From IMG/VR virus record IMGVR_UViG_3300036766_000221, positions 1 to 58,172 of that record: a stretch of 58,172 bases of DNA; one strand, given 5' to 3'. Below are positions 1 through 58,172 of this stretch, piece by piece (the stretch's first letter is position 1; each line of letters begins with the position of its first letter). Made by a program: the position numbers and the translations under genes. Origin of the DNA: a virus (taxonomy: Duplodnaviria > Caudoviricetes). The notes under the pieces are model-generated. The model worked only from the letters and a program-made list of their open reading frames with translations. It had not been told where the DNA came from and did no database searches.

Positions 1-103
1 ACAGGACCATCGACAAGTAGATCCCAGTTCGTCTCGGCCAGACTTTTCCAGTTTCTCGTCATAACCCAATCCCCGGGGCGTCGCCCGGCGAGCGCCCGAA
101 ATG
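1..103. repeat. Copy of 56640..56742 (identical over the first 76 nt); start of an alternative allele
   Basis: Direct comparison: ACAGGACCATCGACAAG...CCAATCCCCGG is identical, followed by scattered mismatches. Confidence 0.95.
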
Positions 104-556
104 CTGCCGCAGCCATGGCACGAATGAAGCCGAACCGCCAAAGTCAAAGTCATCAAACCAGGCCGCCAGGGTGCCAGTTCTCATCCGCGCGCCCAGCCAC
201 AACACCTGCTCCGGCCGCGGCTTCTTACCGGGCGCTTTCAGTTCGAAGAAAAAGAATTCCACGCGCCCAGCGTCTCTGAGCGGCCGGTACGCGAACCAGT
301 CTGCGGCGCCCTTCTCGCCGATCCGGATGCGGCTCTCCGGATCGTAAGGCCGCGCGAATAATCCAGAGTTCTGCCGCACCACGGTCCAGCCCAGCGCTTG
401 CAGGTACCGGACCACTTGCGCTGTGAGCTGGTTCTCCGGTAGATCCTCACGCTTGCGCTTTGGTCGCGGGAGTCTCGCGGGAGTCTCGCGGGAAGATTTT
501 TCACGGCTGCGCTCCATGAACGCAAACTGCTCGGTGGTGAGACGAATCCTACTCAC
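59..556 (-). CDS. VRR-NUC domain nuclease, allele A
   Basis: GTG start with GGAGG SD; E..L...GW, G.AD and FELKAPGKKP..EQ..W PD-(D/E)xK motifs; paralogous to 56698..57207. Confidence 0.8.
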   Translation of the reverse strand: MSRIRLTTEQFAFMERSREKSSRETPARLPRPKRKREDLPENQLTAQVVRYLQALGWTVVRQNSGLFARPYDPESRIRIGEKGAADWFAYRPLRDAGRVEFFFFELKAPGKKPRPEQVLWLGARMRTGTLAAWFDDFDFGGSASFVPWLRQHFGRSPGDAPGIGL

Positions 557-696
557 CGTTCGGCGGCCTCCAGGCGCTCCAGCACTTCCTCGGCAACCCA
601 ATCCTCGATCCCCTGCACCAGACCGCGTACATCTTCGTGCCCTGCTGCGAGCGCGGCCAGGCACTCCCGCTGCTCCTGAAGACAGCGCTCGATCAC
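553..696 (-). CDS. Small hypothetical protein (47 aa, VIERCLQEQRECLAAL...)
   Basis: Start and stop overlap both neighbours (GTGA-type coupling); N-terminal part repeated at the window end. Confidence 0.55.
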   Translation of the reverse strand: MIERCLQEQRECLAALAAGHEDVRGLVQGIEDWVAEEVLERLEAAER

Positions 697-722
697 TTAA
701 CCTCACCGATGATTTCCCGCTT
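596..722. repeat. 127-bp exact repeat of the window end (58046..58172); circularisation overlap
   Basis: Direct comparison; exactly 127 nt. Confidence 0.97.
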
Positions 723-1340
723 AAGCGCGCCTACTTTGTCGTTATCCGTCTGGACCTCACCGAACAGCGCCACAATCCACAAGCGCTTGCCCTTCCACTG
801 GTCTGGATTTAGTGTTGCGTGGAGAGCTCCCGGACCACACAGCCGAAGTGGTCCTTGGACTTCCTGCACTACTCCGGGCTGTGCGGGGACGCCATGCCCA
901 CCATTGGCCGGCGCACCGTCTTCGCACGATCTCCAAAAAGCCAGATAGGCATCGGAACGCCACAGCTCCCGAAAACGTTTTTGTTGCTGCTCGCCCCAAG
1001 CTTTGATCGCCGTCTGCGCGCAAGCCCACCAATAGCCGTCGCCGTCGCCGTCGCCGTAGCCGGAGCCGGAGCCGGAGCCGGAGCCGTAGCCGGAGCCGTA
1101 GCCGTCGCCGGAGCCGTAGCCGGAGCCGTAGCCGTCGCCGGAGCCGTAGCCGTCGCCGTAGCCGGAGCCGTAGCCGTCGCCGTCGCCGTCGCCGTAGCCG
1201 TCGCCGTAGCCGTAGCCGGAGTCGCAACCGGAGCCGTAACCGGAGCCGTCGCCGTAGCCGTAGCCGGAGCCGGAGCCGGAAAACTTTTCAACCCACCGAG
1301 GGATTACGCCGAATACTACGCCCACGGAGATTTTTCCCAT
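693..1340 (-). CDS. Gly-Tyr/Ser/Asp (GYGDGSG) low-complexity repeat protein with a conserved C-terminal phage domain
   Basis: About 80 aa of G-x repeats encoded by 6-nt units (1035..1280); C-terminal LCGPGALHAT...WIVALFGEV...KVGALKREII; start uncertain. Confidence 0.75.
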   Translation of the reverse strand: MGKISVGVVFGVIPRWVEKFSGSGSGYGYGDGSGYGSGCDSGYGYGDGYGDGDGDGYGSGYGDGYGSGDGYGSGYGSGDGYGSGYGSGSGSGSGYGDGDGDGYWWACAQTAIKAWGEQQQKRFRELWRSDAYLAFWRSCEDGAPANGGHGVPAQPGVVQEVQGPLRLCGPGALHATLNPDQWKGKRLWIVALFGEVQTDNDKVGALKREIIGEVK

Positions 1341-1597
1341 TTTTCGACGGCCCCAGGAGAGACCTCGCTCACGGAAGTTATTTCGCGCAGTTCGATATTC
1401 GCTGCGGGACCAATTCTGCAACTCTTGCTTGGGCCATGCGAAGCCAACCCCATGAAGCCGTGCAAATCCGTTGACCAGTAGACGCAGAGACGCGCCGCGC
1501 GCAAGTTTATTGTGGCACCGGCCGTTTCGGTAGCGTAGCCAAAAAACACGCCCTTGTGGGCTGTCGTCACTAATACCGCCCGTTCCTTCTGTTTCAT
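1316..1597 (-). CDS. DUF6948-like small phage protein
   Basis: VLVTT.HKGVFFG...L..AR...YW...GLA..GP pattern; typically lies upstream of GYG-repeat genes. Confidence 0.65.
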   Translation of the reverse strand: MKQKERAVLVTTAHKGVFFGYATETAGATINLRAARLCVYWSTDLHGFMGLASHGPSKSCRIGPAANIELREITSVSEVSPGAVEKWEKSPWA

Positions 1598-1612
1598 CCG
1601 TTTTTCCCCTTT

Positions 1613-1930
1613 TCAAAATTCAGCCGCCGTCGTTTCCTTCGGCGCCTCGAGCAACGAATACCGCTCCATGAACCGCCGGCACGCCGCGATGTGCTCCCCG
1701 TATTCGGCAATCTCCGTCTCGCTATAGCATTCTTTTTTGCCGATGCGCTTGTAGTGCTTCTCCCACCAGCCCAGAGCTTTCGTGTGGCAGCCTATTGAAA
1801 TTTCTCCGTAGCTCCAAACAATCACTGAATCGCGGGTCCCGAGGATTTGCAGCACCTTCGGCGTGATGCCTTTCACGCCGCTCAGGTTCGCGCCGCCCAG
1901 GTTCGCGCCGCTCAGGTTCGCGCGAATCAA
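1613..1930 (-). CDS. Pentapeptide-repeat protein (short, 5' end possibly disrupted)
   Basis: ANLSG ANLGG ANLSG repeats then IGCH...WW domain; the coupled ATG at 1985 is in another frame. Confidence 0.7.
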   Translation of the reverse strand: MIRANLSGANLGGANLSGVKGITPKVLQILGTRDSVIVWSYGEISIGCHTKALGWWEKHYKRIGKKECYSETEIAEYGEHIAACRRFMERYSLLEAPKETTAAEF

Positions 1931-1981
1931 CTACCGGACTGAAACTGCGCTCGACGCTGTAACACGGGGGCACAGGCTCTC

Positions 1982-2266
1982 TCATTTCTTTTGCTTTCGG
2001 AACCTCTCGCGCTCAACGCAGCTTATGAAGTGATTGGCCCCATCGCCGTCATACGGGGTAGCGATCCCGTTCTTGTGGCGCACCCACGTGATCGGCGACG
2101 CGCAGCCCTTGCAGAGCCCGTGGTCTCCGATGTTGCCCAGCAGCCGCGTGATGCTGGCGCGCAGTACGATCTCCGCGCTGGGCGCCGGCGCTTCGGATGC
2201 TGGGCCCTCGTCGAACAATCCGGCATCGCTCATCTCAGCAATTCCCGCTGCCGAATCTCCCGGCAC
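1982..2266 (-). CDS. Hypothetical protein with Zn-binding motif
   Basis: CKGC...HFISC; operon coupling. Confidence 0.6.
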   Translation of the reverse strand: MPGDSAAGIAEMSDAGLFDEGPASEAPAPSAEIVLRASITRLLGNIGDHGLCKGCASPITWVRHKNGIATPYDGDGANHFISCVERERFRKQKK

Positions 2267-2457
2267 AAAGCCTCGATTTCACGCTCCGTGGTTTTGCTCA
2301 TCGGAGCATCCTCTGGCACCACTTCGATATCCACGGGGAACCGCCGCAGGCAGTCTAGGCAGATCACCTTGCCGTTGATCGGACGCTGCCAGCGGTGCCA
2401 CTGGCGGCACCAGAATGGGGGCTTGCGCACATCACGGTAGCTTGTGGGGTGGATCAT
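2230..2457 (-). CDS. Small Cys/His hypothetical protein
   Basis: C..WH.W...C.DC; ATGA overlap with upstream gene. Confidence 0.5.
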   Translation of the reverse strand: MIHPTSYRDVRKPPFWCRQWHRWQRPINGKVICLDCLRRFPVDIEVVPEDAPMSKTTEREIEALCREIRQRELLR

Positions 2458-4223
2458 GAAAATAGCCTCTCGCTGGCCCGCACCTGCCCGCGGCACTCGC
2501 TGACCACAAGGCGGCGCGCAGCAAGACGGCTCAGGTATGCGTCCCGGCTAGAGCGTTTATAGCCGGTGCGTTCGTCCAGATCCTCTCGCGCTACGGGCTT
2601 TCCCGCGTGCTTAACCAGGATTTCCAGAATCTTGCGTTCGCCCTCCGGCAAACGCGCGAACCAATATTCCTGGAGAGCATCTCCGGTAGGCAATGGCTCA
2701 TAATCCGATCCAAGCGCTGCAAGGCCCTCTGCCGTGACCGCGATTGTCTGACCATTCACAGCGACATATCCGCGAGCCTGTAATCGCGCGATGTAAGCGT
2801 CCCGGCTTGATCTTTTGTAACCGGTTAACACCATGAGTTGGCCGCGCTCCACATCTCCAAACTGGCCCGCGGCTATCAAAACAGCGCGCTCGCCGGGAGG
2901 GAGATGGCCGTTGCTCTCCGCGGCTTCACGCGGCGCGCGCGGGATTACTACTTGTCGTGGGGGGATACGGGACACGGGCGGCGCTTGGATCGCCACCGAG
3001 GGCGCCCTCTTCACTTCTTCGATGATCCCGGCCAGGTTAGGCATCACGGGCGGCGCTTTAACGCCTTCGAGTTCCGTAATCCCCTTTTTGATAGCGGCGA
3101 GAGCGGTTTCCAATGCTCCATCCGCTGCCAATACGCATTTCCTGAAGGCCCGCTCATATTTCAGCATTTCCGTTGCCAGCGCAGCTTTCACCGACATCGC
3201 CCCGCGCTCGAACTCACGCTTCAGCCGGTCAGGATCAGGCGCGACTGCGGCTACCGGCTTGGCCTTCTCTATCTGAGCGATCTTCGCCCGGGCCTCTGCT
3301 AACTGCCGGCGCAGTTCGCGCGGGTCCTCCGCCTTGGCCTTTTCGATGGTCGCGGCCATGCTGGTGCGGAGCTGGTCCATGTCGATGGGCGCCAACTCGC
3401 GCACGGTCGCGCGCCGCCCAACCTCCGGGGTACTCGACGCGTTGAAAGTGCGCTTCGGATCGATGTGCACTTCTTTCGAGGTGCGAAGCCATTGCGGGCT
3501 CCAGACGTGTGCATGGCCGACTTGCAGGCGGGGGAGTAGTTCGCCGATGTCCTCGTTAACGCCCTTTTCCGCAACCCACTGCTCGATGGCCTTGCGCTCC
3601 TGCGGGCCCGTCATCTGGAAGGCGAACAGGCACTCGGTCTGATTGAGCGCTTTCTTGTTAACCTCCTGCGGGCGCTGCGAAATCAGGGATACGCCGATGC
3701 CAAAATTGCGCCCCAACTTCTCGATGCGTTGGAAGGCATGGAGCATGCGCTCCTCACCCTTCTGTGGGTTCTGCGGAACGAACTCCTGGCACTCTTCGAT
3801 GAAAACGTGGATAGCGGACGGCGCAGCCTTCTTCCGAAAAAAGAAACGATCCGCCCACTCCTGCCCGAAGCGGGCCTTCTGGCTGTCATGCTCGAACTGG
3901 CTGACATCGAGCACTACGGAGATCCCGCGGTCCACGATAAGATCGGCAACCAGCGTCCCGCCGGTCCACTCCAGCGGTATATCACCATGCAGGCCGCCGA
4001 ACACGGGAATGCTGATGCCCGGCTGTTTGCCATCGGACGCAAGACGCAAGCCGTACCACACGCCCACGCAGTCCAGGATTACCACTTGCGCGCCGGCATC
4101 GATCATTTCTTCGGCGAGCTTGGAAGCGCCATAGGTCTTTCCGCTCCCAGTTCGACCCAGCCACGCGAACTTCTGGGTGACGGCATCTTTAGGCAGCGAG
4201 AGGTTGGACGCTAGTTTCAGCAT
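2454..4223 (-). CDS. HerA/FtsK-family (DUF87-like) ATPase with tandem C-terminal winged-helix repeats
   Basis: Walker A GRTGSGKT, Walker B VFIEECQ, GRNFGIG..ISQRP; duplicated TGYKRSSRDAY motif. Confidence 0.85.
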   Translation of the reverse strand: MLKLASNLSLPKDAVTQKFAWLGRTGSGKTYGASKLAEEMIDAGAQVVILDCVGVWYGLRLASDGKQPGISIPVFGGLHGDIPLEWTGGTLVADLIVDRGISVVLDVSQFEHDSQKARFGQEWADRFFFRKKAAPSAIHVFIEECQEFVPQNPQKGEERMLHAFQRIEKLGRNFGIGVSLISQRPQEVNKKALNQTECLFAFQMTGPQERKAIEQWVAEKGVNEDIGELLPRLQVGHAHVWSPQWLRTSKEVHIDPKRTFNASSTPEVGRRATVRELAPIDMDQLRTSMAATIEKAKAEDPRELRRQLAEARAKIAQIEKAKPVAAVAPDPDRLKREFERGAMSVKAALATEMLKYERAFRKCVLAADGALETALAAIKKGITELEGVKAPPVMPNLAGIIEEVKRAPSVAIQAPPVSRIPPRQVVIPRAPREAAESNGHLPPGERAVLIAAGQFGDVERGQLMVLTGYKRSSRDAYIARLQARGYVAVNGQTIAVTAEGLAALGSDYEPLPTGDALQEYWFARLPEGERKILEILVKHAGKPVAREDLDERTGYKRSSRDAYLSRLAARRLVVSECRGQVRASERLFS

Positions 4224-4747
4224 TACCACGCATCCTCAAGCGCCAGGCCGATCTGCCCGACCTCGTACAGCTCCAGCGTGACCTCGATGCGCGGGTGCGC
4301 TGCGTCCTTGAGTAGGCGGCTGCCATCCCAGGAAGCGATCAAAGAATCGTCGGCAATTATTCCTGCGCCGTTGCGCGCGAGCTTGCCAGGATTCTTCTTC
4401 GATTGCTTCGGAGCCTGCAGAAAATCACCAAGCGCTTGGTAGTAGCCGCAGGCGTCGCCGGTTAACGCTTCCCGGTAGAAAAGCGCCCGCACGTTCATGG
4501 GCTGGCTGATGGGCAGACAGAATCCTTTGGGGATCATCCAAGCCTTTGCAAGCACCCTTCGTATTTCCGCCGCCTGTTTCATCGCGTCTTTAAACCAACG
4601 CGTGTACTGCGCACTCGGAATCAGCATCGCCCGTCCGAGATTGCGAATAATCCGGGAATGGGTTTTCTTCGTCCTCGGTGGACCCAGAATTGCGAACGTC
4701 GGGCAGACGGTGATGCGCGGTGACGGAATGGAGTGCAGGGCTGACAA
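4223..4747 (-). CDS. RusA-like Holliday junction resolvase
   Basis: PRTKK, GD..YYQALGD.L, GIIADD..I and PRIEV motifs. Confidence 0.7.
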   Translation of the reverse strand: MSALHSIPSPRITVCPTFAILGPPRTKKTHSRIIRNLGRAMLIPSAQYTRWFKDAMKQAAEIRRVLAKAWMIPKGFCLPISQPMNVRALFYREALTGDACGYYQALGDFLQAPKQSKKNPGKLARNGAGIIADDSLIASWDGSRLLKDAAHPRIEVTLELYEVGQIGLALEDAW

Positions 4748-4875
4748 GGTTGGCTACGCTCCGACTGCGGCCTCACGGACGGGCTTGGTGTAGTTGGCAG
4801 TGACGTATAGCCGCCTGGTCATGCTCTTTTCCAGGTGCGCGTAACGGATTGTGGCTCCCGTGAACGTAATCGTGC

Positions 4876-5536
4876 TCATGCTTTCGTTCCTTCCTTTTCT
4901 TGAATGTGTTCGCCGTACCGATCGCACTCAAACAGCACCGTGCCCTCCCGGAATGCGATCTTGTGTGGATATTCCGGTATGCAGCGCCAGGCGAATAGAT
5001 CGGCGGTGCGAATGGAAATCGCAACATAGCGGTCACCGGAGATAGTTCGGAATTCATCCGCCAAAAACGGCGCGGCGCAAGCGTGGAATTTGCCGGACCC
5101 ACATTCTTCGGTGTCGGGTGCCCAGCGCGGATGAGATACCGTGCTGCCCGGCTGCCAGCACGTCTCGTTCTCGCTGCCCTCTTGAGTCAGAAACTCCTTC
5201 GAAACGCGCTTGTAGAGCGTTACCTTTTTATGCACAATCTTGATCCCATTCATCCCCAGCCAATCCTCATTACTCTCGATTCGCGCTCGCTCAATGACAC
5301 TCGCCTTAGCCGATTTGCAAATTATTTTGCATGCGGCCAGACGAAAACAAACGGCTATCCAGAACAGCACGACGGTAACGCTATCGCTGTGCGCATGGAC
5401 CGAAACGGACCCACAGGGCCTTACTTATAATCAGCGTGGCTTTTGCGTCTGATCGGATTTCGATGATCGTGTAACTCTCGAAATGATCGGGCAGCGCATC
5501 CAGTTCGGCCTGCGTGCGAACAACTATGGTTTTCAT
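4876..5536 (-). pseudogene. Phage protein split by a frameshift near 5418 (ORFs 5381..5536 and 4876..5370)
   Basis: MKTIVVRTQAELDAL... continues in another frame as CGSVSVHAHSDSVTVVLF...LYKRVS...ECGSGKFHAC. Confidence 0.6.
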
Positions 5537-5549
5537 TTTGTTTTGGCTC

Positions 5550-5696
5550 AATCGCTGCGACCCTTTCTCGTTTGGGATCCAGGTCCGGTTCACCGAAAAG
5601 GTGGGAGAGCCGCAGCGATTCAGTCAAAGGAGCAAGGCCATCTGTTCGGGTAACCTCCCGGCTTGCTCCAGTGAATGCTCTGGCTTCAGCGCATTC
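5550..5696 (-). ncRNA. Candidate structured RNA or leader (three consecutive hairpins)
   Basis: AATCGCTGCGGCTC/GGGTCGCAGCGATT (14 bp), GGAGCAAG/CTTGCTCC and GAATGCGCTG/CAGAGCATTC in an intergenic gap. Confidence 0.45.
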
Positions 5697-5748
5697 GCCC
5701 GTCCTTTCTCCGCCTGATGCCGGCGGCGCAATTTACAGGAGGAAACTG

Positions 5749-6033
5749 CTACGCGGGCATCGGCTGAATGGAGACGGCAACCACCTGGAAGGCACCCGCT
5801 TTCGTGTCCCAGTTCTCGAATCCCATATGCCCGCTCGCGCTAACCCCAACCGTCTTTTCGGGGCCGAATGTGTCAAGACATTGAGCGATCATCCCCTGAA
5901 CTCGCCGAACCGTCTCTCTCTCGCCTTCATCGCACAGACCGCCGGGTGTGGCCGCTAGCGGATACGAAAACTGCCGCTCAAGCTCGGTCTTAACATCGGC
6001 AACGGTTCCTTTTGTGCTTACGCTCCAACTCAT
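5749..6033 (-). CDS. Hypothetical protein
   Basis: ATG with AGGAG SD; 94 aa. Confidence 0.7.
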   Translation of the reverse strand: MSWSVSTKGTVADVKTELERQFSYPLAATPGGLCDEGERETVRRVQGMIAQCLDTFGPEKTVGVSASGHMGFENWDTKAGAFQVVAVSIQPMPA

Positions 6034-6065
6034 CGTTTGCTCCTTTTTCTCTCTACTATTGGAAA

Positions 6066-7328
6066 CTACGCCATCGTCTCGACCTTCAATTGAGGATCGG
6101 CGCCCACGCGGGCGCTGACGATCTGGAACCCGCTCTGCTTCGCGGCTTCGATGAAATCCGCCATGGTTTGCTGGTCCAGGTGCTCCAGATTGTCAGCCAC
6201 CATCAACGGCAAAGAACCGGCCTTCAGCGAGGCGATCTGAAACGAAAGAAGAATCTTCCGCGCGGTGTTGATCTGCGTCTCGAACGACAGCCCGTTTATG
6301 AAAATCTCGCCCTCGCGGACCTCGACCCCAGCTATGGGCAGTTTGGCCAGGCGCTCGCGCTTGAGATTTTCCAGGTTTTCGAGAAACACCGTCATCCGAT
6401 CCGACTTGCCCGCCGTCTCGCGGTATTTGGCGCGCATCTGCTCAATAGTCTGTTTCATGCCGGCGACTTTGGCGGATTGCTCAAGATTCGCCCGGGCCAA
6501 TGCGATCTCCTGCTGGTGCTTAGATCGGGGCTCACAGAATCGTTCCGTGATTGCGTGAAGATTTCCCTCGGCTAGTAGGCGGGCGTCATCTTTGGCCCGT
6601 TCGGCCTGCTTGGTGATCTCCTCCAGCTCTTCGCTAAGGTTCTTGGCTACAATGGCGCGCTGCGTGGCTTCAGCCTCGCCCAGTTTCCCGAGTTCTGCTT
6701 CCTGCGCCGCCGCTTGCTCGCGCCAATCGATTTCTTCACCATCCGCCGGCAGATTGTGCGACAAATCCCGGATCGTTCCTTCGGCATCGCGTGCCTGGCG
6801 ATTCAGCGCGGCGCGCTCGTCGAACAGCCGCTTATGGACACCGTTGAATTGATCCAGTGTCAGAGGGTCGGGAAACCGCTCGCCCATCGCGGCCTGAACT
6901 TCCTCCACCGAAAAATGCACGGGCATGGCTTCCAGCAGAAATTTCGCACGGTCCTTCTTGTCCGCCATGATGAAGCTGAGCGGATCAAAGGCAAAGCTGG
7001 CGGCTAAGGAATCGACGAAGGCTTGAGGCTTTGGGACCTCTACACCATCGGGCGATACCACCTTCAGCGTGTACCCCGTTACCGTGGTAGTTCGCGTCAC
7101 GGTGAAGCCATTCGTCAGCGTCATCTGCACGACGCTCTTTTTTGTGCCCCTGCGGATGCGGTCCGGATGATATCCGCTCTCAAAGATTCCCTTGATGGCG
7201 TCCAGGCAGGAGCTCTTGCCGGATCCGTTCACCCCCGTGATAATCGTCAGCGCACCGGGCCGGATCACCAAGTGCTCGATACTGAAGGTGTCTGTGATTT
7301 CAAAGTCCTTCACGCGGATATCTGGCAT
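6066..7328 (-). CDS. SMC/Rad50-like ATPase with coiled coil
   Basis: N-terminal GVNGSGKS, central coiled coil, C-terminal LMVADNLEHLD. Confidence 0.85.
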   Translation of the reverse strand: MPDIRVKDFEITDTFSIEHLVIRPGALTIITGVNGSGKSSCLDAIKGIFESGYHPDRIRRGTKKSVVQMTLTNGFTVTRTTTVTGYTLKVVSPDGVEVPKPQAFVDSLAASFAFDPLSFIMADKKDRAKFLLEAMPVHFSVEEVQAAMGERFPDPLTLDQFNGVHKRLFDERAALNRQARDAEGTIRDLSHNLPADGEEIDWREQAAAQEAELGKLGEAEATQRAIVAKNLSEELEEITKQAERAKDDARLLAEGNLHAITERFCEPRSKHQQEIALARANLEQSAKVAGMKQTIEQMRAKYRETAGKSDRMTVFLENLENLKRERLAKLPIAGVEVREGEIFINGLSFETQINTARKILLSFQIASLKAGSLPLMVADNLEHLDQQTMADFIEAAKQSGFQIVSARVGADPQLKVETMA

Positions 7329-7333
7329 CTGGA

Positions 7334-8659
7334 TTACTCCTTCCTTGGCTTGCGTCCGAATTCCCAGCGCTTGGCGGTGCTCGACGCAGTAGCGGTGCTT
7401 GGCGGCGCGGGGGCAGGCGTCGGCTTAGCCATCGCTTCGGCAGTCTCTACCACGGCCAGTAATTGACGGTACGCCGCCTCTCCGTTTTCCGTGGTGAGCG
7501 AAAACGGATCGCAGTCCTGCCCGGTCCCGAAACTCTGCATGAGGCGCGCGTACTCCTTTGGGCCGTTATCCATCGCCTCGACCAAGCGCTTGCGCAGGTC
7601 GAAGAATATGTTGTTGCGGCCCTCTTCGTTGTCCCAAGGGATCGCAGAGATGGGCTTTACGGACGGCTCTGCAGGCGCCGACTGCTCCTGCTGCATCTTG
7701 GCCAACTTTTCTTCCGCAACCTTCGCCGCGGCCTCAACTGAACCGGATGGGTTTTTCCCATCCAGGATCGATTGCCATGTCTCACCTTCCTTCACCGCCG
7801 TGTAGACGCCGCGCAATTCGTTCAGCTCCAGCGACGTGATCTTCGAGACCGAGTGGCCAAGATACATTTGCAGATCGGCGACCGTGATACTCTTCGCGTC
7901 AAACGCCTTCACAATGCGTTCGAGAGCGGCCTCGCTGCTCAGCCCCTTCAGCGTGGCCTGGATCTGCTCTTCGCACTTGTCCAGGATGTCGCCAGGCATG
8001 AATCGGAGCACGTTGCGGATGAATTTGGACCAGGCCGACGCCTGCTTCATTTGCAGCTCGTCTTCCGTCGAAGCCACGATGTAAACCGTGTCGCCATTGG
8101 AGTTTTTCCGCTCGTCCAAGACATCTTTTCCGGCCGGCGGCTCGACGCGCCCGTTTTTCACGTAGCCGCGGCGCTCGACGGTTTTGTTGAGCTGGATCTC
8201 CGAGCAGAGGGGGATGTTGTTTTCGAGGTCAATACACATGAAACGGACGATGCGCTTCCGCTCGTCTTCGTAGACGATCTTGGAATCGCAGAAGACATTC
8301 ATCCACCAGCGCATCGCGGCTTCGGCAAAGCGGATCGACCAGCCCTCGACGAACCCGTTTTCCCATTCATTGGTCTCAGCATTGCGATGGCGTTGCGGCT
8401 TCTTATAGCGCGCGACTTCCGCGAATCCAGGGCGTTCGCATTCCTTCAGAAGACCGGCCTCGAACCTGGAAAGGTTTCGCGGATGCCGTTCCGCCATGAT
8501 GAAGATGGCGCCGATAGTGGCCTTCTCGCGCTCCGCGGTCGCGCTGGCGGCGGTCTCGGCGATCTGCTGAACTTCGGTTGATCCGAAAGTCTGCCGGGTA
8601 ACTTCCTGGCCGAATTCTCGTTTCGCCAGCTCGTCGATGGTTGCGTTAGCAGTACTCAC
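7334..8659 (-). CDS. Putative ssDNA-annealing/recombination protein
   Basis: A...PRN...C.RP.FAE.A.Y...EGWSIRFAE pattern; next to the SMC-like ATPase in the early region. Confidence 0.55.
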   Translation of the reverse strand: MSTANATIDELAKREFGQEVTRQTFGSTEVQQIAETAASATAEREKATIGAIFIMAERHPRNLSRFEAGLLKECERPGFAEVARYKKPQRHRNAETNEWENGFVEGWSIRFAEAAMRWWMNVFCDSKIVYEDERKRIVRFMCIDLENNIPLCSEIQLNKTVERRGYVKNGRVEPPAGKDVLDERKNSNGDTVYIVASTEDELQMKQASAWSKFIRNVLRFMPGDILDKCEEQIQATLKGLSSEAALERIVKAFDAKSITVADLQMYLGHSVSKITSLELNELRGVYTAVKEGETWQSILDGKNPSGSVEAAAKVAEEKLAKMQQEQSAPAEPSVKPISAIPWDNEEGRNNIFFDLRKRLVEAMDNGPKEYARLMQSFGTGQDCDPFSLTTENGEAAYRQLLAVVETAEAMAKPTPAPAPPSTATASSTAKRWEFGRKPRKE

Positions 8660-8940
8660 GATTTTGAACCTCCAGTTGCCAATTGCTCAATGGCCTCAGC
8701 GAATGCGACCGCGTCGCAGGCCAAGCACGCCGTTCCTTCCGTCATGTGCTCCAGACACTTGAACTCCCGGCAGGATTCGCACTTGCGCGCGCAGCAATTC
8801 TGCCTGCCCGCAGGAGCCGCGCAATTGGAGCAGGGCTGCATCGGGCCGAATATCCACTCCAGGGCAGGCTCGACGGTGCCTTCCACGGTTCGGCTTTCGC
8901 CGCACTCGCAGATGACCGTGTATTGCCGCAGCAAACTCAT
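8656..8940 (-). CDS. Cys-rich Zn-finger hypothetical protein
   Basis: Multiple CxxC motifs; GGAG SD. Confidence 0.6.
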   Translation of the reverse strand: MSLLRQYTVICECGESRTVEGTVEPALEWIFGPMQPCSNCAAPAGRQNCCARKCESCREFKCLEHMTEGTACLACDAVAFAEAIEQLATGGSKS

Positions 8941-9211
8941 CACATCTCCATCCATCGAATGACGCCCGCGAACATCAGCACGCTCACGATGCAGATCAAA
9001 ATGGCCAGACACTCGTCGCGCTGATTACCCTTCGGCGCGGGTTGCTGGCGCGGCCCGAAAATGCGGGGCATGAAGACCAGCATCATCATCGGCTCACGAC
9101 GAGGGCCAGCAAAAGCAGAACAATAGCCGCTGCCTCTACGTAGACTCCAGCCATCAGCACGAACGCCAGGCGGAGATTCAGGGATTCACCCGAAGGCACT
9201 CCCCCATGGGC

Positions 9212-9391
9212 CTAGTCCGTTTCCTCGTCTTCGCCCTTCACGGAGGGCAGCTTGGCCATGACCAGCTCGGATACGATCTCGCCCATATCCACATTTCGGG
9301 AGGCAGCCGCCACCCGAACGCGGGTATGCGTGGCCGGAGTCACCAAAATGTTCATCCGTTTCGTGAATTGCTGTGATAGTGTTGATGCCAT
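9212..9391 (-). CDS. Cro-position ribbon-helix-helix regulator
   Basis: KRMNILV strand plus two helices (THTRVRVAAA / MGEIVSELV); first gene of the early operon. Confidence 0.6.
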   Translation of the reverse strand: MASTLSQQFTKRMNILVTPATHTRVRVAAASRNVDMGEIVSELVMAKLPSVKGEDEETD

Positions 9392-9400
9392 CGGTAGATG

Positions 9401-9455
9401 CAATGTACTGCACTAGTGCACCAACAGTCAAGAGAAAAGTGCACCTGTGCACCTA
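9401..9455. promoter_or_regulatory. Divergent promoter/operator region
   Basis: GTGCACC at 9416, 9439 and 9447; palindrome TGCACTAGTGCA; minus-strand TTGACT-18-TACATT. Confidence 0.6.
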
Positions 9456-9460
9456 ACCAT

Positions 9461-9880
9461 ATGGAAGAAAAGAGAAAAAAGTTTGGGATGGAGATATTGC
9501 CGAGCCTCCACAAGCAGGCAAAGCAAGCAGCCCTGGATCAAGGCATTCCATTGTGGATGGTAACTGAGAGGGCATTTAGGGGTCTGCTGCCCCCAAATGA
9601 GGGGTCCGTCACCGAGATTTCTCCCGATATTGCGGAGTCCCTGGTCCAGATACGCTATTCCCTGGGGGCAATCGCAAGCCAGGCCCAGAGCCTAACGCAG
9701 GAACTTTCTGCGCTCCTTGGGAGGCAAAAGCATGGCGGCTCTGTTGGTGATGCCCTCCGAGCATCCGAGAGTTCTATTGCAACGCTTAAGGAATCTGGAG
9801 AGCGAATTGTGCGCGACGCTGCGCCTATACGATCAGGCCGAAAGCGCCGTGTTGGCGGAGCTGGCAGCGGTCATGCGTGA
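9461..9880 (+). CDS. Repressor-position RHH-like regulator
   Basis: KKFGMEI.PSLHKQAKQAALDQGIPL...ERA resembles an RHH; divergent from the Cro-like gene. Confidence 0.55.
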   Translation: MEEKRKKFGMEILPSLHKQAKQAALDQGIPLWMVTERAFRGLLPPNEGSVTEISPDIAESLVQIRYSLGAIASQAQSLTQELSALLGRQKHGGSVGDALRASESSIATLKESGERIVRDAAPIRSGRKRRVGGAGSGHA

Positions 9881-9970
9881 GGAACCTACGTTGATTCCGT
9901 TCATCGCGCGCCGGTTGCTTCGCTCGGATCGATCGCTGGTGGAACGGCTTCGGGCGGGCTGGAGGATTGG

Positions 9971-10861
9971 ATGCAGATAGCGAAGCTCGTGATACTGGCG
10001 TCTCTGGCAACGGCAGCGCGGGCGGATTCCATCCATATCGAAAGCTGGGATGGAGCAGGAATCAACCCGCTAACGGTTGCTGATGGCCTCCTGACGTATT
10101 TAGGCGGTTTCAGCGCTGTGCGCTTTATGGGAGATCTAGGCACTGGGCATACTGCATTTTGCTTTGACCCGTGCCAGGCAGGCATTACCACAGGCCCCCT
10201 GATCGGCAAAATAGGGGATTCCTGGATTTTTGCCGATGGCGGGAATGTTCACATCGGCGGCATTACGAGCGTGCCCTTTCCACCAGGCACAAGCCCCATA
10301 CCGGATGTCACGACAGATCCTACGGCCTGCGTTGACGCTGGGTTGCTTGGTCTGAACCTCTTCGGCGGTCCGCCATGCCTTGCAGACGGGACCGTGACAG
10401 GCAGATTCATCGGGAACGTCACGGTGACGGTCCTGGGTCTTGTCGAGATAGCCCCTGACTTTTTCAACGGGACTGTACGCATTACCGGGCCAATTGCTTT
10501 CGATATCACGCCAACGCTGGCCTTGGGCCTGGGCATTGTTCCCGGAGATTATTCCGGAACGTATTCGGCATCTGGATTTTTCGATACCGACAAGCCGCTG
10601 GCTGATAATCTTGCAGGTTTTAACGGGGAGATCCCCCGCGCAGAACAAACCTTCTACGGCAGGTCCGTGCCCGAACCCTCAGCGCTCGTTCTTCTGCTCT
10701 CCACGGTCCTGTGCCTGGGATGGATTGCGCGCCGCTGGGGACTGCCTCAGCGTGCCGTCCCTGCCGCTTATACCGACCCATTTATTGAATCTTCACATCG
10801 ATTCCGTTTGTTCCAATCGTCCTCGGATTCGGTGATACCGGCGATCCCGATGCAATTGTGA
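9971..10861 (+). CDS. PEP-CTERM exported protein (moron)
   Basis: Signal peptide ending ARA-DS; C-terminal VPEPSALVLLLSTVLCLGWIARR. Confidence 0.85.
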   Translation: MQIAKLVILASLATAARADSIHIESWDGAGINPLTVADGLLTYLGGFSAVRFMGDLGTGHTAFCFDPCQAGITTGPLIGKIGDSWIFADGGNVHIGGITSVPFPPGTSPIPDVTTDPTACVDAGLLGLNLFGGPPCLADGTVTGRFIGNVTVTVLGLVEIAPDFFNGTVRITGPIAFDITPTLALGLGIVPGDYSGTYSASGFFDTDKPLADNLAGFNGEIPRAEQTFYGRSVPEPSALVLLLSTVLCLGWIARRWGLPQRAVPAAYTDPFIESSHRFRLFQSSSDSVIPAIPMQL

Positions 10862-13800
10862 TTGCCAGTGCTTTGGAATTGCTTGCAGCGTTGGCGTCGT
10901 TCACCGCGACCGTGAAACTGTAAATCCCGGATAGACTTGGCGTCCCGGATATCTTACCGGTAGAAGCGGTCAGTGTCAGCCCGCTCGGGAGTGCCCCACC
11001 GGCTATGGACCAAGTTAACGGGTTCGTTCCGCCCGTCTCCGCCAGCGTCTGAGAATACGGTATTCTGACAGTCCCGGCGGCCATGGGGGTGCTCGTGGTA
11101 ACTGAAGGCGCTGCGTTGATCGTCAGACTGAACGCTTTGTTCGCCGTGGCGCTGAGCGAATCCGTAATCGTCGCAGTGAAGCTCGCTGTAGTCGCCGAAC
11201 TCGGCACGCCCACAATGACTCCTGTTGCGGACAGCAACGATAGACCAGCCGGTAAGCTGCCAACCGTTACCGCCCATGTGAAAGGGGCGGTCCCCCCACT
11301 AGAATTCAGCGTTGTCGAATAAGCCGTGCCCACGGTGCCCTGAGACAAAGGAGACGGCGTGGTGACGTTCAACCCGCTGATGAGGATGGACAGAGCGGCG
11401 GTTGCCTGATTTCCACCGGCGTCGGTAGCCCGAACGGTGAAGTTGGAAGTCCCGGAGGTGGTGGGCGTTCCTGAAATGGTCGCTCCTGAAAGCGTCAGGC
11501 CCGCTGGCAGCGTTCCCGCGGTTACCGCCCAGTTATATGCCCCGAAGCCCCCGGAAGCTGCCAGGGCCTGCGAATACGCGCTGCCTACGGTTCCACCAGG
11601 CAGAGAGGACGTGGTGACGCCGAGATTCGATGCAACGGTGATTGCCAGCGCTTTACTGGCGTTGGAGCCCGCGTTATCAGTGACGCGCATGGTGAAGTTC
11701 GACGTTCCGGCAGTATGCGGGCTCCCGCTAATCGTCGCTCCAGCAAGCGATAGCCCGGCCGGAAGTGCACCGGCGGTAATCGTCCAGGAGAACGGCGACG
11801 TGCCACCCGAGTTGGCGAGGGTTTGCGAATACGATATACCCGTGGTCCCCGCGGGCATCGGGGTCGAGCTAGTGACCGACGGAGCCGCGTTGATCGTGAG
11901 CGAGAATGCCTGGGGATCCGTGGCCGCGACTGAATCGGTAACCGTAGCGGTGAAAGTGCTTGTCGCTGCAACGGTAGGCGTGCCACTCACGATACCGGTC
12001 GAACTGGCGAGAGATAGACCGGTTGGCAAGCTGCCAGACGTAACCGCCCACGTGTATGGCGGCGTTCCACCGGAAGCCGCGAGCGTTTGCGAATAGACCA
12101 CATTGATAGTGTCGGCTGGCAAGGCCGGGGCGGTTACGATGTTAAGAGCATTGGAAACCCCAAGAGCATCCCAATCCGCTCCGTTCCAAACCTTCGCGTG
12201 GATCTGACGAAGTGTGCCATAGCGGACCTCACCCCAGGTGACGGTGGGAACGCCGGACAGCATAGCAATCGTGGGATGTTCTGCCGCTCCCGCAATGGTA
12301 TCGGCATTCAGCGAAGCTCCCAGTTTGCTCCAGGCCGAGCCATTCCATTGAGAGACGAAAACCTGCGGCCTTGCAGCCGTGGTCCCATATTGAGGTGGGA
12401 GAGCCGAGTAGCTGCTTGAAGTCCAGGTATTCCCGGATTCTTCCCATGTAACCAGGAGATTGGTCCCGTCATTGATGAGTTCCGGCCGGTAGGCCCAGCC
12501 ATTTACCGAATCACGATTTAACGGTCCAGCACCGACCGTGGACCATGCGGAACCGTTCCACGTCCGCACATACAGATTGGCGGCGCTAGTAGCGGTCCGC
12601 TCGGTGAACGCGATGTAAAGCTGCCCCATGAACGTCGCCGAGATTGCGAAGTCCCGATTTGAAGTGTTGACATTAGCCGCACCACCTTGGTTTACCCAGG
12701 CTGATCCACTCCAGCAGGAGGCGTAGGTTTTAGGGACAGTCGTGGTGATCTGATTGGTTCCAGTAAACTCGGTGTACTCCGTCCATGCTACGCAGGGCTG
12801 CGTGCCGTTGCTGACGATTGCAATGGAACCGGCCAGCGTCTTCGGTTGCCCAGACCCAGTAGCATCGTCGCGGTTTAGAGGGCCGCCAAGCTGCACCCAA
12901 GCCGAACCGCTCCACTGATAGACGACAACATAAACGCGCGCTGGGATTGTGGTGCGGGTGTCATACTGGCGCATCACGACGTAGGGAGTGCCTCCAATAC
13001 CCACCATTGCGCATTGGCCTTGCTGAACACCTGAAATCTGCGTGGTGATATATCCTAAACTCGTCCAACTGGAGCCGCCCCAGCTTTTGACAATTTCCTG
13101 ATCGAATGGTGCACCGTTGTTCCCCTGATGCCAACAAGCATGGGGAACGCCGGAAATATTGATGAGACTGATTTCTCCAGTATCGAACTGCGTCGCCTCA
13201 CTCGCCATGGCGGCATAGGTTGCACCCAAATTGGTGGGAGTTCCGCCCACCATCTGCTGGGCGTAAGGGTAGAAATAAGTCCCGTTCGAGCTGTCGGTCT
13301 TGGACCCGGACTCGATCCAGGCTTGATATAGCGTGGCGCCATTAACCGTTGCCGATGGATTACGCGCCCATGAATCGGAGTTACGATTCAAGCTGCCTGC
13401 CGAAGCTGAATAGGCGACAGATATCGCGCCTGCGTTACCTCCCGATTGGTAGCGGAACGCATACAGGCGATGCCCGGAAAGATCTAGATCTTCCATGAGA
13501 ACCACGTCATCTTCCGGCAGATAGACCAAACGCTCGAAAATGTTGGAGTTCCCGGCCGTCGGATTAACGCTCGGTGAGAGCTGCGTCCACGTGTTGGCCG
13601 CTGGATCGTAAATCCATGTGTCATTCCGGATATTGGTTGTCGGGTCGTCTCCGCCGCCGTACATGAGGAACTTATTCGACGCCTTCAAGTAAACAAACCC
13701 GGTTACCTGGCGCGCGGCTGGAGGGCCGCCAGGACTTTTCGCCGCCCATGACTTCGCCACCGGGTCATATGCCCAGACCCCGTTCTGCAGGCCGCCGGCT

Positions 13801-14525
13801 ATTCCAGAATATCCTCCGAACAGGTAGATTTTCCCGTCGTCGGTGTTGAAATCCATCGCACCCTGAAGCAGATCGGCAGGAGGACATTGCGTGGGATTGG
13901 CGGCGCAAAAAGCGTCGGCCACGCCTATGGACCAGGTATTTGTCAAGATGTTGAACTCGTTGGTTCCCGCCACGCCACCGCTTCCGGTACCGCCATGCAG
14001 AACGAGCTTATGGTGCTGGGAGTCGAACACACCGGTCATCAATTGATTGTTGAAATTTATGCCGGTCGCCGTCTGTTTGACGCGCCCCACCTGGCCATTG
14101 AAATCGAATTCATAAGTACCGCCGGGCCTTGTAGACTGATTGCTTCCTGAAAAGCAGCAGCCTCCGTAGACCTTCGCGGTAGTCGTGTCGATCCCCATCC
14201 CCGCTAACGCATGACCGCCTTCTGGGAGGTTTTCGCTGTCGAAGGTTGATCCCTGCGCCAGGACGTTCCAGCGGTTGGTCTTGAAATCGTAGCAAATCCA
14301 GGCGTGATTTCTCTCCGAGGAAACTTCCCGATACATGCCCCAGAAGCAGGCTCCATAGCCGGGAACGGGGAGAAACTTTTCCCATCCGACGATACGATGG
14401 TCATACCCGCCCGGCGAAAGAAGTGTCCAGCTATTTACAGGGAGAGCCGTGCCGCCCTGGTTGTTCAAAAGGTTGGCTCCGTAAGCCGCGCCGCATAATG
14501 CGAGAACAAGTAACAGTTTGCGCAT
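10782..14525 (-). CDS. Kelch-repeat plus putative Ig-domain protein with signal peptide
   Basis: MRKLLLVLALCGAAYG; Kelch YLFGG/LMYGG; about five ASGGTPPYTW..GSLP.GL repeats. Confidence 0.85.
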   Translation of the reverse strand: MRKLLLVLALCGAAYGANLLNNQGGTALPVNSWTLLSPGGYDHRIVGWEKFLPVPGYGACFWGMYREVSSERNHAWICYDFKTNRWNVLAQGSTFDSENLPEGGHALAGMGIDTTTAKVYGGCCFSGSNQSTRPGGTYEFDFNGQVGRVKQTATGINFNNQLMTGVFDSQHHKLVLHGGTGSGGVAGTNEFNILTNTWSIGVADAFCAANPTQCPPADLLQGAMDFNTDDGKIYLFGGYSGIAGGLQNGVWAYDPVAKSWAAKSPGGPPAARQVTGFVYLKASNKFLMYGGGDDPTTNIRNDTWIYDPAANTWTQLSPSVNPTAGNSNIFERLVYLPEDDVVLMEDLDLSGHRLYAFRYQSGGNAGAISVAYSASAGSLNRNSDSWARNPSATVNGATLYQAWIESGSKTDSSNGTYFYPYAQQMVGGTPTNLGATYAAMASEATQFDTGEISLINISGVPHACWHQGNNGAPFDQEIVKSWGGSSWTSLGYITTQISGVQQGQCAMVGIGGTPYVVMRQYDTRTTIPARVYVVVYQWSGSAWVQLGGPLNRDDATGSGQPKTLAGSIAIVSNGTQPCVAWTEYTEFTGTNQITTTVPKTYASCWSGSAWVNQGGAANVNTSNRDFAISATFMGQLYIAFTERTATSAANLYVRTWNGSAWSTVGAGPLNRDSVNGWAYRPELINDGTNLLVTWEESGNTWTSSSYSALPPQYGTTAARPQVFVSQWNGSAWSKLGASLNADTIAGAAEHPTIAMLSGVPTVTWGEVRYGTLRQIHAKVWNGADWDALGVSNALNIVTAPALPADTINVVYSQTLAASGGTPPYTWAVTSGSLPTGLSLASSTGIVSGTPTVAATSTFTATVTDSVAATDPQAFSLTINAAPSVTSSTPMPAGTTGISYSQTLANSGGTSPFSWTITAGALPAGLSLAGATISGSPHTAGTSNFTMRVTDNAGSNASKALAITVASNLGVTTSSLPGGTVGSAYSQALAASGGFGAYNWAVTAGTLPAGLTLSGATISGTPTTSGTSNFTVRATDAGGNQATAALSILISGLNVTTPSPLSQGTVGTAYSTTLNSSGGTAPFTWAVTVGSLPAGLSLLSATGVIVGVPSSATTASFTATITDSLSATANKAFSLTINAAPSVTTSTPMAAGTVRIPYSQTLAETGGTNPLTWSIAGGALPSGLTLTASTGKISGTPSLSGIYSFTVAVNDANAASNSKALAITIASGSPVSPNPRTIGTNGIDVKIQ

Positions 14526-14659
14526 TATCTGACCACCTGATGATTCATGTACTGGTAATAATGCACAGCGCAGCAGTTCGCACCACCCCCAGTAGCGCGT
14601 TGACTGTTCAGAATGTCGGTCGCGCTGCTCAAAATGAGAATGAGAAAGAGCTTGCGCAT
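14525..14659 (-). pseudogene. 44-aa remnant beginning with a signal-peptide-like N-terminus
   Basis: MRKLFLILILSS...HQVVR; start 1 nt after the upstream stop, stop overlaps the next ATG. Confidence 0.45.
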
Positions 14660-14660
14660 T

Positions 14661-17222
14661 TTAATTCACCACTGTCGAACAACCGGCGCCTTGAATTGTC
14701 ACGGCGCCGCCTACCCCGTTCTTGGGCAGCGTCAGAGTGTAGGTGCAAGTGTTGCTGTTGTCCTTCCAGACGGTCACCCAATTGCCCGCGCCGTCATCGG
14801 CCGTCGCCGGGGCAGTGCTCACCGTGTTCCCGTCGCTCGCATTGCGCGCCAACGCGACGTTCAAGAACCAGTCCTGCCGGTGGGCCGCGCCGGCTTCTTC
14901 TTCAGTGCGCCAGGAACCCGGTTCCGAACTTCCGACGGTTGCGTCAGGATTGATGAAATCCACGACACCGCCCACGCCTTGCGTCGAGTCGCATTGGTTA
15001 ATCATGCACTCGTTGTAGTTGGTGCCGTACGTGGGAGTACACGAAGCGTCGGTTGTCGCGCCGATATCGAACTCGTGTCCCGATCCCCCGATGGGGCAAA
15101 GTTTGTTCGTGCCTCCGCCGCTATAGGGCGCGGTCCCGGCCACGGTCATCCACATGTCCATCTGGCCCGCGTAGACGTATTGGGTGGCCGAGGCGCAGGC
15201 GCCCACGCAATTCACAAGGCCATGAGGACCGCCGTGCCCCGCCGTGAACCACGTGACTGGCGCCGCACTGACGGTCCGATTGTGGTTGATCGTGACGTGG
15301 TTGCCGGAAATCGTTGGCTGCTCGATAGAATGCAACAGCCACTTCTTGGTCATCGCCGGGTTCGCAGAGTTGAGCTGGTCGTAGATGATGACGTAAGCGG
15401 CAGTGCCGCGCGGAATAAAGACTAGGCCCCGGACCGCATTTTGCACCCGGTAGGTGCGGTTTGTAGTGTTCGCCTGATCGTAGATACTGGAACTGGTGTG
15501 GGGATTGTGGCTGTAGGTGTTGTTGTAGGCTGCCGTCATGTCGATGAACGAGGCGGAGTAGCCTGCGCTCACGGCGAATCCTATATTAGTACAAGCGTGA
15601 AACTCCTCTCTATCCCGCCGCCATTCGTTGACATCGGCCGGAGCTTGCATCGCCGCCGATAAATTCCCGGTCTGCCATCCTGAGCCCACTCGTCTCTGGC
15701 CCCCATCGTTAGGCATCGGAACGTTCGAAGTCGTGCCATCCTTACGTAGTACGCCAACGGTTTCAGAAGCATAATAATCGTTGCCGGAATTCGCCGTTCC
15801 GTCTATGACCAAAGGGACGTTCTGGCTGATGGCCTGCTTCGCGTACAGGTAGTAATGCATCGAAGCGCTACCCGCGATGTAGGTACCGCTGCGAATTGCC
15901 AGCGCCCCCCGGCTGAAAATAGTAAATGCTCCGGCATCTTGAATATCGTGTGACCAGTAGTGTTCCCCGCAACGCAGGGTGGCGAAGGTGTCGTTCTCTC
16001 CCCATCCTGTACGGAATACGGTTCCCCAATTTGTGAAATTGCGGACCTTTTGCAAGTTGGCCCTGCTGGTCGCGGTGTTACTGGCGGAGTCGGGAGTTAA
16101 GAAGGGAAAGGCCGTTGGCTCAAAACCATACGGAGTGATCTGCGACCAATCCACCTCTCGCGCCCAGCCGCGCACAATCGACCCGTCGTCGTCGGCTTTG
16201 TACGCTTCGGCCAGAAGCTCCAGCGTGCCGAATTGAGCGGGTTGTCCTCCTGTGGCCGTGTACTCTGGGACCAACCATCCGCCATCCCGCGATCCATTGA
16301 TGCGCTCCAGGGTGAAATCCGGGCGCGCCATGTACATGGTCTGGTACATGATGTTCTTGAGCCACGGATAATCCGTCGTGAACAGGCCGGGGTAATTGTT
16401 GGTGGCTCGTGCCCAAGAAAGCATCACTGGCCCGATATGTTTCAACATGCCGAAACTGACGGCGCCAATGTATTCCCACGTCTCATGCCACATACCCGTT
16501 CCGTCAGTAGTGGCAAGAGTGCCCTTGGTTCCACGCGGACCGAACACTTGCTGCCACACCGGAACTTGCATGTTCAATACATAATCCATTGCATAACGGA
16601 GATGCGCCAGTGAGGCTGGGCTTTTCTCCGCGGTAATAGTACGAGAGTACGCTGCGAGAGCAACAGGCAGGCCGAGCATCGTGTCATCGATGTACTCCAC
16701 ATCGTTGTATGGGCTGGGGCCGATTGAAGCCAGACCATTCTCCCAATCTTGGGAGTAAGCGTTTAGATCGGCGAGAAAGCCAGTCCTTGTCGTCGTGTCC
16801 AGATCGTTGTAGAGCCAATCATAGGCGATGGCCGTGCAGAAGGAACCGGATAGGGAACCCACTCCCCAAGTGTTCGCGTTCCCGCCATTCCGGTTCCACG
16901 ACTTAATTAAAGTCAGATAGGTGGTATGGCTTGGACCGGAATTCAACGCATCCGCCATATAGGCGATCAGCAGGTAGCGGCAGTCCCAGTAAACCTTCCC
17001 GGAGGACTGAGTCCATGCATTTGCAGTGTCGAAGAAATATTTCGATCCTCCGGAGGTTTTCGAGACGGCCCTTTGCGCCCAGACGGCGTTCAGGTACGTG
17101 GTATCCGGCGCTCCCAGGCGCGGATGGCTATCCACGTAACCCGCCGGGATGGATGGCGCGTGATCTCCGATGGCGCCGAATGCGCTCACCGCAACGAGCA
17201 AGACAGAGAGAAGCTTCATCAT
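14661..17222 (-). CDS. Heparinase II/III-like polysaccharide lyase with signal peptide
   Basis: HPRL, AIAYDWLY, G.WHE..EY, FRTGW and H...H..QDAGAFTIF motifs. Confidence 0.75.
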   Translation of the reverse strand: MMKLLSVLLVAVSAFGAIGDHAPSIPAGYVDSHPRLGAPDTTYLNAVWAQRAVSKTSGGSKYFFDTANAWTQSSGKVYWDCRYLLIAYMADALNSGPSHTTYLTLIKSWNRNGGNANTWGVGSLSGSFCTAIAYDWLYNDLDTTTRTGFLADLNAYSQDWENGLASIGPSPYNDVEYIDDTMLGLPVALAAYSRTITAEKSPASLAHLRYAMDYVLNMQVPVWQQVFGPRGTKGTLATTDGTGMWHETWEYIGAVSFGMLKHIGPVMLSWARATNNYPGLFTTDYPWLKNIMYQTMYMARPDFTLERINGSRDGGWLVPEYTATGGQPAQFGTLELLAEAYKADDDGSIVRGWAREVDWSQITPYGFEPTAFPFLTPDSASNTATSRANLQKVRNFTNWGTVFRTGWGENDTFATLRCGEHYWSHDIQDAGAFTIFSRGALAIRSGTYIAGSASMHYYLYAKQAISQNVPLVIDGTANSGNDYYASETVGVLRKDGTTSNVPMPNDGGQRRVGSGWQTGNLSAAMQAPADVNEWRRDREEFHACTNIGFAVSAGYSASFIDMTAAYNNTYSHNPHTSSSIYDQANTTNRTYRVQNAVRGLVFIPRGTAAYVIIYDQLNSANPAMTKKWLLHSIEQPTISGNHVTINHNRTVSAAPVTWFTAGHGGPHGLVNCVGACASATQYVYAGQMDMWMTVAGTAPYSGGGTNKLCPIGGSGHEFDIGATTDASCTPTYGTNYNECMINQCDSTQGVGGVVDFINPDATVGSSEPGSWRTEEEAGAAHRQDWFLNVALARNASDGNTVSTAPATADDGAGNWVTVWKDNSNTCTYTLTLPKNGVGGAVTIQGAGCSTVVN

Positions 17223-17223
17223 A

Positions 17224-19017
17224 TTATCGAGTCAAACTAAACTGAAGCGCCGCCGAGGCGCTAACCCAAGCTATACTGCTAAGGTCAGTGGTGATCCCTA
17301 CTGAAGCGCCACTCCCTGTGGCTATGGCGGAACTCGACTCACCAAAACGGTAGTTGAAAGTGGTTACACCATCAGCATCACCACTTATCTGGGAGAATCC
17401 ACGGGTATCTCCGTAATTCGCAATTTTGGTTAGCGCGCTGTCGCTTGAGTACATGAGAAGATAGGCGCCGGGCTGAAGAGTGCAAATACTTCCACTTACG
17501 CCAGAGCCGGAAGCCCATGTGAATGCCTTGATTCCAGTAGCGTTAATATTTAAGCTTGCTGTCGCATTGCCACTTGTTCCTACCGTGCTCAAACAGACCG
17601 GAGAAGTCAACGTAGCTTCCGCATATATCGCTATCTGCGCCCCGCAAGTTCCACCGCACGTTCCAGATGCTGTGGTGCCGATGTGAAATTTCACTTTTGA
17701 CGATGTGATTGGCGCGAATACCGTAAATCCTTGAGAATGACCGCGAAGAGTAGTGCTGATTGGTAAGGAATCTGCGGAAGAATAGGAATTTCCCCAAATC
17801 GCCCAGCCAAGAGGGTTGATGGCGGTGGCGGCGCTACTGCCTCCCCATGTTTGCGCGATGTAGTTGGTGCCGTCAGACCAGATCTGCATGCCGGTGGGCG
17901 CCGAAGAGGAGCCGGCCGGAATCGTCAAATTGGCCGCCGCTCCGTTGATGTTCTGACCGCTGCGGGCGACCGTCACCACCCCCGACCCGTAGTTGATGAT
18001 GCCGATGCTTTGGCCACTGGCGGGCTGTGAACCGGAGGCCACCAAGGTGATCGTGAACGTTCCGGATGCCACGGGAATCGTCTTATAGTTGGCGAAGTCC
18101 GCGGCAAGTACCTGGTAAGTTCCGGTCTGCGCATTGGTTGCAAAGAGAGCCAGCAGGGCATTCGCAAGTGGCGACTGCATCTCGAACTGCGTGCCGTCGT
18201 AAACCAGGTCCACCGCCTGGCCATTGCCGATGTCTCCGGGAGCCAGCGCCGCGGCGGTGATGCCGTTCTTGGTGATGCTCTTGGCCCCAAGTCCGCTCAC
18301 GTCGATCGTGGCGGCTCCGGTGTTCGCGAAGTTCGAGATCATGCGGATGAGCGTGCCACTCACATACGATGCGACCGCCGGCGACGGTGCACATACAAAG
18401 GCGTTCGCGCTCCCAGTGGTAGTGCATAGAACTGGGGCTGACATCGCTGTCGCTCCCGCCTGTGCTGAAATGTTATTCGATGTACGCGTCATCACGCCGT
18501 TTGCACCAGGATCGGCCATGCCGGAACCAGAGGGCGAGACCCCCTGAATCTCAGTGTTCATATCGATCAGCGAAACGCTGGCTGCGCCCGTAGAGGCCGT
18601 CTGAACTTTGCCAATGACAATATTAGCTGTAGGGAAAGACGTTGCGGCGCTATCATGACCATCACCGGCGACCGTAGGAGAGTTCCAGACATAATGATCC
18701 ACGGTAGTGGTCCCATCGACTACGAGGGGAACCAACCCGGCAAAGGCTATCAATGCCGAACCGGTCGTTGTGCAATTCTGCACGCAGATCCCGAGGAATC
18801 CGGCCGTAGCTCCGGTGCCGCAAACCACGGCCTTACCGGAACTCAAGCACGCCGTCTTGAACTGCGTGGTACCGGTGCTTGTATCGTTCGGGATCTGTTT
18901 GACCCAGGGGTAAGCATTCCAATTCTGAGCGGCGAGCCGCTGCACATTGGTCGGCCAAAATAGCGAGGCCACTATCAAAGCCAGCGCCAGTAGTGGGAGA
19001 ACGATATATTTCTTCAT
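17224..19017 (-). CDS. Tail-fibre/decoration-like protein with N-terminal hydrophobic signal
   Basis: ANTGAATIDVSGLGAKSI...GDI..GQ..LVYDGT fibre domain; N-terminal MKKYIVLPLLALALIV. Confidence 0.7.
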   Translation of the reverse strand: MKKYIVLPLLALALIVASLFWPTNVQRLAAQNWNAYPWVKQIPNDTSTGTTQFKTACLSSGKAVVCGTGATAGFLGICVQNCTTTGSALIAFAGLVPLVVDGTTTVDHYVWNSPTVAGDGHDSAATSFPTANIVIGKVQTASTGAASVSLIDMNTEIQGVSPSGSGMADPGANGVMTRTSNNISAQAGATAMSAPVLCTTTGSANAFVCAPSPAVASYVSGTLIRMISNFANTGAATIDVSGLGAKSITKNGITAAALAPGDIGNGQAVDLVYDGTQFEMQSPLANALLALFATNAQTGTYQVLAADFANYKTIPVASGTFTITLVASGSQPASGQSIGIINYGSGVVTVARSGQNINGAAANLTIPAGSSSAPTGMQIWSDGTNYIAQTWGGSSAATAINPLGWAIWGNSYSSADSLPISTTLRGHSQGFTVFAPITSSKVKFHIGTTASGTCGGTCGAQIAIYAEATLTSPVCLSTVGTSGNATASLNINATGIKAFTWASGSGVSGSICTLQPGAYLLMYSSDSALTKIANYGDTRGFSQISGDADGVTTFNYRFGESSSAIATGSGASVGITTDLSSIAWVSASAALQFSLTR

Positions 19018-19033
19018 TTGAGTAAAGCTCCTT

Positions 19034-21166
19034 TTAACTGATTGGAGAAACCGAAAGGAATGCTGCGGTCAAAGTGTTGGCGGAATTAGCCGTTCCCCAA
19101 GTCACTTTCAGATCCAGTGCTTGATCTGCCGCGAAAGTGAGGCCCGTCGTCGTACCAGATGCGCAATTACCTATGGTTCCGGTTGATCCAAGGATCTGCA
19201 TACATCCCGCACCCGTGATGGCCGTCAAGGATGTTACCGTGAAGCGATAATCAATGATCCAACCCGCGCTCCCCTGGCTGAATGTGATCGATGGCGTGAA
19301 TGTCGCCACTGTGACTCCCCCAAGCGAAAGCGTCAAGGTCAGCGTCGGTGGATTAGTTGTGTCGGCCAGAGTACCGGATGAGCGGACAATGATGCTTCGG
19401 CCGGGCAACATGCAACCAGCGCAAATGACATTCGTCCCCCAGAAACCAGATCCTATAATTGAGGTAGCCGATACGGTATTGGAAACCGTCACAGGCGATG
19501 TGACAGAAAACCCGAATGCCTGCGCCGTGTTGGGAAGCTGTGCAATCGGATAGCTCAAATCTCCGACGGATTGTTGCACCCATCCATTTGTGCTCGGGCA
19601 ATAATATTTGTTCCGGCCAAGCGACACGTCGATGGCAAAATACTCTTCGCCTGGTGAGCAGGTAGCTGGTAAGTCAGATAATGCCCCCGTTTTCGAAGGT
19701 ATCGTATGGGCCGCTGTGCTCACATCCTGCGTGCCACCGCTAAAAGCATTCGATTTGTTCGTCTGTACTGCGGTGTTCGGCAATTGAGCGCCGCTGGCCT
19801 GCCCACCCAACATCGAAAAGAGAGGCTGCGCACAGCTCGGCGGAGCATCATTGTTATCTGCTGTCTCGAACAGACCGGATGCGCAAGCGCCTGTACCTCC
19901 GGCGTCATCGTAAAATTGCGTGGAAACTGGATAACTATTGCCGTTGATGGCCTGATTCGATGGCAGCCCCCAGCGCATGACCTGTCCCGCCGAAGGATCC
20001 CCGGATGGGACAAGGCCGACAAGCGATGTCGTGCGCGAATCTTGCCCAGCCAATCCCCAACCTGTTACACCATTAGTCAACAGTTCGGGCCAGAACAGAA
20101 GTGAGGTCTTCGTACCATCGCCTTGCACGCCACCAGGTGCCGTGGCCAGTCCGGTGTTATCTACGCAGAAGAGAGAATCCTGCAACAGTTGGCCATTCGT
20201 GCCGCTCCACCGGGGGACGCAGAGATTCGTGGAGCTATTTGGCCCGGCGACAGTTCCGCCGGAACCGTCAGTACCTTTTTGCGCGAGCAGGCTCCATTTG
20301 CTACCATCAGTCCCCGGTGTGATGTTTGTACTGCTGGCAACCGCGACGTAGCTCGAACCGCTGTAGATAACGCTGTCGTAGGCCGCATAGGCCGTGACAC
20401 TAGACCAAGTGCCGCGCCAGGTGTAGCCCTGACCCGTCGCGCCCGTCGATCCTGTGCTGCCCGTCGTGCCCGTCGGCCCAATGATCGAAGTCGCCGAACC
20501 CCAGACTCCGCCGGACTTCGGGCCGTAAATGGCGTGCGCCGTGTTATCGAGGTAGAAGTCGCCATTATTCCCCGTCCCGCTTGATGGAACTCCGGACCCG
20601 TTCAGAACACTAGTCCCGTTGGTGCCATTGCTTCCGGCTGCGCCGGTACTCCCCGTCGAACCCGTCGCACCTTTAATGTTCGCTATCGGGCTGCCCCAGA
20701 CACCGGAGCCCTTTTGATAAACGTCGCTCGTGTCACTCCGATAGAAGAAATCGCCGTTGGCTCCAGTGCCGTTGGATGGTGCGCCGGAACCCTGAAACCA
20801 AGTAGCGCCGTTATTCCCGGACGGACCTGTTAGACCAGTTTCCCCTGTCTGCCCTATGCCTCCGGTTCCATTGACATTGCATTGGATATTGGCAGTACTA
20901 GAAAAGTTCAAGGTGACCGCATTGACCGTCTGCGCCGACAGGCTAGTGATCGTCACCGGCGCTCCGCTCGTAGTCACAAAGCAGAACGGCACAATGTTCA
21001 GCGTATTCAGATTGTGCGCGATGGTGAGGGAGGTGACGGCAGAAACGGAAGTGGCGGATTGATTCGGCGGTACAGGCCCCCCGCCCCCGCCCCCGCCTTT
21101 CGGAAATTGTGCATAAGCGCACAGACAAACCACCAGCACGGCGGCTATCAATTGTGCCGTCCTCAT
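19034..21166 (-). CDS. Collagen-like fibre protein with signal peptide
   Basis: MRTAQLIAAVLVVCLCAYA-Q; G-X-Y triplets; G.G.P..G.G.NGDFY repeats; WRGTWS..AY..YD.V module. Confidence 0.75.
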   Translation of the reverse strand: MRTAQLIAAVLVVCLCAYAQFPKGGGGGGGPVPPNQSATSVSAVTSLTIAHNLNTLNIVPFCFVTTSGAPVTITSLSAQTVNAVTLNFSSTANIQCNVNGTGGIGQTGETGLTGPSGNNGATWFQGSGAPSNGTGANGDFFYRSDTSDVYQKGSGVWGSPIANIKGATGSTGSTGAAGSNGTNGTSVLNGSGVPSSGTGNNGDFYLDNTAHAIYGPKSGGVWGSATSIIGPTGTTGSTGSTGATGQGYTWRGTWSSVTAYAAYDSVIYSGSSYVAVASSTNITPGTDGSKWSLLAQKGTDGSGGTVAGPNSSTNLCVPRWSGTNGQLLQDSLFCVDNTGLATAPGGVQGDGTKTSLLFWPELLTNGVTGWGLAGQDSRTTSLVGLVPSGDPSAGQVMRWGLPSNQAINGNSYPVSTQFYDDAGGTGACASGLFETADNNDAPPSCAQPLFSMLGGQASGAQLPNTAVQTNKSNAFSGGTQDVSTAAHTIPSKTGALSDLPATCSPGEEYFAIDVSLGRNKYYCPSTNGWVQQSVGDLSYPIAQLPNTAQAFGFSVTSPVTVSNTVSATSIIGSGFWGTNVICAGCMLPGRSIIVRSSGTLADTTNPPTLTLTLSLGGVTVATFTPSITFSQGSAGWIIDYRFTVTSLTAITGAGCMQILGSTGTIGNCASGTTTGLTFAADQALDLKVTWGTANSANTLTAAFLSVSPIS

Positions 21167-21197
21167 GATGTTTTCTCCTGTTGGAATTCGAAGTGGT

Positions 21198-21596
21198 TCA
21201 GGCTTGGATGAATCCGATGTAAGCCTGCGTTTCTTGTGGAAGATGCTCTCGCCAGTCATCATCAGGCCCCACCGAAAGTAACAGCCGCTTCATGCGGCCG
21301 TAACCCCAGTTGTAGGCCGCCAGCGCTTTGCTGATGTCGCCACCGAAGTGAGCCAGCAGACACGCCATATACTTTCCCCAACCTTCAATCGCGGCCTGCG
21401 GGTCCATCGGATCGAATTCCAGCTCCGTGGCGGTGGCTGGCTCGAACTGAAATAGTCCGCATGCCCCACTTGCATGGTTCAGCGCCGCCGGATTGAAGCT
21501 CGATTCCTTTTCGCATTGCCGAATGCCTATTACCGGGTCGATGCCATGCTGTTGCGCGACCGCAGTGATCTGCGCTATGATTTCGTCTTTCGTCAT
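21198..21596 (-). CDS. Lytic transglycosylase (SLT); probable endolysin
   Basis: KESSFNP, GACGLFQF, ALAAYNWG and ETQAY motifs. Confidence 0.9.
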   Translation of the reverse strand: MTKDEIIAQITAVAQQHGIDPVIGIRQCEKESSFNPAALNHASGACGLFQFEPATATELEFDPMDPQAAIEGWGKYMACLLAHFGGDISKALAAYNWGYGRMKRLLLSVGPDDDWREHLPQETQAYIGFIQA

Positions 21597-21598
21597 GG

Positions 21599-22186
21599 CT
21601 ATTTGGCCGCAGGGAGGATTGTTGCAGCCACGGGCTTCGGGCTAGGGAATGTGCTGGCGAATGCAGTAAACGTCGCACCCGCGCCGGCCTCAAGAGTCAC
21701 TGGAGCCATAAGAACCGTCCCGAACAATCCAGCAAGCGGAGGCTCCGTCTGATTGATGAGGGCCGCTACTTTGTGGAACACGGGAATCGCAGCCGTGATG
21801 CCAACCTGCCAGCCAGTCGAGGCAGCAATCACCTTACCGGCCATCATCACAGCTACCGCCCCAGCCGTGGCTTCGGCGTTATCCGCCCCGAAGGTCAACA
21901 GCCTTGCCACCTTGTTCCGCGGTTTGTTTTCATAACGATTCGTCAGAAGGAGCTGCGCGCGATTTGGCCCGAACCACGGAACGCCCGGAGCCGCCATATA
22001 CACTTTTTCAGCGGATAGAATCACGCGGGCGGCCCCTTCGTTGGAGAGCATCACGGTCCAAATCCCGACGCCTTTGCCCTTCCCGAAATTGGCAGCGGTG
22101 GCGGTCCCGCTCTCTGGAGTGAACAACACATTGACCTGAGCCTGAATGCTCAGGCAGAACAGAAACACTGAGATAATCGTTTTCAT
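21599..22186 (-). CDS. Hypothetical exported protein
   Basis: MKTIISVFLFCLSIQA-Q signal peptide. Confidence 0.7.
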   Translation of the reverse strand: MKTIISVFLFCLSIQAQVNVLFTPESGTATAANFGKGKGVGIWTVMLSNEGAARVILSAEKVYMAAPGVPWFGPNRAQLLLTNRYENKPRNKVARLLTFGADNAEATAGAVAVMMAGKVIAASTGWQVGITAAIPVFHKVAALINQTEPPLAGLFGTVLMAPVTLEAGAGATFTAFASTFPSPKPVAATILPAAK

Positions 22187-22196
22187 TTCCCACTCC

Positions 22197-22397
22197 TTAG
22201 CGAATCCCGATGAGCCTCTGGCATGTCGCCGCCATCCGGCAACATTTCACGTCGAGCGCTTCGTAAATCTGAGGCATGGCGTTTACATCCCAATAGCTGC
22301 GGCCCAGTAATTCGCTGAGTTCTTGACGCAGTTCGGCGAAGCGTTGCTCGGGCGGCGTCTCAGAATGGTCCTGTTCGAGAGACGCGCCGCGCGACAT
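22197..22397 (-). CDS. Hypothetical protein
   Basis: Fills the operon gap. Confidence 0.5.
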   Translation of the reverse strand: MSRGASLEQDHSETPPEQRFAELRQELSELLGRSYWDVNAMPQIYEALDVKCCRMAATCQRLIGIR

Positions 22398-22402
22398 GGT
22401 TG

Positions 22403-22861
22403 CTACTTCCCTTGCATGACCTGCGTGAGCGTCTTGCCAGGAGGGAGACTAGTCTTAATATCAGCGGTCAAGGCCGCTAGGTCCGCGTGCCACCCATAAA
22501 CGCTTACCAGAATGCGGTCAAGGTCAGCCGGGCCACCACGGTCTAAACGCCTCTTCAGCGCCGCCGCAAGTTCCACACCCCGATATATCGACTGATACGG
22601 AGTGGGTGGACCCTTCGCCCCGGTATCGCGGACCTTGATATAAGCGTTGATCTGGTCCACGTCGGGGTCTATGCCGGCGTCTATCAAGTCCTCCTCCATG
22701 TACACCCCGTTCATCGCAAACGGGAAAGTGGTGGGTTGCATCGGGCCAAACGCGATAATCAGCCCGCTCATTTTCAATTTGGCCATGCGGGCCTGTACGT
22801 CTCGCGCTTGCGCGAGCGTCACATTGTTGTCCGGGCTAGATCCGGCGAATGATACGTTCAT
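22403..22861 (-). CDS. Hypothetical protein
   Basis: ATG with SD; in the late operon. Confidence 0.7.
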   Translation of the reverse strand: MNVSFAGSSPDNNVTLAQARDVQARMAKLKMSGLIIAFGPMQPTTFPFAMNGVYMEEDLIDAGIDPDVDQINAYIKVRDTGAKGPPTPYQSIYRGVELAAALKRRLDRGGPADLDRILVSVYGWHADLAALTADIKTSLPPGKTLTQVMQGK

Positions 22862-22875
22862 TTCTTTCCCCCTTT

Positions 22876-23211
22876 TTAAGTTCCAGTGCGGTTACGACGT
22901 AGCGTCTTATAGAGCATAAGAACACCTCGGAAAAAATTGCCCTGCTGGTCATTCGTCAGGAATCCGTCCGTGGCAGTCCAAACTTTCATCAAGTCCGTCA
23001 TCCCCCCGCCATCTGTGAGATATGCTTTCAGGGATGCCCAATTCGCGGTTGTGAGTGCCGCCGGTAGCGGGGGATTTTTGGCAATCTCGGCAGTATTCGC
23101 ACGCTGTTGCGCTTCATCAAACAAAATGGCTGCTGCTGATCCTACGGCCTCTGCATTTGCGGCCAAGTAGGAATCCGCAGCCGTGCGCAGGTTCGTTTCT
23201 TCGATGGTCAT
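22876..23211 (-). CDS. Hypothetical protein
   Basis: ATGA overlap with upstream gene. Confidence 0.7.
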   Translation of the reverse strand: MTIEETNLRTAADSYLAANAEAVGSAAAILFDEAQQRANTAEIAKNPPLPAALTTANWASLKAYLTDGGGMTDLMKVWTATDGFLTNDQQGNFFRGVLMLYKTLRRNRTGT

Positions 23212-23483
23212 GTTCTGGTCCGTTGGTCCAGCAGAGATCCAGCAGAAGAGGCAAGTCCATTCAGTTTGCTCGCCTCTCCAGCGGCCACCTCCATCTTCTC
23301 GGATAGATCAGACAACATCTGCATCGTATGGAGCGCCGTAAAACCAGAGCGATCCGCAGCAAGCGCCCAGATTCCCGGCACTCCATGGACATCTGCGATG
23401 GTCTGAAGGATCAGGCTCAACCGCGCCCATTCGCGTTCAACGATGACCCGCTCATTAGCCGTGAAGGTCAAAAGGTTTTCCAT
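23208..23483 (-). CDS. Hypothetical protein
   Basis: Directly follows the tail protein. Confidence 0.65.
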   Translation of the reverse strand: MENLLTFTANERVIVEREWARLSLILQTIADVHGVPGIWALAADRSGFTALHTMQMLSDLSEKMEVAAGEASKLNGLASSAGSLLDQRTRT

Positions 23484-23486
23484 AAT

Positions 23487-26114
23487 TTAGCTTTCTACCC
23501 AGCGATGCAGACCACTGAGGTTGTCCTTAAATGCCAAACACTGCTTTAAGAGCGTCGTGTCGAAATACTCAAACATTTCTCCAGGCAGCCATGTAGCTCC
23601 AAGCGACGTTGATAGAGCCGCAAGGCTGGCAAAGTTTCCTGGCTGGCGTGGCATCAGACCGCCATTTGCGTTGATTCGAGTAGTCCCGCCCACACGAAAA
23701 CCGCCGTAGGCGTCGATGTATCCACCAGAAAAAACGGTGATGTTGCCGCCGTTGTTGAGATGGATGTAGGAAGACGATCCGTACATGTCGAACGTCGCAC
23801 CGCTACCGTTGCCTGCTATTAAGGCTAGAGACGTTGATGCGCCGCCCGGCGGATAGAGCAAGAGGCTGCCTCCGGTGCCACCTGAATCATAGAGCAGCAC
23901 CGAGCTGGCGGCGACGGTGTTTAGAAACTGTAGGGCCTGCGCTGTTAGTTGACCTTTCTGGTTGCTCCCGTTTATGGCAACTTGAAGACCTGCCGGCCCA
24001 AGTCCTGAGGTCGCGTTGTTGATGGTGGTCGTGATCCCGTTGAGGTTTAGGACAAGAGTAATGCCATTGAAGGCACCCGCTGTCACCTGACCTGCCGTGA
24101 CCGTCCCCAGGTACGCGACTCCCGCCGCAATCGTTCCGGCAATGAGGTCCTGCGGATCGGTACCCTTGCTCCATACATTCGCCACATTCCGGTACAACTT
24201 TCCATCGCCCGTATTGAAGATGATGGCACCAACAGGGTAACTGGCATTCGGAAGCCCAGGATTTGAACTCACTACAACAACAGGACGCTTATCCGAAGCG
24301 TACTTCGACAAATCGCCAAGCGAGCCGGCGGCTAGATGCGTGGACTGAATCGTGCCCAGCATTACCGTGGCTTGCGAACCAGAGAGGCCAAGCGGGGAGC
24401 TTAGGTTCAGCGTGGCGGAATTCCCGCTAAACGTGATGCCATTGCCTGCGTCAAGCTGGAGTTTCGATGAAGCGACTTTGATACCAGCGCCCACCGTACT
24501 CAGATCGGCCTGATTCAGCCGCGCGCCAGTCGATGCTGTGAGCGCAAAACCGAACGTAACCGATGCGGAATAGTTTGGCTGGTCCAGCGCATTTACCGGC
24601 GTCGCTTTAGCGAGCACCCAGGAACCGAGCGAGCCTCTTACGTGCCAGCCAGTTTCTTCAGCAGGCGACGTAAGAACTGGATCGGCTACCAGGAAGTACA
24701 CAGCCCCAGCAGATGGCACATAACTTCCGCCATGGGTCGCCGGGTCATCGCAGAAAATCATCTCCACTCGAAGCCCGACGAAGTTCGGATCGCTCACCGG
24801 CGGCGTGAATGTGTACTTGAAATGAAATTGCGGAGTCGGGGAGTTAGGATCGTCGATGATCGTGACTGTAAATCCGGTGACTGCTCCAGGCGGATTATTA
24901 TCGGGAATACGCCCGCCGGTCGCTGGCGTGATCGTGAAATTGTATGTCACTGCCGCAGCGACGTTCTGCTGCCAGAGCTGATTGAGTGGAATCGCCCTTG
25001 CAATGAACCACCCCTGAAGAGAGCCACGAGGCCACCAACCGGACTGTTCGGCGGGCGATACTGTAGCCGATTCAACGACAAGAAAATAGGCAGCACCGGA
25101 AGCCGGAACATAGCTGCCGCCATGCAAGCTCGGGTTGTCGCATTGAATCATTTCGATTCGAAGGCCGGCCCAGTTCGGATCAGCCGGAGCCGTGAACAGA
25201 AACTTGAAATGCGCCTGCTGAACTGGAGAAGCGGAATCGCTGACAATCACTACCGAGAAGCCACTTACCGCTGAAGCTGGGCCATTGCCCGGAAGTGGAC
25301 CGCCGCCAGCCGCAGTCAGCGCAAACCCGTAGGTCACCGCACCAGCAGCATTCGGAATGTCCAGCTTGTTGACCGGCGTGGCTTTGGCCAGCACCCAGGA
25401 GCCTACCGACCCTCGCACATGCCAGCCGATCTCTTCGGCTGGAGAAACCGTCACCGGATCGGCTACGAGGAAGTAGGTAGCCCCCGCCGATGGAACATAG
25501 CTTCCGCCATGAGTCGCCGGATCATCGCAGAAAATCATCTCAATGCGCAGGCCGTAGAAATTCGGATCAGATGCCGGCGGAGTGAACGTGTACTTGAAAT
25601 GAAATTGCGGGACCGGAGAAGTGGCATCATTGACAATTGTCACTGTGAAGCCGGTGACGCCTCCCGATGCCCCGGTTCCGGGCGAATATCCAGTGACCGA
25701 AACGGAAACCTTGGTAGCCGCGATACTTTCATCTGGAGGATCAAAAGCGCCGTTGTCACCCCGCGTGGCGACCACGTAAACCCAGGTCTGAGTAATCAGA
25801 GGTCGCTCGGCAGTAACGACGAAGTCCTGCGTAGCAGGAACCAAGTTCGTATAGGGATAGAACCCCGTAATGGGAGTCAGGACTCCCGTCGCTTTGTCTA
25901 TCACGATGTCGAATCCGGCTACGTGAATATCGTTGGCTGGAGTGATTCGGATTGAAACATCAACATACTGACTGACACCGTCGTCGCCAACACGATACCG
26001 GGGATTCGACGCCCACCCTCCAGGTAATGGACTAAGCGCGACGGAGGTGGGGGCGCCAACGACTTCGGGCGTTGTGCCGGAACCAGGTCCGGTTAAAACA
26101 GTCCAGCGTCCCAT
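23487..26114 (-). CDS. Tail-associated protein with three tandem ~130-aa beta-rich repeats
   Basis: VTGFTVTI..D..SP.PQFHFKYTFTPP..DPNF.GLR.EMIFCDDPATHGGSY three times; follows the tail-tip gene. Confidence 0.75.
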   Translation of the reverse strand: MGRWTVLTGPGSGTTPEVVGAPTSVALSPLPGGWASNPRYRVGDDGVSQYVDVSIRITPANDIHVAGFDIVIDKATGVLTPITGFYPYTNLVPATQDFVVTAERPLITQTWVYVVATRGDNGAFDPPDESIAATKVSVSVTGYSPGTGASGGVTGFTVTIVNDATSPVPQFHFKYTFTPPASDPNFYGLRIEMIFCDDPATHGGSYVPSAGATYFLVADPVTVSPAEEIGWHVRGSVGSWVLAKATPVNKLDIPNAAGAVTYGFALTAAGGGPLPGNGPASAVSGFSVVIVSDSASPVQQAHFKFLFTAPADPNWAGLRIEMIQCDNPSLHGGSYVPASGAAYFLVVESATVSPAEQSGWWPRGSLQGWFIARAIPLNQLWQQNVAAAVTYNFTITPATGGRIPDNNPPGAVTGFTVTIIDDPNSPTPQFHFKYTFTPPVSDPNFVGLRVEMIFCDDPATHGGSYVPSAGAVYFLVADPVLTSPAEETGWHVRGSLGSWVLAKATPVNALDQPNYSASVTFGFALTASTGARLNQADLSTVGAGIKVASSKLQLDAGNGITFSGNSATLNLSSPLGLSGSQATVMLGTIQSTHLAAGSLGDLSKYASDKRPVVVVSSNPGLPNASYPVGAIIFNTGDGKLYRNVANVWSKGTDPQDLIAGTIAAGVAYLGTVTAGQVTAGAFNGITLVLNLNGITTTINNATSGLGPAGLQVAINGSNQKGQLTAQALQFLNTVAASSVLLYDSGGTGGSLLLYPPGGASTSLALIAGNGSGATFDMYGSSSYIHLNNGGNITVFSGGYIDAYGGFRVGGTTRINANGGLMPRQPGNFASLAALSTSLGATWLPGEMFEYFDTTLLKQCLAFKDNLSGLHRWVES

Positions 26115-26117
26115 CAG

Positions 26118-28637
26118 CTAACCATTTGAAAGAATTTCGGCCTCTTGTTGCGGCTCACTCAATATGAGGGTGGATAGTTCATTTATCGTGTCGCCTGCGG
26201 CGGCGGCAATCGTGACATGATTCGAAGTGTTATCCGTTTTTTGTATTGTGATCCTGTCCCCGATCTCAATCTCCGCCTTCAGCAGCGTGTAGACGATAGA
26301 GCCAGCAGTTGCATCGGCCAACACCAAAGAATCACCGGGCAACTGCGTACAACTTGCCGTTATCCGCCTCGGATTAGGATTGTTGAGAACATAGGAGACG
26401 GAACTCAGAACGAAAAGATTCTGCTGTTGCGCGCCGGTCTTATTGAAACTGGCGAACTTGAAATATCTGGTTTGCCCTATATCCGTCACGTCGAAGCGGT
26501 ACGCAAACATCGAAGCATCAAGCATGCAGAACGTGGAGCCAATTGTGTGCGCCGCTATCGGAGTTCCGAATACGCCGCGGCGAAGGTAAGTAATGTCGTA
26601 CTTGTCCGGTGCGGTGAGTGTCGCCGTTTCGTAGGCGATAATCTCTTCGTCCACCAGAACCAGGGACAGAAAGCCATCCGCCTGCGCTTGGGTGAACGAT
26701 GCCAGCTTCGCTCCGCTCATCGTCATGTCTACCAAAAGCGTGTGCGTCGTATCGGGGTCGGCGTTCGCCCCCAGCGATGCAGTCAAAACGCCCATGGCAG
26801 AAGGTCCATTCTGCATGCCGATGTTTTCGAAGGTGGCGTTATCGGTGGACATGAAGACGGAGCATCCGCCCCAATTCACAGCCCCGCTCAGGCCGATCCA
26901 AAGAGCGAATCCCTGCTTCTTTGTCATCTGATCCGGAGGCTCGAAAAATGTTGGAGCGTTGGTCATCCCAGGATCGGAAAAGAATCCTGGCCCGAATGAA
27001 GATGTGCCCTGTTTTGGGTGAAGCGTAGGCGTAGCCGTCCCCCATGGGAACTCTTCAGCCGTGATGCTCAGCGTGCCTTGCTCGTCTTCGTCGATTGACA
27101 GAATGCGAACAGGCTGCTTGTTGAGGCCCAAGTAGAGATCAGAAATCGTCACCAGATCCATCGGTTCCAAAAGGCAATATTGCCAACCCAGCCGGAACGT
27201 GTATTGATTGCGAACATAGACGGACTTGGCGAGTTCGGTGTTCGCGACCTTCGCGGCTACGTCATGCGTCGTGATCCCGTGGAGCTGGAGAACCGAGGCC
27301 GGCCGCAACCCGTAAACCGCGATGGCTGCATCGTCCTTTTCGTCTATCGTCTCTGCATTGTAGCCGTTGCCGCGATTCAGCCACTCGACAAGAACCTGGT
27401 TATAGGCATCCCGCACAGTCGGACGATTGACGATGACCGGGTCCTGCCCGGCTTGGTCTAGAAAATCATCGTCGCCGAGGTCGTAGATCGGCTGAGTATC
27501 GGGCGTAAAGGTCGCGCCGTTTCCGATTGCCGTGGTATCGCCATAGGGCCGAAACTTTAGCAACCCTTCAGAGAAAACCGGGACCGTATTCCCAACAAGG
27601 CACAGGTCGCCAATCCACTGCAAGGCTGAGCGCTGGGTGTCGATAAGGGGGGAAATAAAGAGGCTGTTGGCTTTGCAATAAGCGGAGAATTTGGAGAGAT
27701 CGCCAATTGAGGCGGACGGGAACCCAGCGCCATAATGCGGATTGCTGAGCAAATCGTAAACCGCCATCGACGGTTCAGCGTCAACGATTCCGCCACCGAA
27801 TTGCAAAAGTCCGGCAATCTCAAGAGACAGATTAGAGATTGCTCCAGAGGAGCCAAGGTCCATTGCTTCGTTGGCGATGTAGGCTAGTTCGCTGTAGCCG
27901 ATGGCCTGCTCGGGATGATGACTGCTCAGGTAGGGCCAAGGCGACTGTCCGAGCGCCCCGGTGAACAGAGAGAAGGCGAGATTGCCGAGCGGATTGTTCA
28001 GCGACCCGTCGGCATTAGGGATGACCCAAGAGTAGCTGATTTGGACTTGCAGACCAGCATCAGCCGCCGCAAAGTCGTAGGAGCCATCTAGATTCAGTTT
28101 GTATTGGCCGACTCCTGGTGTTCCGCTAGTAGGCACCAGGGGTATCTGCTGCGTCCCAGAAAGCGTAACCGACCCCGGCGATCCATAATCGTTCGCGCTC
28201 TGGCTGTAGGAATGCGCACCGGCTACGCCGTGATCGATGAGAAGGTTTGCTTCGTTCGCCGGGTGATACGTCCCGCCGCCACCGGGGATTGTATACGGCT
28301 CTGTCGATGTGCCAAGCGCAAGCCGGGTTCGGTTGTACCAGACGTTGCGGACGCCGAGGATTTGACCCTCGCATAGGCCGATGATGATGGCAGTTTTGTA
28401 GTCATACTGTTGGGAGGAACCTCCGCCACCTTTGCCTTTCCCGCCACTCCCGCCCTTTTTCCCACCGGAACTTATGGGTATCGCTTGCCAATCATTGACC
28501 CAAATCGTATTTCCGGCGAGCCTCGTCTGGCCATAAAGAATTGGGACAACTGTGCCGTAGAGAGAGGTCTGGACACGGTAGCCGACAAGTTTGTTGTTGA
28601 GCTGCGAGTTCGTGGCGTGTGAACCGAAAAGACTCAT
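26118..28637 (-). CDS. Tail tip/host-specificity (central fibre-hub, GTA-like) protein
   Basis: QTS.YG..VPILYGQTR.AGN, GLCEG.I, LEPMDLVT and YLRRG..GT motifs. Confidence 0.85.
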   Translation of the reverse strand: MSLFGSHATNSQLNNKLVGYRVQTSLYGTVVPILYGQTRLAGNTIWVNDWQAIPISSGGKKGGSGGKGKGGGGSSQQYDYKTAIIIGLCEGQILGVRNVWYNRTRLALGTSTEPYTIPGGGGTYHPANEANLLIDHGVAGAHSYSQSANDYGSPGSVTLSGTQQIPLVPTSGTPGVGQYKLNLDGSYDFAAADAGLQVQISYSWVIPNADGSLNNPLGNLAFSLFTGALGQSPWPYLSSHHPEQAIGYSELAYIANEAMDLGSSGAISNLSLEIAGLLQFGGGIVDAEPSMAVYDLLSNPHYGAGFPSASIGDLSKFSAYCKANSLFISPLIDTQRSALQWIGDLCLVGNTVPVFSEGLLKFRPYGDTTAIGNGATFTPDTQPIYDLGDDDFLDQAGQDPVIVNRPTVRDAYNQVLVEWLNRGNGYNAETIDEKDDAAIAVYGLRPASVLQLHGITTHDVAAKVANTELAKSVYVRNQYTFRLGWQYCLLEPMDLVTISDLYLGLNKQPVRILSIDEDEQGTLSITAEEFPWGTATPTLHPKQGTSSFGPGFFSDPGMTNAPTFFEPPDQMTKKQGFALWIGLSGAVNWGGCSVFMSTDNATFENIGMQNGPSAMGVLTASLGANADPDTTHTLLVDMTMSGAKLASFTQAQADGFLSLVLVDEEIIAYETATLTAPDKYDITYLRRGVFGTPIAAHTIGSTFCMLDASMFAYRFDVTDIGQTRYFKFASFNKTGAQQQNLFVLSSVSYVLNNPNPRRITASCTQLPGDSLVLADATAGSIVYTLLKAEIEIGDRITIQKTDNTSNHVTIAAAAGDTINELSTLILSEPQQEAEILSNG

Positions 28638-28742
28638 GAGAAGTAGAAAAGTGACCACGGCATTTCGTCTGACAACATTAAAGGAAGGCGAAGCATCATA
28701 CTGTGCTCTGGCAGCCAGCCCCGCCTTCCCTTTCTCTGCGCC

Positions 28743-29084
28743 TCAAGTGGTAGACGCAGGGGCGGGAGCAGGCGGGGCTACTGGCGTATTCGCGGTGATG
28801 GCTGCGGATAGTGCCGTCGCGCTTGCCGATAAACTGTCGGCCAAGGTCTTCACCTGCACGGGATCTTCGGCGGCAGCGGCAAACTTCTCCGCCAAGCCCT
28901 GAATCAGTTGGACCGCCGACGCTTCAAGTTGCGTATTCTTCGTTACTTGATCTGTGAGTACTTGCAATTCCGGTGTCATAGATGCGAATTTAGCTCCTAT
29001 CAAAGTTGTCAGCGCCGCGAATCCGGCTTGGACTTCTGCTCGTAGCGCGGCAAGGTCTGAACTGCTGGCCCACCAAAAGCTCAT
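28743..29084 (-). CDS. Coiled-coil hypothetical protein
   Basis: ATGA overlap; heptad-rich sequence. Confidence 0.65.
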   Translation of the reverse strand: MSFWWASSSDLAALRAEVQAGFAALTTLIGAKFASMTPELQVLTDQVTKNTQLEASAVQLIQGLAEKFAAAAEDPVQVKTLADSLSASATALSAAITANTPVAPPAPAPASTT

Positions 29085-29530
29085 AGCCAATCGTTCGGAC
29101 GAAAGAAACGCGCGCCGCGCCTCTCTAATGGGGCCTTAGAAGCGTCGGCCAACTCTACCCCGCTGATCCAATGGGCATGGACGATCAGCGGCCAGGCGAT
29201 CACAATTCCCGAATGGCTGTAAAGCCTTCCGACGCGAAAGAGCACGATGTCTCCAGGCTCGGGAAACCCAGGAACTTCTCGCGCGAACTGGCCCAGCAAA
29301 TCGAGGTACCGCTCATCTCCTGCATGCAGATGCCAGTCATGTGGCCAGTGGCCGACTTCGGCCGGGACTGGAACACCAGCAGCGGCATAAACCGCACACA
29401 GTAGTTGGCCGCAATCTACCCCCGCTCCTAATACTCGTCCACCCTGGTGGAATGGCGTGCCGATCCACCGTCTGGCTTCCGCGAGGCATTTCTCACGCTG
29501 CTCAGCGATTGTAAGACTTTCCCATACCAT
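29081..29530 (-). CDS. NlpC/P60 tail-assembly peptidase
   Basis: WIGTPFH, GVDC, PGDIVLF and HSGI motifs. Confidence 0.9.
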   Translation of the reverse strand: MVWESLTIAEQREKCLAEARRWIGTPFHQGGRVLGAGVDCGQLLCAVYAAAGVPVPAEVGHWPHDWHLHAGDERYLDLLGQFAREVPGFPEPGDIVLFRVGRLYSHSGIVIAWPLIVHAHWISGVELADASKAPLERRGARFFRPNDWL

Positions 29531-29532
29531 GT

Positions 29533-30744
29533 TTATGCCGCGGCTTCTGGCGTCGGAATCCATGGAGCACCGCCAAAATGGACATGATTTGCAAACTTGC
29601 TATCACATGTATTAAGAGCCTTATCGCACCCAGCCGTAGCTGTGAATGTGTCACCGGGTGCGGGTGCCTGCGGGAGAGCGTAAATCACGAGCGTGCCGTT
29701 TCCAAAATACTGCCGTACCACCCGGACGAGGCCGTTGTTGATGCCAGATGTGAATTTCACTGTCCCCTGCGCGAAATAACCTCCGGTTGCAATGGCCGGC
29801 GGTGGGACGCCCTGCTTTATGCCGGTTGCTGGCTCATCGAACGCGGTCGCAATGGCAATACCGCTCCCGTTCTGGCGCTGCTCGTCTCCAGGGGAGAATC
29901 CAACGTAGACATTCCATCCGTTCGCCCCTGACGCAGACGAAGGCGAGGCCACATGAAGCGTCTGGTTTGAGTTCAGCGCGATAGAAGCTTCCACAGAATA
30001 GCTCGACTCCCCAGCGGCCCCGTAATACGTCACCACGACGAAATAGCTCCGGATGCTTAGATTAACTCCCGAAGTATTTGTGACCGCGCTCAGGGTCGGA
30101 GCAGAAGATGGAGCCGCCAGTGGGCCGGGCTTCGTAAGATCGCTCGGGATCGTGATCGTGGTGGACCCGGAGCCTACCGTTCCATTAAACGTAAAAGCCG
30201 AAGCGGCGAGCGTGCAGCCGGCATCATAAAGCGTGTGGCGGCATCCCGGCGAGTACAGATTTCTCGGCAATTGAATATTCAGCAGTTCAATCAGGCTCTT
30301 GACAGTAATGCGTGCATGAGTTCGTCCGATCTCGCTGATGTCCGATACCGTACCAGCAAAGAGAACTACACTGCCCATGGAGACATCCCCAAGTGTTGGC
30401 ATGAATACCCGTTCTACCCGAACCGTCGCTCCATCGAAAGCTCCGGCTGCAATCTGAGCCAAGAGTGGCTGCGAATGAAGCTGATCCGACGCATTTGCGA
30501 TGATGTCGATATCGATGGAACTGACTTGCAAGCCGATCGTGTTTGATATATCTGAGCGCTTGATTTGGACGCCTGTCCCCGAGAATGTCTGCCCGCCAAA
30601 AGGGATATCCACCCCAAGGCTGTCGAGGCGAATCACAGTTGAATCCAGCAGTGTAAACGTGAAGAGGTCCGCCACAAAGAAGTTTTGGTTCGGCGATGGC
30701 ACGGCCAACAAGAAATTCTGGAGTGCTGTGCTGGCGGATTTCAC
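29533..30744 (-). CDS. DUF2163-type baseplate hub/tail protein
   Basis: GAFDGA.V, P.C.HTLYDAGC and GCDK...TC..KF.N..HFGG.P motifs. Confidence 0.9.
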   Translation of the reverse strand: MKSASTALQNFLLAVPSPNQNFFVADLFTFTLLDSTVIRLDSLGVDIPFGGQTFSGTGVQIKRSDISNTIGLQVSSIDIDIIANASDQLHSQPLLAQIAAGAFDGATVRVERVFMPTLGDVSMGSVVLFAGTVSDISEIGRTHARITVKSLIELLNIQLPRNLYSPGCRHTLYDAGCTLAASAFTFNGTVGSGSTTITIPSDLTKPGPLAAPSSAPTLSAVTNTSGVNLSIRSYFVVVTYYGAAGESSYSVEASIALNSNQTLHVASPSSASGANGWNVYVGFSPGDEQRQNGSGIAIATAFDEPATGIKQGVPPPAIATGGYFAQGTVKFTSGINNGLVRVVRQYFGNGTLVIYALPQAPAPGDTFTATAGCDKALNTCDSKFANHVHFGGAPWIPTPEAAA

Positions 30745-31091
30745 TCGTTATCCCTTGTCTGCTTTCTGGCCCCGAATCGATACTGTCCGACCACTGTCAT
30801 GAACTGAAGAAAGGTCATTAAACCTCCGAAGCCAATCATGATTCCGCGCAAAAACGTGATGTCGTTAACCACCTGTTGCGTGACCGTGCGGTTCAGATCT
30901 AAGGCTCTCTCAAGTTCCTTGCTCTGTTTCTCCAGCGAAGAAATTTTCTCTTCGTTGATGAGCTGACGTTCCCGCGTCATCTGGTGCGCACGTATCAAAT
31001 CGTCAACGACCCGGGAATTGCTCTGACCCCAGACCCATAGCACGAAAACAGTGAGCAGCCAAACAGCCCCAGTTATGCGCAGTATCCACAT
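30741..31091 (-). CDS. Membrane protein with coiled coil (lysis-associated?)
   Basis: TM-coiled coil-TM architecture. Confidence 0.6.
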   Translation of the reverse strand: MWILRITGAVWLLTVFVLWVWGQSNSRVVDDLIRAHQMTRERQLINEEKISSLEKQSKELERALDLNRTVTQQVVNDITFLRGIMIGFGGLMTFLQFMTVVGQYRFGARKQTRDNE

Positions 31092-31158
31092 GGGATGGAG
31101 GTATTTCGATTAGTCATTGCGACATTGACTACGACATGACAATTTGGCACCCTAGCAC

Positions 31159-31470
31159 TTAAGCGATACCTTTTCCATCAGTTGATAACCCGGAAACAGG
31201 TGGGGGTAGTGATGGCGGCTTTACTGTATTCTGGTGGGCCAGATTCATCCCCATTCCGGTCAGCATGCCCAGCAGCGCACCGATCACACCGGCGGTTACC
31301 TCGCGGCTCCAATTCAGCATCTCCGCATCGTTTTCGTGGTGCGAAACGTGGAGGACGTAGAAGAGCATAAACACTACCCACGAAAACAGAAGGAGGATAT
31401 TGAAGTGTGAGGCTCCGAACTCCCATGCTTCGTCGATCCTTCTCCGGAACCACTGTCCCCAAGTCTCCAT
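31159..31470 (-). CDS. Two-TM membrane protein (holin candidate)
   Basis: Two hydrophobic segments. Confidence 0.6.
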   Translation of the reverse strand: METWGQWFRRRIDEAWEFGASHFNILLLFSWVVFMLFYVLHVSHHENDAEMLNWSREVTAGVIGALLGMLTGMGMNLAHQNTVKPPSLPPPVSGLSTDGKGIA

Positions 31471-31474
31471 GGTT

Positions 31475-31651
31475 TTACTTCCCGGCGGTCGTTATCCCGT
31501 GCCGCAGAGATCCGGCGCCTAGCGCGACGAAGATGATGTCGATGGCGTCGTTCTGGGGCAGCGTGCCCAGGACCAACCAGCCGTAGATCGCGTAAGCGAT
31601 GGCCAAGACGGCCAGGATGTAGGTTTTGTGGCCGTTTAAGCGTGATAGCAT
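31475..31651 (-). CDS. Small holin-like protein
   Basis: LNGHKTYI + 2 TM + LRHG. Confidence 0.7.
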   Translation of the reverse strand: MLSRLNGHKTYILAVLAIAYAIYGWLVLGTLPQNDAIDIIFVALGAGSLRHGITTAGK

Positions 31652-31671
31652 TTCAGTCACCTCAGTTCGTG

Positions 31672-32283
31672 TTACGAGCGAACCTGGCGCAAGGGCACTC
31701 TCTTTAACTCGTAGAAGTGGCTTGCGAAACTCGAATATTCCAGAGCGTCATCGTTGAAGACCACGCGGTATTTGAACGAAAACGAAGCCGTAATTACAGC
31801 GCCATTCGCCGGCGCCGAGGTAAACGTGATGAGCGCTGTCGAACTGATTGTGTATGCCGACGTGGATGATCCATTGATCTTGACCGTGAGGCTCGTGACA
31901 TCGGTTAGCGGCTCCAGCACTCCGCCGCCGAGGTCACGTCCAACCTGGACGTTCTTGTTTGACCCGTTGCCGATCCCTATCTGCGCGTCGGTAGCGGAAT
32001 TGTCGTCGGGATCGAGATACAGGAATGAATCGAATCCGCCATAGCGAGCTTCAAAGAACCCACAGAGTGCTTGCAGAGTGAAGGCGAAGGCATCACCGTT
32101 CTTATGATAGTCGTTGTCATTGACGAACTCATATGGGACATCCCACTCTCGGAGCGGTGCAGCGTAGTTGGCGACGCGGACCTCACGTCCGGATAGCGAG
32201 CGTTGGATATTCGTCGAGAAGATGATGCGCCGAACTACCGGATATGTGAGGCCCGGCAGGGCTGGATACACTGCGTTACTCAC
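31672..32283 (-). CDS. DUF2460 distal tail protein
   Basis: SGRE.R, FFEARYG.FDSFLY.DP.D and F.F.YRVVF motifs; follows the tape measure. Confidence 0.9.
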   Translation of the reverse strand: MSNAVYPALPGLTYPVVRRIIFSTNIQRSLSGREVRVANYAAPLREWDVPYEFVNDNDYHKNGDAFAFTLQALCGFFEARYGGFDSFLYLDPDDNSATDAQIGIGNGSNKNVQVGRDLGGGVLEPLTDVTSLTVKINGSSTSAYTISSTALITFTSAPANGAVITASFSFKYRVVFNDDALEYSSFASHFYELKRVPLRQVRS

Positions 32284-35216
32284 GCGAACGCTCCGTTGCG
32301 AAATTGCTGTTTCACCATTCTCACGAATGATTTGGCATGTGTGTCGAGCATCCGGTCGATGCTGGGGCCATCGATGCCATTGACATTTGGAGCAAAGTGG
32401 AAGTGCATCTCCTGGCCGCCGCCACCTCCCGCCGCCATGGTTTGAATCATCTTCGATTCAGCGCGCGGCAGAACCATTTCATTCGCATGGAGTAGCGCTA
32501 AGCTATCCGAAGGAACAACCGCGCCCCGTTCCGCCGAGATCAGCGCCCCAAAGCCTTCCACGGCGACGAATGTTGCGGCAGCGACAACCGCACCTAGAGC
32601 AGGACCTATAACCGGTATACCGGCCATCGCTTGATAGGCTTTCGCGGCTGCTGCGGCAGCGGCATGGGTAACTTCCTTGATGCTCGATGCCGCACTGATT
32701 GCAATGGATTGTGCAGCCGCACTTGCATCAACCGCAACTTCCGCTTCTTTGGTGCCAGTGTGGAGTAACAACCCAATCGCCGCATGCTCAGCCTGCATCA
32801 ATAGCTTGCGCGCGAGCATCTGAATCCAGTCGAGCAGGATATCCTGACCGATCTTCGCCATGCCCTGTCGCAATGTCTCTTGGCCGCGAAGCATAGCCAT
32901 GACGTTCTGCTCCGTGGCTCTCGCAATCGGATCAAACACCTTGGCATAGGCCCCTTGCTGCAGCTTAAGTGTGTCCTGCGCAATCTTGGCTTGCTCCAGC
33001 GCGGCCCTGTCCTCAAGCGCCTGGATCTTGCTAAGTACGCCCTGTTTGCTTTGCAGATAGTTCTTGGCGCTGATATCCAGGCTCAACAATTCATCATTGA
33101 GGACGCGCAGTTGATGTGCCCTCTCCATCTTTTCCAGTTCCAGCAGCAGCGCGTCGTACTGTCGCTTCGTAAGCTGGTGAAGGATGAGTTGATTTTCCAG
33201 GTCTACTTTCTTCAGATTGGCCAGCGCTCCCTGGTGAGCTTCCTCTCCTCGGAGTTCGATCTCATGAGCGCGGGCGCGCTCCAGATTCAGCTCATTGGCC
33301 ACTTTCTGTGCGGCCAGCAGTTCCTTCTCGCGGAGTTTTTCCATTTCCTCCATGAGCTTATTGAGGTCTTTTTCTTCCTCTGCATTGATGCGCTTTTTCG
33401 CTTCGAGAATGGCCTCGGCGTTGCGCTGCGTTTTCAAGGTGTAGGCATCATCGAGCTCCAGGCGTTCATTCTGAATCCTCGCGCTGGCTGCGCCCTTATC
33501 GGGATCGGCCTGAGCGAGAGCCAGCTTGCGGCTATTGAGATCGCGCACAACCGCTATTTCCTGATCCGCGATGCGCTGGTCCAGCACGAACTTCTGATCT
33601 ACGGTAATCTGGCCGAGTTTCGCTTCGGCGTCAACGCGATCCCGCTGGAGTTCGAACAGCGCCTTCTGGTGGGCCTCCTGGCGAGACAGTTCAAGTTGAT
33701 TTAGCTGATAGCTGTTGTCTTTGCCCTTCTTGAGCAGCGCTTCGATTCGGCCTTGGTCTGCCGTGAGCTTGTCGTATTCCGATTGCTTGGCCTCGTAGGT
33801 TCCGGGGTCTATAATTGCGCCGGATTGCAGGACTGCCGCGAGCTTCCCGCGTTCTTCCTTGATTGATTTGAGTTGTGCCTCCAGACCCTCTTTGCTGGCA
33901 TCGAACGTGCGCTTGAATGCCGCGGCCAGTTCGGCCGTTTCAGCGATGGGCGCCAGCATTTCGGCCACGGCCTTTGCAGTGGCATCGATGATCTTGGCCC
34001 GGTGCTCAGCGGACATCTTCGCCATGGCTTCTGTGGTTGTGCGCAATTCGTTCGCGTAGGGATCAGGGACAACTGGATTTTTTGGATTGTCCGGAGCGGC
34101 ACCGCCCTTCAAACTCTGAGTAACTTCCATCAGAATAGGAACGACGATGGGCGCTATCTTCGCCGCGAGCGTGCGCTTTGTCTCTTCCCACGTCAGCCCA
34201 AGTTGTCTGGCCGCTTTATCGGCCCTCATAAGCGCCGCGGTCTCTTCCTCGTCCAGTCCGACGCCCAATTCCCGGACAATCTGCTTCAGATCCTGATGAT
34301 TCTTAATGAGCGGGATAATTTCTTTCGATGCCCGGCCGAGAATCACGTGTGCGATGGCGGCCCGCTCGGCTTCGTTGGTGATGCGTGACAGCGCTTCCAG
34401 CGTATCCAGGAGCACTGGGCCAAGTTCCCGGCTCTCTCCGGTTGCCGTGAACATCTGAACGCCGAGCTGGTGAAGGGCATCCGCCGCCTTCTTCCCCTCG
34501 CCCGTTGGTGACTCCAAAGCAGCGCCGAGCCGGAAGGAAGCCGTTGCCAGCGACGAAACCTCGACCCCAACGAGCTTTGCCTCCGCGGACAACTGAAGCG
34601 CCTGCGCCGTGGTGATACCCAGGCGATTCGCCAAATTCTCGGCCTGGCGCGTGGCTTCTCCGAATTCCCCCACGAGGTGGACTGCTTCGTATCCAGCCGC
34701 TACGAAAGCCCCGGTGATGCCTACCGCCGCAATGCCCACCGCTCCGAAGCTGGTAGCCCCCTCCTTAGCGATATCGCCCAGCGTCGCCATTGGGCGCTCG
34801 ACGAATTCTTTCAGCAGCTCGCCAAAGCGCGATGCCGCGCCGCCTCCCTTATTGGAAGCTTCCTCGATTGCCTTGTGAGCGTCGGCCAGTTGTTTGGCGG
34901 CCTCCGCAGCCCTTTGCTGCGCCACGGCGAGCACGGCAAGCGATGACCTCTCGTCGTCCTCGGCTTGCTTGGCGGCCCGTGACGCGGATCGGACTTGGTC
35001 CTTGGCTTTGCTTAGTTCTACCGAGGCACCAGCAGCAGTCACCCATCCGTTGCTTATTTTGGTTGTGGCCTCTTCTGATTCTGCGGCGAGTTGCTTGAAT
35101 GCATCCGACATGCCGGCCGCGGCAGTTTTTACAGAGGATACGGAGGACTCCATCCCCGCTTTTAGCGTGTCCACCGAAACTTCGGCGGCGATTTGGAGAA
35201 TGTTGCCGGTAGCCAT
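32280..35216 (-). CDS. Tape measure protein
   Basis: 978 aa, Ala-rich and helical; C-terminal LLHANEMVLP; position in the tail module. Confidence 0.9.
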   Translation of the reverse strand: MATGNILQIAAEVSVDTLKAGMESSVSSVKTAAAGMSDAFKQLAAESEEATTKISNGWVTAAGASVELSKAKDQVRSASRAAKQAEDDERSSLAVLAVAQQRAAEAAKQLADAHKAIEEASNKGGGAASRFGELLKEFVERPMATLGDIAKEGATSFGAVGIAAVGITGAFVAAGYEAVHLVGEFGEATRQAENLANRLGITTAQALQLSAEAKLVGVEVSSLATASFRLGAALESPTGEGKKAADALHQLGVQMFTATGESRELGPVLLDTLEALSRITNEAERAAIAHVILGRASKEIIPLIKNHQDLKQIVRELGVGLDEEETAALMRADKAARQLGLTWEETKRTLAAKIAPIVVPILMEVTQSLKGGAAPDNPKNPVVPDPYANELRTTTEAMAKMSAEHRAKIIDATAKAVAEMLAPIAETAELAAAFKRTFDASKEGLEAQLKSIKEERGKLAAVLQSGAIIDPGTYEAKQSEYDKLTADQGRIEALLKKGKDNSYQLNQLELSRQEAHQKALFELQRDRVDAEAKLGQITVDQKFVLDQRIADQEIAVVRDLNSRKLALAQADPDKGAASARIQNERLELDDAYTLKTQRNAEAILEAKKRINAEEEKDLNKLMEEMEKLREKELLAAQKVANELNLERARAHEIELRGEEAHQGALANLKKVDLENQLILHQLTKRQYDALLLELEKMERAHQLRVLNDELLSLDISAKNYLQSKQGVLSKIQALEDRAALEQAKIAQDTLKLQQGAYAKVFDPIARATEQNVMAMLRGQETLRQGMAKIGQDILLDWIQMLARKLLMQAEHAAIGLLLHTGTKEAEVAVDASAAAQSIAISAASSIKEVTHAAAAAAAKAYQAMAGIPVIGPALGAVVAAATFVAVEGFGALISAERGAVVPSDSLALLHANEMVLPRAESKMIQTMAAGGGGGQEMHFHFAPNVNGIDGPSIDRMLDTHAKSFVRMVKQQFRNGAFA

Positions 35217-35221
35217 CAGAT

Positions 35222-35566
35222 TTAATTAACGACAGTTTGCAGCTTGTTCTGCTCGGACAATGCCCACTCAGCCATATTGCGTAGATGAGACGGAAGTTTC
35301 TCCGCCCCTTGGCCGAAAATAGCGGATACTTCCGCGAGTTGCGCCATCGACTCGGCTTCGGAGATTCGCTTCATAGGAACCTTGGACTGTTTGAGATGGA
35401 CCGCGCCCAGGATCATGTGTGCTGGAGGATGCAACTTCCAGTACTCGAACAGGTCAACAACATCCGGCCATAGCATCGCTCTGACCTGCTCAAAACTCCA
35501 ACACAGAGCGGTTACGAGTTGACAGATAACTCCGGCGACGCCTGGGCCGCCGCCATCGCTTCCCCC
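35222..35566 (-). CDS. Tail assembly chaperone T-part, reached by -1 frameshift
   Basis: Slippery G GGG GAA at 35566..35560; the -1 frame is open into ORF 35222..35476. Confidence 0.75.
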   Translation of the reverse strand, partial: GGSDGGGPGVAGVICQLVTALCWSFEQVRAMLWPDVVDLFEYWKLHPPAHMILGAVHLKQSKVPMKRISEAESMAQLAEVSAIFGQGAEKLPSHLRNMAEWALSEQNKLQTVVN

Positions 35567-35880
35567 GGTGATTCCTCAACCTTGACAAGCTTCATCTTGG
35601 AGAATATGAGGATTTCCTCGAAAAGGCGCTCGACTGATATCAGATCGAGTTCCTTCCTGATCCGGTCCTTGTTCCAGACTGGCCCGTCACCGTTGATCGC
35701 AGGAGCAGCGTTGTTCAGTCCGGCGGCAACGAGATCGTACATCCCCACGGGAAGCAGTTTTCCCATCAGTGTGGCCCGGTCTTCTACGGTTCGTCCCAGA
35801 TAATCTTCGACCTGTTCCACGGTCAACGGGGCAATCATAAAGACCGCCCCGTCTATGTCGATACTTTTTCGCCTGGTCAT
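35512..35880 (-). CDS. Tail assembly chaperone G
   Basis: Between the major tail and tape measure genes; slippery site near the 3' end. Confidence 0.8.
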   Translation of the reverse strand: MTRRKSIDIDGAVFMIAPLTVEQVEDYLGRTVEDRATLMGKLLPVGMYDLVAAGLNNAAPAINGDGPVWNKDRIRKELDLISVERLFEEILIFSKMKLVKVEESPGEAMAAAQASPELSVNS

Positions 35881-35888
35881 GCGAGTCC

Positions 35889-36644
35889 TTAGCTCAGATC
35901 AGAGAAGAGCTTGCCAAGCGTGTTGCTGGCATCGACCCCGGCGTCCCAGGAAATATCCGAAATCCAGAAATCTTCCTGTTTTGTCGGGATGGAGATTGCG
36001 CCCATGGTGCAGGAATACAATTCCAGCCCGAATAGCTTGTTGCGGAAATTGTTGAAGATGAACGCCCGAAATTCCGGAGCGTATCCGAGCAACTGGTTGG
36101 AGAGCGTAATCGAAGTGCCGCGCGAAGCGCTGGTATATGTGTAGCTGATGAGCACCGCCAACCCGGTATCGGCAGCGGCGAATGTGTAAATGCCGGTCGC
36201 GGCATCTACTTTGTACTGCCCGGTAGTCGGAGTACCGCTAGCAACCTTAGTCAGTTGCACGCCCGTAAGCGCAAACGATACGCCATAATCGGTGACAAAA
36301 AATGCCGCATTGGTGACGGTTACAGCGAATGGAGTGGTAGGGATAGAATCCGTTTCCTCAACCGCCAGAATGGTCATCCCGGCGGCTTGTGCCTGGCCGA
36401 AATAGAGTTGGTTGAGCATGGATGGATCGAGCGTCGCGAACTTCGCCTTGCCGCCAACTTCGATCTTGCCGCGCGCCTTTGCAACAGGGAACTGATATTG
36501 GCCGTATAGCTTCTTCAGATCCCCTTTGAAGTCGATTGCGATTTCCTGCAAGATGCCGAGCTTATACGGCGTAGGATTTGCAGCCATGTTCCCTGCGTTC
36601 GGTACCGCAAAAAGAACACCGGTTCCGAATTGGATAATGCTCAT
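35889..36644 (-). CDS. Major tail tube protein
   Basis: FGTG.L, G.LQE..IDF.G..K.LYGQYQFP; position. Confidence 0.85.
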   Translation of the reverse strand: MSIIQFGTGVLFAVPNAGNMAANPTPYKLGILQEIAIDFKGDLKKLYGQYQFPVAKARGKIEVGGKAKFATLDPSMLNQLYFGQAQAAGMTILAVEETDSIPTTPFAVTVTNAAFFVTDYGVSFALTGVQLTKVASGTPTTGQYKVDAATGIYTFAAADTGLAVLISYTYTSASRGTSITLSNQLLGYAPEFRAFIFNNFRNKLFGLELYSCTMGAISIPTKQEDFWISDISWDAGVDASNTLGKLFSDLS

Positions 36645-36679
36645 TTACTTTTTCTCCTTTTATGTGTGACATATCTGGT

Positions 36680-37132
36680 TTACGGAACCAGGATGTTGAG
36701 CGGGACGATCGCCACTGCCTGCTGTCCCAAGATGCCTTGATCGATTAATGTGTCTCCGGCTGTCCAACAATGAGAAACTAACCCGCCAAGAGTTTGAATA
36801 TTGGATGGAGTAGCCAGCGCGTCGTCAATCGCTTTCAATAGCCCGTTGAGCTGACTAGACGCTAAGAATGTTTCTGTTCCCGGTGCCTCATTTGTGGCCG
36901 GCTGGTAACAGTAAATGAACAGAGAGACCGAAAGACTTAACTTGCCACCCGTTCCGCGCGGTTGCGGAGCACTCGATTCCTTGTCCATGCATATGAAAAG
37001 CGCCGGCTGCTGAGCCGGGCTGAGATCCGGCGGCATGATGTGGCGCCTGCTGATCGTGACGAACGTTGATCCCAGTTTGGACAGAATGAGCGCGAACAAA
37101 GCCACATAGATGGCCTCGCGGTCGATGCTCAT
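36680..37132 (-). CDS. Tail terminator-like protein
   Basis: REAIY.ALF, QPALF and QTLGGLVSHC; position. Confidence 0.7.
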   Translation of the reverse strand: MSIDREAIYVALFALILSKLGSTFVTISRRHIMPPDLSPAQQPALFICMDKESSAPQPRGTGGKLSLSVSLFIYCYQPATNEAPGTETFLASSQLNGLLKAIDDALATPSNIQTLGGLVSHCWTAGDTLIDQGILGQQAVAIVPLNILVP

Positions 37133-37596
37133 GCTGTTAATGCTTGGTTGACCCGACATTGGAGAAGCTGGAAAAACTCAGACTTAAAGCTGTCTGCCGT
37201 CTGAAAAAAGAACGGTCTAGCTGAAATATCGAATGCTTTATGCCCCATCCGATAGATGAGCTGACCGGCGATGTTCATGGCCATCAGCTTGTCGGCAACC
37301 GCCGGGACGTGCGCACCGTATTCCAGCCAGTAGTGAGGTTGCTTCCCCTGCGCACGCGGACGGTAGATCGCGGTGATCTTGTCTTCGGTTTCGATCACCC
37401 TTCCCGCGCGGCCTAGAATTTCTTCCAGGTAACCAGATTTGGTGCGTGAAGCAACCGCATCCGCTTCCGCCTGGGCAAGCGCTCGGATTCCGTCTCTCAT
37501 CCCCAGACGTATCCCAACCAGCACCCTCTCTTTGACGTGATCGATATTGGCCACCGTCGCATCGACGGAGCTTTGATCGATTGAGAAGAGGATCAT
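37129..37596 (-). CDS. Neck/tail completion protein (HK97 gp10-like)
   Basis: SG.L, WLEYG and ARPFF motifs. Confidence 0.65.
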   Translation of the reverse strand: MILFSIDQSSVDATVANIDHVKERVLVGIRLGMRDGIRALAQAEADAVASRTKSGYLEEILGRAGRVIETEDKITAIYRPRAQGKQPHYWLEYGAHVPAVADKLMAMNIAGQLIYRMGHKAFDISARPFFFQTADSFKSEFFQLLQCRVNQALTA

Positions 37597-38432
37597 TTTC
37601 GTTTGTTGGTTGCCGTGGTAGCCATTTCTGGCGTTCTTTCAGGAGGAGATTGCAGCGGGTCATATCGGCGATAGCGCTCAATTACCCGCTTTACCGTGGC
37701 GGGCATATCCTCATCAGGCGTGGAAACCGTTTCGCCCTGCGCCATGTGCTTTGAGGTCTGTCCAATCCACTGACGAGACTTATACCGATACGCGGTCCAC
37801 TCGCCCACGGCTTGCGCGGCGTCGAGTGGCGGGGTTACATATCCAGCGTTATAGGTGACCTGTATGACCCCACCATCCGCGAAGACCTTCCCGCTCAGAT
37901 ACAACTCGAAGCGCCGCTCCGGGTCCAAGTCTGTGTCCACAAAAGCCGATGCCAGGAAAGAAGCCGAATTGACCAACACTGCCGACAGAGAATTGATAGG
38001 CCAATGCCTCATGACCATCCGATCTCCGCCGTCGCCCTCTCTGATCTCCGAGTAGACTCCGGCCGGATAGAAATCTGGGCGCCCGATCTCGCGTAGGAAG
38101 TCGAAGCTTACGGCCGACACGAGATTCTGAAGCAACGTATCTTCCGTTGTTTGCGTGATCGTCAGCCATGCCTTGACCTGCGCAAGAGTACAAAGATCAG
38201 GAGCAACGCTGGCAAGAGCCGTTGCGAGTGTCCCAGGACCTCCGAACGAGACAGAAGGAACCGAGACGTAGCCACTTCCGGGAGCCGTGATGACAACCGC
38301 TACGACCGCCCCGCCCGAAACCACCGCCGTTGCCGCCGCTCCGCTCCCTGGTCCACCAAACGAAACCGCAGGCGCAGACGAATAGCCCGAGCCTCCGGCA
38401 GTGACGCTGACGGAAACGACGGGATTGGCCAT
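37593..38432 (-). CDS. Head-tail connector (gp6-like) with N-terminal GSGY..P.VSF repeats
   Basis: DLCTLAQVKAWL...D.LL..L and VTYNAGY..PP.D motifs. Confidence 0.75.
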   Translation of the reverse strand: MANPVVSVSVTAGGSGYSSAPAVSFGGPGSGAAATAVVSGGAVVAVVITAPGSGYVSVPSVSFGGPGTLATALASVAPDLCTLAQVKAWLTITQTTEDTLLQNLVSAVSFDFLREIGRPDFYPAGVYSEIREGDGGDRMVMRHWPINSLSAVLVNSASFLASAFVDTDLDPERRFELYLSGKVFADGGVIQVTYNAGYVTPPLDAAQAVGEWTAYRYKSRQWIGQTSKHMAQGETVSTPDEDMPATVKRVIERYRRYDPLQSPPERTPEMATTATNKRK

Positions 38433-38500
38433 TGTTTATTCGCTTAAAGTTGCCGGGCTTAGCGTTCGGGATACAGAACCGCAGTCCATAGCTTTCTTAG

Positions 38501-38954
38501 GGGACTTATATACTTAACTACAGTGCTCCATAGGAACTGCCCTCAAAGAACGCCTGAACAATGGAGCCGAAAACGTAGTCTTTCATCCGCTGATCCGCTG
38601 GCAGGCCGTCGTAGGGCATGAAACAGGGATGTAGTTTTCGCTCGGGATCTTTCACTGGCGCGTATTGCCAGCCCTCATTTCTCTTCTGCTCAAGCCATTT
38701 CTCATGAGAGGCTTCCGGGCGTGGCTTGCTACCAGCCTTGTGAGCTGAGAGGTGGAACTGAACGCCCTGAATCGCGGAATCTTTCTGCCATTGGGGTGCG
38801 TTAGCCCATTGCGGCTGAGACTGATCCCCGAGGGTTTCGCAGTACGCCCGATTGGCTTCGTGGCAGACTCGCGCTATCTGTTCCTCAAGTGGAATGTCCA
38901 TTGTTCTCCTTTGTTTTTGTTTTCAGTGCTGCTCTACTCATGTATATAATTCCC
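38501..38954. mobile_element. Non-autonomous IS1595-type cassette (MIC/MITE) with passenger gene
   Basis: Ends GGGACTTATATACTTAAC and TCATGTATATAATTCCC match the IS1595 TIR at 53145/54291; 8-bp TSD TTTCTTAG at 38493..38500 and 38955..38962. Confidence 0.9.
38518..38901 (-). CDS. RyR-domain protein
   Basis: IARVCHE.NR, SHEKW...K..EGW.Y...KD...K.HPC..PYD.LP..Q..KD motifs. Confidence 0.85.
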   Translation of the reverse strand: MDIPLEEQIARVCHEANRAYCETLGDQSQPQWANAPQWQKDSAIQGVQFHLSAHKAGSKPRPEASHEKWLEQKRNEGWQYAPVKDPERKLHPCFMPYDGLPADQRMKDYVFGSIVQAFFEGSSYGAL

Positions 38955-38958
38955 TTTC

Positions 38959-39837
38959 TTAGCCTCGCGTCGGTGCCCAATCTTCGACTCGCTCGCTCCA
39001 CAGCAGTTTGTCAACCGCCTGGAGTTTCTGATTTTGCATAGTGACGTCTTTATTCCAGAGAGAAATCAACAGCCGCATGGCCACCTTAATCGCTCCAGGG
39101 ACCTTCGAGGCATCGCCGAATCCAGCGGTGAAGTGAATTTGGACAGCGCGCGGAACATATATGCATGGTGGCCAGTATTGACCCGCTCTCGGAAAAATGC
39201 GCCCGGGCTGATTAGAATTGTCCAGGATGTAATCCGGCTGAGGCGCGGCCGCCCCGCACATCCAGCCCACCGAACCGTCCGCCGTGGTAGCAGTTGGCGT
39301 CGTCGCCCAGATCGGGGCTGCCGCTCCGGTGACGCCCGCCGTTATGCAGATTTGCTGGTTACCATTGCCGTCGCGAATGATCGCATTCAGGGCATACGTC
39401 TCGAAAGCGAACCACATCGGATAACCGATTTGCAGCGATTTCACTTGGCCGGAATCACTAGCGACGTAATTGATGTGGTGCACGTCAATCACAGGCGACC
39501 TCAGAATCTTTATCATCTGCGAATAATTCCAAAGCGTCGTACTGTACCGCGGCAGGCTATAGTAGGCCGGCGGATAAGCCTGCTGGCTAATAATAGTGTC
39601 GGTGTAATACGGGAATGAATCCAGATACTGAACGTAGGATTTGGTAACGAAGCTCCGCCTGGTGAACGTCTCGCAATATTCCCGCGCTGCGATTATCAGT
39701 CCACGCAACCGGGTCGATTCAAGAGCCGATGTGATGTGGTCTGAATCATCCCAAGGTCCAAGACGCAGCTGCGCCTTCACATCGGCCAGAGAAAGCGGCT
39801 CGGACCCGGCCGCCACTTCGACGATGATAGAGGACAT
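38959..39837 (-). CDS. Head-tail connector (gp6-like) with internal insertion
   Basis: EPLSLADVKAQLRL, LI.AAREYCE.FT.R and AVQIHFTAGFG motifs. Confidence 0.8.
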   Translation of the reverse strand: MSSIIVEVAAGSEPLSLADVKAQLRLGPWDDSDHITSALESTRLRGLIIAAREYCETFTRRSFVTKSYVQYLDSFPYYTDTIISQQAYPPAYYSLPRYSTTLWNYSQMIKILRSPVIDVHHINYVASDSGQVKSLQIGYPMWFAFETYALNAIIRDGNGNQQICITAGVTGAAAPIWATTPTATTADGSVGWMCGAAAPQPDYILDNSNQPGRIFPRAGQYWPPCIYVPRAVQIHFTAGFGDASKVPGAIKVAMRLLISLWNKDVTMQNQKLQAVDKLLWSERVEDWAPTRG

Positions 39838-39850
39838 TTTGGGAGTTCGC

Positions 39851-39888
39851 AAAAATTCCGGGGAGGTTCGGAGGATGGCCTCCCCGGA
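39851..39888 (-). terminator. Rho-independent terminator
   Basis: TCCGGGGAGG/CCTCCCCGGA stem followed by ATTTTT. Confidence 0.65.
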
Positions 39889-39912
39889 TCGCGCTATGGA
39901 CGCGGAAGAACG

Positions 39913-40296
39913 TTACGCTACGGTCGCGCCGATGCCCGCGAGGGTGTACCAATCGCCGTTATAGGCAATCAGGTCTGTGGCACTGCCTTTGTTTGCCGCG
40001 AATGTGATCGTTCCAGAGCTGCCCTTGCCATTGAAGCCACGAACCGAAGATGTGATTACATGCGCCGCCGCAGTGATTGAAACGATCTGCAGTATGCGGC
40101 CGTCATCGCCGCCTGCCGAAGGCAACCCGGCCGTAGGTGCCGCCAGGGCGATGGCGGCAGCAGAGCTTTTCGACAAAACTACTCTGCCTTTTTTGATCGC
40201 AATCGTTGCATCTCCGGCATCGACTTCCAGCGCCGAATCGAGGGCAGCGATTGAGGTCCCTGCGTCGGGAGACGTTGTTTTTAGTTCAAGAGCCAT
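39913..40296 (-). CDS. Putative head decoration/structural protein
   Basis: Small Ala/Gly/Thr-rich protein downstream of the capsid gene. Confidence 0.55.
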   Translation of the reverse strand: MALELKTTSPDAGTSIAALDSALEVDAGDATIAIKKGRVVLSKSSAAAIALAAPTAGLPSAGGDDGRILQIVSITAAAHVITSSVRGFNGKGSSGTITFAANKGSATDLIAYNGDWYTLAGIGATVA

Positions 40297-40308
40297 TGTA
40301 TTTTCCCC

Positions 40309-40518
40309 TTATCTCTTTTCGCGCATGTGCGCTTTGGTTTGGGCCGTTCCCGGCGCCGGTTGCCTTGCGGCCTGCTTGTCTTCCAACAGGTCGCCGATTC
40401 GTTTGAGTTCGCTGAGGATGTCCACCAGAACCGGAGCTTGCCGATCTTTCCCGGCACAAACGTGAATCGTGCCGAGAGGGATTTTACCTCCGCAAATGGT
40501 GCAGGTGTTTTGAGCCAT
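40309..40518 (-). CDS. Small hypothetical protein (CxxC...HxC)
   Basis: ORF in the head operon. Confidence 0.55.
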   Translation of the reverse strand: MAQNTCTICGGKIPLGTIHVCAGKDRQAPVLVDILSELKRIGDLLEDKQAARQPAPGTAQTKAHMREKR

Positions 40519-40607
40519 ATTTGTTTCCAGATAGCCTGGGCCGCGGTTGCCGCGCGGCCCATTTTTCGCGTCGCGTCAGTTCGACGACAACGTGTCAGGC
40601 ATCGCGA

Positions 40608-41873
40608 TTAGGCGTGCTGAGTCAAGTATTTGACTGGATGCGTTGCGGGATCCAGGAGATTCCCGTCGTATCTCGCAAACCCGACAAATGCCACCTGACC
40701 TTGGTCCGCATAGCGCTCAATCAGGCGCAACACAGCCAGTTCGCGAACACGCCGGATCAGGTATTTGTCCAGCAGGCCGAAGGCCACGGTTTTTTTGCTG
40801 GCCGCCAATTGATCCATGTCGTTGTTGATCGAGTATGGATAGCCGTTGATCGTGTCGGGAGCATTGGTCGCCATGCCGGGCACCCAGAGCGGGCGACCGT
40901 ATTTGTCTTTGAGTTGCTTCAGGAACCGCAGTGTCGTGTCGTGGAACATGAACTTAGCACCACGGCGATAAAGGATGTCCACACTGTGCTCTAGGGCAAC
41001 GAGATCGAGGTAGCCGACTTCGACCGTGGGCGCCGGAGTAGTCGCGTTGTCGTCGCCAGTTACAGTCACGCCAGAAGACGCAGCCGCCGTGATGATGCCC
41101 TTTGGTTCCGCAGTGCCCGTGCCAACTGTAAACTTGGTGTTCAGGACGCGGCCCAGACGAATGGAGAACTGCTCTTTTAGGAAGCTTTCGATGTCAAATG
41201 CGCTGTCCTGAAGCAGTTCCATCGAGACCTTCACCATTTTGGTGGAGAACTTGTAGGCGCCAAACACGATGCTGCCCAGCGTTACATCACCAATTGTGAC
41301 CTGCACGTTTTCGCCAACGAGTTCACCAGTGGTCCCGGTATCGTCAGAGATCGGGTAAGGCAGTGGCTGCCCAGTTGCCGTGTTCATGATCTTGGCAACG
41401 TTGAGCATATCGCCGTAATACTTCATGCCTTGCTCAATCTCGTTCACGAATGCTACCGGGACGAAGTACCCGCCGCCGGAGCCCTGAAGGGCGTTGCCGC
41501 CGCCGGTTCCCATGTCGCGGTATTCGGACAGGACTTTGCGCTCTTCATCGGTGATCTCATCCTTGCCGTGGATGAGATAACTACGAAACGCCTTTTGATG
41601 CTTTTGCTTTCTCTCTTCCTGCTGCTCCGCTTCGGTTCCCTTCGCGCCGCCAGGCTGTTCGGTTTCGGGAGGTTTGCGGCTGGCCCGCAATTCCGTATCG
41701 AGCGCGTTTGACTTCTCTTCACGGACGATCTCTTCTTTCAGGGCTTCCTGTTCAACGTCCATGGCGTCGAATTTCGTTTGATTTTCGGCAGACATTCTGC
41801 CTTCTTTGGGGATGAGCGCTTGCATGTCGGCGGCAAGTTTTCCGCGCTGCTCACGCTTTTCTTTTAGCGTCAT
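40608..41873 (-). CDS. HK97-fold major capsid protein
   Basis: Coiled delta domain; GGYFVP, VSMELLQDS and GTGTAEPKGI motifs. Confidence 0.95.
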   Translation of the reverse strand: MTLKEKREQRGKLAADMQALIPKEGRMSAENQTKFDAMDVEQEALKEEIVREEKSNALDTELRASRKPPETEQPGGAKGTEAEQQEERKQKHQKAFRSYLIHGKDEITDEERKVLSEYRDMGTGGGNALQGSGGGYFVPVAFVNEIEQGMKYYGDMLNVAKIMNTATGQPLPYPISDDTGTTGELVGENVQVTIGDVTLGSIVFGAYKFSTKMVKVSMELLQDSAFDIESFLKEQFSIRLGRVLNTKFTVGTGTAEPKGIITAAASSGVTVTGDDNATTPAPTVEVGYLDLVALEHSVDILYRRGAKFMFHDTTLRFLKQLKDKYGRPLWVPGMATNAPDTINGYPYSINNDMDQLAASKKTVAFGLLDKYLIRRVRELAVLRLIERYADQGQVAFVGFARYDGNLLDPATHPVKYLTQHA

Positions 41874-41984
41874 AGCGATGTCTCCTGTGTGATTTGGGAT
41901 TCACTGCACGCACGCCAGTCAGCCGCCGGTTTGGCGAGGACTGCTACGCATCTGCCAGGAAGGCAGGGCACTACGAAACTGTTT

Positions 41985-43025
41985 TTAGAGAGAAGCGAGA
42001 ATGGCTCGCGCACGCAAACGGCGGCGCTCATCTTGACTTGAGTCCGGTTGAAATTCCGCAAACTGCTCAGCGGTCAACTTATATTTTGCGCTGTTCTCTT
42101 CGGTAACTTCGATATCGTGTTCTTTGCAGAGTGAGACGAGTTTGCTCCAGGATGCGGCCTTGCTCTCTTCGCTCACACCTTTCAGCTGCTTGAACCGCGC
42201 CAAGGCGTTTTGCAAGTGCGCTTTGGTTTTCTCGTCTGTCGAGAATTTCCACGGCAGCTTCCATGAGCGAATATCCGCGAGACCTCCGACGATCAGAAAT
42301 GCCGCCGCCGGCAGGTCTTCATCGTCCGCCCGTTTGGTCACGGCTTTGGGCTGCGCGCTTCGATCATGCCCTTCACAGTTAACGTCCTCACAGTCTTCGT
42401 TGGTGCAATTCTCGCAATCGCCGTCTTGGCACTCGGGGCACTCACACTCGCAGCTTGCATTGCGTAGCTGTTTAGACCGACGCTCAAGATCATCGGGCAT
42501 GCCATGGGGCCAGAGAGAACGCACGGAGCTGGACGTCGCTGTGCTTGCGGGGGATACGACAGGACTGACGTCATACAAATCGGCATCGAGAATCTTGCGG
42601 GTCGCGCTGACAAAGTTGCCCTTGTCGTCAAACTCGTCGGCCCACTCATCTTTGCGAGCAACGAAGCCAAATGAGGACCCATCGACGTCGCCGCGTTCAA
42701 TGGCGTCTACAACAAACTGGGACCGCTCGTTGGCCGCCGGCTGGCAGTCGTAAGCCAGTCCAATATTGTCTTCGCTCACGGAAAGCGTCTTGGGTGTGCG
42801 GCCAAGGATGAAATTGTCGTCGTGATTGAAAAAGCATCGAACGGCCGCGCCTTCAGCTAGTGTGCGCTTGAACGCGCCGGGTGCAACGACTTCCTTGAAC
42901 CAGCCGACATCGTAGACCACGTTGAACACGGAGGCGTAACCTTTGATGTGAGCCGCGGAGCCATCGGTGCCTCGAATCAATCGGACATCTCCCTTGATTT
43001 GGCGCCGCTCCAGTTTGTCTTTCAT
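41985..43025 (-). CDS. HK97 prohead protease with C-terminal Cys-rich and extra helical domains
   Basis: GYASVF, E.VAPGAF, FNHD, GSSFGF and DVSPV motifs. Confidence 0.92.
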   Translation of the reverse strand: MKDKLERRQIKGDVRLIRGTDGSAAHIKGYASVFNVVYDVGWFKEVVAPGAFKRTLAEGAAVRCFFNHDDNFILGRTPKTLSVSEDNIGLAYDCQPAANERSQFVVDAIERGDVDGSSFGFVARKDEWADEFDDKGNFVSATRKILDADLYDVSPVVSPASTATSSSVRSLWPHGMPDDLERRSKQLRNASCECECPECQDGDCENCTNEDCEDVNCEGHDRSAQPKAVTKRADDEDLPAAAFLIVGGLADIRSWKLPWKFSTDEKTKAHLQNALARFKQLKGVSEESKAASWSKLVSLCKEHDIEVTEENSAKYKLTAEQFAEFQPDSSQDERRRLRARAILASL

Positions 43026-44958
43026 TGGATTGCCTCCTGGCTCGGCTTTGCCGTGCCGTTCTGACGCGCGGCCGCTCGGACCGCGTTGATTGCCATCCTG
43101 AATTCGTTATCGAGCACATCATCGCTGACCTTTGCGCCGGCGAGACGCTTGTGCATCCCGGAAATGTAGACGCCGATGCGGTCCTGAACCTCAGGCGGAG
43201 CCATAGCCTCTTCGGTCGATGCAAAAGCGGCATCCGCAATCGTCATAAGAATCGGCGCGAAAGCCCGGTGAAAGTCCCTTGCATCCGGCTTATTCAGTGC
43301 CTGAAGCCGATTAAAGGCATCGGTAAAGAGCCTTGAATAGCGCTGGGCTGCCTTGTCATCCGCTGCGGGAGAGTTGGGCTCAGCCGTCTGCCCGTCTCCC
43401 GGCTTAGCTGCAAGCGGATGCGCGGCGTCTTGCATGTTGACCGGCATCCAATAAGTTTCCCCAGCCGGACCTTTGATAGGATTCCAATCTAGGAAAAATT
43501 CCCGGATGTCATCCGAATTAGCTATGCCCCACTGTTTCAGAAGGGCAATCAACTTGCCTCGCGATTCCGCATCTGGCGTCAGCAGATCCTGGTAATAGAA
43601 ACCTGGAAAATACTTCCCAGCAGTCCGACCGGTCTTGGGGAATAGCTTGCGCTTTAGTTCCGGCTCCCAGGCTTTGATCCATGGACGCAGGGTATATTGA
43701 ACGAACTCAATCGCTTCCTGCTCCGCAGTCGCCCGATTCGACTTCCCGCCTTCGCCGAGCATACGCTCCGGGACATGAAAAATAGCGCCAATTTCCTGGC
43801 GCTGATGAACGCGCGTTTCCAAAAATTGCGCCTCGTTTGGCTTTACATCAGACTGATGCCAAGTCATCCCGGTTTCGAGCACCATCGGCGTCAGCATGTT
43901 TTCGCCACCTTGGGACTCACGAAGGGACTGTTTGAATGCCTGAATGGCTTCGGGCTTCATCGTGTTCGGTAATTCAACAACGCCGGTAGGCCGAATGCCA
44001 TTGGCGAAGAACTTGCCGGCAAACTTTTCAGTGGCGAGCGACAGACCCATGACCTGGCGCGACAGTTCAACGACGGATTTCGCCAGACGGCCATCGAGTG
44101 AAAGCCCCAGAACATGGAGCATGTTGTCGGCTGATATCAGCCGCTCGGGAGAAGTCCCAGCGCCTCCAAGCCCGGCGCCATCGGTTGTCGTATAAACCAG
44201 TGCTCCCCGTTCCAGCTTTTCATCCCCAACGGTTTGTGCCTCGGTCAAGCGTCGCGGACGTGTGGCATTCGGATCCCTCGGCCAAAGTCCCTTAATGCGA
44301 TTCGCTTGGTCTCTTTCGATTTCTGCATAAGCATTGCCCCACAGGAGCGCGTGGCATTGCAGCGTCTTCATGAACGTGAACCCGGTCATTTCCTTGTTGG
44401 GTTCGTCGTGGAGAATCCAATGAAGATCCTGATCAAAGGCGAGACGCTTGCCGCGCGGCTCCAGTTGCTCGTAGACGTTAAGGTCGAGAGACCCTATGCC
44501 GCCAGAGATCAGATCCACGCAGGTGTAGACCGTTGAAACTTGGAGCGCGGTGAGTTCGGAAACGCGGATACCGGCATCCGTCCGGCCACCGTTGAATCAC
44601 ATTGTTGCGCGGCGCCCGCATCCGACGACGCTCTGCATGTTCCCATGCAGATCAGACTATATCTTCAGTTCGTACACGAACCGCCGCGCGCTTCGGAGTC
44701 GCTGACTCCTACTCCCTCTCGGGATAGTCGTTACACCTTCCCCGGATTTTATCGGGGCTTGGCTCGGTATTGGCCGGTCTGGCGTTCCACCGAGTTCACG
44801 CGGTTACGACACATTCAACTGTTTTGGTTTATGTCGAGTAACCATTCTGCTGGGACATGATATTTATCGAATGGTCACTGCTGTCCCTCCCAGAATTGTT
44901 AGGACAGTGGAGTTGCAGGATTTTCCAAACTACTGCGGAACTGCTTTAAGAAGCCCGT
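43022..44958 (-). CDS. HK97-family portal protein, three exons: join(44958..44901, 44855..44831, 44597..43022), about 552 aa
   Basis: Spliced N-terminus reads GFLKQFRSSLENPATPLS-F-PAEWLLD-I-FNGGRTDAGIRVSELTALQVSTVYTCVDLI, in frame with portal motifs (LLWGNAYA, KFFANG.RP, EAQFLETR). Confidence 0.88.
44598..44830 (-). ncRNA. Group I intron (233 nt, IA-like, no ORF) in the portal gene
   Basis: P1 CGACAU/GUGUCG with U.G; P10 GUUGAAU/AUUCAAC; P3 CCGCGUG/CGCGCGG; P4 CUCGGU/ACCGAG; P7 GACUA/UAGUC; S element AAGAUAUAGUC; P7.1, P7.2, P8, P9; terminal G. Confidence 0.93.
44856..44900 (-). ncRNA. 45-nt core-less group-I-like mini-intron
   Basis: 5' exon ends in U and intron ends in G; P1 CUGUCCU/GGGACAG; P10 CUGGGA/UCCCAG; two in-frame stops; removal restores the portal frame. 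Confidence 0.8.
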
Positions 44959-45428
44959 ATTGTCCTCCCTTCTCCGCTCGCTTTCTTCAAGCGCATCGAA
45001 CGGTTCTTGCTCATTTTGCGCAGCGATTCTTCTGAATGCCGTTTACCTGCATGGCCTCGCGTGCCCGGCTTACCAAACATTGGATTACCAGCCCCACTAA
45101 ACTGCACGCGCAGCTTCTCGCGTCTCGCTTCCGAGATGCCGAACCCGCCCGGCTCCATGTTGTACCCGTGGAGATAATCACAGGACCGATGCACGGCAAT
45201 CAGCGCCGTCTCCTTAGCATTCAGTTCGACATCTGTTTCAGCGGCTTCGATCTGCTCAATCGTGAATGCGTCGGGTCCGTGCTTGCGGATTGCCTGATGA
45301 ATCCGCCACTCGCTGCCGTGGCGCGCAGAATAAACATGGTCGCTCCATCTCCCCTTCAGGCCATTCTTGGTCTGCCCGACATACACCTTGCCGTTCAGCG
45401 TGTTGCGGATCAGATAGATGATGCCCAT
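44946..45428 (-). CDS. Free-standing GIY-YIG homing endonuclease with NUMOD3-like motifs
   Basis: GIIYLIRN..NGKVYVGQT, GYNM..GG, GNPMFGK and GKRHSEES motifs. Confidence 0.92.
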   Translation of the reverse strand: MGIIYLIRNTLNGKVYVGQTKNGLKGRWSDHVYSARHGSEWRIHQAIRKHGPDAFTIEQIEAAETDVELNAKETALIAVHRSCDYLHGYNMEPGGFGISEARREKLRVQFSGAGNPMFGKPGTRGHAGKRHSEESLRKMSKNRSMRLKKASGEGRTIRAS

Positions 45429-45438
45429 GTCTCTAGTT

Positions 45439-45597
45439 TTATTTCGCCGTCACGTACGCATACGCGAACAGCATCGCGCCCGTCAGCAGAATCGCCGCCG
45501 TCAGCGACATGCGAGACGTGCCGTAAACGATGAGTGCCAGGCCGATGGCTCCGACCGCATCTGAGGCCACCAGCGTGGAGCGTGGGAGCTTTTTCAC
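45439..45597 (-). CDS. Small two-TM protein between terminase and portal
   Basis: Hydrophobic; GTG overlaps the terminase stop. Confidence 0.7.
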   Translation of the reverse strand: MKKLPRSTLVASDAVGAIGLALIVYGTSRMSLTAAILLTGAMLFAYAYVTAK

Positions 45598-47198
45598 AGC
45601 ACCACCGGCCCGTGATCGAAGATGCTGGGCGTCCAAGTAGGCGGCGCCACAATTGCCCGGGACATAGCCATAATCAGCGCCACAATTCCGTCAATCCTCT
45701 TCCCGGACTTATTACGGTCTGGCTTGACCGGTCTGACATTGCCGTTCTCGTCCTGGCGGATTGACACACAGTCCGCCATCCAGCGCAATACGGGATTCCC
45801 GCCATGGCTGATTCGATGGCTCACTATGGCTGAAAGCAGTTCCTTGGTGGGCTCAGATAGGGTCCGGTAGCCCTGTCGTATCTCCACCATTTCAAAACCA
45901 TCTTCCTGAAGCTCCTGCGCGAGATGCGCAGCGTTCCATGGGTCAAATCCTACTTGTCCAATTCGCAACCCGCCCACGTCGCGTAGTTCGATCAGCCGTC
46001 GGCGAACGGAAGCGTAGTCTACTACGTTACCCTCGGTGAGCGTCAGCAAGCCTCGGTCCGCCCAGGCTCGATACTTCGTAAATTCCTGGTTTGGACGATC
46101 CCGCAGATTATCCGCAGGCAACCAGAACCATGGCCTAACGTGAAAACTTCCATTATCGTCGCGCGCCACTAGCACCAGCGCCGTAATATCCAGTTTCGTG
46201 GAAAGATCGATCGCCGCATACCAGGACAAATTCTTGACGTCGCGAATATCGACTACCTTGGCGCCGGCGTCCCAGTCCGTCATATCGATGGCCCTGGTTT
46301 CCTGGTTGACCCACTGATTGAGCCTCAGCCGGCGGAACGTGTTCTGCTGTTCTGGGCGTCTTCGCGCGTCGTCGAATTCCTTGCGGATGTCCTCGATCCG
46401 CATCAAACCGTTCTGCAGAAACGGATTGACGGCTGTCCAGACTTCCTCGCTCGTCCAATCGTCTTTCTCTTCGGCCGCGTACATCACCACGTAAAGATGG
46501 TCCGGGCAGGGAATGACGCCCCTCAAGATTTGATCCGCCTCGTCGTGGAGCATCTCCGCAACGGGAGCCTCTCCAGGAATTCCGGCCGTCGTGATGGCAA
46601 ACGTCAAGGGCTGCGACCTGGCCGCGCCAGCGCCGAACGTCAGCACATCCCAGAGGTCCATGTTTTTCTGCGCGTGGACCTCGTCGAAAATGACGCCGTG
46701 GGAGTTGAAACCATGCTTCCCAGCGACCTTGGAAGTCAGGGCACGGTAATAGCTCTCTGACCCCGGAACGACGATCCGCTTGGTGGAGTCCCATATTTTC
46801 GAACGCTTCAGCAGTTTTGGATTGTGCCGCACCATCGAAGCGGCGACCCCAAACACAATGCCGGCCTGGGTGATGTCCGCCGCAGCGCCGTAGATTTCCG
46901 CGCCCGCTTCTGAATCCGCGAATAGGAGCTTGAGAGCAATCCCGGCAGCCTCTTCGGATTTTCCATTTTTTTTAGGAATTTCCTTAAATACCTGTCGAAT
47001 GAGTCGGTTACCGTTCTCGTCCATCCGCCCAAATATTTCCCGGATGTCCAGCTCTTGGTCTTTTGTCGGGTTGAATGGCGCTCCGGCATATCGACCCTTC
47101 GTATGGCGCAGCTCATCTCGAAAGAAGGCGATGGCACGATCCGCGGCGCGCTCGTCAAATCGGCAACCGGCTGGACGTTCAAGTCTGACCTGTCGCAC
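45594..47198 (-). CDS. terL: Terminase large subunit
   Basis: HTKG..AG, PKKNGKS, VIFDEVH, ITTAG, IDLS..D and KRIDG motifs. Confidence 0.95.
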   Translation of the reverse strand: MRQVRLERPAGCRFDERAADRAIAFFRDELRHTKGRYAGAPFNPTKDQELDIREIFGRMDENGNRLIRQVFKEIPKKNGKSEEAAGIALKLLFADSEAGAEIYGAAADITQAGIVFGVAASMVRHNPKLLKRSKIWDSTKRIVVPGSESYYRALTSKVAGKHGFNSHGVIFDEVHAQKNMDLWDVLTFGAGAARSQPLTFAITTAGIPGEAPVAEMLHDEADQILRGVIPCPDHLYVVMYAAEEKDDWTSEEVWTAVNPFLQNGLMRIEDIRKEFDDARRRPEQQNTFRRLRLNQWVNQETRAIDMTDWDAGAKVVDIRDVKNLSWYAAIDLSTKLDITALVLVARDDNGSFHVRPWFWLPADNLRDRPNQEFTKYRAWADRGLLTLTEGNVVDYASVRRRLIELRDVGGLRIGQVGFDPWNAAHLAQELQEDGFEMVEIRQGYRTLSEPTKELLSAIVSHRISHGGNPVLRWMADCVSIRQDENGNVRPVKPDRNKSGKRIDGIVALIMAMSRAIVAPPTWTPSIFDHGPVVL

Positions 47199-47201
47199 AC
47201 G

Positions 47202-47681
47202 TTAATTCGGCCTCGCTGTCGGGCTGAGCGGGTACCAGTTTCCATCAAGGGTATCGGTTGGGGCATCGGAGGCTTTTGGCTTGCCACCAGCAAACAGCCT
47301 AGCTCTGTCGGCCTGCGTCATGCCAAACTTGGCAGCAATCTGGCCGAACATCGCCGCGTTATCCAACCACACCCGATCAGCCGGGTTGCGCTGCCCTTTT
47401 CGGACCGTCCCCTCGCGCTTCAGTCGTCCCAAAGCGCGCATCGCTATGCCCCAACTGGCACTCATAACCACGATCATGGGCTCATCAAGCACCGATGCTG
47501 ACCCGAGCAACCTGAGCCGAGGCACAAAGTCTCGATAAAACTCTGCGGCTTCCTTGGTCAGATACGCCGGCGTGGACCCGAGTTCTATCTTTGGAAGCTC
47601 TGGCTCATCCGGAATCGGGCGACGACCAGGATTTCCCTCAAGAATCCGCTGCGCGGTCGGTTTTCTAGGTCTGCCCGCCAT
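47202..47681 (-). CDS. terS: Terminase small subunit (P27 family)
   Basis: GRPRKPT...LEGNPGRR, P.YL...A, NPA and FGMT.ADR motifs. Confidence 0.9.
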   Translation of the reverse strand: MAGRPRKPTAQRILEGNPGRRPIPDEPELPKIELGSTPAYLTKEAAEFYRDFVPRLRLLGSASVLDEPMIVVMSASWGIAMRALGRLKREGTVRKGQRNPADRVWLDNAAMFGQIAAKFGMTQADRARLFAGGKPKASDAPTDTLDGNWYPLSPTARPN

Positions 47682-47746
47682 AAGATTTACTAATAAGTCC
47701 CGATTTTGCGAACCCTACCATTTTGCGCCCTCGCGCGGAGCATTGG

Positions 47747-48139
47747 TTAACGGGCAAGGGAGTTGAACGGCTGAGCACCGCGAGACCCATATCCCCATGT
47801 CCGCCAGAACGCGGCTATTTCAGCGCGAGTTTTCTTTGAATGGCACGACTTGCAGAGCCCTTGCAGGTTGTCGAGTGACCACGCATCACCACCAGACCTA
47901 ATGGGCTTGACGTGGTCCACATCGGTACTGGCTTCTCTACCACACGCACGGCACAGCACGTCACGCCCGAGTACAATCGATCGCAGCCTAAGCCAGCGTG
48001 TGCTGCTGGTCTGCATCTTAAGTGGGTCATCACGTCTTGCCTGGTCATACTCTGCTCCATGCCTGTTGCTGTGGGTGGCGCAGTTGGAAAGGTTGGGGCA
48101 GCCATAGGTATGACAGGGAGACAGGGGACGAACGGGCAT
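47747..48139 (-). CDS. HNH endonuclease (cos-packaging associated)
   Basis: C..C...DVDHVKP...GG.....NLQGLCKSCHSKKT; next to terS. Confidence 0.9.
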   Translation of the reverse strand: MPVRPLSPCHTYGCPNLSNCATHSNRHGAEYDQARRDDPLKMQTSSTRWLRLRSIVLGRDVLCRACGREASTDVDHVKPIRSGGDAWSLDNLQGLCKSCHSKKTRAEIAAFWRTWGYGSRGAQPFNSLAR

Positions 48140-48140
48140 A

Positions 48141-48650
48141 TTACGGGTTCACCGTCTCGTTCCAAATCAACGTGATGCCATTGGTACCGGTCGCATTGTC
48201 CGTGCGCAGCGTGAAGCTCTGACGAACCGCTGCGTTCTTGGTCAGATGCGTCTGGCTCAGATCGAGGCCGAACACGACGCCAGCTTGGACTGTGTATGGA
48301 TGCGCTATCACGCCAGAAGAGGCGATGTTCGAGGCAGTGTAGGCCACTGCGGATGCAGAATCTGATTGACTTCGCAGCTTCGCAGGAGCAGTAACCGTCG
48401 TGGTCGCGGCGCTGGAATTCAATTCCTGCGTAACGTAACAACCCGCCGAACATGAGATTGCAGCGCCAACCAGATTGATATATTTCTCCGTGTTTGCCGG
48501 AGACGAGATTGTCACAATCGCCACAGCAGAGGTTACATTCTGGCTGACAATAAATGCAGGAGGCGTTTCGCGCGGCAACGTCTCCTGCCCAAGACAGAAG
48601 GCCAGGAAAGAGAACAGCAGGAAAACCAGTTTCAGCCTTGAGATTTTCAT
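48141..48650 (-). CDS. Hypothetical exported protein
   Basis: MKISRLKLVFLLFSFLAFCLG-Q signal peptide. Confidence 0.7.
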   Translation of the reverse strand: MKISRLKLVFLLFSFLAFCLGQETLPRETPPAFIVSQNVTSAVAIVTISSPANTEKYINLVGAAISCSAGCYVTQELNSSAATTTVTAPAKLRSQSDSASAVAYTASNIASSGVIAHPYTVQAGVVFGLDLSQTHLTKNAAVRQSFTLRTDNATGTNGITLIWNETVNP

Positions 48651-49183
48651 TTCCAATTCACCTTCATCCCCTGTCGTAATACCAGCTTGCCACGATCAGC
48701 CACGCTACCAGCGCTACTCCTAAGAGCCACGCAACACTCTGTCCAAAGTATTCAGTCATTTCGGTTTTCATGCAGTAGCTTTTTGCCAGCGCCGGATTTC
48801 CAATTTCGTTGGTTCAGCGAAGTGTATGAGCGCGATAAGCGGGAAACGCCCCTGGATTATCGGTCGGTTCTCAGATGCCATTTCTTCCGGACCCGGCCGA
48901 TAGTCAGAGCGCTCGCCCGCTTCATGTTTTCCGCCCGCGCGGGTTTCAAGCGAGGTCATGGACTACCCTGAAATCAGGCGCCCGGTCCGAAACCATGCGG
49001 TCTCACCCGATGACTCGCGTGCGGCGAGGCAGAGCATGGGACCATCGAAGATTCGTGTTCCATCGGATCCCAGAAGAAGAAGTTTCCGGCACCACGGGGC
49101 TCAAGCATCGGAGGAGCAGGTGTCCTTCGTAAGCTCGAGCGGACCACATAGTGATGGGCGTTGGGATTGCGTCGTGCCATTGC

Positions 49184-49579
49184 TCAAGCACTCAGACAAT
49201 CGGTTACCGTCAACCGAAACAGCGGCGCGTCTTCCGGGTCAATCCTGCGAAACGCTACTGTGTGGCCGGAGATGGCTGGCATGTGGCCGCGGTCATCGCA
49301 AATCTCGCAGCCGGAGCCAGCGCACGCGACACATTGCGCAACTCCGCCCCAGATTTGTTCTCTGAACGAGTACCGCTGGCCGGCGAGTGGGGAAACTGAA
49401 GTCAATTTCCGCACTGGCAGTAAAGCTTCGTCTTCGAGACTGCAAGATGCTCGGATCGAGCGCTTGTCAATGCGCACAGCTTGTCCAGCGGCTTCCATGC
49501 GCGCAGCTTTCTCGGCATGGATCACGGCGATGACGCCACAACGTCCGACCAAGCGGACCTTTTCAACAAACCTTGCCAT
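49184..49579 (-). CDS. Hypothetical protein
   Basis: First sizeable ORF after attP; contains CxxC motifs. Confidence 0.5.
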   Translation of the reverse strand: MARFVEKVRLVGRCGVIAVIHAEKAARMEAAGQAVRIDKRSIRASCSLEDEALLPVRKLTSVSPLAGQRYSFREQIWGGVAQCVACAGSGCEICDDRGHMPAISGHTVAFRRIDPEDAPLFRLTVTDCLSA

Positions 49580-49770
49580 TGAGTTGGGAAATTGAGACGA
49601 AAAATCCCTGCGAAAATTATCGGAGAACTCGGGTGCTGCGTTCCGGCCCCGGAGACCGGTCCTACGAAATAGGTACACTCCGCTGAAGCCCTATTCGTGT
49701 AAAGCGTAGCACAACTTCTAGGTGCACGGAAACAGTTTTCGGGAGAAATGTTTAGGAAACCATGGGCGAC

Positions 49771-49978
49771 TGTGGCGGTTTTTGTGACGGTCCAACTATC
49801 AGTTGGTGTCACAGCGCACCAAACAAACCCCATGAAATCGTTGGAAAACTGCGCATCATGGCACCTGCTGTACCCCCGTAATTACATTTGAAGTCCGGGC
49901 TGCGCACCGGCGCAGACTAGCTCCCGTGGCCTTAGAATCATGGCGTTAGCGGTTTTTGTGGCGGTTTTTGTGGCGGTT
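49771..49978. promoter_or_regulatory. attP region with integrase arm-type repeats
   Basis: TGTGGCGGTTTTTGTGACGG at 49771 and tandem GCGGTTTTTGTG x2 + GCGGTT at 49949..49978 flank a tRNA fragment, just downstream of int. Confidence 0.75.
49886..49925 (-). tRNA. selC: 5' half of tRNA-Sec (fragment, attP core)
   Basis: GGGAGCTA-GT-CTGCGC CGGT GCGCAG-C-CCGGA-CTTCAAA-T: 8-nt acceptor strand, 6-bp D-stem with 4-nt loop, UCA anticodon; 3' half absent. Confidence 0.85.
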
Positions 49979-50049
49979 GCTCATAATTGCGGCTATGCGG
50001 AATCCAGCGTAGAATGACCGGAAGTCAGGCGCAAGAAAATAATTGCGGC

Positions 50050-51117
50050 TCACGCCTTCTTCTCCTTCGGCTTCTTGCCCATAGCCTCCAGCTTTCGCCC
50101 CGCTTCGGCGATATCCTCGCTGGAAACAATCGAGTACCGCCGGTAGACCGCCTCGGTCTTGTGCCCACTGATCTTCATGGCCACCGACCGTGGGATCCCA
50201 GCCCGCTCCATATTGCGAACCGCAGACCTCCGCAAGTCATGGAAAAGCAAGGCAGGAAACCCCGCGCGAACGCATGCGCTACGCCATGACCGGTCGAACT
50301 GCCTGACTTGCCTGCCATCTTCGTGGATGCAGAGCCATGGCAACGGAAACTTGCCGCTGCGCTTGGCCTGAGTGGTCCGCTGGTGCAATCTGGCGGCGAT
50401 CATCTCCCGCACATCGCCGTAGATCGGCAACACCCGGCCTTCGTCGTTTTTCGTCTCTCCAGCATGCAGGCGTATCTGGTTGAGCTCCAAGTCCACCTGA
50501 TCGACCCGCAGGCCCAGGAGCTCACCCTTGCGCGCGCCGGTGCGGTACGCCAGAGCCGCCAGCAGGCGGATCGGCTTCGGGAGTTCCCGGAGGATTGCGG
50601 CATAGGTCCGATCTTCCACAAATCCTTTGCGTGGCGGGTTTTCCTTGAGGGCCGGAATATGCGGTATCCTCCCGATCAGTGGCGGGTCATGCTGCATCGC
50701 CAGGACCAGACTACGCTTTACTACAGCCAATTCTCTGTTGACTGTTGCCGCCTGGATCCCGGCCTTGGTGCGCTGCTCGATGTAGCACTGGATCGCTTCG
50801 CTGCCGAACTGCTCAACCCGGATGCGCCCTATCTTTGGCCGCAACTGGCGGTCAATACGCAACTTTAGGTCATAGATGGATTTTCGTTTGTGCCGGATGT
50901 AGTCCTGGAGCACCAGGTCCAGCAGTTGCGACATGCGCATGTGACGCGAAGCCAGTTTCCCCGCAATCGCTTCGCCCTGCCGCCGCTTCAGCAGTTTCAC
51001 TGCGTCATCCTTGCGCTCAGAATCGCTGGATTCCCGGTGCCGCTGCCCGTTGCGCCAATATTGAATCCACCAGAGATCACCGCGCAAATAGATTGTGCCG
51101 AGTCCGTATCGACTCAT
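50050..51117 (-). CDS. int: Tyrosine integrase
   Basis: TGARKGEL (R), ETKN (K), HDLRR, GHK and VYRRY motifs; N-terminal arm-binding domain. Confidence 0.95.
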   Translation of the reverse strand: MSRYGLGTIYLRGDLWWIQYWRNGQRHRESSDSERKDDAVKLLKRRQGEAIAGKLASRHMRMSQLLDLVLQDYIRHKRKSIYDLKLRIDRQLRPKIGRIRVEQFGSEAIQCYIEQRTKAGIQAATVNRELAVVKRSLVLAMQHDPPLIGRIPHIPALKENPPRKGFVEDRTYAAILRELPKPIRLLAALAYRTGARKGELLGLRVDQVDLELNQIRLHAGETKNDEGRVLPIYGDVREMIAARLHQRTTQAKRSGKFPLPWLCIHEDGRQVRQFDRSWRSACVRAGFPALLFHDLRRSAVRNMERAGIPRSVAMKISGHKTEAVYRRYSIVSSEDIAEAGRKLEAMGKKPKEKKA

Positions 51118-51123
51118 TGAGGT

Positions 51124-51166
51124 TCCTCGCCTTGCCGTGCCTTGCCGCGCCCAGCCGTGCCTAGAC
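51124..51166 (-). repeat. GGC-NN pentamer array 1 (7 GGC units) in the int leader
   Basis: GGC AC GGC TG GGC GC GGC AA GGC AC GGC AA GGC GA GGA. Confidence 0.9.
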
Positions 51167-51270
51167 GAACAATATACCGCAACCGCCCCAGGATATTTTC
51201 AACTGCCCTTGTCTTGCAACGTCAAGTCTTGCGCAATCATTCGCGACAGCACGCCGAGCCGGGCACGGAA

Positions 51271-51795
51271 TCACTGAACCTTATCCACCTTGTCGGTTTT
51301 CCCGCTGAACAATGCCAACGTCTCGCTCGCAGGCAGAATGCGCGAAGCCGATTCCGTCGCCGCCGCGATTCTCTTCGTCGCGCTCGGCTTCATCATGTGG
51401 TTGATGATTCCCGCTTGTGAAAATAACGTTAGAAAACTGTTTTGCTCCACTTTCGTTAGTGCCTTTTGCTTTTCGATTGGAACGAGCGTCGCCAGCCCTC
51501 CCATCACACGTCGAGCACTTCGGCCTACATGCTTCATTCCTCGCACGCCCCAGTTAATGGTTCCGCGCGAGTTCAGCCGTTTGATTCCAACTTTGGGAAT
51601 CACCTCCAACACGCACTCCTTCTCGCGTTGGAATCGCTTACGTGCTGTATACACATAGCCGTAGCCGTCGCCTTGCGGGTCTTTGTCGATGACGCCCTTC
51701 AGTGACTCGTAAGGGCAGATATCGCCGTCCTGCAAGAGCTGCTTCTCGAATTCGCCGAATACCAGAATGCTTTCAATCGCTGCTTCGTGTTTCAT
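51271..51795 (-). CDS. Hypothetical basic protein, partner of the RAMP-like gene
   Basis: ATG at 51795 with GAGGA SD formed by the end of array 2. Confidence 0.75.
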   Translation of the reverse strand: MKHEAAIESILVFGEFEKQLLQDGDICPYESLKGVIDKDPQGDGYGYVYTARKRFQREKECVLEVIPKVGIKRLNSRGTINWGVRGMKHVGRSARRVMGGLATLVPIEKQKALTKVEQNSFLTLFSQAGIINHMMKPSATKRIAAATESASRILPASETLALFSGKTDKVDKVQ

Positions 51796-51799
51796 ATGT

Positions 51800-51839
51800 T
51801 CCTCGCCTTGCCTCGCCTCGCCTGGCCGTGCCATGCCGC
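51800..51839 (-). repeat. GGC-NN pentamer array 2 (7 GGC units)
   Basis: GGC AT GGC AC GGC CA GGC GA GGC GA GGC AA GGC GA GGA. Confidence 0.9.
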
Positions 51840-51842
51840 AAA

Positions 51843-52400
51843 CTAACTCCATTTCACGTCATCGACCGAGAAGCGCCCATAGAACCCATTGTTCCGTGGA
51901 CGAAATCGCCCGATGCCGATGAACTTCCCGGCCTCTTCCAGATGCTTACGGAAAACGTCCAGCGTTATGGTGTCGTCGAGCACGTGGAACGTAACCTTGC
52001 CGGACCACTTCGGAATGACCGGGAAACATTTCCAGACTCGGCTCGTACCACCGCGCCGTCCATCAGACGGAACGTGCAACCATTCGCCTTGCACATCGTC
52101 TTTTCGCAGAGGCAATACCAGCGGCTCGACCACCAGCACGCCAGCCTCGAAATGCTTGGTATAGGTTGATTTTCCCTTGCCTGGAATCTGGATAGCCAGA
52201 AACTTCGCCACTTCCGCAATGCAATTTTTGAATGACATCGGCGGAATGAAAACCTGACCCTTGTCGTCGATGTGAAGGCGCTCCCGCCAAATCCGCGCCT
52301 CAAAATCCTTGTGAGTTTCTTTGTCCGGCTTTTCCGTCATAATCACTTTCGATTGACTATAAGCCGAAACGCTGCTGAGTACTGCCATCGCTACGTGCAT
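51843..52400 (-). CDS. Stand-alone RAMP/Cas7-like protein
   Basis: FIPPMSFKNCI helix motif; C-terminal Gly-rich loop AGKFIGIGRFRPRNNGFYGRFSV; no other cas genes. Confidence 0.7.
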   Translation of the reverse strand: MHVAMAVLSSVSAYSQSKVIMTEKPDKETHKDFEARIWRERLHIDDKGQVFIPPMSFKNCIAEVAKFLAIQIPGKGKSTYTKHFEAGVLVVEPLVLPLRKDDVQGEWLHVPSDGRRGGTSRVWKCFPVIPKWSGKVTFHVLDDTITLDVFRKHLEEAGKFIGIGRFRPRNNGFYGRFSVDDVKWS

Positions 52401-52420
52401 TCTGTTCCTTTCGTTGTTAA

Positions 52421-52494
52421 ACTTTGCCTTGTCTTGCCGAATCTAGCCGCACTCAATCCTGCCATGCGAAGTCATGCCTAATCCGGGCCAAATC
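52421..52494 (-). repeat. Degenerate RRY-NN pentamer array 3 (~15 units) in the RAMP leader
   Basis: GATTT GGCCC(G) GATTA GGCAT GACTT CGCAT GGCAG GATTG AGTGC GGCTA GATTC GGCAA GACAA GGCAA AGT. Confidence 0.8.
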
Positions 52495-52499
52495 ATCTT

Positions 52500-52751
52500 T
52501 CACTTACTCGCCTGAATCAACGCATCCAAATCTTTGATGTCAAACAGAAAGTTCCGGTGTAGTCTTACCCGTCGCAAGTCTCCGCTCGCCACGTGATTCT
52601 TCACCGTTTTCTCCGAGCACGAGAGATACAGCGCCGCATCCGCTAGGTTCAGCAGGCGCCGCGTGGCCGGCTGCTTCGTCTCCATCTCGGCCAGCACTTC
52701 GCGGACGATATCGCGTACTAGCGGCTGGAACGGGTTGGCGGATTGGGCCAT
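52500..52751 (-). CDS. xis: Excisionase-like HTH protein
   Basis: LLNLADAALYLSCSEKTV...G.L..VR......DLDALI. Confidence 0.85.
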   Translation of the reverse strand: MAQSANPFQPLVRDIVREVLAEMETKQPATRRLLNLADAALYLSCSEKTVKNHVASGDLRRVRLHRNFLFDIKDLDALIQASK

Positions 52752-53033
52752 CTAGTTCAGCTTCTTCAGCTCTCCGCGCAGCCGGGCGATCTCGCGCTGC
52801 TCGAATTGAGCGCGACAGAAACCTCCACACTTATGCCAATCGTCCTCGGCTAGTGGTGACTTATGCCAGCATCCACCGCAATGCTTCGTCGCGCACGCCT
52901 CATACACGCCGATGGCGGTTTCGATGAGGGCACGAGCGATGCGCCGTTGTTCCAGGACATCAGTGCCGCTCATGATTGACTCTGCCACCTCGGCCAGCGT
53001 CGTCTCCGCGTTCAGGAGTTTGGGGTCAGTCAT
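52752..53033 (-). CDS. Hypothetical protein (Cys-rich C-terminus)
   Basis: Adjacent to xis. Confidence 0.55.
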   Translation of the reverse strand: MTDPKLLNAETTLAEVAESIMSGTDVLEQRRIARALIETAIGVYEACATKHCGGCWHKSPLAEDDWHKCGGFCRAQFEQREIARLRGELKKLN

Positions 53034-53173
53034 ACCACTAATCTTGACTTTTCTAGTCTTAACTGTGCCAGTTTTGCACATGCGGAGCTTGTGTACCGGT
53101 CATAATGCCCAGGGCACCGCTCTGGCGGCTGCCCTTTTTCCTTGGGGAATTATATACATGACTCCCTTCGCTC

Positions 53174-53722
53174 TTAATTCTCAACAGGTTTCCGCTTGCG
53201 CGCTTTCTTCCGTTTCCGCGCCTTTTTGGCCTGAGACTTTGGGCGGTAGGCGAGCACCACGTCTGTTATCCGATCGTGTTTGTTGCCTTCCTTGCCGCCA
53301 AAGAACGCTTCGTCAACCTCAACGATGCCGCGCAGCTTGTCGATGCTGTCGGGAGCGCTGCAAGCCTCCCGGAGCCGGGAAAGCATGAACCATGCCGACT
53401 TCTGGGTGACGCCGATTTCTTTGGCCAATTGCATCGAGGAGATGCCCTTACGGGCGGTCACCAGCAGATACATGGCATAGACCCACTTGTGAAGTGGGAT
53501 GTGGCTGCGCCCAAAGATCGTTCCGGTACGCACGGTAAAGTCGAGTTGGCAGGCGTTACAGCGGTAGAATCCCGCTTTGCGCGGGGTAATTCGCTCGCTG
53601 GCTTTGCATGTTGGGCAAACCGTACCGTTAGGCCAGAGACGGCCCTCCAAATATTCGCGCGCCGCCTCTTCGTCCGGGAAGATCTCGAACAGTTTGAAAG
53701 TACTGATAGTGCTCTTGCTCAT
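53174..53722 (-). pseudogene. IS1595 transposase, internally deleted
   Basis: Zn ribbon (WPNG..CP.C...C..C..FTVRTGTIF), HTH (KGISSMQL) and only the first catalytic D (VEVDE). Confidence 0.85.
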
Positions 53723-53824
53723 TGTGAAATCCTTTGCCGAGTTACGTATCGGCCCCGATTTCCCTTCGGACGCCCCGCTTGTGCGGAGGATCGCTCGCGC
53801 GACCGAGGCACGCGGCGGAGGTCG

Positions 53825-54151
53825 TTAGCGTGTCACCGATCCGATAATGTCGCCATCGGTTGGGCATCGGCGTGCCAACACAGCAGCTTTCCATTCATCG
53901 AATTTTTGGGCTGCCTGCTCGCCGGTGAGTCCGGTCATTTTGCGCCCGACCCATGGCTTCGCGCGGCCACCCTTGAAGGGATGATAGGATGCGCTCAGAT
54001 AGTCGTCGTCGAAGCTCTCTTGCACGGCCCATCCGCATTCGACGCTATACGTGCCGTCCAGCCCGACCCGCAAAAAGTAGAAACATTGATCCAAGCCCGC
54101 ACCCCAGGTATTGCCGGGGGTGATTTGTTGCGTTGCTTCTATCGTCGTCAT
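53825..54151 (-). CDS. IS passenger hypothetical protein
   Basis: AGGAG SD; inside the TIRs. Confidence 0.65.
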   Translation of the reverse strand: MTTIEATQQITPGNTWGAGLDQCFYFLRVGLDGTYSVECGWAVQESFDDDYLSASYHPFKGGRAKPWVGRKMTGLTGEQAAQKFDEWKAAVLARRCPTDGDIIGSVTR

Positions 54152-54565
54152 TTTCTTTCTCCTGCCCGATGGATTCGGGCTTCTTGCTACTCTTTAATTG
54201 TACTTGACTCCCGCACAGGAAGCAAGGGGAAAATGCAATCGGATGTAAGATTTTTGAAGAAAAGGCGAAGGGAGTCATGTATATAATTCCCGAAATTAAG
54301 GGCATCGTCTCCTCGATTCTCTCACGCGCGCCTTGACTGGGCAGGCACGCGCAGGGCGAACGCCAGATCGCGGCAAAACCGGCATTTCCTGATGTTTCGA
54401 CCATCCCCGCGCAGTTGGGGTGCCACGGTACAGATGGACAGGTTTTTCTTTGAATTTACGCGAAATCGTTTTCTTGCCACGTGCCGTCCTCGCCACTGCA
54501 TCGCTTCCACGTTTCCGCATGCTTCCTTCTCCTGGGTTATACAAACCTACTGGCGAGGACTACAC

Positions 54566-54757
54566 CTAGCAGCAATCGGCATTCCTGTGCTCGCCACTGC
54601 CACCGTTTTTTACTCCAGCGCTAAATCTTTCGTTCTTCGCCCGTTTGTGCCAGGACCACACTCGCTGATAAGCCACTTTCTCTCGGCGCACTTTGTCGCG
54701 TTTCGCCTGGCGATCAGCGAAGCCGGTGAGCGCGGCGCGCACGTAGTCGAGTTTCAT
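54566..54757 (-). CDS. Small hypothetical protein
   Basis: ATGA coupling. Confidence 0.5.
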   Translation of the reverse strand: MKLDYVRAALTGFADRQAKRDKVRREKVAYQRVWSWHKRAKNERFSAGVKNGGSGEHRNADCC

Positions 54758-55017
54758 CGGCGTCCCTGCTGGTGCGTTTGATATTCGGCTTCCAGCGCCC
54801 GCCCCAACGCACAGTTGCACCTGCCCGTGTAATCGTTGCGCACCATCATGTCGATCTCGGTATATGGCGCGTTTTCCCGGTTCGCCTTGTGTTGTGCCAG
54901 TTCATTTTTGCTCACCAGGTAGGGGTCGCGTTCGAGTTTTTGGTATGAACGCCACCCTCGCAGACAGAGTGCGCACGCCGGCGGGAATTTGGAGACATGC
55001 TCCCAGCTGTAATTCAT
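54754..55017 (-). CDS. Hypothetical protein
   Basis: ATGA coupling; CxxC and CxC motifs. Confidence 0.6.
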   Translation of the reverse strand: MNYSWEHVSKFPPACALCLRGWRSYQKLERDPYLVSKNELAQHKANRENAPYTEIDMMVRNDYTGRCNCALGRALEAEYQTHQQGRR

Positions 55018-55529
55018 TTTCCCCTGGCTCCACGTTTGCCGCGGGCCTTGTCGGCCTCCAGCTCCGCTTCCAGTTCTGCGATGGTCTTGCGCCGCACCAC
55101 CAGCCCAGGCTCGCGTTTGCGTTCACGCGCCGCAGCTATTTTGATTTTCAGTTCTTCCAGCAGCGCCTGGTACTCTTTGTCCTCGGTGAGATCGGCTGCT
55201 TCGAGACGCGGCAATTCCCGAGGGGTCAACGCGGCCCAGTCGATGTGGGCGTCAGCCTCCGGGTTGCCGTCTTCGTCCTTCACTGTCTCGACCGGATAGA
55301 CGCCATCGGCAGGGTTGAACCGCGCGCAGAATATCGCCCGCATCTGCCCCGGTCCGGGCCACTCCGAGCGCCGCGCCATCTCCTGCGCTAGCCATTCGAG
55401 TTGCTCATCGTTGGCGCACATTTCGCGCAACAAACCGACCAGTGCCCCCCTAAAATCGGCATCGCTAGGGAAGAATTTCATCAGTGAAAGTGTCCCCATC
55501 GCCGATTTCATTACTCGCGCGGATATCAT
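55014..55529 (-). CDS. Replication-associated hypothetical protein
   Basis: Directly after the initiator; GGAGG SD. Confidence 0.6.
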   Translation of the reverse strand: MISARVMKSAMGTLSLMKFFPSDADFRGALVGLLREMCANDEQLEWLAQEMARRSEWPGPGQMRAIFCARFNPADGVYPVETVKDEDGNPEADAHIDWAALTPRELPRLEAADLTEDKEYQALLEELKIKIAAARERKREPGLVVRRKTIAELEAELEADKARGKRGARGK

Positions 55530-56438
55530 TCAAACCTCCCGTTTTCTCGCTTGATTTGCCTTGAAACGCTGGTTTTCTTCATGGAGTTTTATAGCCTTGT
55601 CGTTTATCGATTCCTGGATGGGTTCGGCTGGCGGGCTCATTTTCCACGTTTCCTCTGCTATCGTCTCGGCCAGGTTCTGCTTGCAATAACGCCAGCCGGT
55701 CCGTTCCCAGTGGCTGATCCAGTTCGTTACCCCTCGGATTACGACATCGAGCGGAGAGCCCCGGTTAAGGGTTTCGATGAGGTACTGCTGGGCAATCTGT
55801 TTATGCCCTGGCTTTTTCCAGGCGTTATACAGATTCTCGAAGCCGTTCTGGAATTCCGCAGGCATCACGGCCGTGCTTTTCTCAGCCGGTTTTGTTGGTT
55901 CAACCCCCGGTGTTTTTGGGCTTGGCATTTCGGGGTTTTCCACAGATCTACGAACCGTAGAAACTGCCGGGGGTTCCGGCTCGGCTTGGTAAGGCTTGGT
56001 AAGGTAAGGCAAGGCAGGGGGGTATGTCACGGGGGGTGACACTATGGGTGGCACTACAGTCTCACTGGTATGCGACTCTAACCTCGTGCCTCTAACTTGC
56101 TGATTAGAAGAGATGAGCTTATCGATAGCCGCCACCTTGTTTTTCGTTCCTGTTGTGGCATGTTCTAGCCAATCGTGCACCACGAGCCGGTGCGATGGGT
56201 GTACGTCGATCCATCGAGCCTCGATCAATGCCCGTATCAGTTTGGTGCCACTCCGTTCATCACGGTCGAAAGCCGCCGCAATTCGGCTGTCGCTATGCTT
56301 TCCAATATCACCCTTTGGAGCGTACTCGGCAGTAAAGTGGAAGAGTTGTTCGAGGATGCCAACGGCATAGACCCGAGGGACTTTTAAAATCTTCGCCAGT
56401 TCGAGTGTTTTTGGGTGGTTCGGTGTGCCGCGCTTCAC
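55530..56438 (-). CDS. Phage replication initiator/replisome organiser
   Basis: HPK...LA..L....AVG.LE.L...GDI; LVVHDW.EH; low-complexity linker; C-terminal FE.LY.AW.K. Confidence 0.75.
   Translation of the reverse strand: MKRGTPNHPKTLELAKILKVPRVYAVGILEQLFHFTAEYAPKGDIGKHSDSRIAAAFDRDERSGTKLIRALIEARWIDVHPSHRLVVHDWLEHATTGTKNKVAAIDKLISSNQQVRGTRLESHTSETVVPPIVSPPVTYPPALPYLTKPYQAEPEPPAVSTVRRSVENPEMPSPKTPGVEPTKPAEKSTAVMPAEFQNGFENLYNAWKKPGHKQIAQQYLIETLNRGSPLDVVIRGVTNWISHWERTGWRYCKQNLAETIAEETWKMSPPAEPIQESINDKAIKLHEENQRFKANQARKREV
55978..56017 (+). repeat. GGY-NN pentamer tract inside the initiator gene (possible origin)
   Basis: GGCTC GGCTT GGTAA GGCTT GGTAA GGTAA GGCAA GGCAG. Confidence 0.7.
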
Positions 56439-56701
56439 GTTTTTCCCGCCGCCTTTCGCCGGCCGGCGCCCGCCTTGGGTTTCGCTTTCGCCTTCGGCTT
56501 CTCCGTGTTCTTCCGGATCGCCCGGAGCGTCGCCGGAATCTGGATAAAATTCTTGCAACCCAGCAGCCGGTTCAGGGTGCACAGCTCTCTATAGATTCCG
56601 ATCAGGCAGGCCGTCTGAATCGTCTTTTTATCCACCTGGACAGGACCATCGACAAGTAGATCCCAGTTCGTCTCGGCCAGACTTTTCCAGTTTCTCGTCA
56701 T
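56435..56701 (-). CDS. Hypothetical protein
   Basis: Coupled on both sides. Confidence 0.7.
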   Translation of the reverse strand: MTRNWKSLAETNWDLLVDGPVQVDKKTIQTACLIGIYRELCTLNRLLGCKNFIQIPATLRAIRKNTEKPKAKAKPKAGAGRRKAAGKT

Positions 56702-57207
56702 AACCCAATCCCCGGCGCGTCGCCCGGCGAGCGCCCAAAGTGCCCCTTGTACCAGCGGCAGAATCCGTCGAGTGAGTCAACCCACGTCGCCTCCGCTCCA
56801 CTCACCCGCGCGCCAGCGAGCCAGTTGAGCTGATGCGGTTTCGGCTTCTGGCCTGGAGCCTTGACCTCGACAAACAGCAACTCGCAACGATCTACGCCCT
56901 TGCCTGCCCACTTCGGGCGCCAAGCCGCGTAATCCGCCACGCCGCGCTCGCCGAAGCTCACCCAGCCTCCATGCGCGTTCTGGCGGGCACCGGCGCTCAT
57001 TCGATACACCCGCCAGCCCAGAGCTTTCAGATAGCCCACGATCTGCTCTTCAACTTGATTTTCGGGAAGATTCTCGCGGCGCCGTGTTGGTCGCGGGAGT
57101 CTCGCGGGAGTCTCGCGGGAAGACTTTCGGCTTGACTCTGTGGTATAAGCGCCGCCTCGTTGCATGAACTCGAATTGCGCAGGGGACATCTTCACGCGGC
57201 CGCTCAC
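56698..57207 (-). CDS. VRR-NUC domain nuclease, allele B
   Basis: GVAD and FVEVKAPGQKP..HQ..W motifs; GGAGG SD. Confidence 0.8.
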   Translation of the reverse strand: MSGRVKMSPAQFEFMQRGGAYTTESSRKSSRETPARLPRPTRRRENLPENQVEEQIVGYLKALGWRVYRMSAGARQNAHGGWVSFGERGVADYAAWRPKWAGKGVDRCELLFVEVKAPGQKPKPHQLNWLAGARVSGAEATWVDSLDGFCRWYKGHFGRSPGDAPGIGL

Positions 57208-57260
57208 GCCACCTCCGGCTTGAACACCTGCGCCAATTTTTGGTGTGCTGGCTGGTGGTC

Positions 57261-58016
57261 TCACGGTTTGAAGCACCTCGCAATCCACTCCGATAGAGGT
57301 CTGGGGATTTTCGCGATCTGCGCGGAGGCGAGCTTGCGCGCTGCTGATTTAGAGCCAGCTTTCCGTATCAGATCGTTCGTGGAGTCGTGCCACCATCCGC
57401 CTCCGAACTTCAGCCCGTCGTCATTCTCGCGCTGGCTTGTAAGATGAACGCCGCGCCCGCCGTTTCTCCGTGGGTCTGAGTATCCAGATATTTTCTGGCC
57501 GTCTCTCGCACCGCGATTCTTTGAGTCCGCTATCTTGAACCACGAACCTTGCGGATGCGCCGTCCCGTCAGGATTGAATTTGTGTGCGCGCCGGGTGCTC
57601 GGCATCAAGGCCGGCACATCACCCCATAGGTAATAACTCCCGTAATTCCAAACGGCTCTACCTACCCACTTCTGAGCGCCGCGCACGTTCTCCACCACCA
57701 TCGGGATGTACCGCCCGGCCGCTTCGCAGGCTTCACGCTGGATTATGAAGCACGCCTCGAACAGAGAGTTATCCGGCGGCGGCAGAGCCTTGGCGCGCTT
57801 CCAGGGCATCGCGCGGTAACTGTAGGCTTGACAGGGCGGGCTGGCCACAATCACCGTGGCGTTGCGGAACTGCGAGCCTTGAAGTGTGAGCACGTCCTGC
57901 AAGACAAGCTGGCCGGGATATGGACGCCGCTCGATGTCGAAGCCGATCACGTCGTAGCCTTCAGCCAAGAATCCTTCCGCCCAGCCGCCAAGCCCGCAGA
58001 ATAGATCAATCGCCAT
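57261..58016 (-). CDS. DNA (cytosine-5) methyltransferase
   Basis: DLFCGLGG, SPPCQ and VVENV motifs. Confidence 0.85.
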   Translation of the reverse strand: MAIDLFCGLGGWAEGFLAEGYDVIGFDIERRPYPGQLVLQDVLTLQGSQFRNATVIVASPPCQAYSYRAMPWKRAKALPPPDNSLFEACFIIQREACEAAGRYIPMVVENVRGAQKWVGRAVWNYGSYYLWGDVPALMPSTRRAHKFNPDGTAHPQGSWFKIADSKNRGARDGQKISGYSDPRRNGGRGVHLTSQRENDDGLKFGGGWWHDSTNDLIRKAGSKSAARKLASAQIAKIPRPLSEWIARCFKP

Positions 58017-58045
58017 CACGCAGCAGCTCCAGAACCTCTTCCATG

Positions 58046-58172
58046 ACCCAATCCTCGATCCCCTGCACCAGACCGCGTACATCTTCGTGCCCTGCTGCGA
58101 GCGCGGCCAGGCACTCCCGCTGCTCCTGAAGACAGCGCTCGATCACTTAACCTCACCGATGATTTCCCGCTT
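58046..58172. repeat. 127-bp exact repeat of 596..722
   Basis: Direct comparison. Confidence 0.97.

What the first reader, a model, noticed from the sequence alone, without database searches (positions are those of the whole stretch)
44831..44901. 45-nt core-less mini-intron and 25-nt micro-exon in the portal gene
Seen: the portal N-terminus SLENPATPLS|FPAEWLLDI is interrupted by AACAATTCTGGGAGGGACAGCAGTGACCATTCGATAAATATCATG, which has in-frame TAA and TGA. It has group I splice-site hallmarks: exon ending in U, a 7-bp P1 with the U.G pair, a 6-bp P10 and a terminal G. It has no P3-P8 core. It also contains AGTGACCATTC, complementary over 11 nt to GAATGGTTACT in the micro-exon. Skipping the micro-exon would shift the frame, so both introns must be removed. 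Inference: a non-autonomous satellite intron spliced by the neighbouring ribozyme core, in cis or in trans. I know of no described case in an essential phage gene.
Basis: partly seen in the sequence, partly recalled or inferred. Interest (0 to 1): 0.9.

Follow-up and report, generated by a model that had tools for sequence, protein, structure and literature searches.

The report
Core-less mini-intron in phage portal gene
A 45-base insert that breaks this phage's only portal gene has the splice-site guide helices of a self-splicing group I intron but no catalytic part, so it probably relies on the complete intron 25 bases downstream to be cut out.

Summary
On the minus strand the portal reading frame is broken after 44901 by 45 nt (44900..44856) with in-frame TAA and TGA. 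A 25-nt micro-exon (44855..44831) follows, then a 233-nt ORF-less group I intron (44830..44598; Rfam 72 bits). Intron-less relatives read SLENPxTPLS-[F/Y]-PAEWLLDIFNGGRTD without a gap. Removing exactly these 45 nt and the large intron restores that sequence.

Three divergent phage contigs (portals 41-57% identical) carry homologous inserts of 40, 41 and 44 nt at the same place. Each has:
- a 7-8 bp P1 with a U.G pair at the splice site;
- a directly adjoining 6-8 bp P10;
- a 9-11 bp helix to the micro-exon, with compensatory changes;
- a related full intron 25-27 nt downstream.

Three of the four inserts are not multiples of three, so they must be removed rather than read through.

Best reading (about 0.6): a core-less group I mini-intron spliced by its neighbour's ribozyme. 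Splicing itself and the dependence on the neighbour are inferred; there are no RNA data.

My literature searches found no description of this arrangement. This scan has already noted the same kind of element on other phage DNA, including what looks like the 41-nt relative.

The parts
44946..45428 (-). Free-standing GIY-YIG/NUMOD3 homing-endonuclease gene directly upstream of the portal. Its 3' end overlaps the portal start.
   Evidence: Pfam PF01541 E 2e-09 and PF07460 E 3.9e-06. L005 carries a GIY-YIG-like endonuclease gene directly upstream of the portal. An ORF lies in that position in L071, L126, L154 and L079: the L071 ORF has a GIY-YIG-like N-terminus by eye, and none of the relatives' ORFs was scanned against Pfam.
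44901..44958 (-). Portal exon 1: 19 codons plus the first base of the split Phe codon. It starts at ACG (44958..44956), 5 nt after GGGAGG.
   Evidence: Translation. It aligns with the N-termini MGFLKQFR.SLENPSTPLS of homologues P0007 and P0008. The last 7 nt (44907..44901) form the 5' strand of P1a.
44856..44900 (-). 45-nt core-less mini-intron. It consists of a 7-nt loop, the P10a guide CTGGGA (44893..44888), the P1a guide GGGACAG (44887..44881), the Px strand AGTGACCATTC (44879..44869), a 13-nt tail and a terminal G (44856).
   Evidence: Homologous inserts occur in L071, L126 and L154.
44831..44855 (-). 25-nt micro-exon carrying the last two bases of the Phe codon, PAEWLLD and the first two bases of the Ile codon. 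It holds the P10a target TCCCAG (44855..44850), the Px 3' strand (44847..44837) and the P1b 5' strand CGACAT (44836..44831).
   Evidence: The same residues are contiguous in intron-less homologues.
44598..44830 (-). 233-nt ORF-less group I intron with a full core. P10b guide GTTGAAT is at 44819..44813, P1b guide GTGTCG at 44812..44807, and the terminal G at 44598.
   Evidence: RF00028 72 bits, E 2e-17. It is the only group I hit in the 58-kb record. Its core is 79-87% identical to those of L071, L126, L154, L079 and L005.
43022..44597 (-). Portal exon 3 (FNGGRTDAG... to the stop). ATTCAAC (44597..44591) is the P10b target.
   Evidence: Pfam PF04860 E 3.9e-80. It is the only portal-family match in the record.

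Best explanation
The 45 nt are a non-autonomous group I-type intron. They keep what defines the splice sites:
- a P1 hairpin that pairs the end of exon 1 with an internal guide and puts a U.G pair at the 5' splice site;
- a P10 guide directly 5' of it that pairs the first 6 nt of the micro-exon;
- a terminal G.

They have no P3-P9 core.

The 3' half of the insert pairs with the middle of the micro-exon (helix Px). The precursor therefore folds into three consecutive hairpins, P1a, Px and P1b, just in front of the core of the 233-nt intron. This resembles P1-P2-P2.1 of a single larger group I intron.

Proposed pathway (inferred):
1. The neighbour's core docks P1a.
2. Guanosine cleaves after 44901.
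3. The G at 44856 enters the G-site and exon 1 is joined to the micro-exon.
4. Px is then gone, P1b docks, and the large intron splices itself.

The outcome is an uninterrupted portal mRNA.

What is shown: the anatomy, its conservation with compensatory changes, the need for removal, and the single core in the genome. What is inferred: that splicing occurs, that the neighbour is the catalyst, and the order of events.
For: 1. Exact removal of the 45 nt and the 233 nt reproduces the ungapped N-terminus of intron-less homologues. These are L002, L003, L004 and L006, P0003-P0013 and 39 contiguous cases.

2. Exon 1 and the micro-exon still encode residues that match close homologues almost exactly, such as the N-terminus of P0007 (by eye). 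These pieces therefore appear to be under purifying selection as coding sequence.

3. Homologous inserts in L071 (40 nt), L126 (41 nt) and L154 (44 nt) sit at the same portal site. In three of the four the length is not a multiple of three.

4. In 4 of 4 the guide is a contiguous P10+P1 run of 13, 13, 15 and 14 bp with U.G at the 5' splice site. Shuffles reached these values 2, 4, 13 and 68 times in 100000.

5. On alignment A3, 95.8% of cells are paired, against 31-49% when the partners are slid. Four pairs change on both sides, for example P10a CTGGGA:TCCCAG versus CCGGAA:TTCCGG.

6. In L154 the splice site is shifted by one base and the guide has shifted with it, keeping U.G.

7. Helix Px is present in all four (11 of 12, 10 of 11, 11 of 12 and 9 of 9 positions paired). 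It always lies on micro-exon positions 8-20 and has a 16-21-nt loop that holds the 3' splice site.

8. Independent MFE folds give the same three hairpins in all four.

9. All four inserts lie 25-27 nt upstream of a related full intron. The window holds only one group I core.

10. Two searches that do not depend on the large intron found only L071 and L126 besides chance hits, and both carry the large intron. These were the mini-guide pattern and the 'stop codon right after the Leu-Ser codons' pattern.

11. Portal proteins of the four are only 41-57% identical, while the intron cores are 82-87% identical. The arrangement has therefore persisted or moved across distant phages.
Against: No RNA evidence of any kind was available.

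L126's insert ends in A, not G. That does not fit the terminal G that group I introns use for the second splicing step (recalled).

The sample is four, and they may share one ancestor. L071, L126 and L154 were first found with a pattern from the large intron, which biases co-occurrence. L154 was found only that way.

If the large intron splices first, the core leaves the transcript and the insert would remain. Nothing I could compute shows that P1a is used first.

In the window the codon aligned with the start Met of homologues is ACG. This could be a sign of a decaying gene.

cmscan's choice of the upstream hairpin as P1 is not evidence. In the insert-less L079 its hit also starts far upstream.
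Confidence: 0.6

Rival explanations
1. The mini-intron is an autonomous minimal ribozyme. It would splice itself without the neighbour, as reported for the 67-nt PaSSU intron of Phialophora.
For: Harris and Rogers 2011 (PMC3160393; abstract and background read) describe 56-81-nt degenerate group I introns. These have P1, P7, P10 and a pairing between the intron middle and the 3' exon, and the authors state that one splices in vitro. The phage inserts share P1, P10 and the pairing to the 3' exon.
Against: The inserts are shorter, at 40-45 nt. After P1a, P10a and Px only 13 nt or fewer remain unassigned in the window. Folds show no P7-like helix that recurs in the four. None was found standing alone.
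Confidence: 0.08
2. The insert is removed at the RNA level by something other than the neighbouring core. Candidates are a host or phage protein enzyme, or another ribozyme acting in trans.
For: Removal is required, but the catalyst is not identified by any search.
Against: The conserved features are the ones group I chemistry uses: U.G in P1, an adjoining P10, and a terminal G in 3 of 4. There is only one group I core and no tRNA gene in the record. I know of no protein-only bacterial pathway that would recognise these signals (from memory).
Confidence: 0.07
3. The insert stays in the mRNA and the ribosome hops over it. This would be programmed translational bypass, like T4 gene 60 or the mitochondrial byp elements.
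For: The gap is 40-45 nt. A stop codon directly follows the last full exon-1 codon in 3 of 4. That codon lies in a hairpin.
Against: In 0 of 4 is there a landing codon identical to the take-off codon in the frame that reads PAEW. Only L126 has a near-cognate one, and it would add extra residues. L154 has no candidate at all. A Pro-to-Pro hop would delete four conserved residues. Bypass does not explain the U.G pair or the exactly adjoining P10.
Confidence: 0.03
4. Nothing removes it. The portal gene would be broken, or translated only from a start downstream, and the insert would be a decaying intron remnant.
For: ACG stands where homologues have the start Met. L126 has a terminal A. Gene callers take the ORF from 44518.
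Against: This is the only portal gene in a record estimated 93% complete. The exon pieces remain intact and conserved. The ORF from 44518 would start inside the conserved segment VYTCVDLISGG. Four divergent phages keep the same pairings through compensatory changes, which decay would not do.
Confidence: 0.1
5. The 45 nt are an assembly or sequencing artefact.
For: The sequence is a metagenomic contig, and only one run holds it.
Against: A separately assembled contig of that run is identical over 901 nt at depth 11.5. Homologous inserts exist in three other contigs, all with different IMG/VR contig names.
Confidence: 0.01

Closest known systems
Canonical phage and bacterial group I introns (Rfam RF00028; for example several introns in one gene of phage Twort, and mycobacteriophage Cluster J capsid and tail gene introns)
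   Same: P1 has U.G at the 5' splice site, an internal guide continues into P10, the insert ends in G, it sits in a conserved part of an essential phage gene, and a homing endonuclease gene is nearby.
   Different: There is no P3-P9 core and no G-binding site in the 45 nt. It cannot be a ribozyme on its own by the usual definition. The Twort and Cluster J examples come from a review passage, a search listing and memory.
Small degenerate group I introns of fungal nuclear SSU rDNA (Phialophora PaSSU, Arthonia, Porpidia; Harris and Rogers 2011, PMC3160393)
   Same: [quoted passage not shown] The last feature corresponds to Px here.
   Different: The fungal introns are 56-81 nt, retain a P7, stand alone in rRNA genes and are reported to self-splice. 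The phage inserts are 40-45 nt, show no P7, lie in a protein-coding gene and are always 25-27 nt from a complete intron.
Trans-excision-splicing by engineered group I ribozymes (Dotson, Johnson and Testa 2008, PMC2532722; abstract read)
   Same: A group I core removes an internal segment from an RNA that has no core of its own and rejoins the flanks.
   Different: That reaction is engineered and the ribozyme supplies the guide. Here the guide lies in the excised segment, the arrangement is natural, and it is presumably in cis.
Tandem and 'zombie' twintrons of fungal and plant mitochondria (passages of PMC12308204 read)
   Same: Two intron modules sit side by side, sometimes separated by a very short exon or pseudo-exon, with stepwise or joint splicing.
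   Different: In the cases I read, the modules are described as group I or II modules with their own structure, or the pair is removed as one unit. Here the upstream module has no core and the 25-nt piece between must be kept.
Collaborative homing: a free-standing endonuclease plus an ORF-less intron (review PMC3984707, passages read)
   Same: A free-standing GIY-YIG gene lies next to an ORF-less intron at the 5' end of the neighbouring gene.
   Different: This concerns DNA mobility, not splicing. The endonuclease's target is unknown here.

Membership tests
Group I intron | 5' exon ends in U, which forms a U.G pair in P1 with an internal guide sequence | tested here: met
   P1a is 7 bp in the window, with T at 44901 opposite the G at 44887, the first base of the guide. 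U.G is present in 4 of 4 homologous inserts.
Group I intron | The guide continues 5' into P10, pairing the start of the 3' exon | tested here: met
   P10 is 6 bp in the window and 6-8 bp in the relatives, directly adjoining P1. Two of its pairs change on both sides.
Group I intron | The last intron nucleotide is G | tested here: met
   G at 44856. Also G in L071 and L154, but A in L126.
Group I intron | Catalytic core P3-P9 with a G-binding site in P7 | tested here: not met
   The insert is 45 nt. cmscan finds a single core, at 44830..44598. Folds show only P1a and Px involving the insert.
Group I intron | Guanosine-dependent splicing | not testable with these tools
   No RNA run was listed. 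This needs an in vitro or in vivo assay.
Degenerate small fungal rDNA group I introns (PaSSU type) | P1, P10 and a pairing of the intron middle with the 3' exon | tested here: met
   The family description comes from PMC3160393.
Degenerate small fungal rDNA group I introns (PaSSU type) | A retained P7 and stand-alone occurrence | tested here: not met
   No recurring extra helix in the four inserts. All four lie beside a full intron.
Programmed translational bypass (T4 gene 60 type) | Matching take-off and landing codons that restore the downstream frame | tested here: not met
   0 of 4 have an identical landing codon in the PAEW frame.
Twintron spliced as one unit | Both modules and whatever lies between them are removed together | tested here: not met
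   Joining exon 1 directly to exon 3 shifts the frame. The 25 nt also encode conserved PAEWLLDI.
Collaborative-homing cassette | A free-standing homing endonuclease gene adjacent to an ORF-less intron | tested here: met
   GIY-YIG and NUMOD3 at 45428..44946. L005 has a GIY-YIG-like gene in the same position. L071, L126, L154 and L079 have an ORF there that I did not scan against Pfam.
Collaborative-homing cassette | [quoted passage not shown] | not testable with these tools
   This needs a cleavage assay.

The most novel reading that the evidence does not exclude
One ribozyme core serves two introns as a built-in, ordered device. The P1a-Px-P1b module would imitate P1-P2-P2.1, so the core first accepts the satellite's P1. 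Only after Px is destroyed by that splice would it accept its own P1.

The composite (endonuclease gene, exon 1, mini-intron, micro-exon, full intron) would move as one unit between distant phages by homing with co-conversion.

The mini-intron would sit where an I-TevI-like GIY-YIG enzyme bound at the large intron's site would cut. That distance is about 23-25 bp upstream in I-TevI (recalled from memory), against a 25-27-nt micro-exon here. The phage would then be protected from its own nuclease at both the binding site and the cleavage site.
Probability: 0.3. Interest if true: 0.88.

Novelty: new variant of a known kind. Interest (0 to 1): 0.78.

Why it matters
Group I introns are defined as self-contained ribozymes. 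A natural intron that keeps only its splice-site guide and depends on a neighbour's core would be the group I counterpart of non-autonomous mobile elements and degenerate group II introns. It would show that a group I core can accept a foreign P1 helix in nature, something known so far from engineered ribozymes.

It also matters in practice. Gene callers truncate such portal genes by about 54 residues. A 40-45-nt insert with stop codons looks like a pseudogene or an assembly error.

The four covarying examples give a small, directly testable system of about 450 nt of RNA.

Tried and rejected
RNA evidence. The look-up of sequencing runs listed one DNA run, probably the source, and no RNA holder. 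The contigs laid cannot show splicing. This says nothing about expression.

More relatives.
It returned only relatives of 46% identity or less, none with an insert.
- The P0018-based scan of viral contigs gave 12 close relatives of P0018, L254-L265. The 11 that include the portal N-terminus are intron-less there. L264 is cut before it.
- Proteins P0002, P0014, P0016 and P0018 have truncated or intron-derived N-termini, so more intron-bearing relatives exist. I could not reach their DNA.
- The genome-contig scan gave 33 hits, all chance.

False leads. L346, with a 314-nt gap, is a divergent portal without the PAEW motif. L382 and the eight extra hits lie in unrelated sequence.

Single large intron. 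I rejected the idea of one large intron running from 44900 to 44598. It would put exon 3 out of frame and delete conserved residues.

Simple inverted duplication. The two antisense segments of the insert are in permuted order relative to the exon, and they covary among relatives.

Alignment limits. The MAFFT alignment A3 misaligns Px by one column in L071, so I counted Px by script and not with the count of structure pairs.

Literature. Seven searches found no natural core-less group I intron beside a full one. Only open-access papers and preprints are searched, and I opened no supplementary files. Zubaer et al. 2021 and Zumkeller et al. 2020, cited in PMC12308204, were not read.
Full report
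**What is there.** The window is a whole IMG/VR virus record of 58172 bp, estimated 93% complete. All coordinates below are on the minus strand. The gene order is:
- large terminase, 47198..45594;
- a small membrane-like ORF;
- a free-standing GIY-YIG/NUMOD3 endonuclease gene, 45428..44946;
- the portal gene;
- a prohead protease.

The portal is the only PF04860 match in the record. Its called ORF starts only at 44518, inside a conserved segment. The true 5' end lies upstream in pieces:
- Exon 1 (44958..44901) reads ...GFLKQFRSSLENPATPLS plus one base.
- Then come 45 nt (44900..44856) with in-frame TAA and TGA.
- A 25-nt piece (44855..44831) reads PAEWLLD plus split codons.
- A 233-nt group I intron follows (44830..44598; RF00028, 72 bits, E 2e-17).
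- Exon 3 begins at 44597 (FNGGRTDAG...).

- Exon 1 ends in T.
- CTGTCCT pairs with GGGACAG (7 bp, with U.G at the splice site).
- CTGGGA lies immediately 5' of that guide and pairs with the first six bases of the micro-exon.
- The last base of the insert is G.
- AGTGACCATTC pairs with GAATGGTTACT in the micro-exon.

The large intron has its own independent P1 (CGACAT with GTGTCG, U.G at the site), a 7-bp P10 (GTTGAAT with ATTCAAC) and a terminal G. A contiguous P10+P1 run as long as the insert's (13 bp) arose in 2 of 100000 shuffles of the insert.

A separately assembled contig of the only run that holds the stretch is identical over 901 nt. That run is probably the source sample.

**The 45 nt must be removed.** Intron-less relatives read SLENPxTPLS, then F or Y, then PAEWLLDIFNGGRTD without any gap. 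Examples are L002, L003, L004 and L006, the proteins, 11 of the 12 L254-L265 relatives of P0018 (L264 lacks the N-terminus), and 39 further cases. Removing exactly the 45 nt rebuilds a Phe codon from T plus TC and reproduces this sequence with no insertion or deletion.

Exon 1 and the micro-exon match close homologues almost residue for residue. They are therefore still under selection as coding sequence.

**Relatives settle whether this is a real element.**
- A pattern from the large intron's core found 103 viral stretches. BLAST and alignment and a motif-spacing script then showed three contigs with a homologous insert at the same portal site: L071 (40 nt), L126 (41 nt) and L154 (44 nt).
- Each insert is followed by a 25-27-nt micro-exon and a related full intron (RF00028 75.5, 63.8 and 61.3 bits).
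- Two of these three lengths, and three of all four, are not multiples of three. Read-through or an in-frame insertion is therefore excluded.
- In all four the proposed splice restores the Phe codon.
- All four have a contiguous P10+P1 guide (13, 13, 15 and 14 bp) with U.G at the 5' site.
- The guide covaries with the exons. P10 is CTGGGA:TCCCAG in the window and L071, CCGGAA:TTCCGG in L126 and GCCGGA:TCCGGC in L154.
- In L154 the splice site lies one base further 3', and the guide has moved with it, keeping U.G.
- On alignment A3, 95.8% of cells pair, against 31-49% for slid partners, and four pairs change on both sides.
- The helix between the insert's 3' half and the micro-exon (Px) is present in all four with different sequences (11 of 12, 10 of 11, 11 of 12 and 9 of 9 paired). 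It always lies on micro-exon positions 8-20 and leaves a 16-21-nt loop that carries the 3' splice site.
- Separate MFE folds give the same three hairpins, P1a, Px and P1b, in each.

The four portals are only 41-57% identical, while the intron cores are 82-87% identical. These are distant phages that share a mobile intron family, not copies of one genome.

**Why the neighbouring core.**
- The insert has no room for a core and shows no recurring helix beyond P1a and Px.
- The record holds one group I core only.
- All four inserts lie 25-27 nt upstream of a full intron. Full introns also occur without the insert (L079 at the same site, L005 ten bases downstream, L389 with another core). No insert was found without a full intron.
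- Two searches that do not depend on the large intron recovered only L071 and L126 besides chance hits. The genome collection gave only chance hits.
- The three hairpins sit where P1, P2 and P2.1 would sit in a larger group I intron.
- From memory, group I cores are known to act on P1-like duplexes supplied separately (work of Szostak and Doudna). Engineered ribozymes excise internal segments in trans (PMC2532722, abstract).

I therefore propose that the core docks P1a first, splices the insert, and then docks P1b. These steps are inference.

**What speaks against it.**
- There are no RNA data.
- L126's insert ends in A, and no alternative in-frame site in L126 gives a G.
- The sample is four and may descend from one ancestor. 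Three were first found through the large intron, which biases co-occurrence.
- If the large intron went first, the insert would be stranded.
- In the window, the codon aligned with the initiator Met of homologues is ACG, five bases after GGGAGG. L071 and L126 have ATG.

**Rivals.**
- Ribosomal bypass is unlikely. No insert has a landing codon identical to the take-off codon in the right frame, and L154 has no candidate at all.
- A broken gene does not explain compensatory changes in four phages or the intact exon pieces.
- An autonomous mini-ribozyme of the fungal PaSSU kind (PMC3160393) shares P1, P10 and the pairing to the 3' exon. It keeps a P7, which I do not find here, and it stands alone.

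**Comparison with what is known.** Group I introns in phage structural genes, several introns in one phage gene, and free-standing endonucleases that mobilise ORF-less introns are all known. The sources are the review PMC3984707 (passages) and the listing. Tandem intron modules with very short exons or pseudo-exons are described in fungal mitochondria (PMC12308204, passages). In seven searches I found no natural group I intron that lacks a core and sits beside a complete one.

The element meets the splice-site criteria of the group I family but fails the core criterion. I file it as working like a group I intron, not as a self-sufficient member.

**Earlier notes of this scan.** Searches show that follow-up agents reported core-less mini-introns beside phage group I introns in portal and capsid genes of other genomes. 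One is a 41-nt insert with a 25-nt exon that shares words with this region and looks like the L126 relative. These notes are unchecked AI notes. One of them led me to the Phialophora paper, which I then read. My conclusions rest on the calls cited above.

**Verdict.** This is a further, independently covarying example of a non-autonomous group I-type mini-intron. The mechanism is plausible but untested.

Noticed in passing
window 44958..44956 (minus strand): The codon aligned with the initiator Met of close homologues (MGFLKQFR...) is ACG, 5 nt after GGGAGG. The only in-frame ATG, GTG or TTG upstream of the insert is the TTG Leu codon of SLENP at 44928..44926, 35 nt downstream of the GGGAGG. 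This is either a rare ACG start, possibly coupled to the overlapping endonuclease ORF, or a start-codon mutation. L071 and L126 have ATG.
   Followed up: partly
window 44830/44831; L071 3299/3300; L154 542/543; L005 about 3674: The large intron's insertion site differs between relatives. L126 and L079 share the window's site, L071 is at +2, L154 at +3 and L005 at +10 nt. Each has a matching change in its own P1 guide. This suggests intron sliding or repeated re-insertion near one spot.
   Followed up: partly
window 45428..44946 and 44855..44831: L005 has a GIY-YIG-like endonuclease gene directly upstream of the portal, as the window does. L071, L126, L154 and L079 have an ORF in that position, which I did not check against Pfam. 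The 25-27-nt spacing of the two insertion sites resembles the distance between the binding and cleavage sites of I-TevI-type enzymes (recalled from memory, not tested).
   Followed up: no
L126 5874 (minus strand): The 41-nt relative ends in A instead of G, while its P10 is the longest of the four at 8 bp. This could be a slower or defective copy, or a compensated one.
   Followed up: partly
L400 about 7650-7680: A related intron-less portal has one extra T in a T run inside the PAEWLLD codons, which shifts the frame. It may be a sequencing error or a slippery site.
   Followed up: no
L389 about 7700-7960: A related portal carries a roughly 240-nt insert at the same site as L154's large intron, with a similar P1 guide. 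Its interior is different and Rfam does not score it at the gathering threshold.
   Followed up: no
window 45636..45439 (minus strand); L071 2167..2394: A small two-helix membrane-like ORF lies between the terminase and the endonuclease gene. Its C-terminus (...LFAYAYVTAK / ...LFLYAYMTAK) is conserved between the window and L071.
   Followed up: no
proteins P0002, P0014, P0016, P0018: Database portal proteins about 60% identical to this one start at or just after the intron site. P0018 begins with a read-through of an intron 3' end. Intron-bearing relatives are therefore commoner than the four I could read, and they are annotated as truncated portals.
   Followed up: partly

What the first reader, a model, noticed from the sequence alone, without database searches (positions are those of the whole stretch)
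51121..52494. Stand-alone RAMP/Cas7-like gene with GGC-NN pentamer arrays between xis and int: candidate non-CRISPR RNA-guided system
Seen: a 185-aa protein with a RAMP-type C-terminal Gly loop (GIGRFRP...GRF.V) and an IP..S.K motif, one partner gene, and three non-coding arrays with strict 5-nt period (constant GGC/RRY plus a variable dinucleotide). Array 1 has NN = AC TG GC AA AC AA GA, array 2 has AT AC CA GA GA AA GA, and array 3 has about 15 degenerate units. There is no CRISPR array and no other cas gene. Established: Cas7-family RAMPs polymerise along RNA with fixed periodicity. Inference: each subunit binds one GGC, and the NN positions form a discontinuous guide against DNA or RNA, for example of rival phages. 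From memory this resembles recently reported phage VIPR systems (RAMP plus GGY/NN repeat RNA), which I cannot verify here.
Basis: partly seen in the sequence, partly recalled or inferred. Interest (0 to 1): 0.93.

Follow-up and report, generated by a model that had tools for sequence, protein, structure and literature searches.

The report
Phage VIPR system between xis and int
This is a real copy of the VIPR system, a small Cas7-like protein plus five-base GGC-NN guide-RNA repeats that phages are thought to use to silence rival mobile DNA; the kind was published in 2026, so this is a new member and not a new kind.

Summary

Relatives carry co-oriented pentamer arrays: 85 of 98 loci against 0 of 98 shuffles. 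The constant triplet is kept while NN turns over, even between phages with identical vipr genes. The partner gene encodes a winged-helix protein conserved beside vipr in 77 of 178 loci.

This scan has already logged such systems on other DNA: 129 findings in at least 107 genomes.

Local particulars:
- Arrays 1 and 2 have no tail and run straight into the ribosome-binding sites of vap and int.
- Array 3 is degenerate.

No natural target was found, and no RNA data exist. Guide function is inferred by homology.

The parts
51843..52400 (-). vipr: 185-aa Vipr-family RAMP protein
51271..51795 (-). vap-like accessory gene: 174 aa, N-terminal winged helix plus helical bundle
   Evidence: No Pfam or PHROG family. 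Homologues at 20-30% identity lie beside vipr on the same strand in 77 of 178 loci, 63 downstream and 14 upstream. AF2 pLDDT 93, with an H-S-H-H-S-S winged-helix order at residues 7-73. Foldseek gives only weak matches, E 0.07-0.4; the rows shown are mostly winged-helix regulators, with a few methyltransferases among them.
51122..51166 (-). Array 1 (candidate vrRNA): 7 strict GGC-NN units (51127-51161), one partial unit 5' and GGAAC 3', ending 4 nt before the int ATG
51798..51842 (-). Array 2 (candidate vrRNA): starts 5 nt after the vipr stop codon; 7 strict units (51803-51837) plus GGAAC, ending 2 nt before the vap ATG
52419..52478 (-). Array 3: degenerate 12-unit array (6 GGC, 4 GAY, 1 CGC, 1 AGT) upstream of vipr, followed by a conserved leader with the ribosome-binding site
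   Evidence: 8-unit score 20/24, reached by 4 of 30 shuffles. The 3' end and leader align with arrays upstream of vipr or vap in L002 and L020.
55978..56040 (+). Array 4: 8 strict GGY-NN units (55978-56017), then GGGGG and a 5-bp hairpin (56026-56040). It is antisense inside the replication-initiator ORF. It may be a solo vrRNA or, alternatively, origin or coding repeats.
   Evidence: (24/24). In five bacterial genomes (32 Mb) strict 8-unit arrays occur only on the three contigs that hold vipr, and the control pattern gives 0 matches.
50050..51117 (-). Tyrosine integrase, immediately downstream of array 1 (context, same operon direction)
   Evidence: PF00589, E 3e-20.
52500..52751 (-). HTH_17 excisionase-like regulator upstream of array 3 (context)
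   Evidence: PF12728, E 1.8e-8; phrog_66, E 1.9e-7.
55530..56582 (-). Replication initiation / replisome-organiser gene that holds array 4 in its linker-coding part (context)
   Evidence: phrog_9474, E 3.1e-12; phrog_13246, E 2.9e-4.

Best explanation
The locus is a VIPR (Viral Interference Programmable Repeat) system carried in the lysogeny module of a temperate phage. The gene order on the minus strand is xis-like gene, array 3, vipr, array 2, vap, array 1, int.

Shown here:
- The 185-aa protein is a homologue of the solved SUSP1 Vipr and has a Cas7-type RAMP fold.
- It is flanked on its own strand by 5-nt GGC-NN arrays.
- Relatives carry the same arrangement, with a kept constant triplet and fast-changing NN.
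- A winged-helix accessory gene travels with it.

Inferred by homology with the SUSP1 and P. fulva systems:
- Vipr protomers polymerise one per repeat on the array RNA, which is cut out of, or protected within, the operon transcript.
- The GGC bases are buried and the NN pairs are displayed.
- The filament binds double-stranded DNA whose sequence matches NN-x-NN-x (1-nt skip) and blocks transcription of a rival phage, satellite or prophage.
- Vap acts as a DNA-binding helper.

The position next to int suggests expression from the prophage. With 8-9 units, each guide specifies about 16-18 bases.
For: Homology and fold:
- SUSP1 Vipr is the only PDB sequence hit, E 7.4e-4 for the single sequence and 7.8e-13 for the profile.
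- G-loop G-x-G-x-[WF]-R-P...GRF is shared with SUSP1. Of the SUSP1 contacts named, W178 corresponds to F166 and R179 to R167.

Arrays:
- 12 matches against 1.23 expected.
- strict GGY arrays of 4 or more units in 54 of 98 related loci.
- 8-unit xxC-NN arrays in 85 of 98 loci against 0 of 98 shuffles. The constant triplet is GGC in 48, CGC in 13, GAC in 12 and GTC in 5.
- 280 arrays on the vipr strand against 1 on the other strand in 178 loci. The median is 8 strict units, so 7-8 units is normal for this clade.
- in 37 positionally matched array pairs from phages with at least 90% identical vipr, mismatches are 13, 15 and 22 of 454 at triplet positions, and 260 and 252 of 454 at NN positions.
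- phages with 100% identical vipr (L061, L063, L065) have different arrays.

Accessory gene and context:
- a winged-helix partner is conserved beside vipr. This fits the published statement that vap genes of types II, VI and VII are predicted DNA binders.
- Virus record with int and xis.
Against: No expression or binding data: no RNA run is listed.

No natural target was found:
- Own genome: no match above unit-permuted controls.
- IMG/VR with array 1's 16-base gapped pattern: 20 hits, against 23 for a unit-permuted control.
- Array 2: 59 hits in 33 unrelated groups, all reading as a common acidic codon pattern.
- Array 3: 0 hits.
- Two long guides from relatives: 58 and 14 seed hits, none extending beyond 45%.
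- One 14-unit guide: 0 of 301 genomes.
- 118 clade guides against 0.9 Mb of VIPR loci: no excess for skips of 0-3.
The 1-nt skip rule is therefore untested for this clade.

Arrays 1 and 2 lack the conserved structured 3' tail of type II vrRNAs (fold z-scores -1.24 and +1.86).

By the alignment, two SUSP1 guanine contacts are not kept: D177 corresponds to R165 and R138 to F126.
Confidence: 0.85

Rival explanations
1. The arrays are cis-acting leaders rather than trans-acting guides. Vipr coats the GGC repeats of the operon mRNA and covers the ribosome-binding sites of vap and int, in the manner of a TRAP-like translational repressor. The NN bases would carry no information.
For: Arrays 1 and 2 end 2 and 4 nt before the start codons, and their last units supply the GAGGA ribosome-binding site. 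They have no tail. Arrays are almost always co-oriented with the genes, 280 against 1. 122 of 215 arrays in relatives end within 80 nt of the start of an ORF of at least 100 aa, against 350 of 890 random positions.
Against: NN and unit number change completely between phages whose vipr genes are 100% identical. Neutral drift of a pure binding site would not do this. In most relatives a separate leader with its own ribosome-binding site lies between array and start codon, so covering the site is not a general property. Some relatives carry runs of several arrays with hairpin tails far from any start codon (L070, L093). The homologous SUSP1 RNAs are proven guides.
Confidence: 0.07
2. Array 4 (55978-56040, plus strand) is not a guide RNA gene. 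It is the phage replication origin (iterons inside the initiator gene's linker, as in lambda O; recalled) or simply a repeat in the coding sequence.
For: It lies inside the linker-coding part of a replication-initiator ORF. It contains a perfect 10-nt tandem duplication. It is on the opposite strand to vipr, whereas 280 of 281 arrays near vipr in relatives are co-oriented. In 5 whole relative records, all 59 six-unit matches, which fall in three of the records, are on the vipr strand. No promoter-like site was found for it. Its NN are low-complexity and A/T-rich.
Against: Eight consecutive strict GGY-NN units score 24/24, above all 30 shuffles, whose maximum is 21. In 32 Mb of five bacterial genomes such 8-unit runs occur only on the contigs that hold vipr, with 0 control matches. 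Its last units (GGCAA GGCAG GGG) resemble the clade's array ends, and a hairpin follows, as in L070. Solo vrRNAs away from vipr are published.
Confidence: 0.4
3. The cassette is a decaying, inactive remnant: short arrays, one degenerate array, and no function in this phage.
For: Array 3 is degenerate. Arrays 1 and 2 have 7 strict units against the 9-16 reported for type II. No target was found.
Against: vipr and vap are intact ORFs with very confident folds. The nearly invariant family residues are present. The median array in the clade has 8 strict units. Mixed GGC/GAC units are common in relatives' arrays.
Confidence: 0.05

Closest known systems
Type II VIPR of Escherichia phage SUSP1 and the Pseudomonas fulva prophage (bioRxiv 10.64898/2026.04.26.720920 and 10.64898/2026.04.26.720927; PDB 36pp)
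   Same: Small Vipr RAMP, homologous at profile E 7.8e-13. GGY-NN pentamer arrays flank the gene on the same strand. There is one small accessory gene predicted to bind DNA. The element is a phage or prophage, with no CRISPR array.
   Different: The proteins are distant: the single-sequence hit covers only residues 116-180. Arrays have 7-9 units against 9-16. There is no conserved pseudoknot tail; arrays 1 and 2 run into the next gene's ribosome-binding site. By alignment, the SUSP1 G-contacts D177 and R138 are not kept. The VIPR type (I-VII) could not be assigned, because the classification is in figures and supplements that I could not see.
Non-canonical VIPR arrays (GAC/NN, CAC/NN and others) in bioRxiv 10.64898/2026.10.21.760802 (passages read), and the alternative NNNGG/YNNNG/NNNNG repeats in 10.64898/2026.04.26.720920
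   Same: Relatives of this Vipr at 42-70% identity use GAC, CGC, GTC or CTC as the constant triplet. Array 3 here mixes GGC with GAY and CGC units.
   Different: Arrays 1, 2 and 4 here are canonical GGY.
Solo or orphan vrRNAs of satellites and VIPR-null phages (bioRxiv 10.64898/2026.10.15.759431; abstract and one Results section read)
   Same: Array 4 is a stand-alone array, 3.6 kb from vipr.
   Different: Here the phage has its own vipr. The array is antisense inside a coding gene. It is not shown to be transcribed.
Cas7-family backbone subunits of class 1 CRISPR effectors (Csm3, Cmr4, type VII Cas7)
   Different: No PDB Cas7 is detectable by sequence, even with the profile. There is no CRISPR array and there are no neighbouring cas genes. 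The period is 5 nt with 3 buried bases, against 6 nt with 1 flipped base.

Membership tests
VIPR system | Vipr protein: a homologue of the characterised Vipr RAMP | tested here: met
   phmmer E 7.4e-4 and profile E 7.8e-13 to PDB 36pp_D 'SUSP1 Vipr protein'; no other PDB hit at E<=1.
VIPR system | Tandem YNNGG / GGY-NN repeats of at least 4 units next to vipr | tested here: met
   Two arrays of 7 strict units abut the gene and its partner; 12 matches against 1.23 expected.
VIPR system | Constant triplet conserved and NN hypervariable among relatives | tested here: met
   Arrays in 85 of 98 loci against 0 of 98 shuffles. Mismatches are 3-5% at triplet positions and 56-57% at NN positions in 37 array pairs. 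One member of each pair was chosen as a strict GGY run, which biases the triplet figure downwards.
VIPR system | Minimal locus with one vap accessory gene predicted to act on DNA | tested here: met
   The 174-aa partner is conserved in 77 of 178 loci. A winged-helix N-domain is modelled at pLDDT 93. Fold matches are only weak, E>=0.07. It was not compared with a named vap1-6, whose sequences are not in the text I could read.
VIPR system | No CRISPR array and no cas operon | tested here: met
   No CRISPR-like repeats by TRF and no Rfam CRISPR family in the whole window. The 10 neighbouring ORFs scanned have no Cas Pfam family. The remaining ORFs of the window were not scanned.
VIPR system | Arrays transcribed into vrRNAs of about 100 nt or less that co-purify with Vipr | not testable with these tools
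   Only one DNA run holds the stretch and no RNA holder is listed.
VIPR system | Conserved structured 3' tail after the repeats (type II) | tested here: inconclusive
   Arrays 1 and 2 end in a clade-wide GGCAA-GGCRA-GGWWY motif and then the next gene; their fold z-scores are -1.24 and +1.86. Array 4 is followed by a 5-bp hairpin. The papers say architectures differ between types.
VIPR system | Guides match dsDNA of rival mobile elements by the 1-nt skip rule | tested here: inconclusive
   No target above controls was found in the own genome, in IMG/VR by exact gapped patterns, in 0.9 Mb of related loci, or in 301 genomes.
VIPR system | GGY-contacting residues of SUSP1 Vipr (H17, R138, D177, W178, R179) | tested here: inconclusive
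   By the alignment, W178 corresponds to F166 and R179 to R167 (both kept in kind). D177 corresponds to R165 and R138 to F126 (not kept). H17 lies outside the aligned range. No structural superposition on 36pp was possible.
Class 1 CRISPR-Cas effector (Cas7 as part of a cas operon) | Cas7 encoded with other cas genes and a CRISPR array; 6-nt crRNA periodicity | tested here: not met
   No CRISPR array. The neighbours are int, xis-like and vap-like genes. The repeats have a 5-nt period.
TRAP-type RNA-binding attenuation protein (recalled: ring of small beta-sandwich subunits binding (G/U)AG triplets spaced 2-3 nt) | TRAP fold and ring | tested here: inconclusive
   The model is a Cas7-type RAMP and every one of the 50 listed fold matches is a CRISPR effector. 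TRAP was not compared directly. Only the working analogy (protein oligomer on triplet repeats in a leader) was considered.

The most novel reading that the evidence does not exclude
In this phage the guide arrays double as translation-initiation regions. The last repeat units of arrays 1 and 2 are the ribosome-binding sites of vap and of the integrase. Vipr loading, or cutting out of the guide, would then shut off or sever translation of vap and int on the same transcript. That would tie integrase supply to the state of the RNA-guided system.

In addition, a fourth guide is encoded antisense inside the replication-initiator gene. Neither layout is mentioned in the parts of the VIPR papers that I read. 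A term search of the first paper found no 'Shine-Dalgarno' and no 'integrase'. Supplements were not seen.
Probability: 0.15. Interest if true: 0.55.

Novelty: new member of a known kind. Interest (0 to 1): 0.3.

Why it matters
It adds one temperate-phage example from a large, uncharacterised Vipr clade: 3835 clusters at 90% identity and 1274 representatives at 50%. This clade is distant from the only experimentally studied type.

Three things may be useful to people working on VIPR:
- The clade-wide 3' end motif.
- The range of constant triplets (GGC, GAC, CGC, GTC) within one protein clade.
- The fusion of arrays to ribosome-binding sites next to an integrase.

As a discovery it is overtaken by the 2026 preprints and by more than a hundred earlier findings of this scan.

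Tried and rejected
Self-targeting. Arrays 1, 2 and 4 were tested against both strands of the 58-kb phage with skips of 0-3. The best score was 13 of 16, the same as unit-permuted controls. The only perfect matches were each array itself at skip 3.

IMG/VR, exact gapped patterns.
- Array 1: 20 hits, which fall into about 11 unrelated groups once near-identical or homologous contigs are merged. A unit-permuted control gave 23.
- Array 2: 59 hits in 33 groups. The largest (12 contigs) is a conserved acidic peptide in AT-rich phages, and the unit 5' of the match does not fit.
- Array 3, 9 units: 0 hits.
- Seeds of 8 units from the 19-unit guide of L061 and the 22-unit guide of L019: 58 and 14 hits. 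Non-seed match averaged 0.23 and 0.28, with maxima of 0.45 and 0.39.
None of this speaks for or against targeting, because no mismatch was allowed.

118 distinct guides of at least 9 units against 0.9 Mb of array-masked VIPR loci: counts at 80% or more were 10, 20, 15 and 15 for skips 0-3, against 11, 16, 15 and 15 for shuffled guides.

A 14-unit guide of L010 with up to 3 mismatches: 0 of 301 genomes of its order.

Relatives of the replication-initiator gene in IMG/VR: none. I could therefore not ask whether array 4 is conserved.

No RNA holder is listed for the stretch.

int or xis homologues next to vipr in other loci: 0 of 178 by tblastn at E<=1e-4. The int context is therefore particular to this phage, or the recombinases are too divergent to detect this way.

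A 'TAG' 5' boundary motif that I suspected occurs at only 9 of 79 boundaries. What is general is a pyrimidine 3 nt before the first GG (74 of 79), as the published YNNGG register predicts.

The promoter scan was at chance level, 2 found against 2.7 expected. The Rfam e-value scan of 49500-57000 found nothing relevant, including no hammerhead.

The VIPR type (I-VII) was not assigned. The classification is in Fig. 5A, figs. S16-S17 and data S4, which are not held as text; supplements are closed.
Full report
What is there.

All genes between 50050 and 58082 lie on the minus strand. In the direction of transcription the order is:
- an unknown ORF (52752-53081);
- an HTH_17 excisionase-like gene (52500-52751; PF12728, E 1.8e-8; phrog_66);
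- a 98-nt spacer holding array 3;
- the 185-aa ORF (51843-52400);
- a 47-nt spacer that is almost entirely array 2;
- a 174-aa ORF (51271-51795);
- a 153-nt spacer whose last 45 nt are array 1;
- a tyrosine integrase (50050-51117; PF00589, E 3e-20).

The record is a 58-kb virus record with 56.9% G+C.

The arrays.

Each ends in the same GGCAA-GGCGA-GGAAC, 4 and 2 nt before the ATG of int and of the partner gene. The pattern of four GGC at 5-nt spacing, with up to 1 mismatch, occurs 12 times in the window against 1.23 expected, and 0 of 100 shuffles reach 12.

Array 3 is degenerate. It has 12 units, of which 6 are GGC. Its 8-unit score of 20/24 is reached by 4 of 30 shuffles. Its 3' units and the following leader align with the arrays and leaders upstream of vipr or vap in relatives L002 and L020, so I accept it as a decayed or mixed-triplet array.

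It has eight strict GGY-NN units (24/24, against a shuffle maximum of 21), followed by GGGGG and a 5-bp hairpin.

The protein.

Pfam has no family for it. PHROGs has one of unknown function (phrog_4652, E 2e-13). Against all PDB sequences the single protein finds one chain, 36pp_D 'SUSP1 Vipr protein' (E 7.4e-4, residues 116-180). A profile of 75 family members finds the same chain alone at E 7.8e-13, over profile positions 15-182.

The family is large: 3835 clusters at 90% identity with E<=1e-3 and 1274 representatives at 50% identity.

The Gly loop G-x-G-R-F-R-P...G-R-F corresponds to SUSP1's G-V-G-D-W-R-P...G-R-F. The aromatic residue and the arginine that the cryo-EM paper assigns to G2 and Y3 are kept in kind. 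D177 and R138 are not kept by this alignment.

Relatives.

I fetched 18 loci from species genomes, 80 from IMG/VR and 80 from metagenomes.
- Strict GGY arrays of at least 4 units occur in 54 of the first 98 loci.
- With any constant triplet allowed, 85 of 98 loci have an 8-unit array with at least 21 of 24 constant positions and variable NN, against 0 of 98 shuffled loci. The triplet is GGC in 48, CGC in 13, GAC in 12, GTC in 5, CTC in 2, and five others once each.
- Over all 178 loci there are 280 arrays of at least 5 strict units on the vipr strand and 1 on the other strand. The median length is 8 strict units. The commonest last unit is GGCAA, in 96 of 215 arrays.
- Phages whose vipr genes are identical at the nucleotide level (L061, L063, L065) carry quite different arrays.
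- In 37 array pairs at the same position in phages with at least 90% identical vipr, mismatches are 13, 15 and 22 of 454 at the three constant positions, and 260 and 252 of 454 at the NN positions. One array of each pair was selected as strict GGY.
- A pyrimidine stands 3 nt before the first GG at 74 of 79 array starts, as the published YNNGG register predicts.
- In five bacterial genomes that hold a relative (32 Mb), strict 8-unit arrays occur only on the three contigs with vipr, and the control pattern gives none.

The partner.

The 174-aa ORF has no Pfam or PHROG family. It has homologues at 20-30% identity beside vipr, on the same strand, in 77 of 178 loci: 63 downstream and 14 upstream. 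Its model (pLDDT 93) is a winged helix at residues 7-73 followed by a helical bundle. Foldseek gives only weak matches (E 0.07-0.4), mostly to winged-helix regulators with a few methyltransferases among the rows shown. The profile touches the winged-helix domain of O6-alkylguanine transferases at E 0.1.

This fits the statement that vap genes of types II, VI and VII encode predicted DNA binders. It argues against the nuclease or helicase types III-V.

What is known.

VIPR was described in bioRxiv 10.64898/2026.04.26.720920. I read the Results, the Discussion and two Methods sections and ran term searches. The paper reports:
- a Vipr RAMP with vrRNAs of 9-16 YNNGG repeats and a 3' tail;
- NN pairing with double-stranded DNA, skipping every third base;
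- transcriptional silencing, with targets in satellites and prophages;
- seven types and six vap families.

The companion cryo-EM paper, 10.64898/2026.04.26.720927 (two Results sections read), shows one protomer per repeat and the GGY contacts. A third preprint, 10.64898/2026.10.15.759431 (abstract and one section), describes solo vrRNAs. A fourth, 10.64898/2026.10.21.760802 (passages), reports non-canonical triplets such as GAC/NN and CAC/NN.

The locus meets every defining feature that can be tested from sequence. This scan had already logged the kind on other DNA: 129 findings in at least 107 genomes.

How it most likely works.

By homology, Vipr polymerises on the GGC-NN tracts of the operon transcript. 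It buries the GGC, displays 8-9 NN pairs, and binds matching NN-x-NN-x DNA of a competing element to block its transcription. The winged-helix Vap would act as helper. The place next to int fits expression from the prophage. The homology, the arrays and their evolutionary behaviour are shown. RNA production, binding, the skip rule and the target are inferred.

What I could not show.

No target was found:
- nothing in the phage itself above permuted controls;
- array 1's pattern has 20 IMG/VR hits against 23 for a permuted control;
- array 2's 59 hits fall in 33 unrelated groups and read as a common acidic codon string;
- array 3's pattern has none;
- long guides of relatives gave only chance seeds;
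- 0 of 301 genomes matched a 14-unit guide;
- 118 clade guides show no excess against 0.9 Mb of VIPR loci for any skip.
The collection scans allow no mismatch, so this is uninformative rather than negative. No RNA run is listed.

Local peculiarities.

(a) In relatives a leader of 4-58 nt with its own ribosome-binding site usually separates array and start codon. Here arrays 1 and 2 are fused to it, so the last repeat units are the ribosome-binding sites of vap and int. Guide maturation or Vipr coating, and translation of those genes, may therefore compete on one transcript. This is speculation.

(b) Array 4 lies antisense in the linker-coding part of the replication-initiator gene (phrog_9474, E 3.1e-12). 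It could be a solo guide. It could also be the origin or a coding repeat, since it holds a perfect 10-nt duplication and has the unusual orientation. I put about 0.6 on a VIPR-related array and 0.4 on the rival.

(c) int and xis homologues are not found next to vipr in the other 178 loci. The two-gene cassette therefore moves between contexts.

Verdict.

It is a new member of a known, recently published kind.

Noticed in passing
window 55978-56040 (+): A fourth strict GGY-NN array (8 units) with a hairpin lies antisense inside the replication-initiator ORF 55530-56582. It contains a perfect 10-nt tandem duplication at 55983-56004.
   Followed up: partly
L011:2280-2640 (+): Arrays in this Polyangiales MAG locus are followed by stretches resembling a tRNA T-arm (GGTTCGAnTCC...). 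This recalls the tRNA-like guide tails noted by an earlier follow-up (e1-5799093). I did not run it through ARAGORN.
   Followed up: no
L070:3563-5100 (+) and L093:3615-4946 (+): Relatives carry runs of 6-8 consecutive arrays of 9-17 units. In L070 each is followed by the same hairpin tail. These are multi-guide arrays, unlike the single short arrays of the window.
   Followed up: no
L003, L005, L006, L008, L009, L012-L016 (flanks of vipr): Sub-clades of the same Vipr family use other constant triplets on the gene strand: GAC, CGC, GTC/CTC and CAC. The third base is always C.
   Followed up: partly
window 1033-1278: A hexamer repeat (TAGCCG consensus, 41 copies, 83% matches), probably a dipeptide-repeat coding tract.
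   Followed up: no
window 464-493 and 57091-57120: The same 11-nt unit (2.7 copies, 100% matches) occurs at both places, 56.6 kb apart. The contig ends themselves are not a terminal repeat.
   Followed up: partly
window 44633-44910 (-): Rfam group I intron (RF00028, 72 bits, E 2.3e-16). Other notes of this scan already cover it.
   Followed up: no
window 53174-53722 (-): An ORF with an IS1595-type zinc ribbon (PF12760, E 2.7e-11) but only the first 22 positions of the DDE domain. It is a truncated or domesticated transposase next to the lysogeny module.
   Followed up: no
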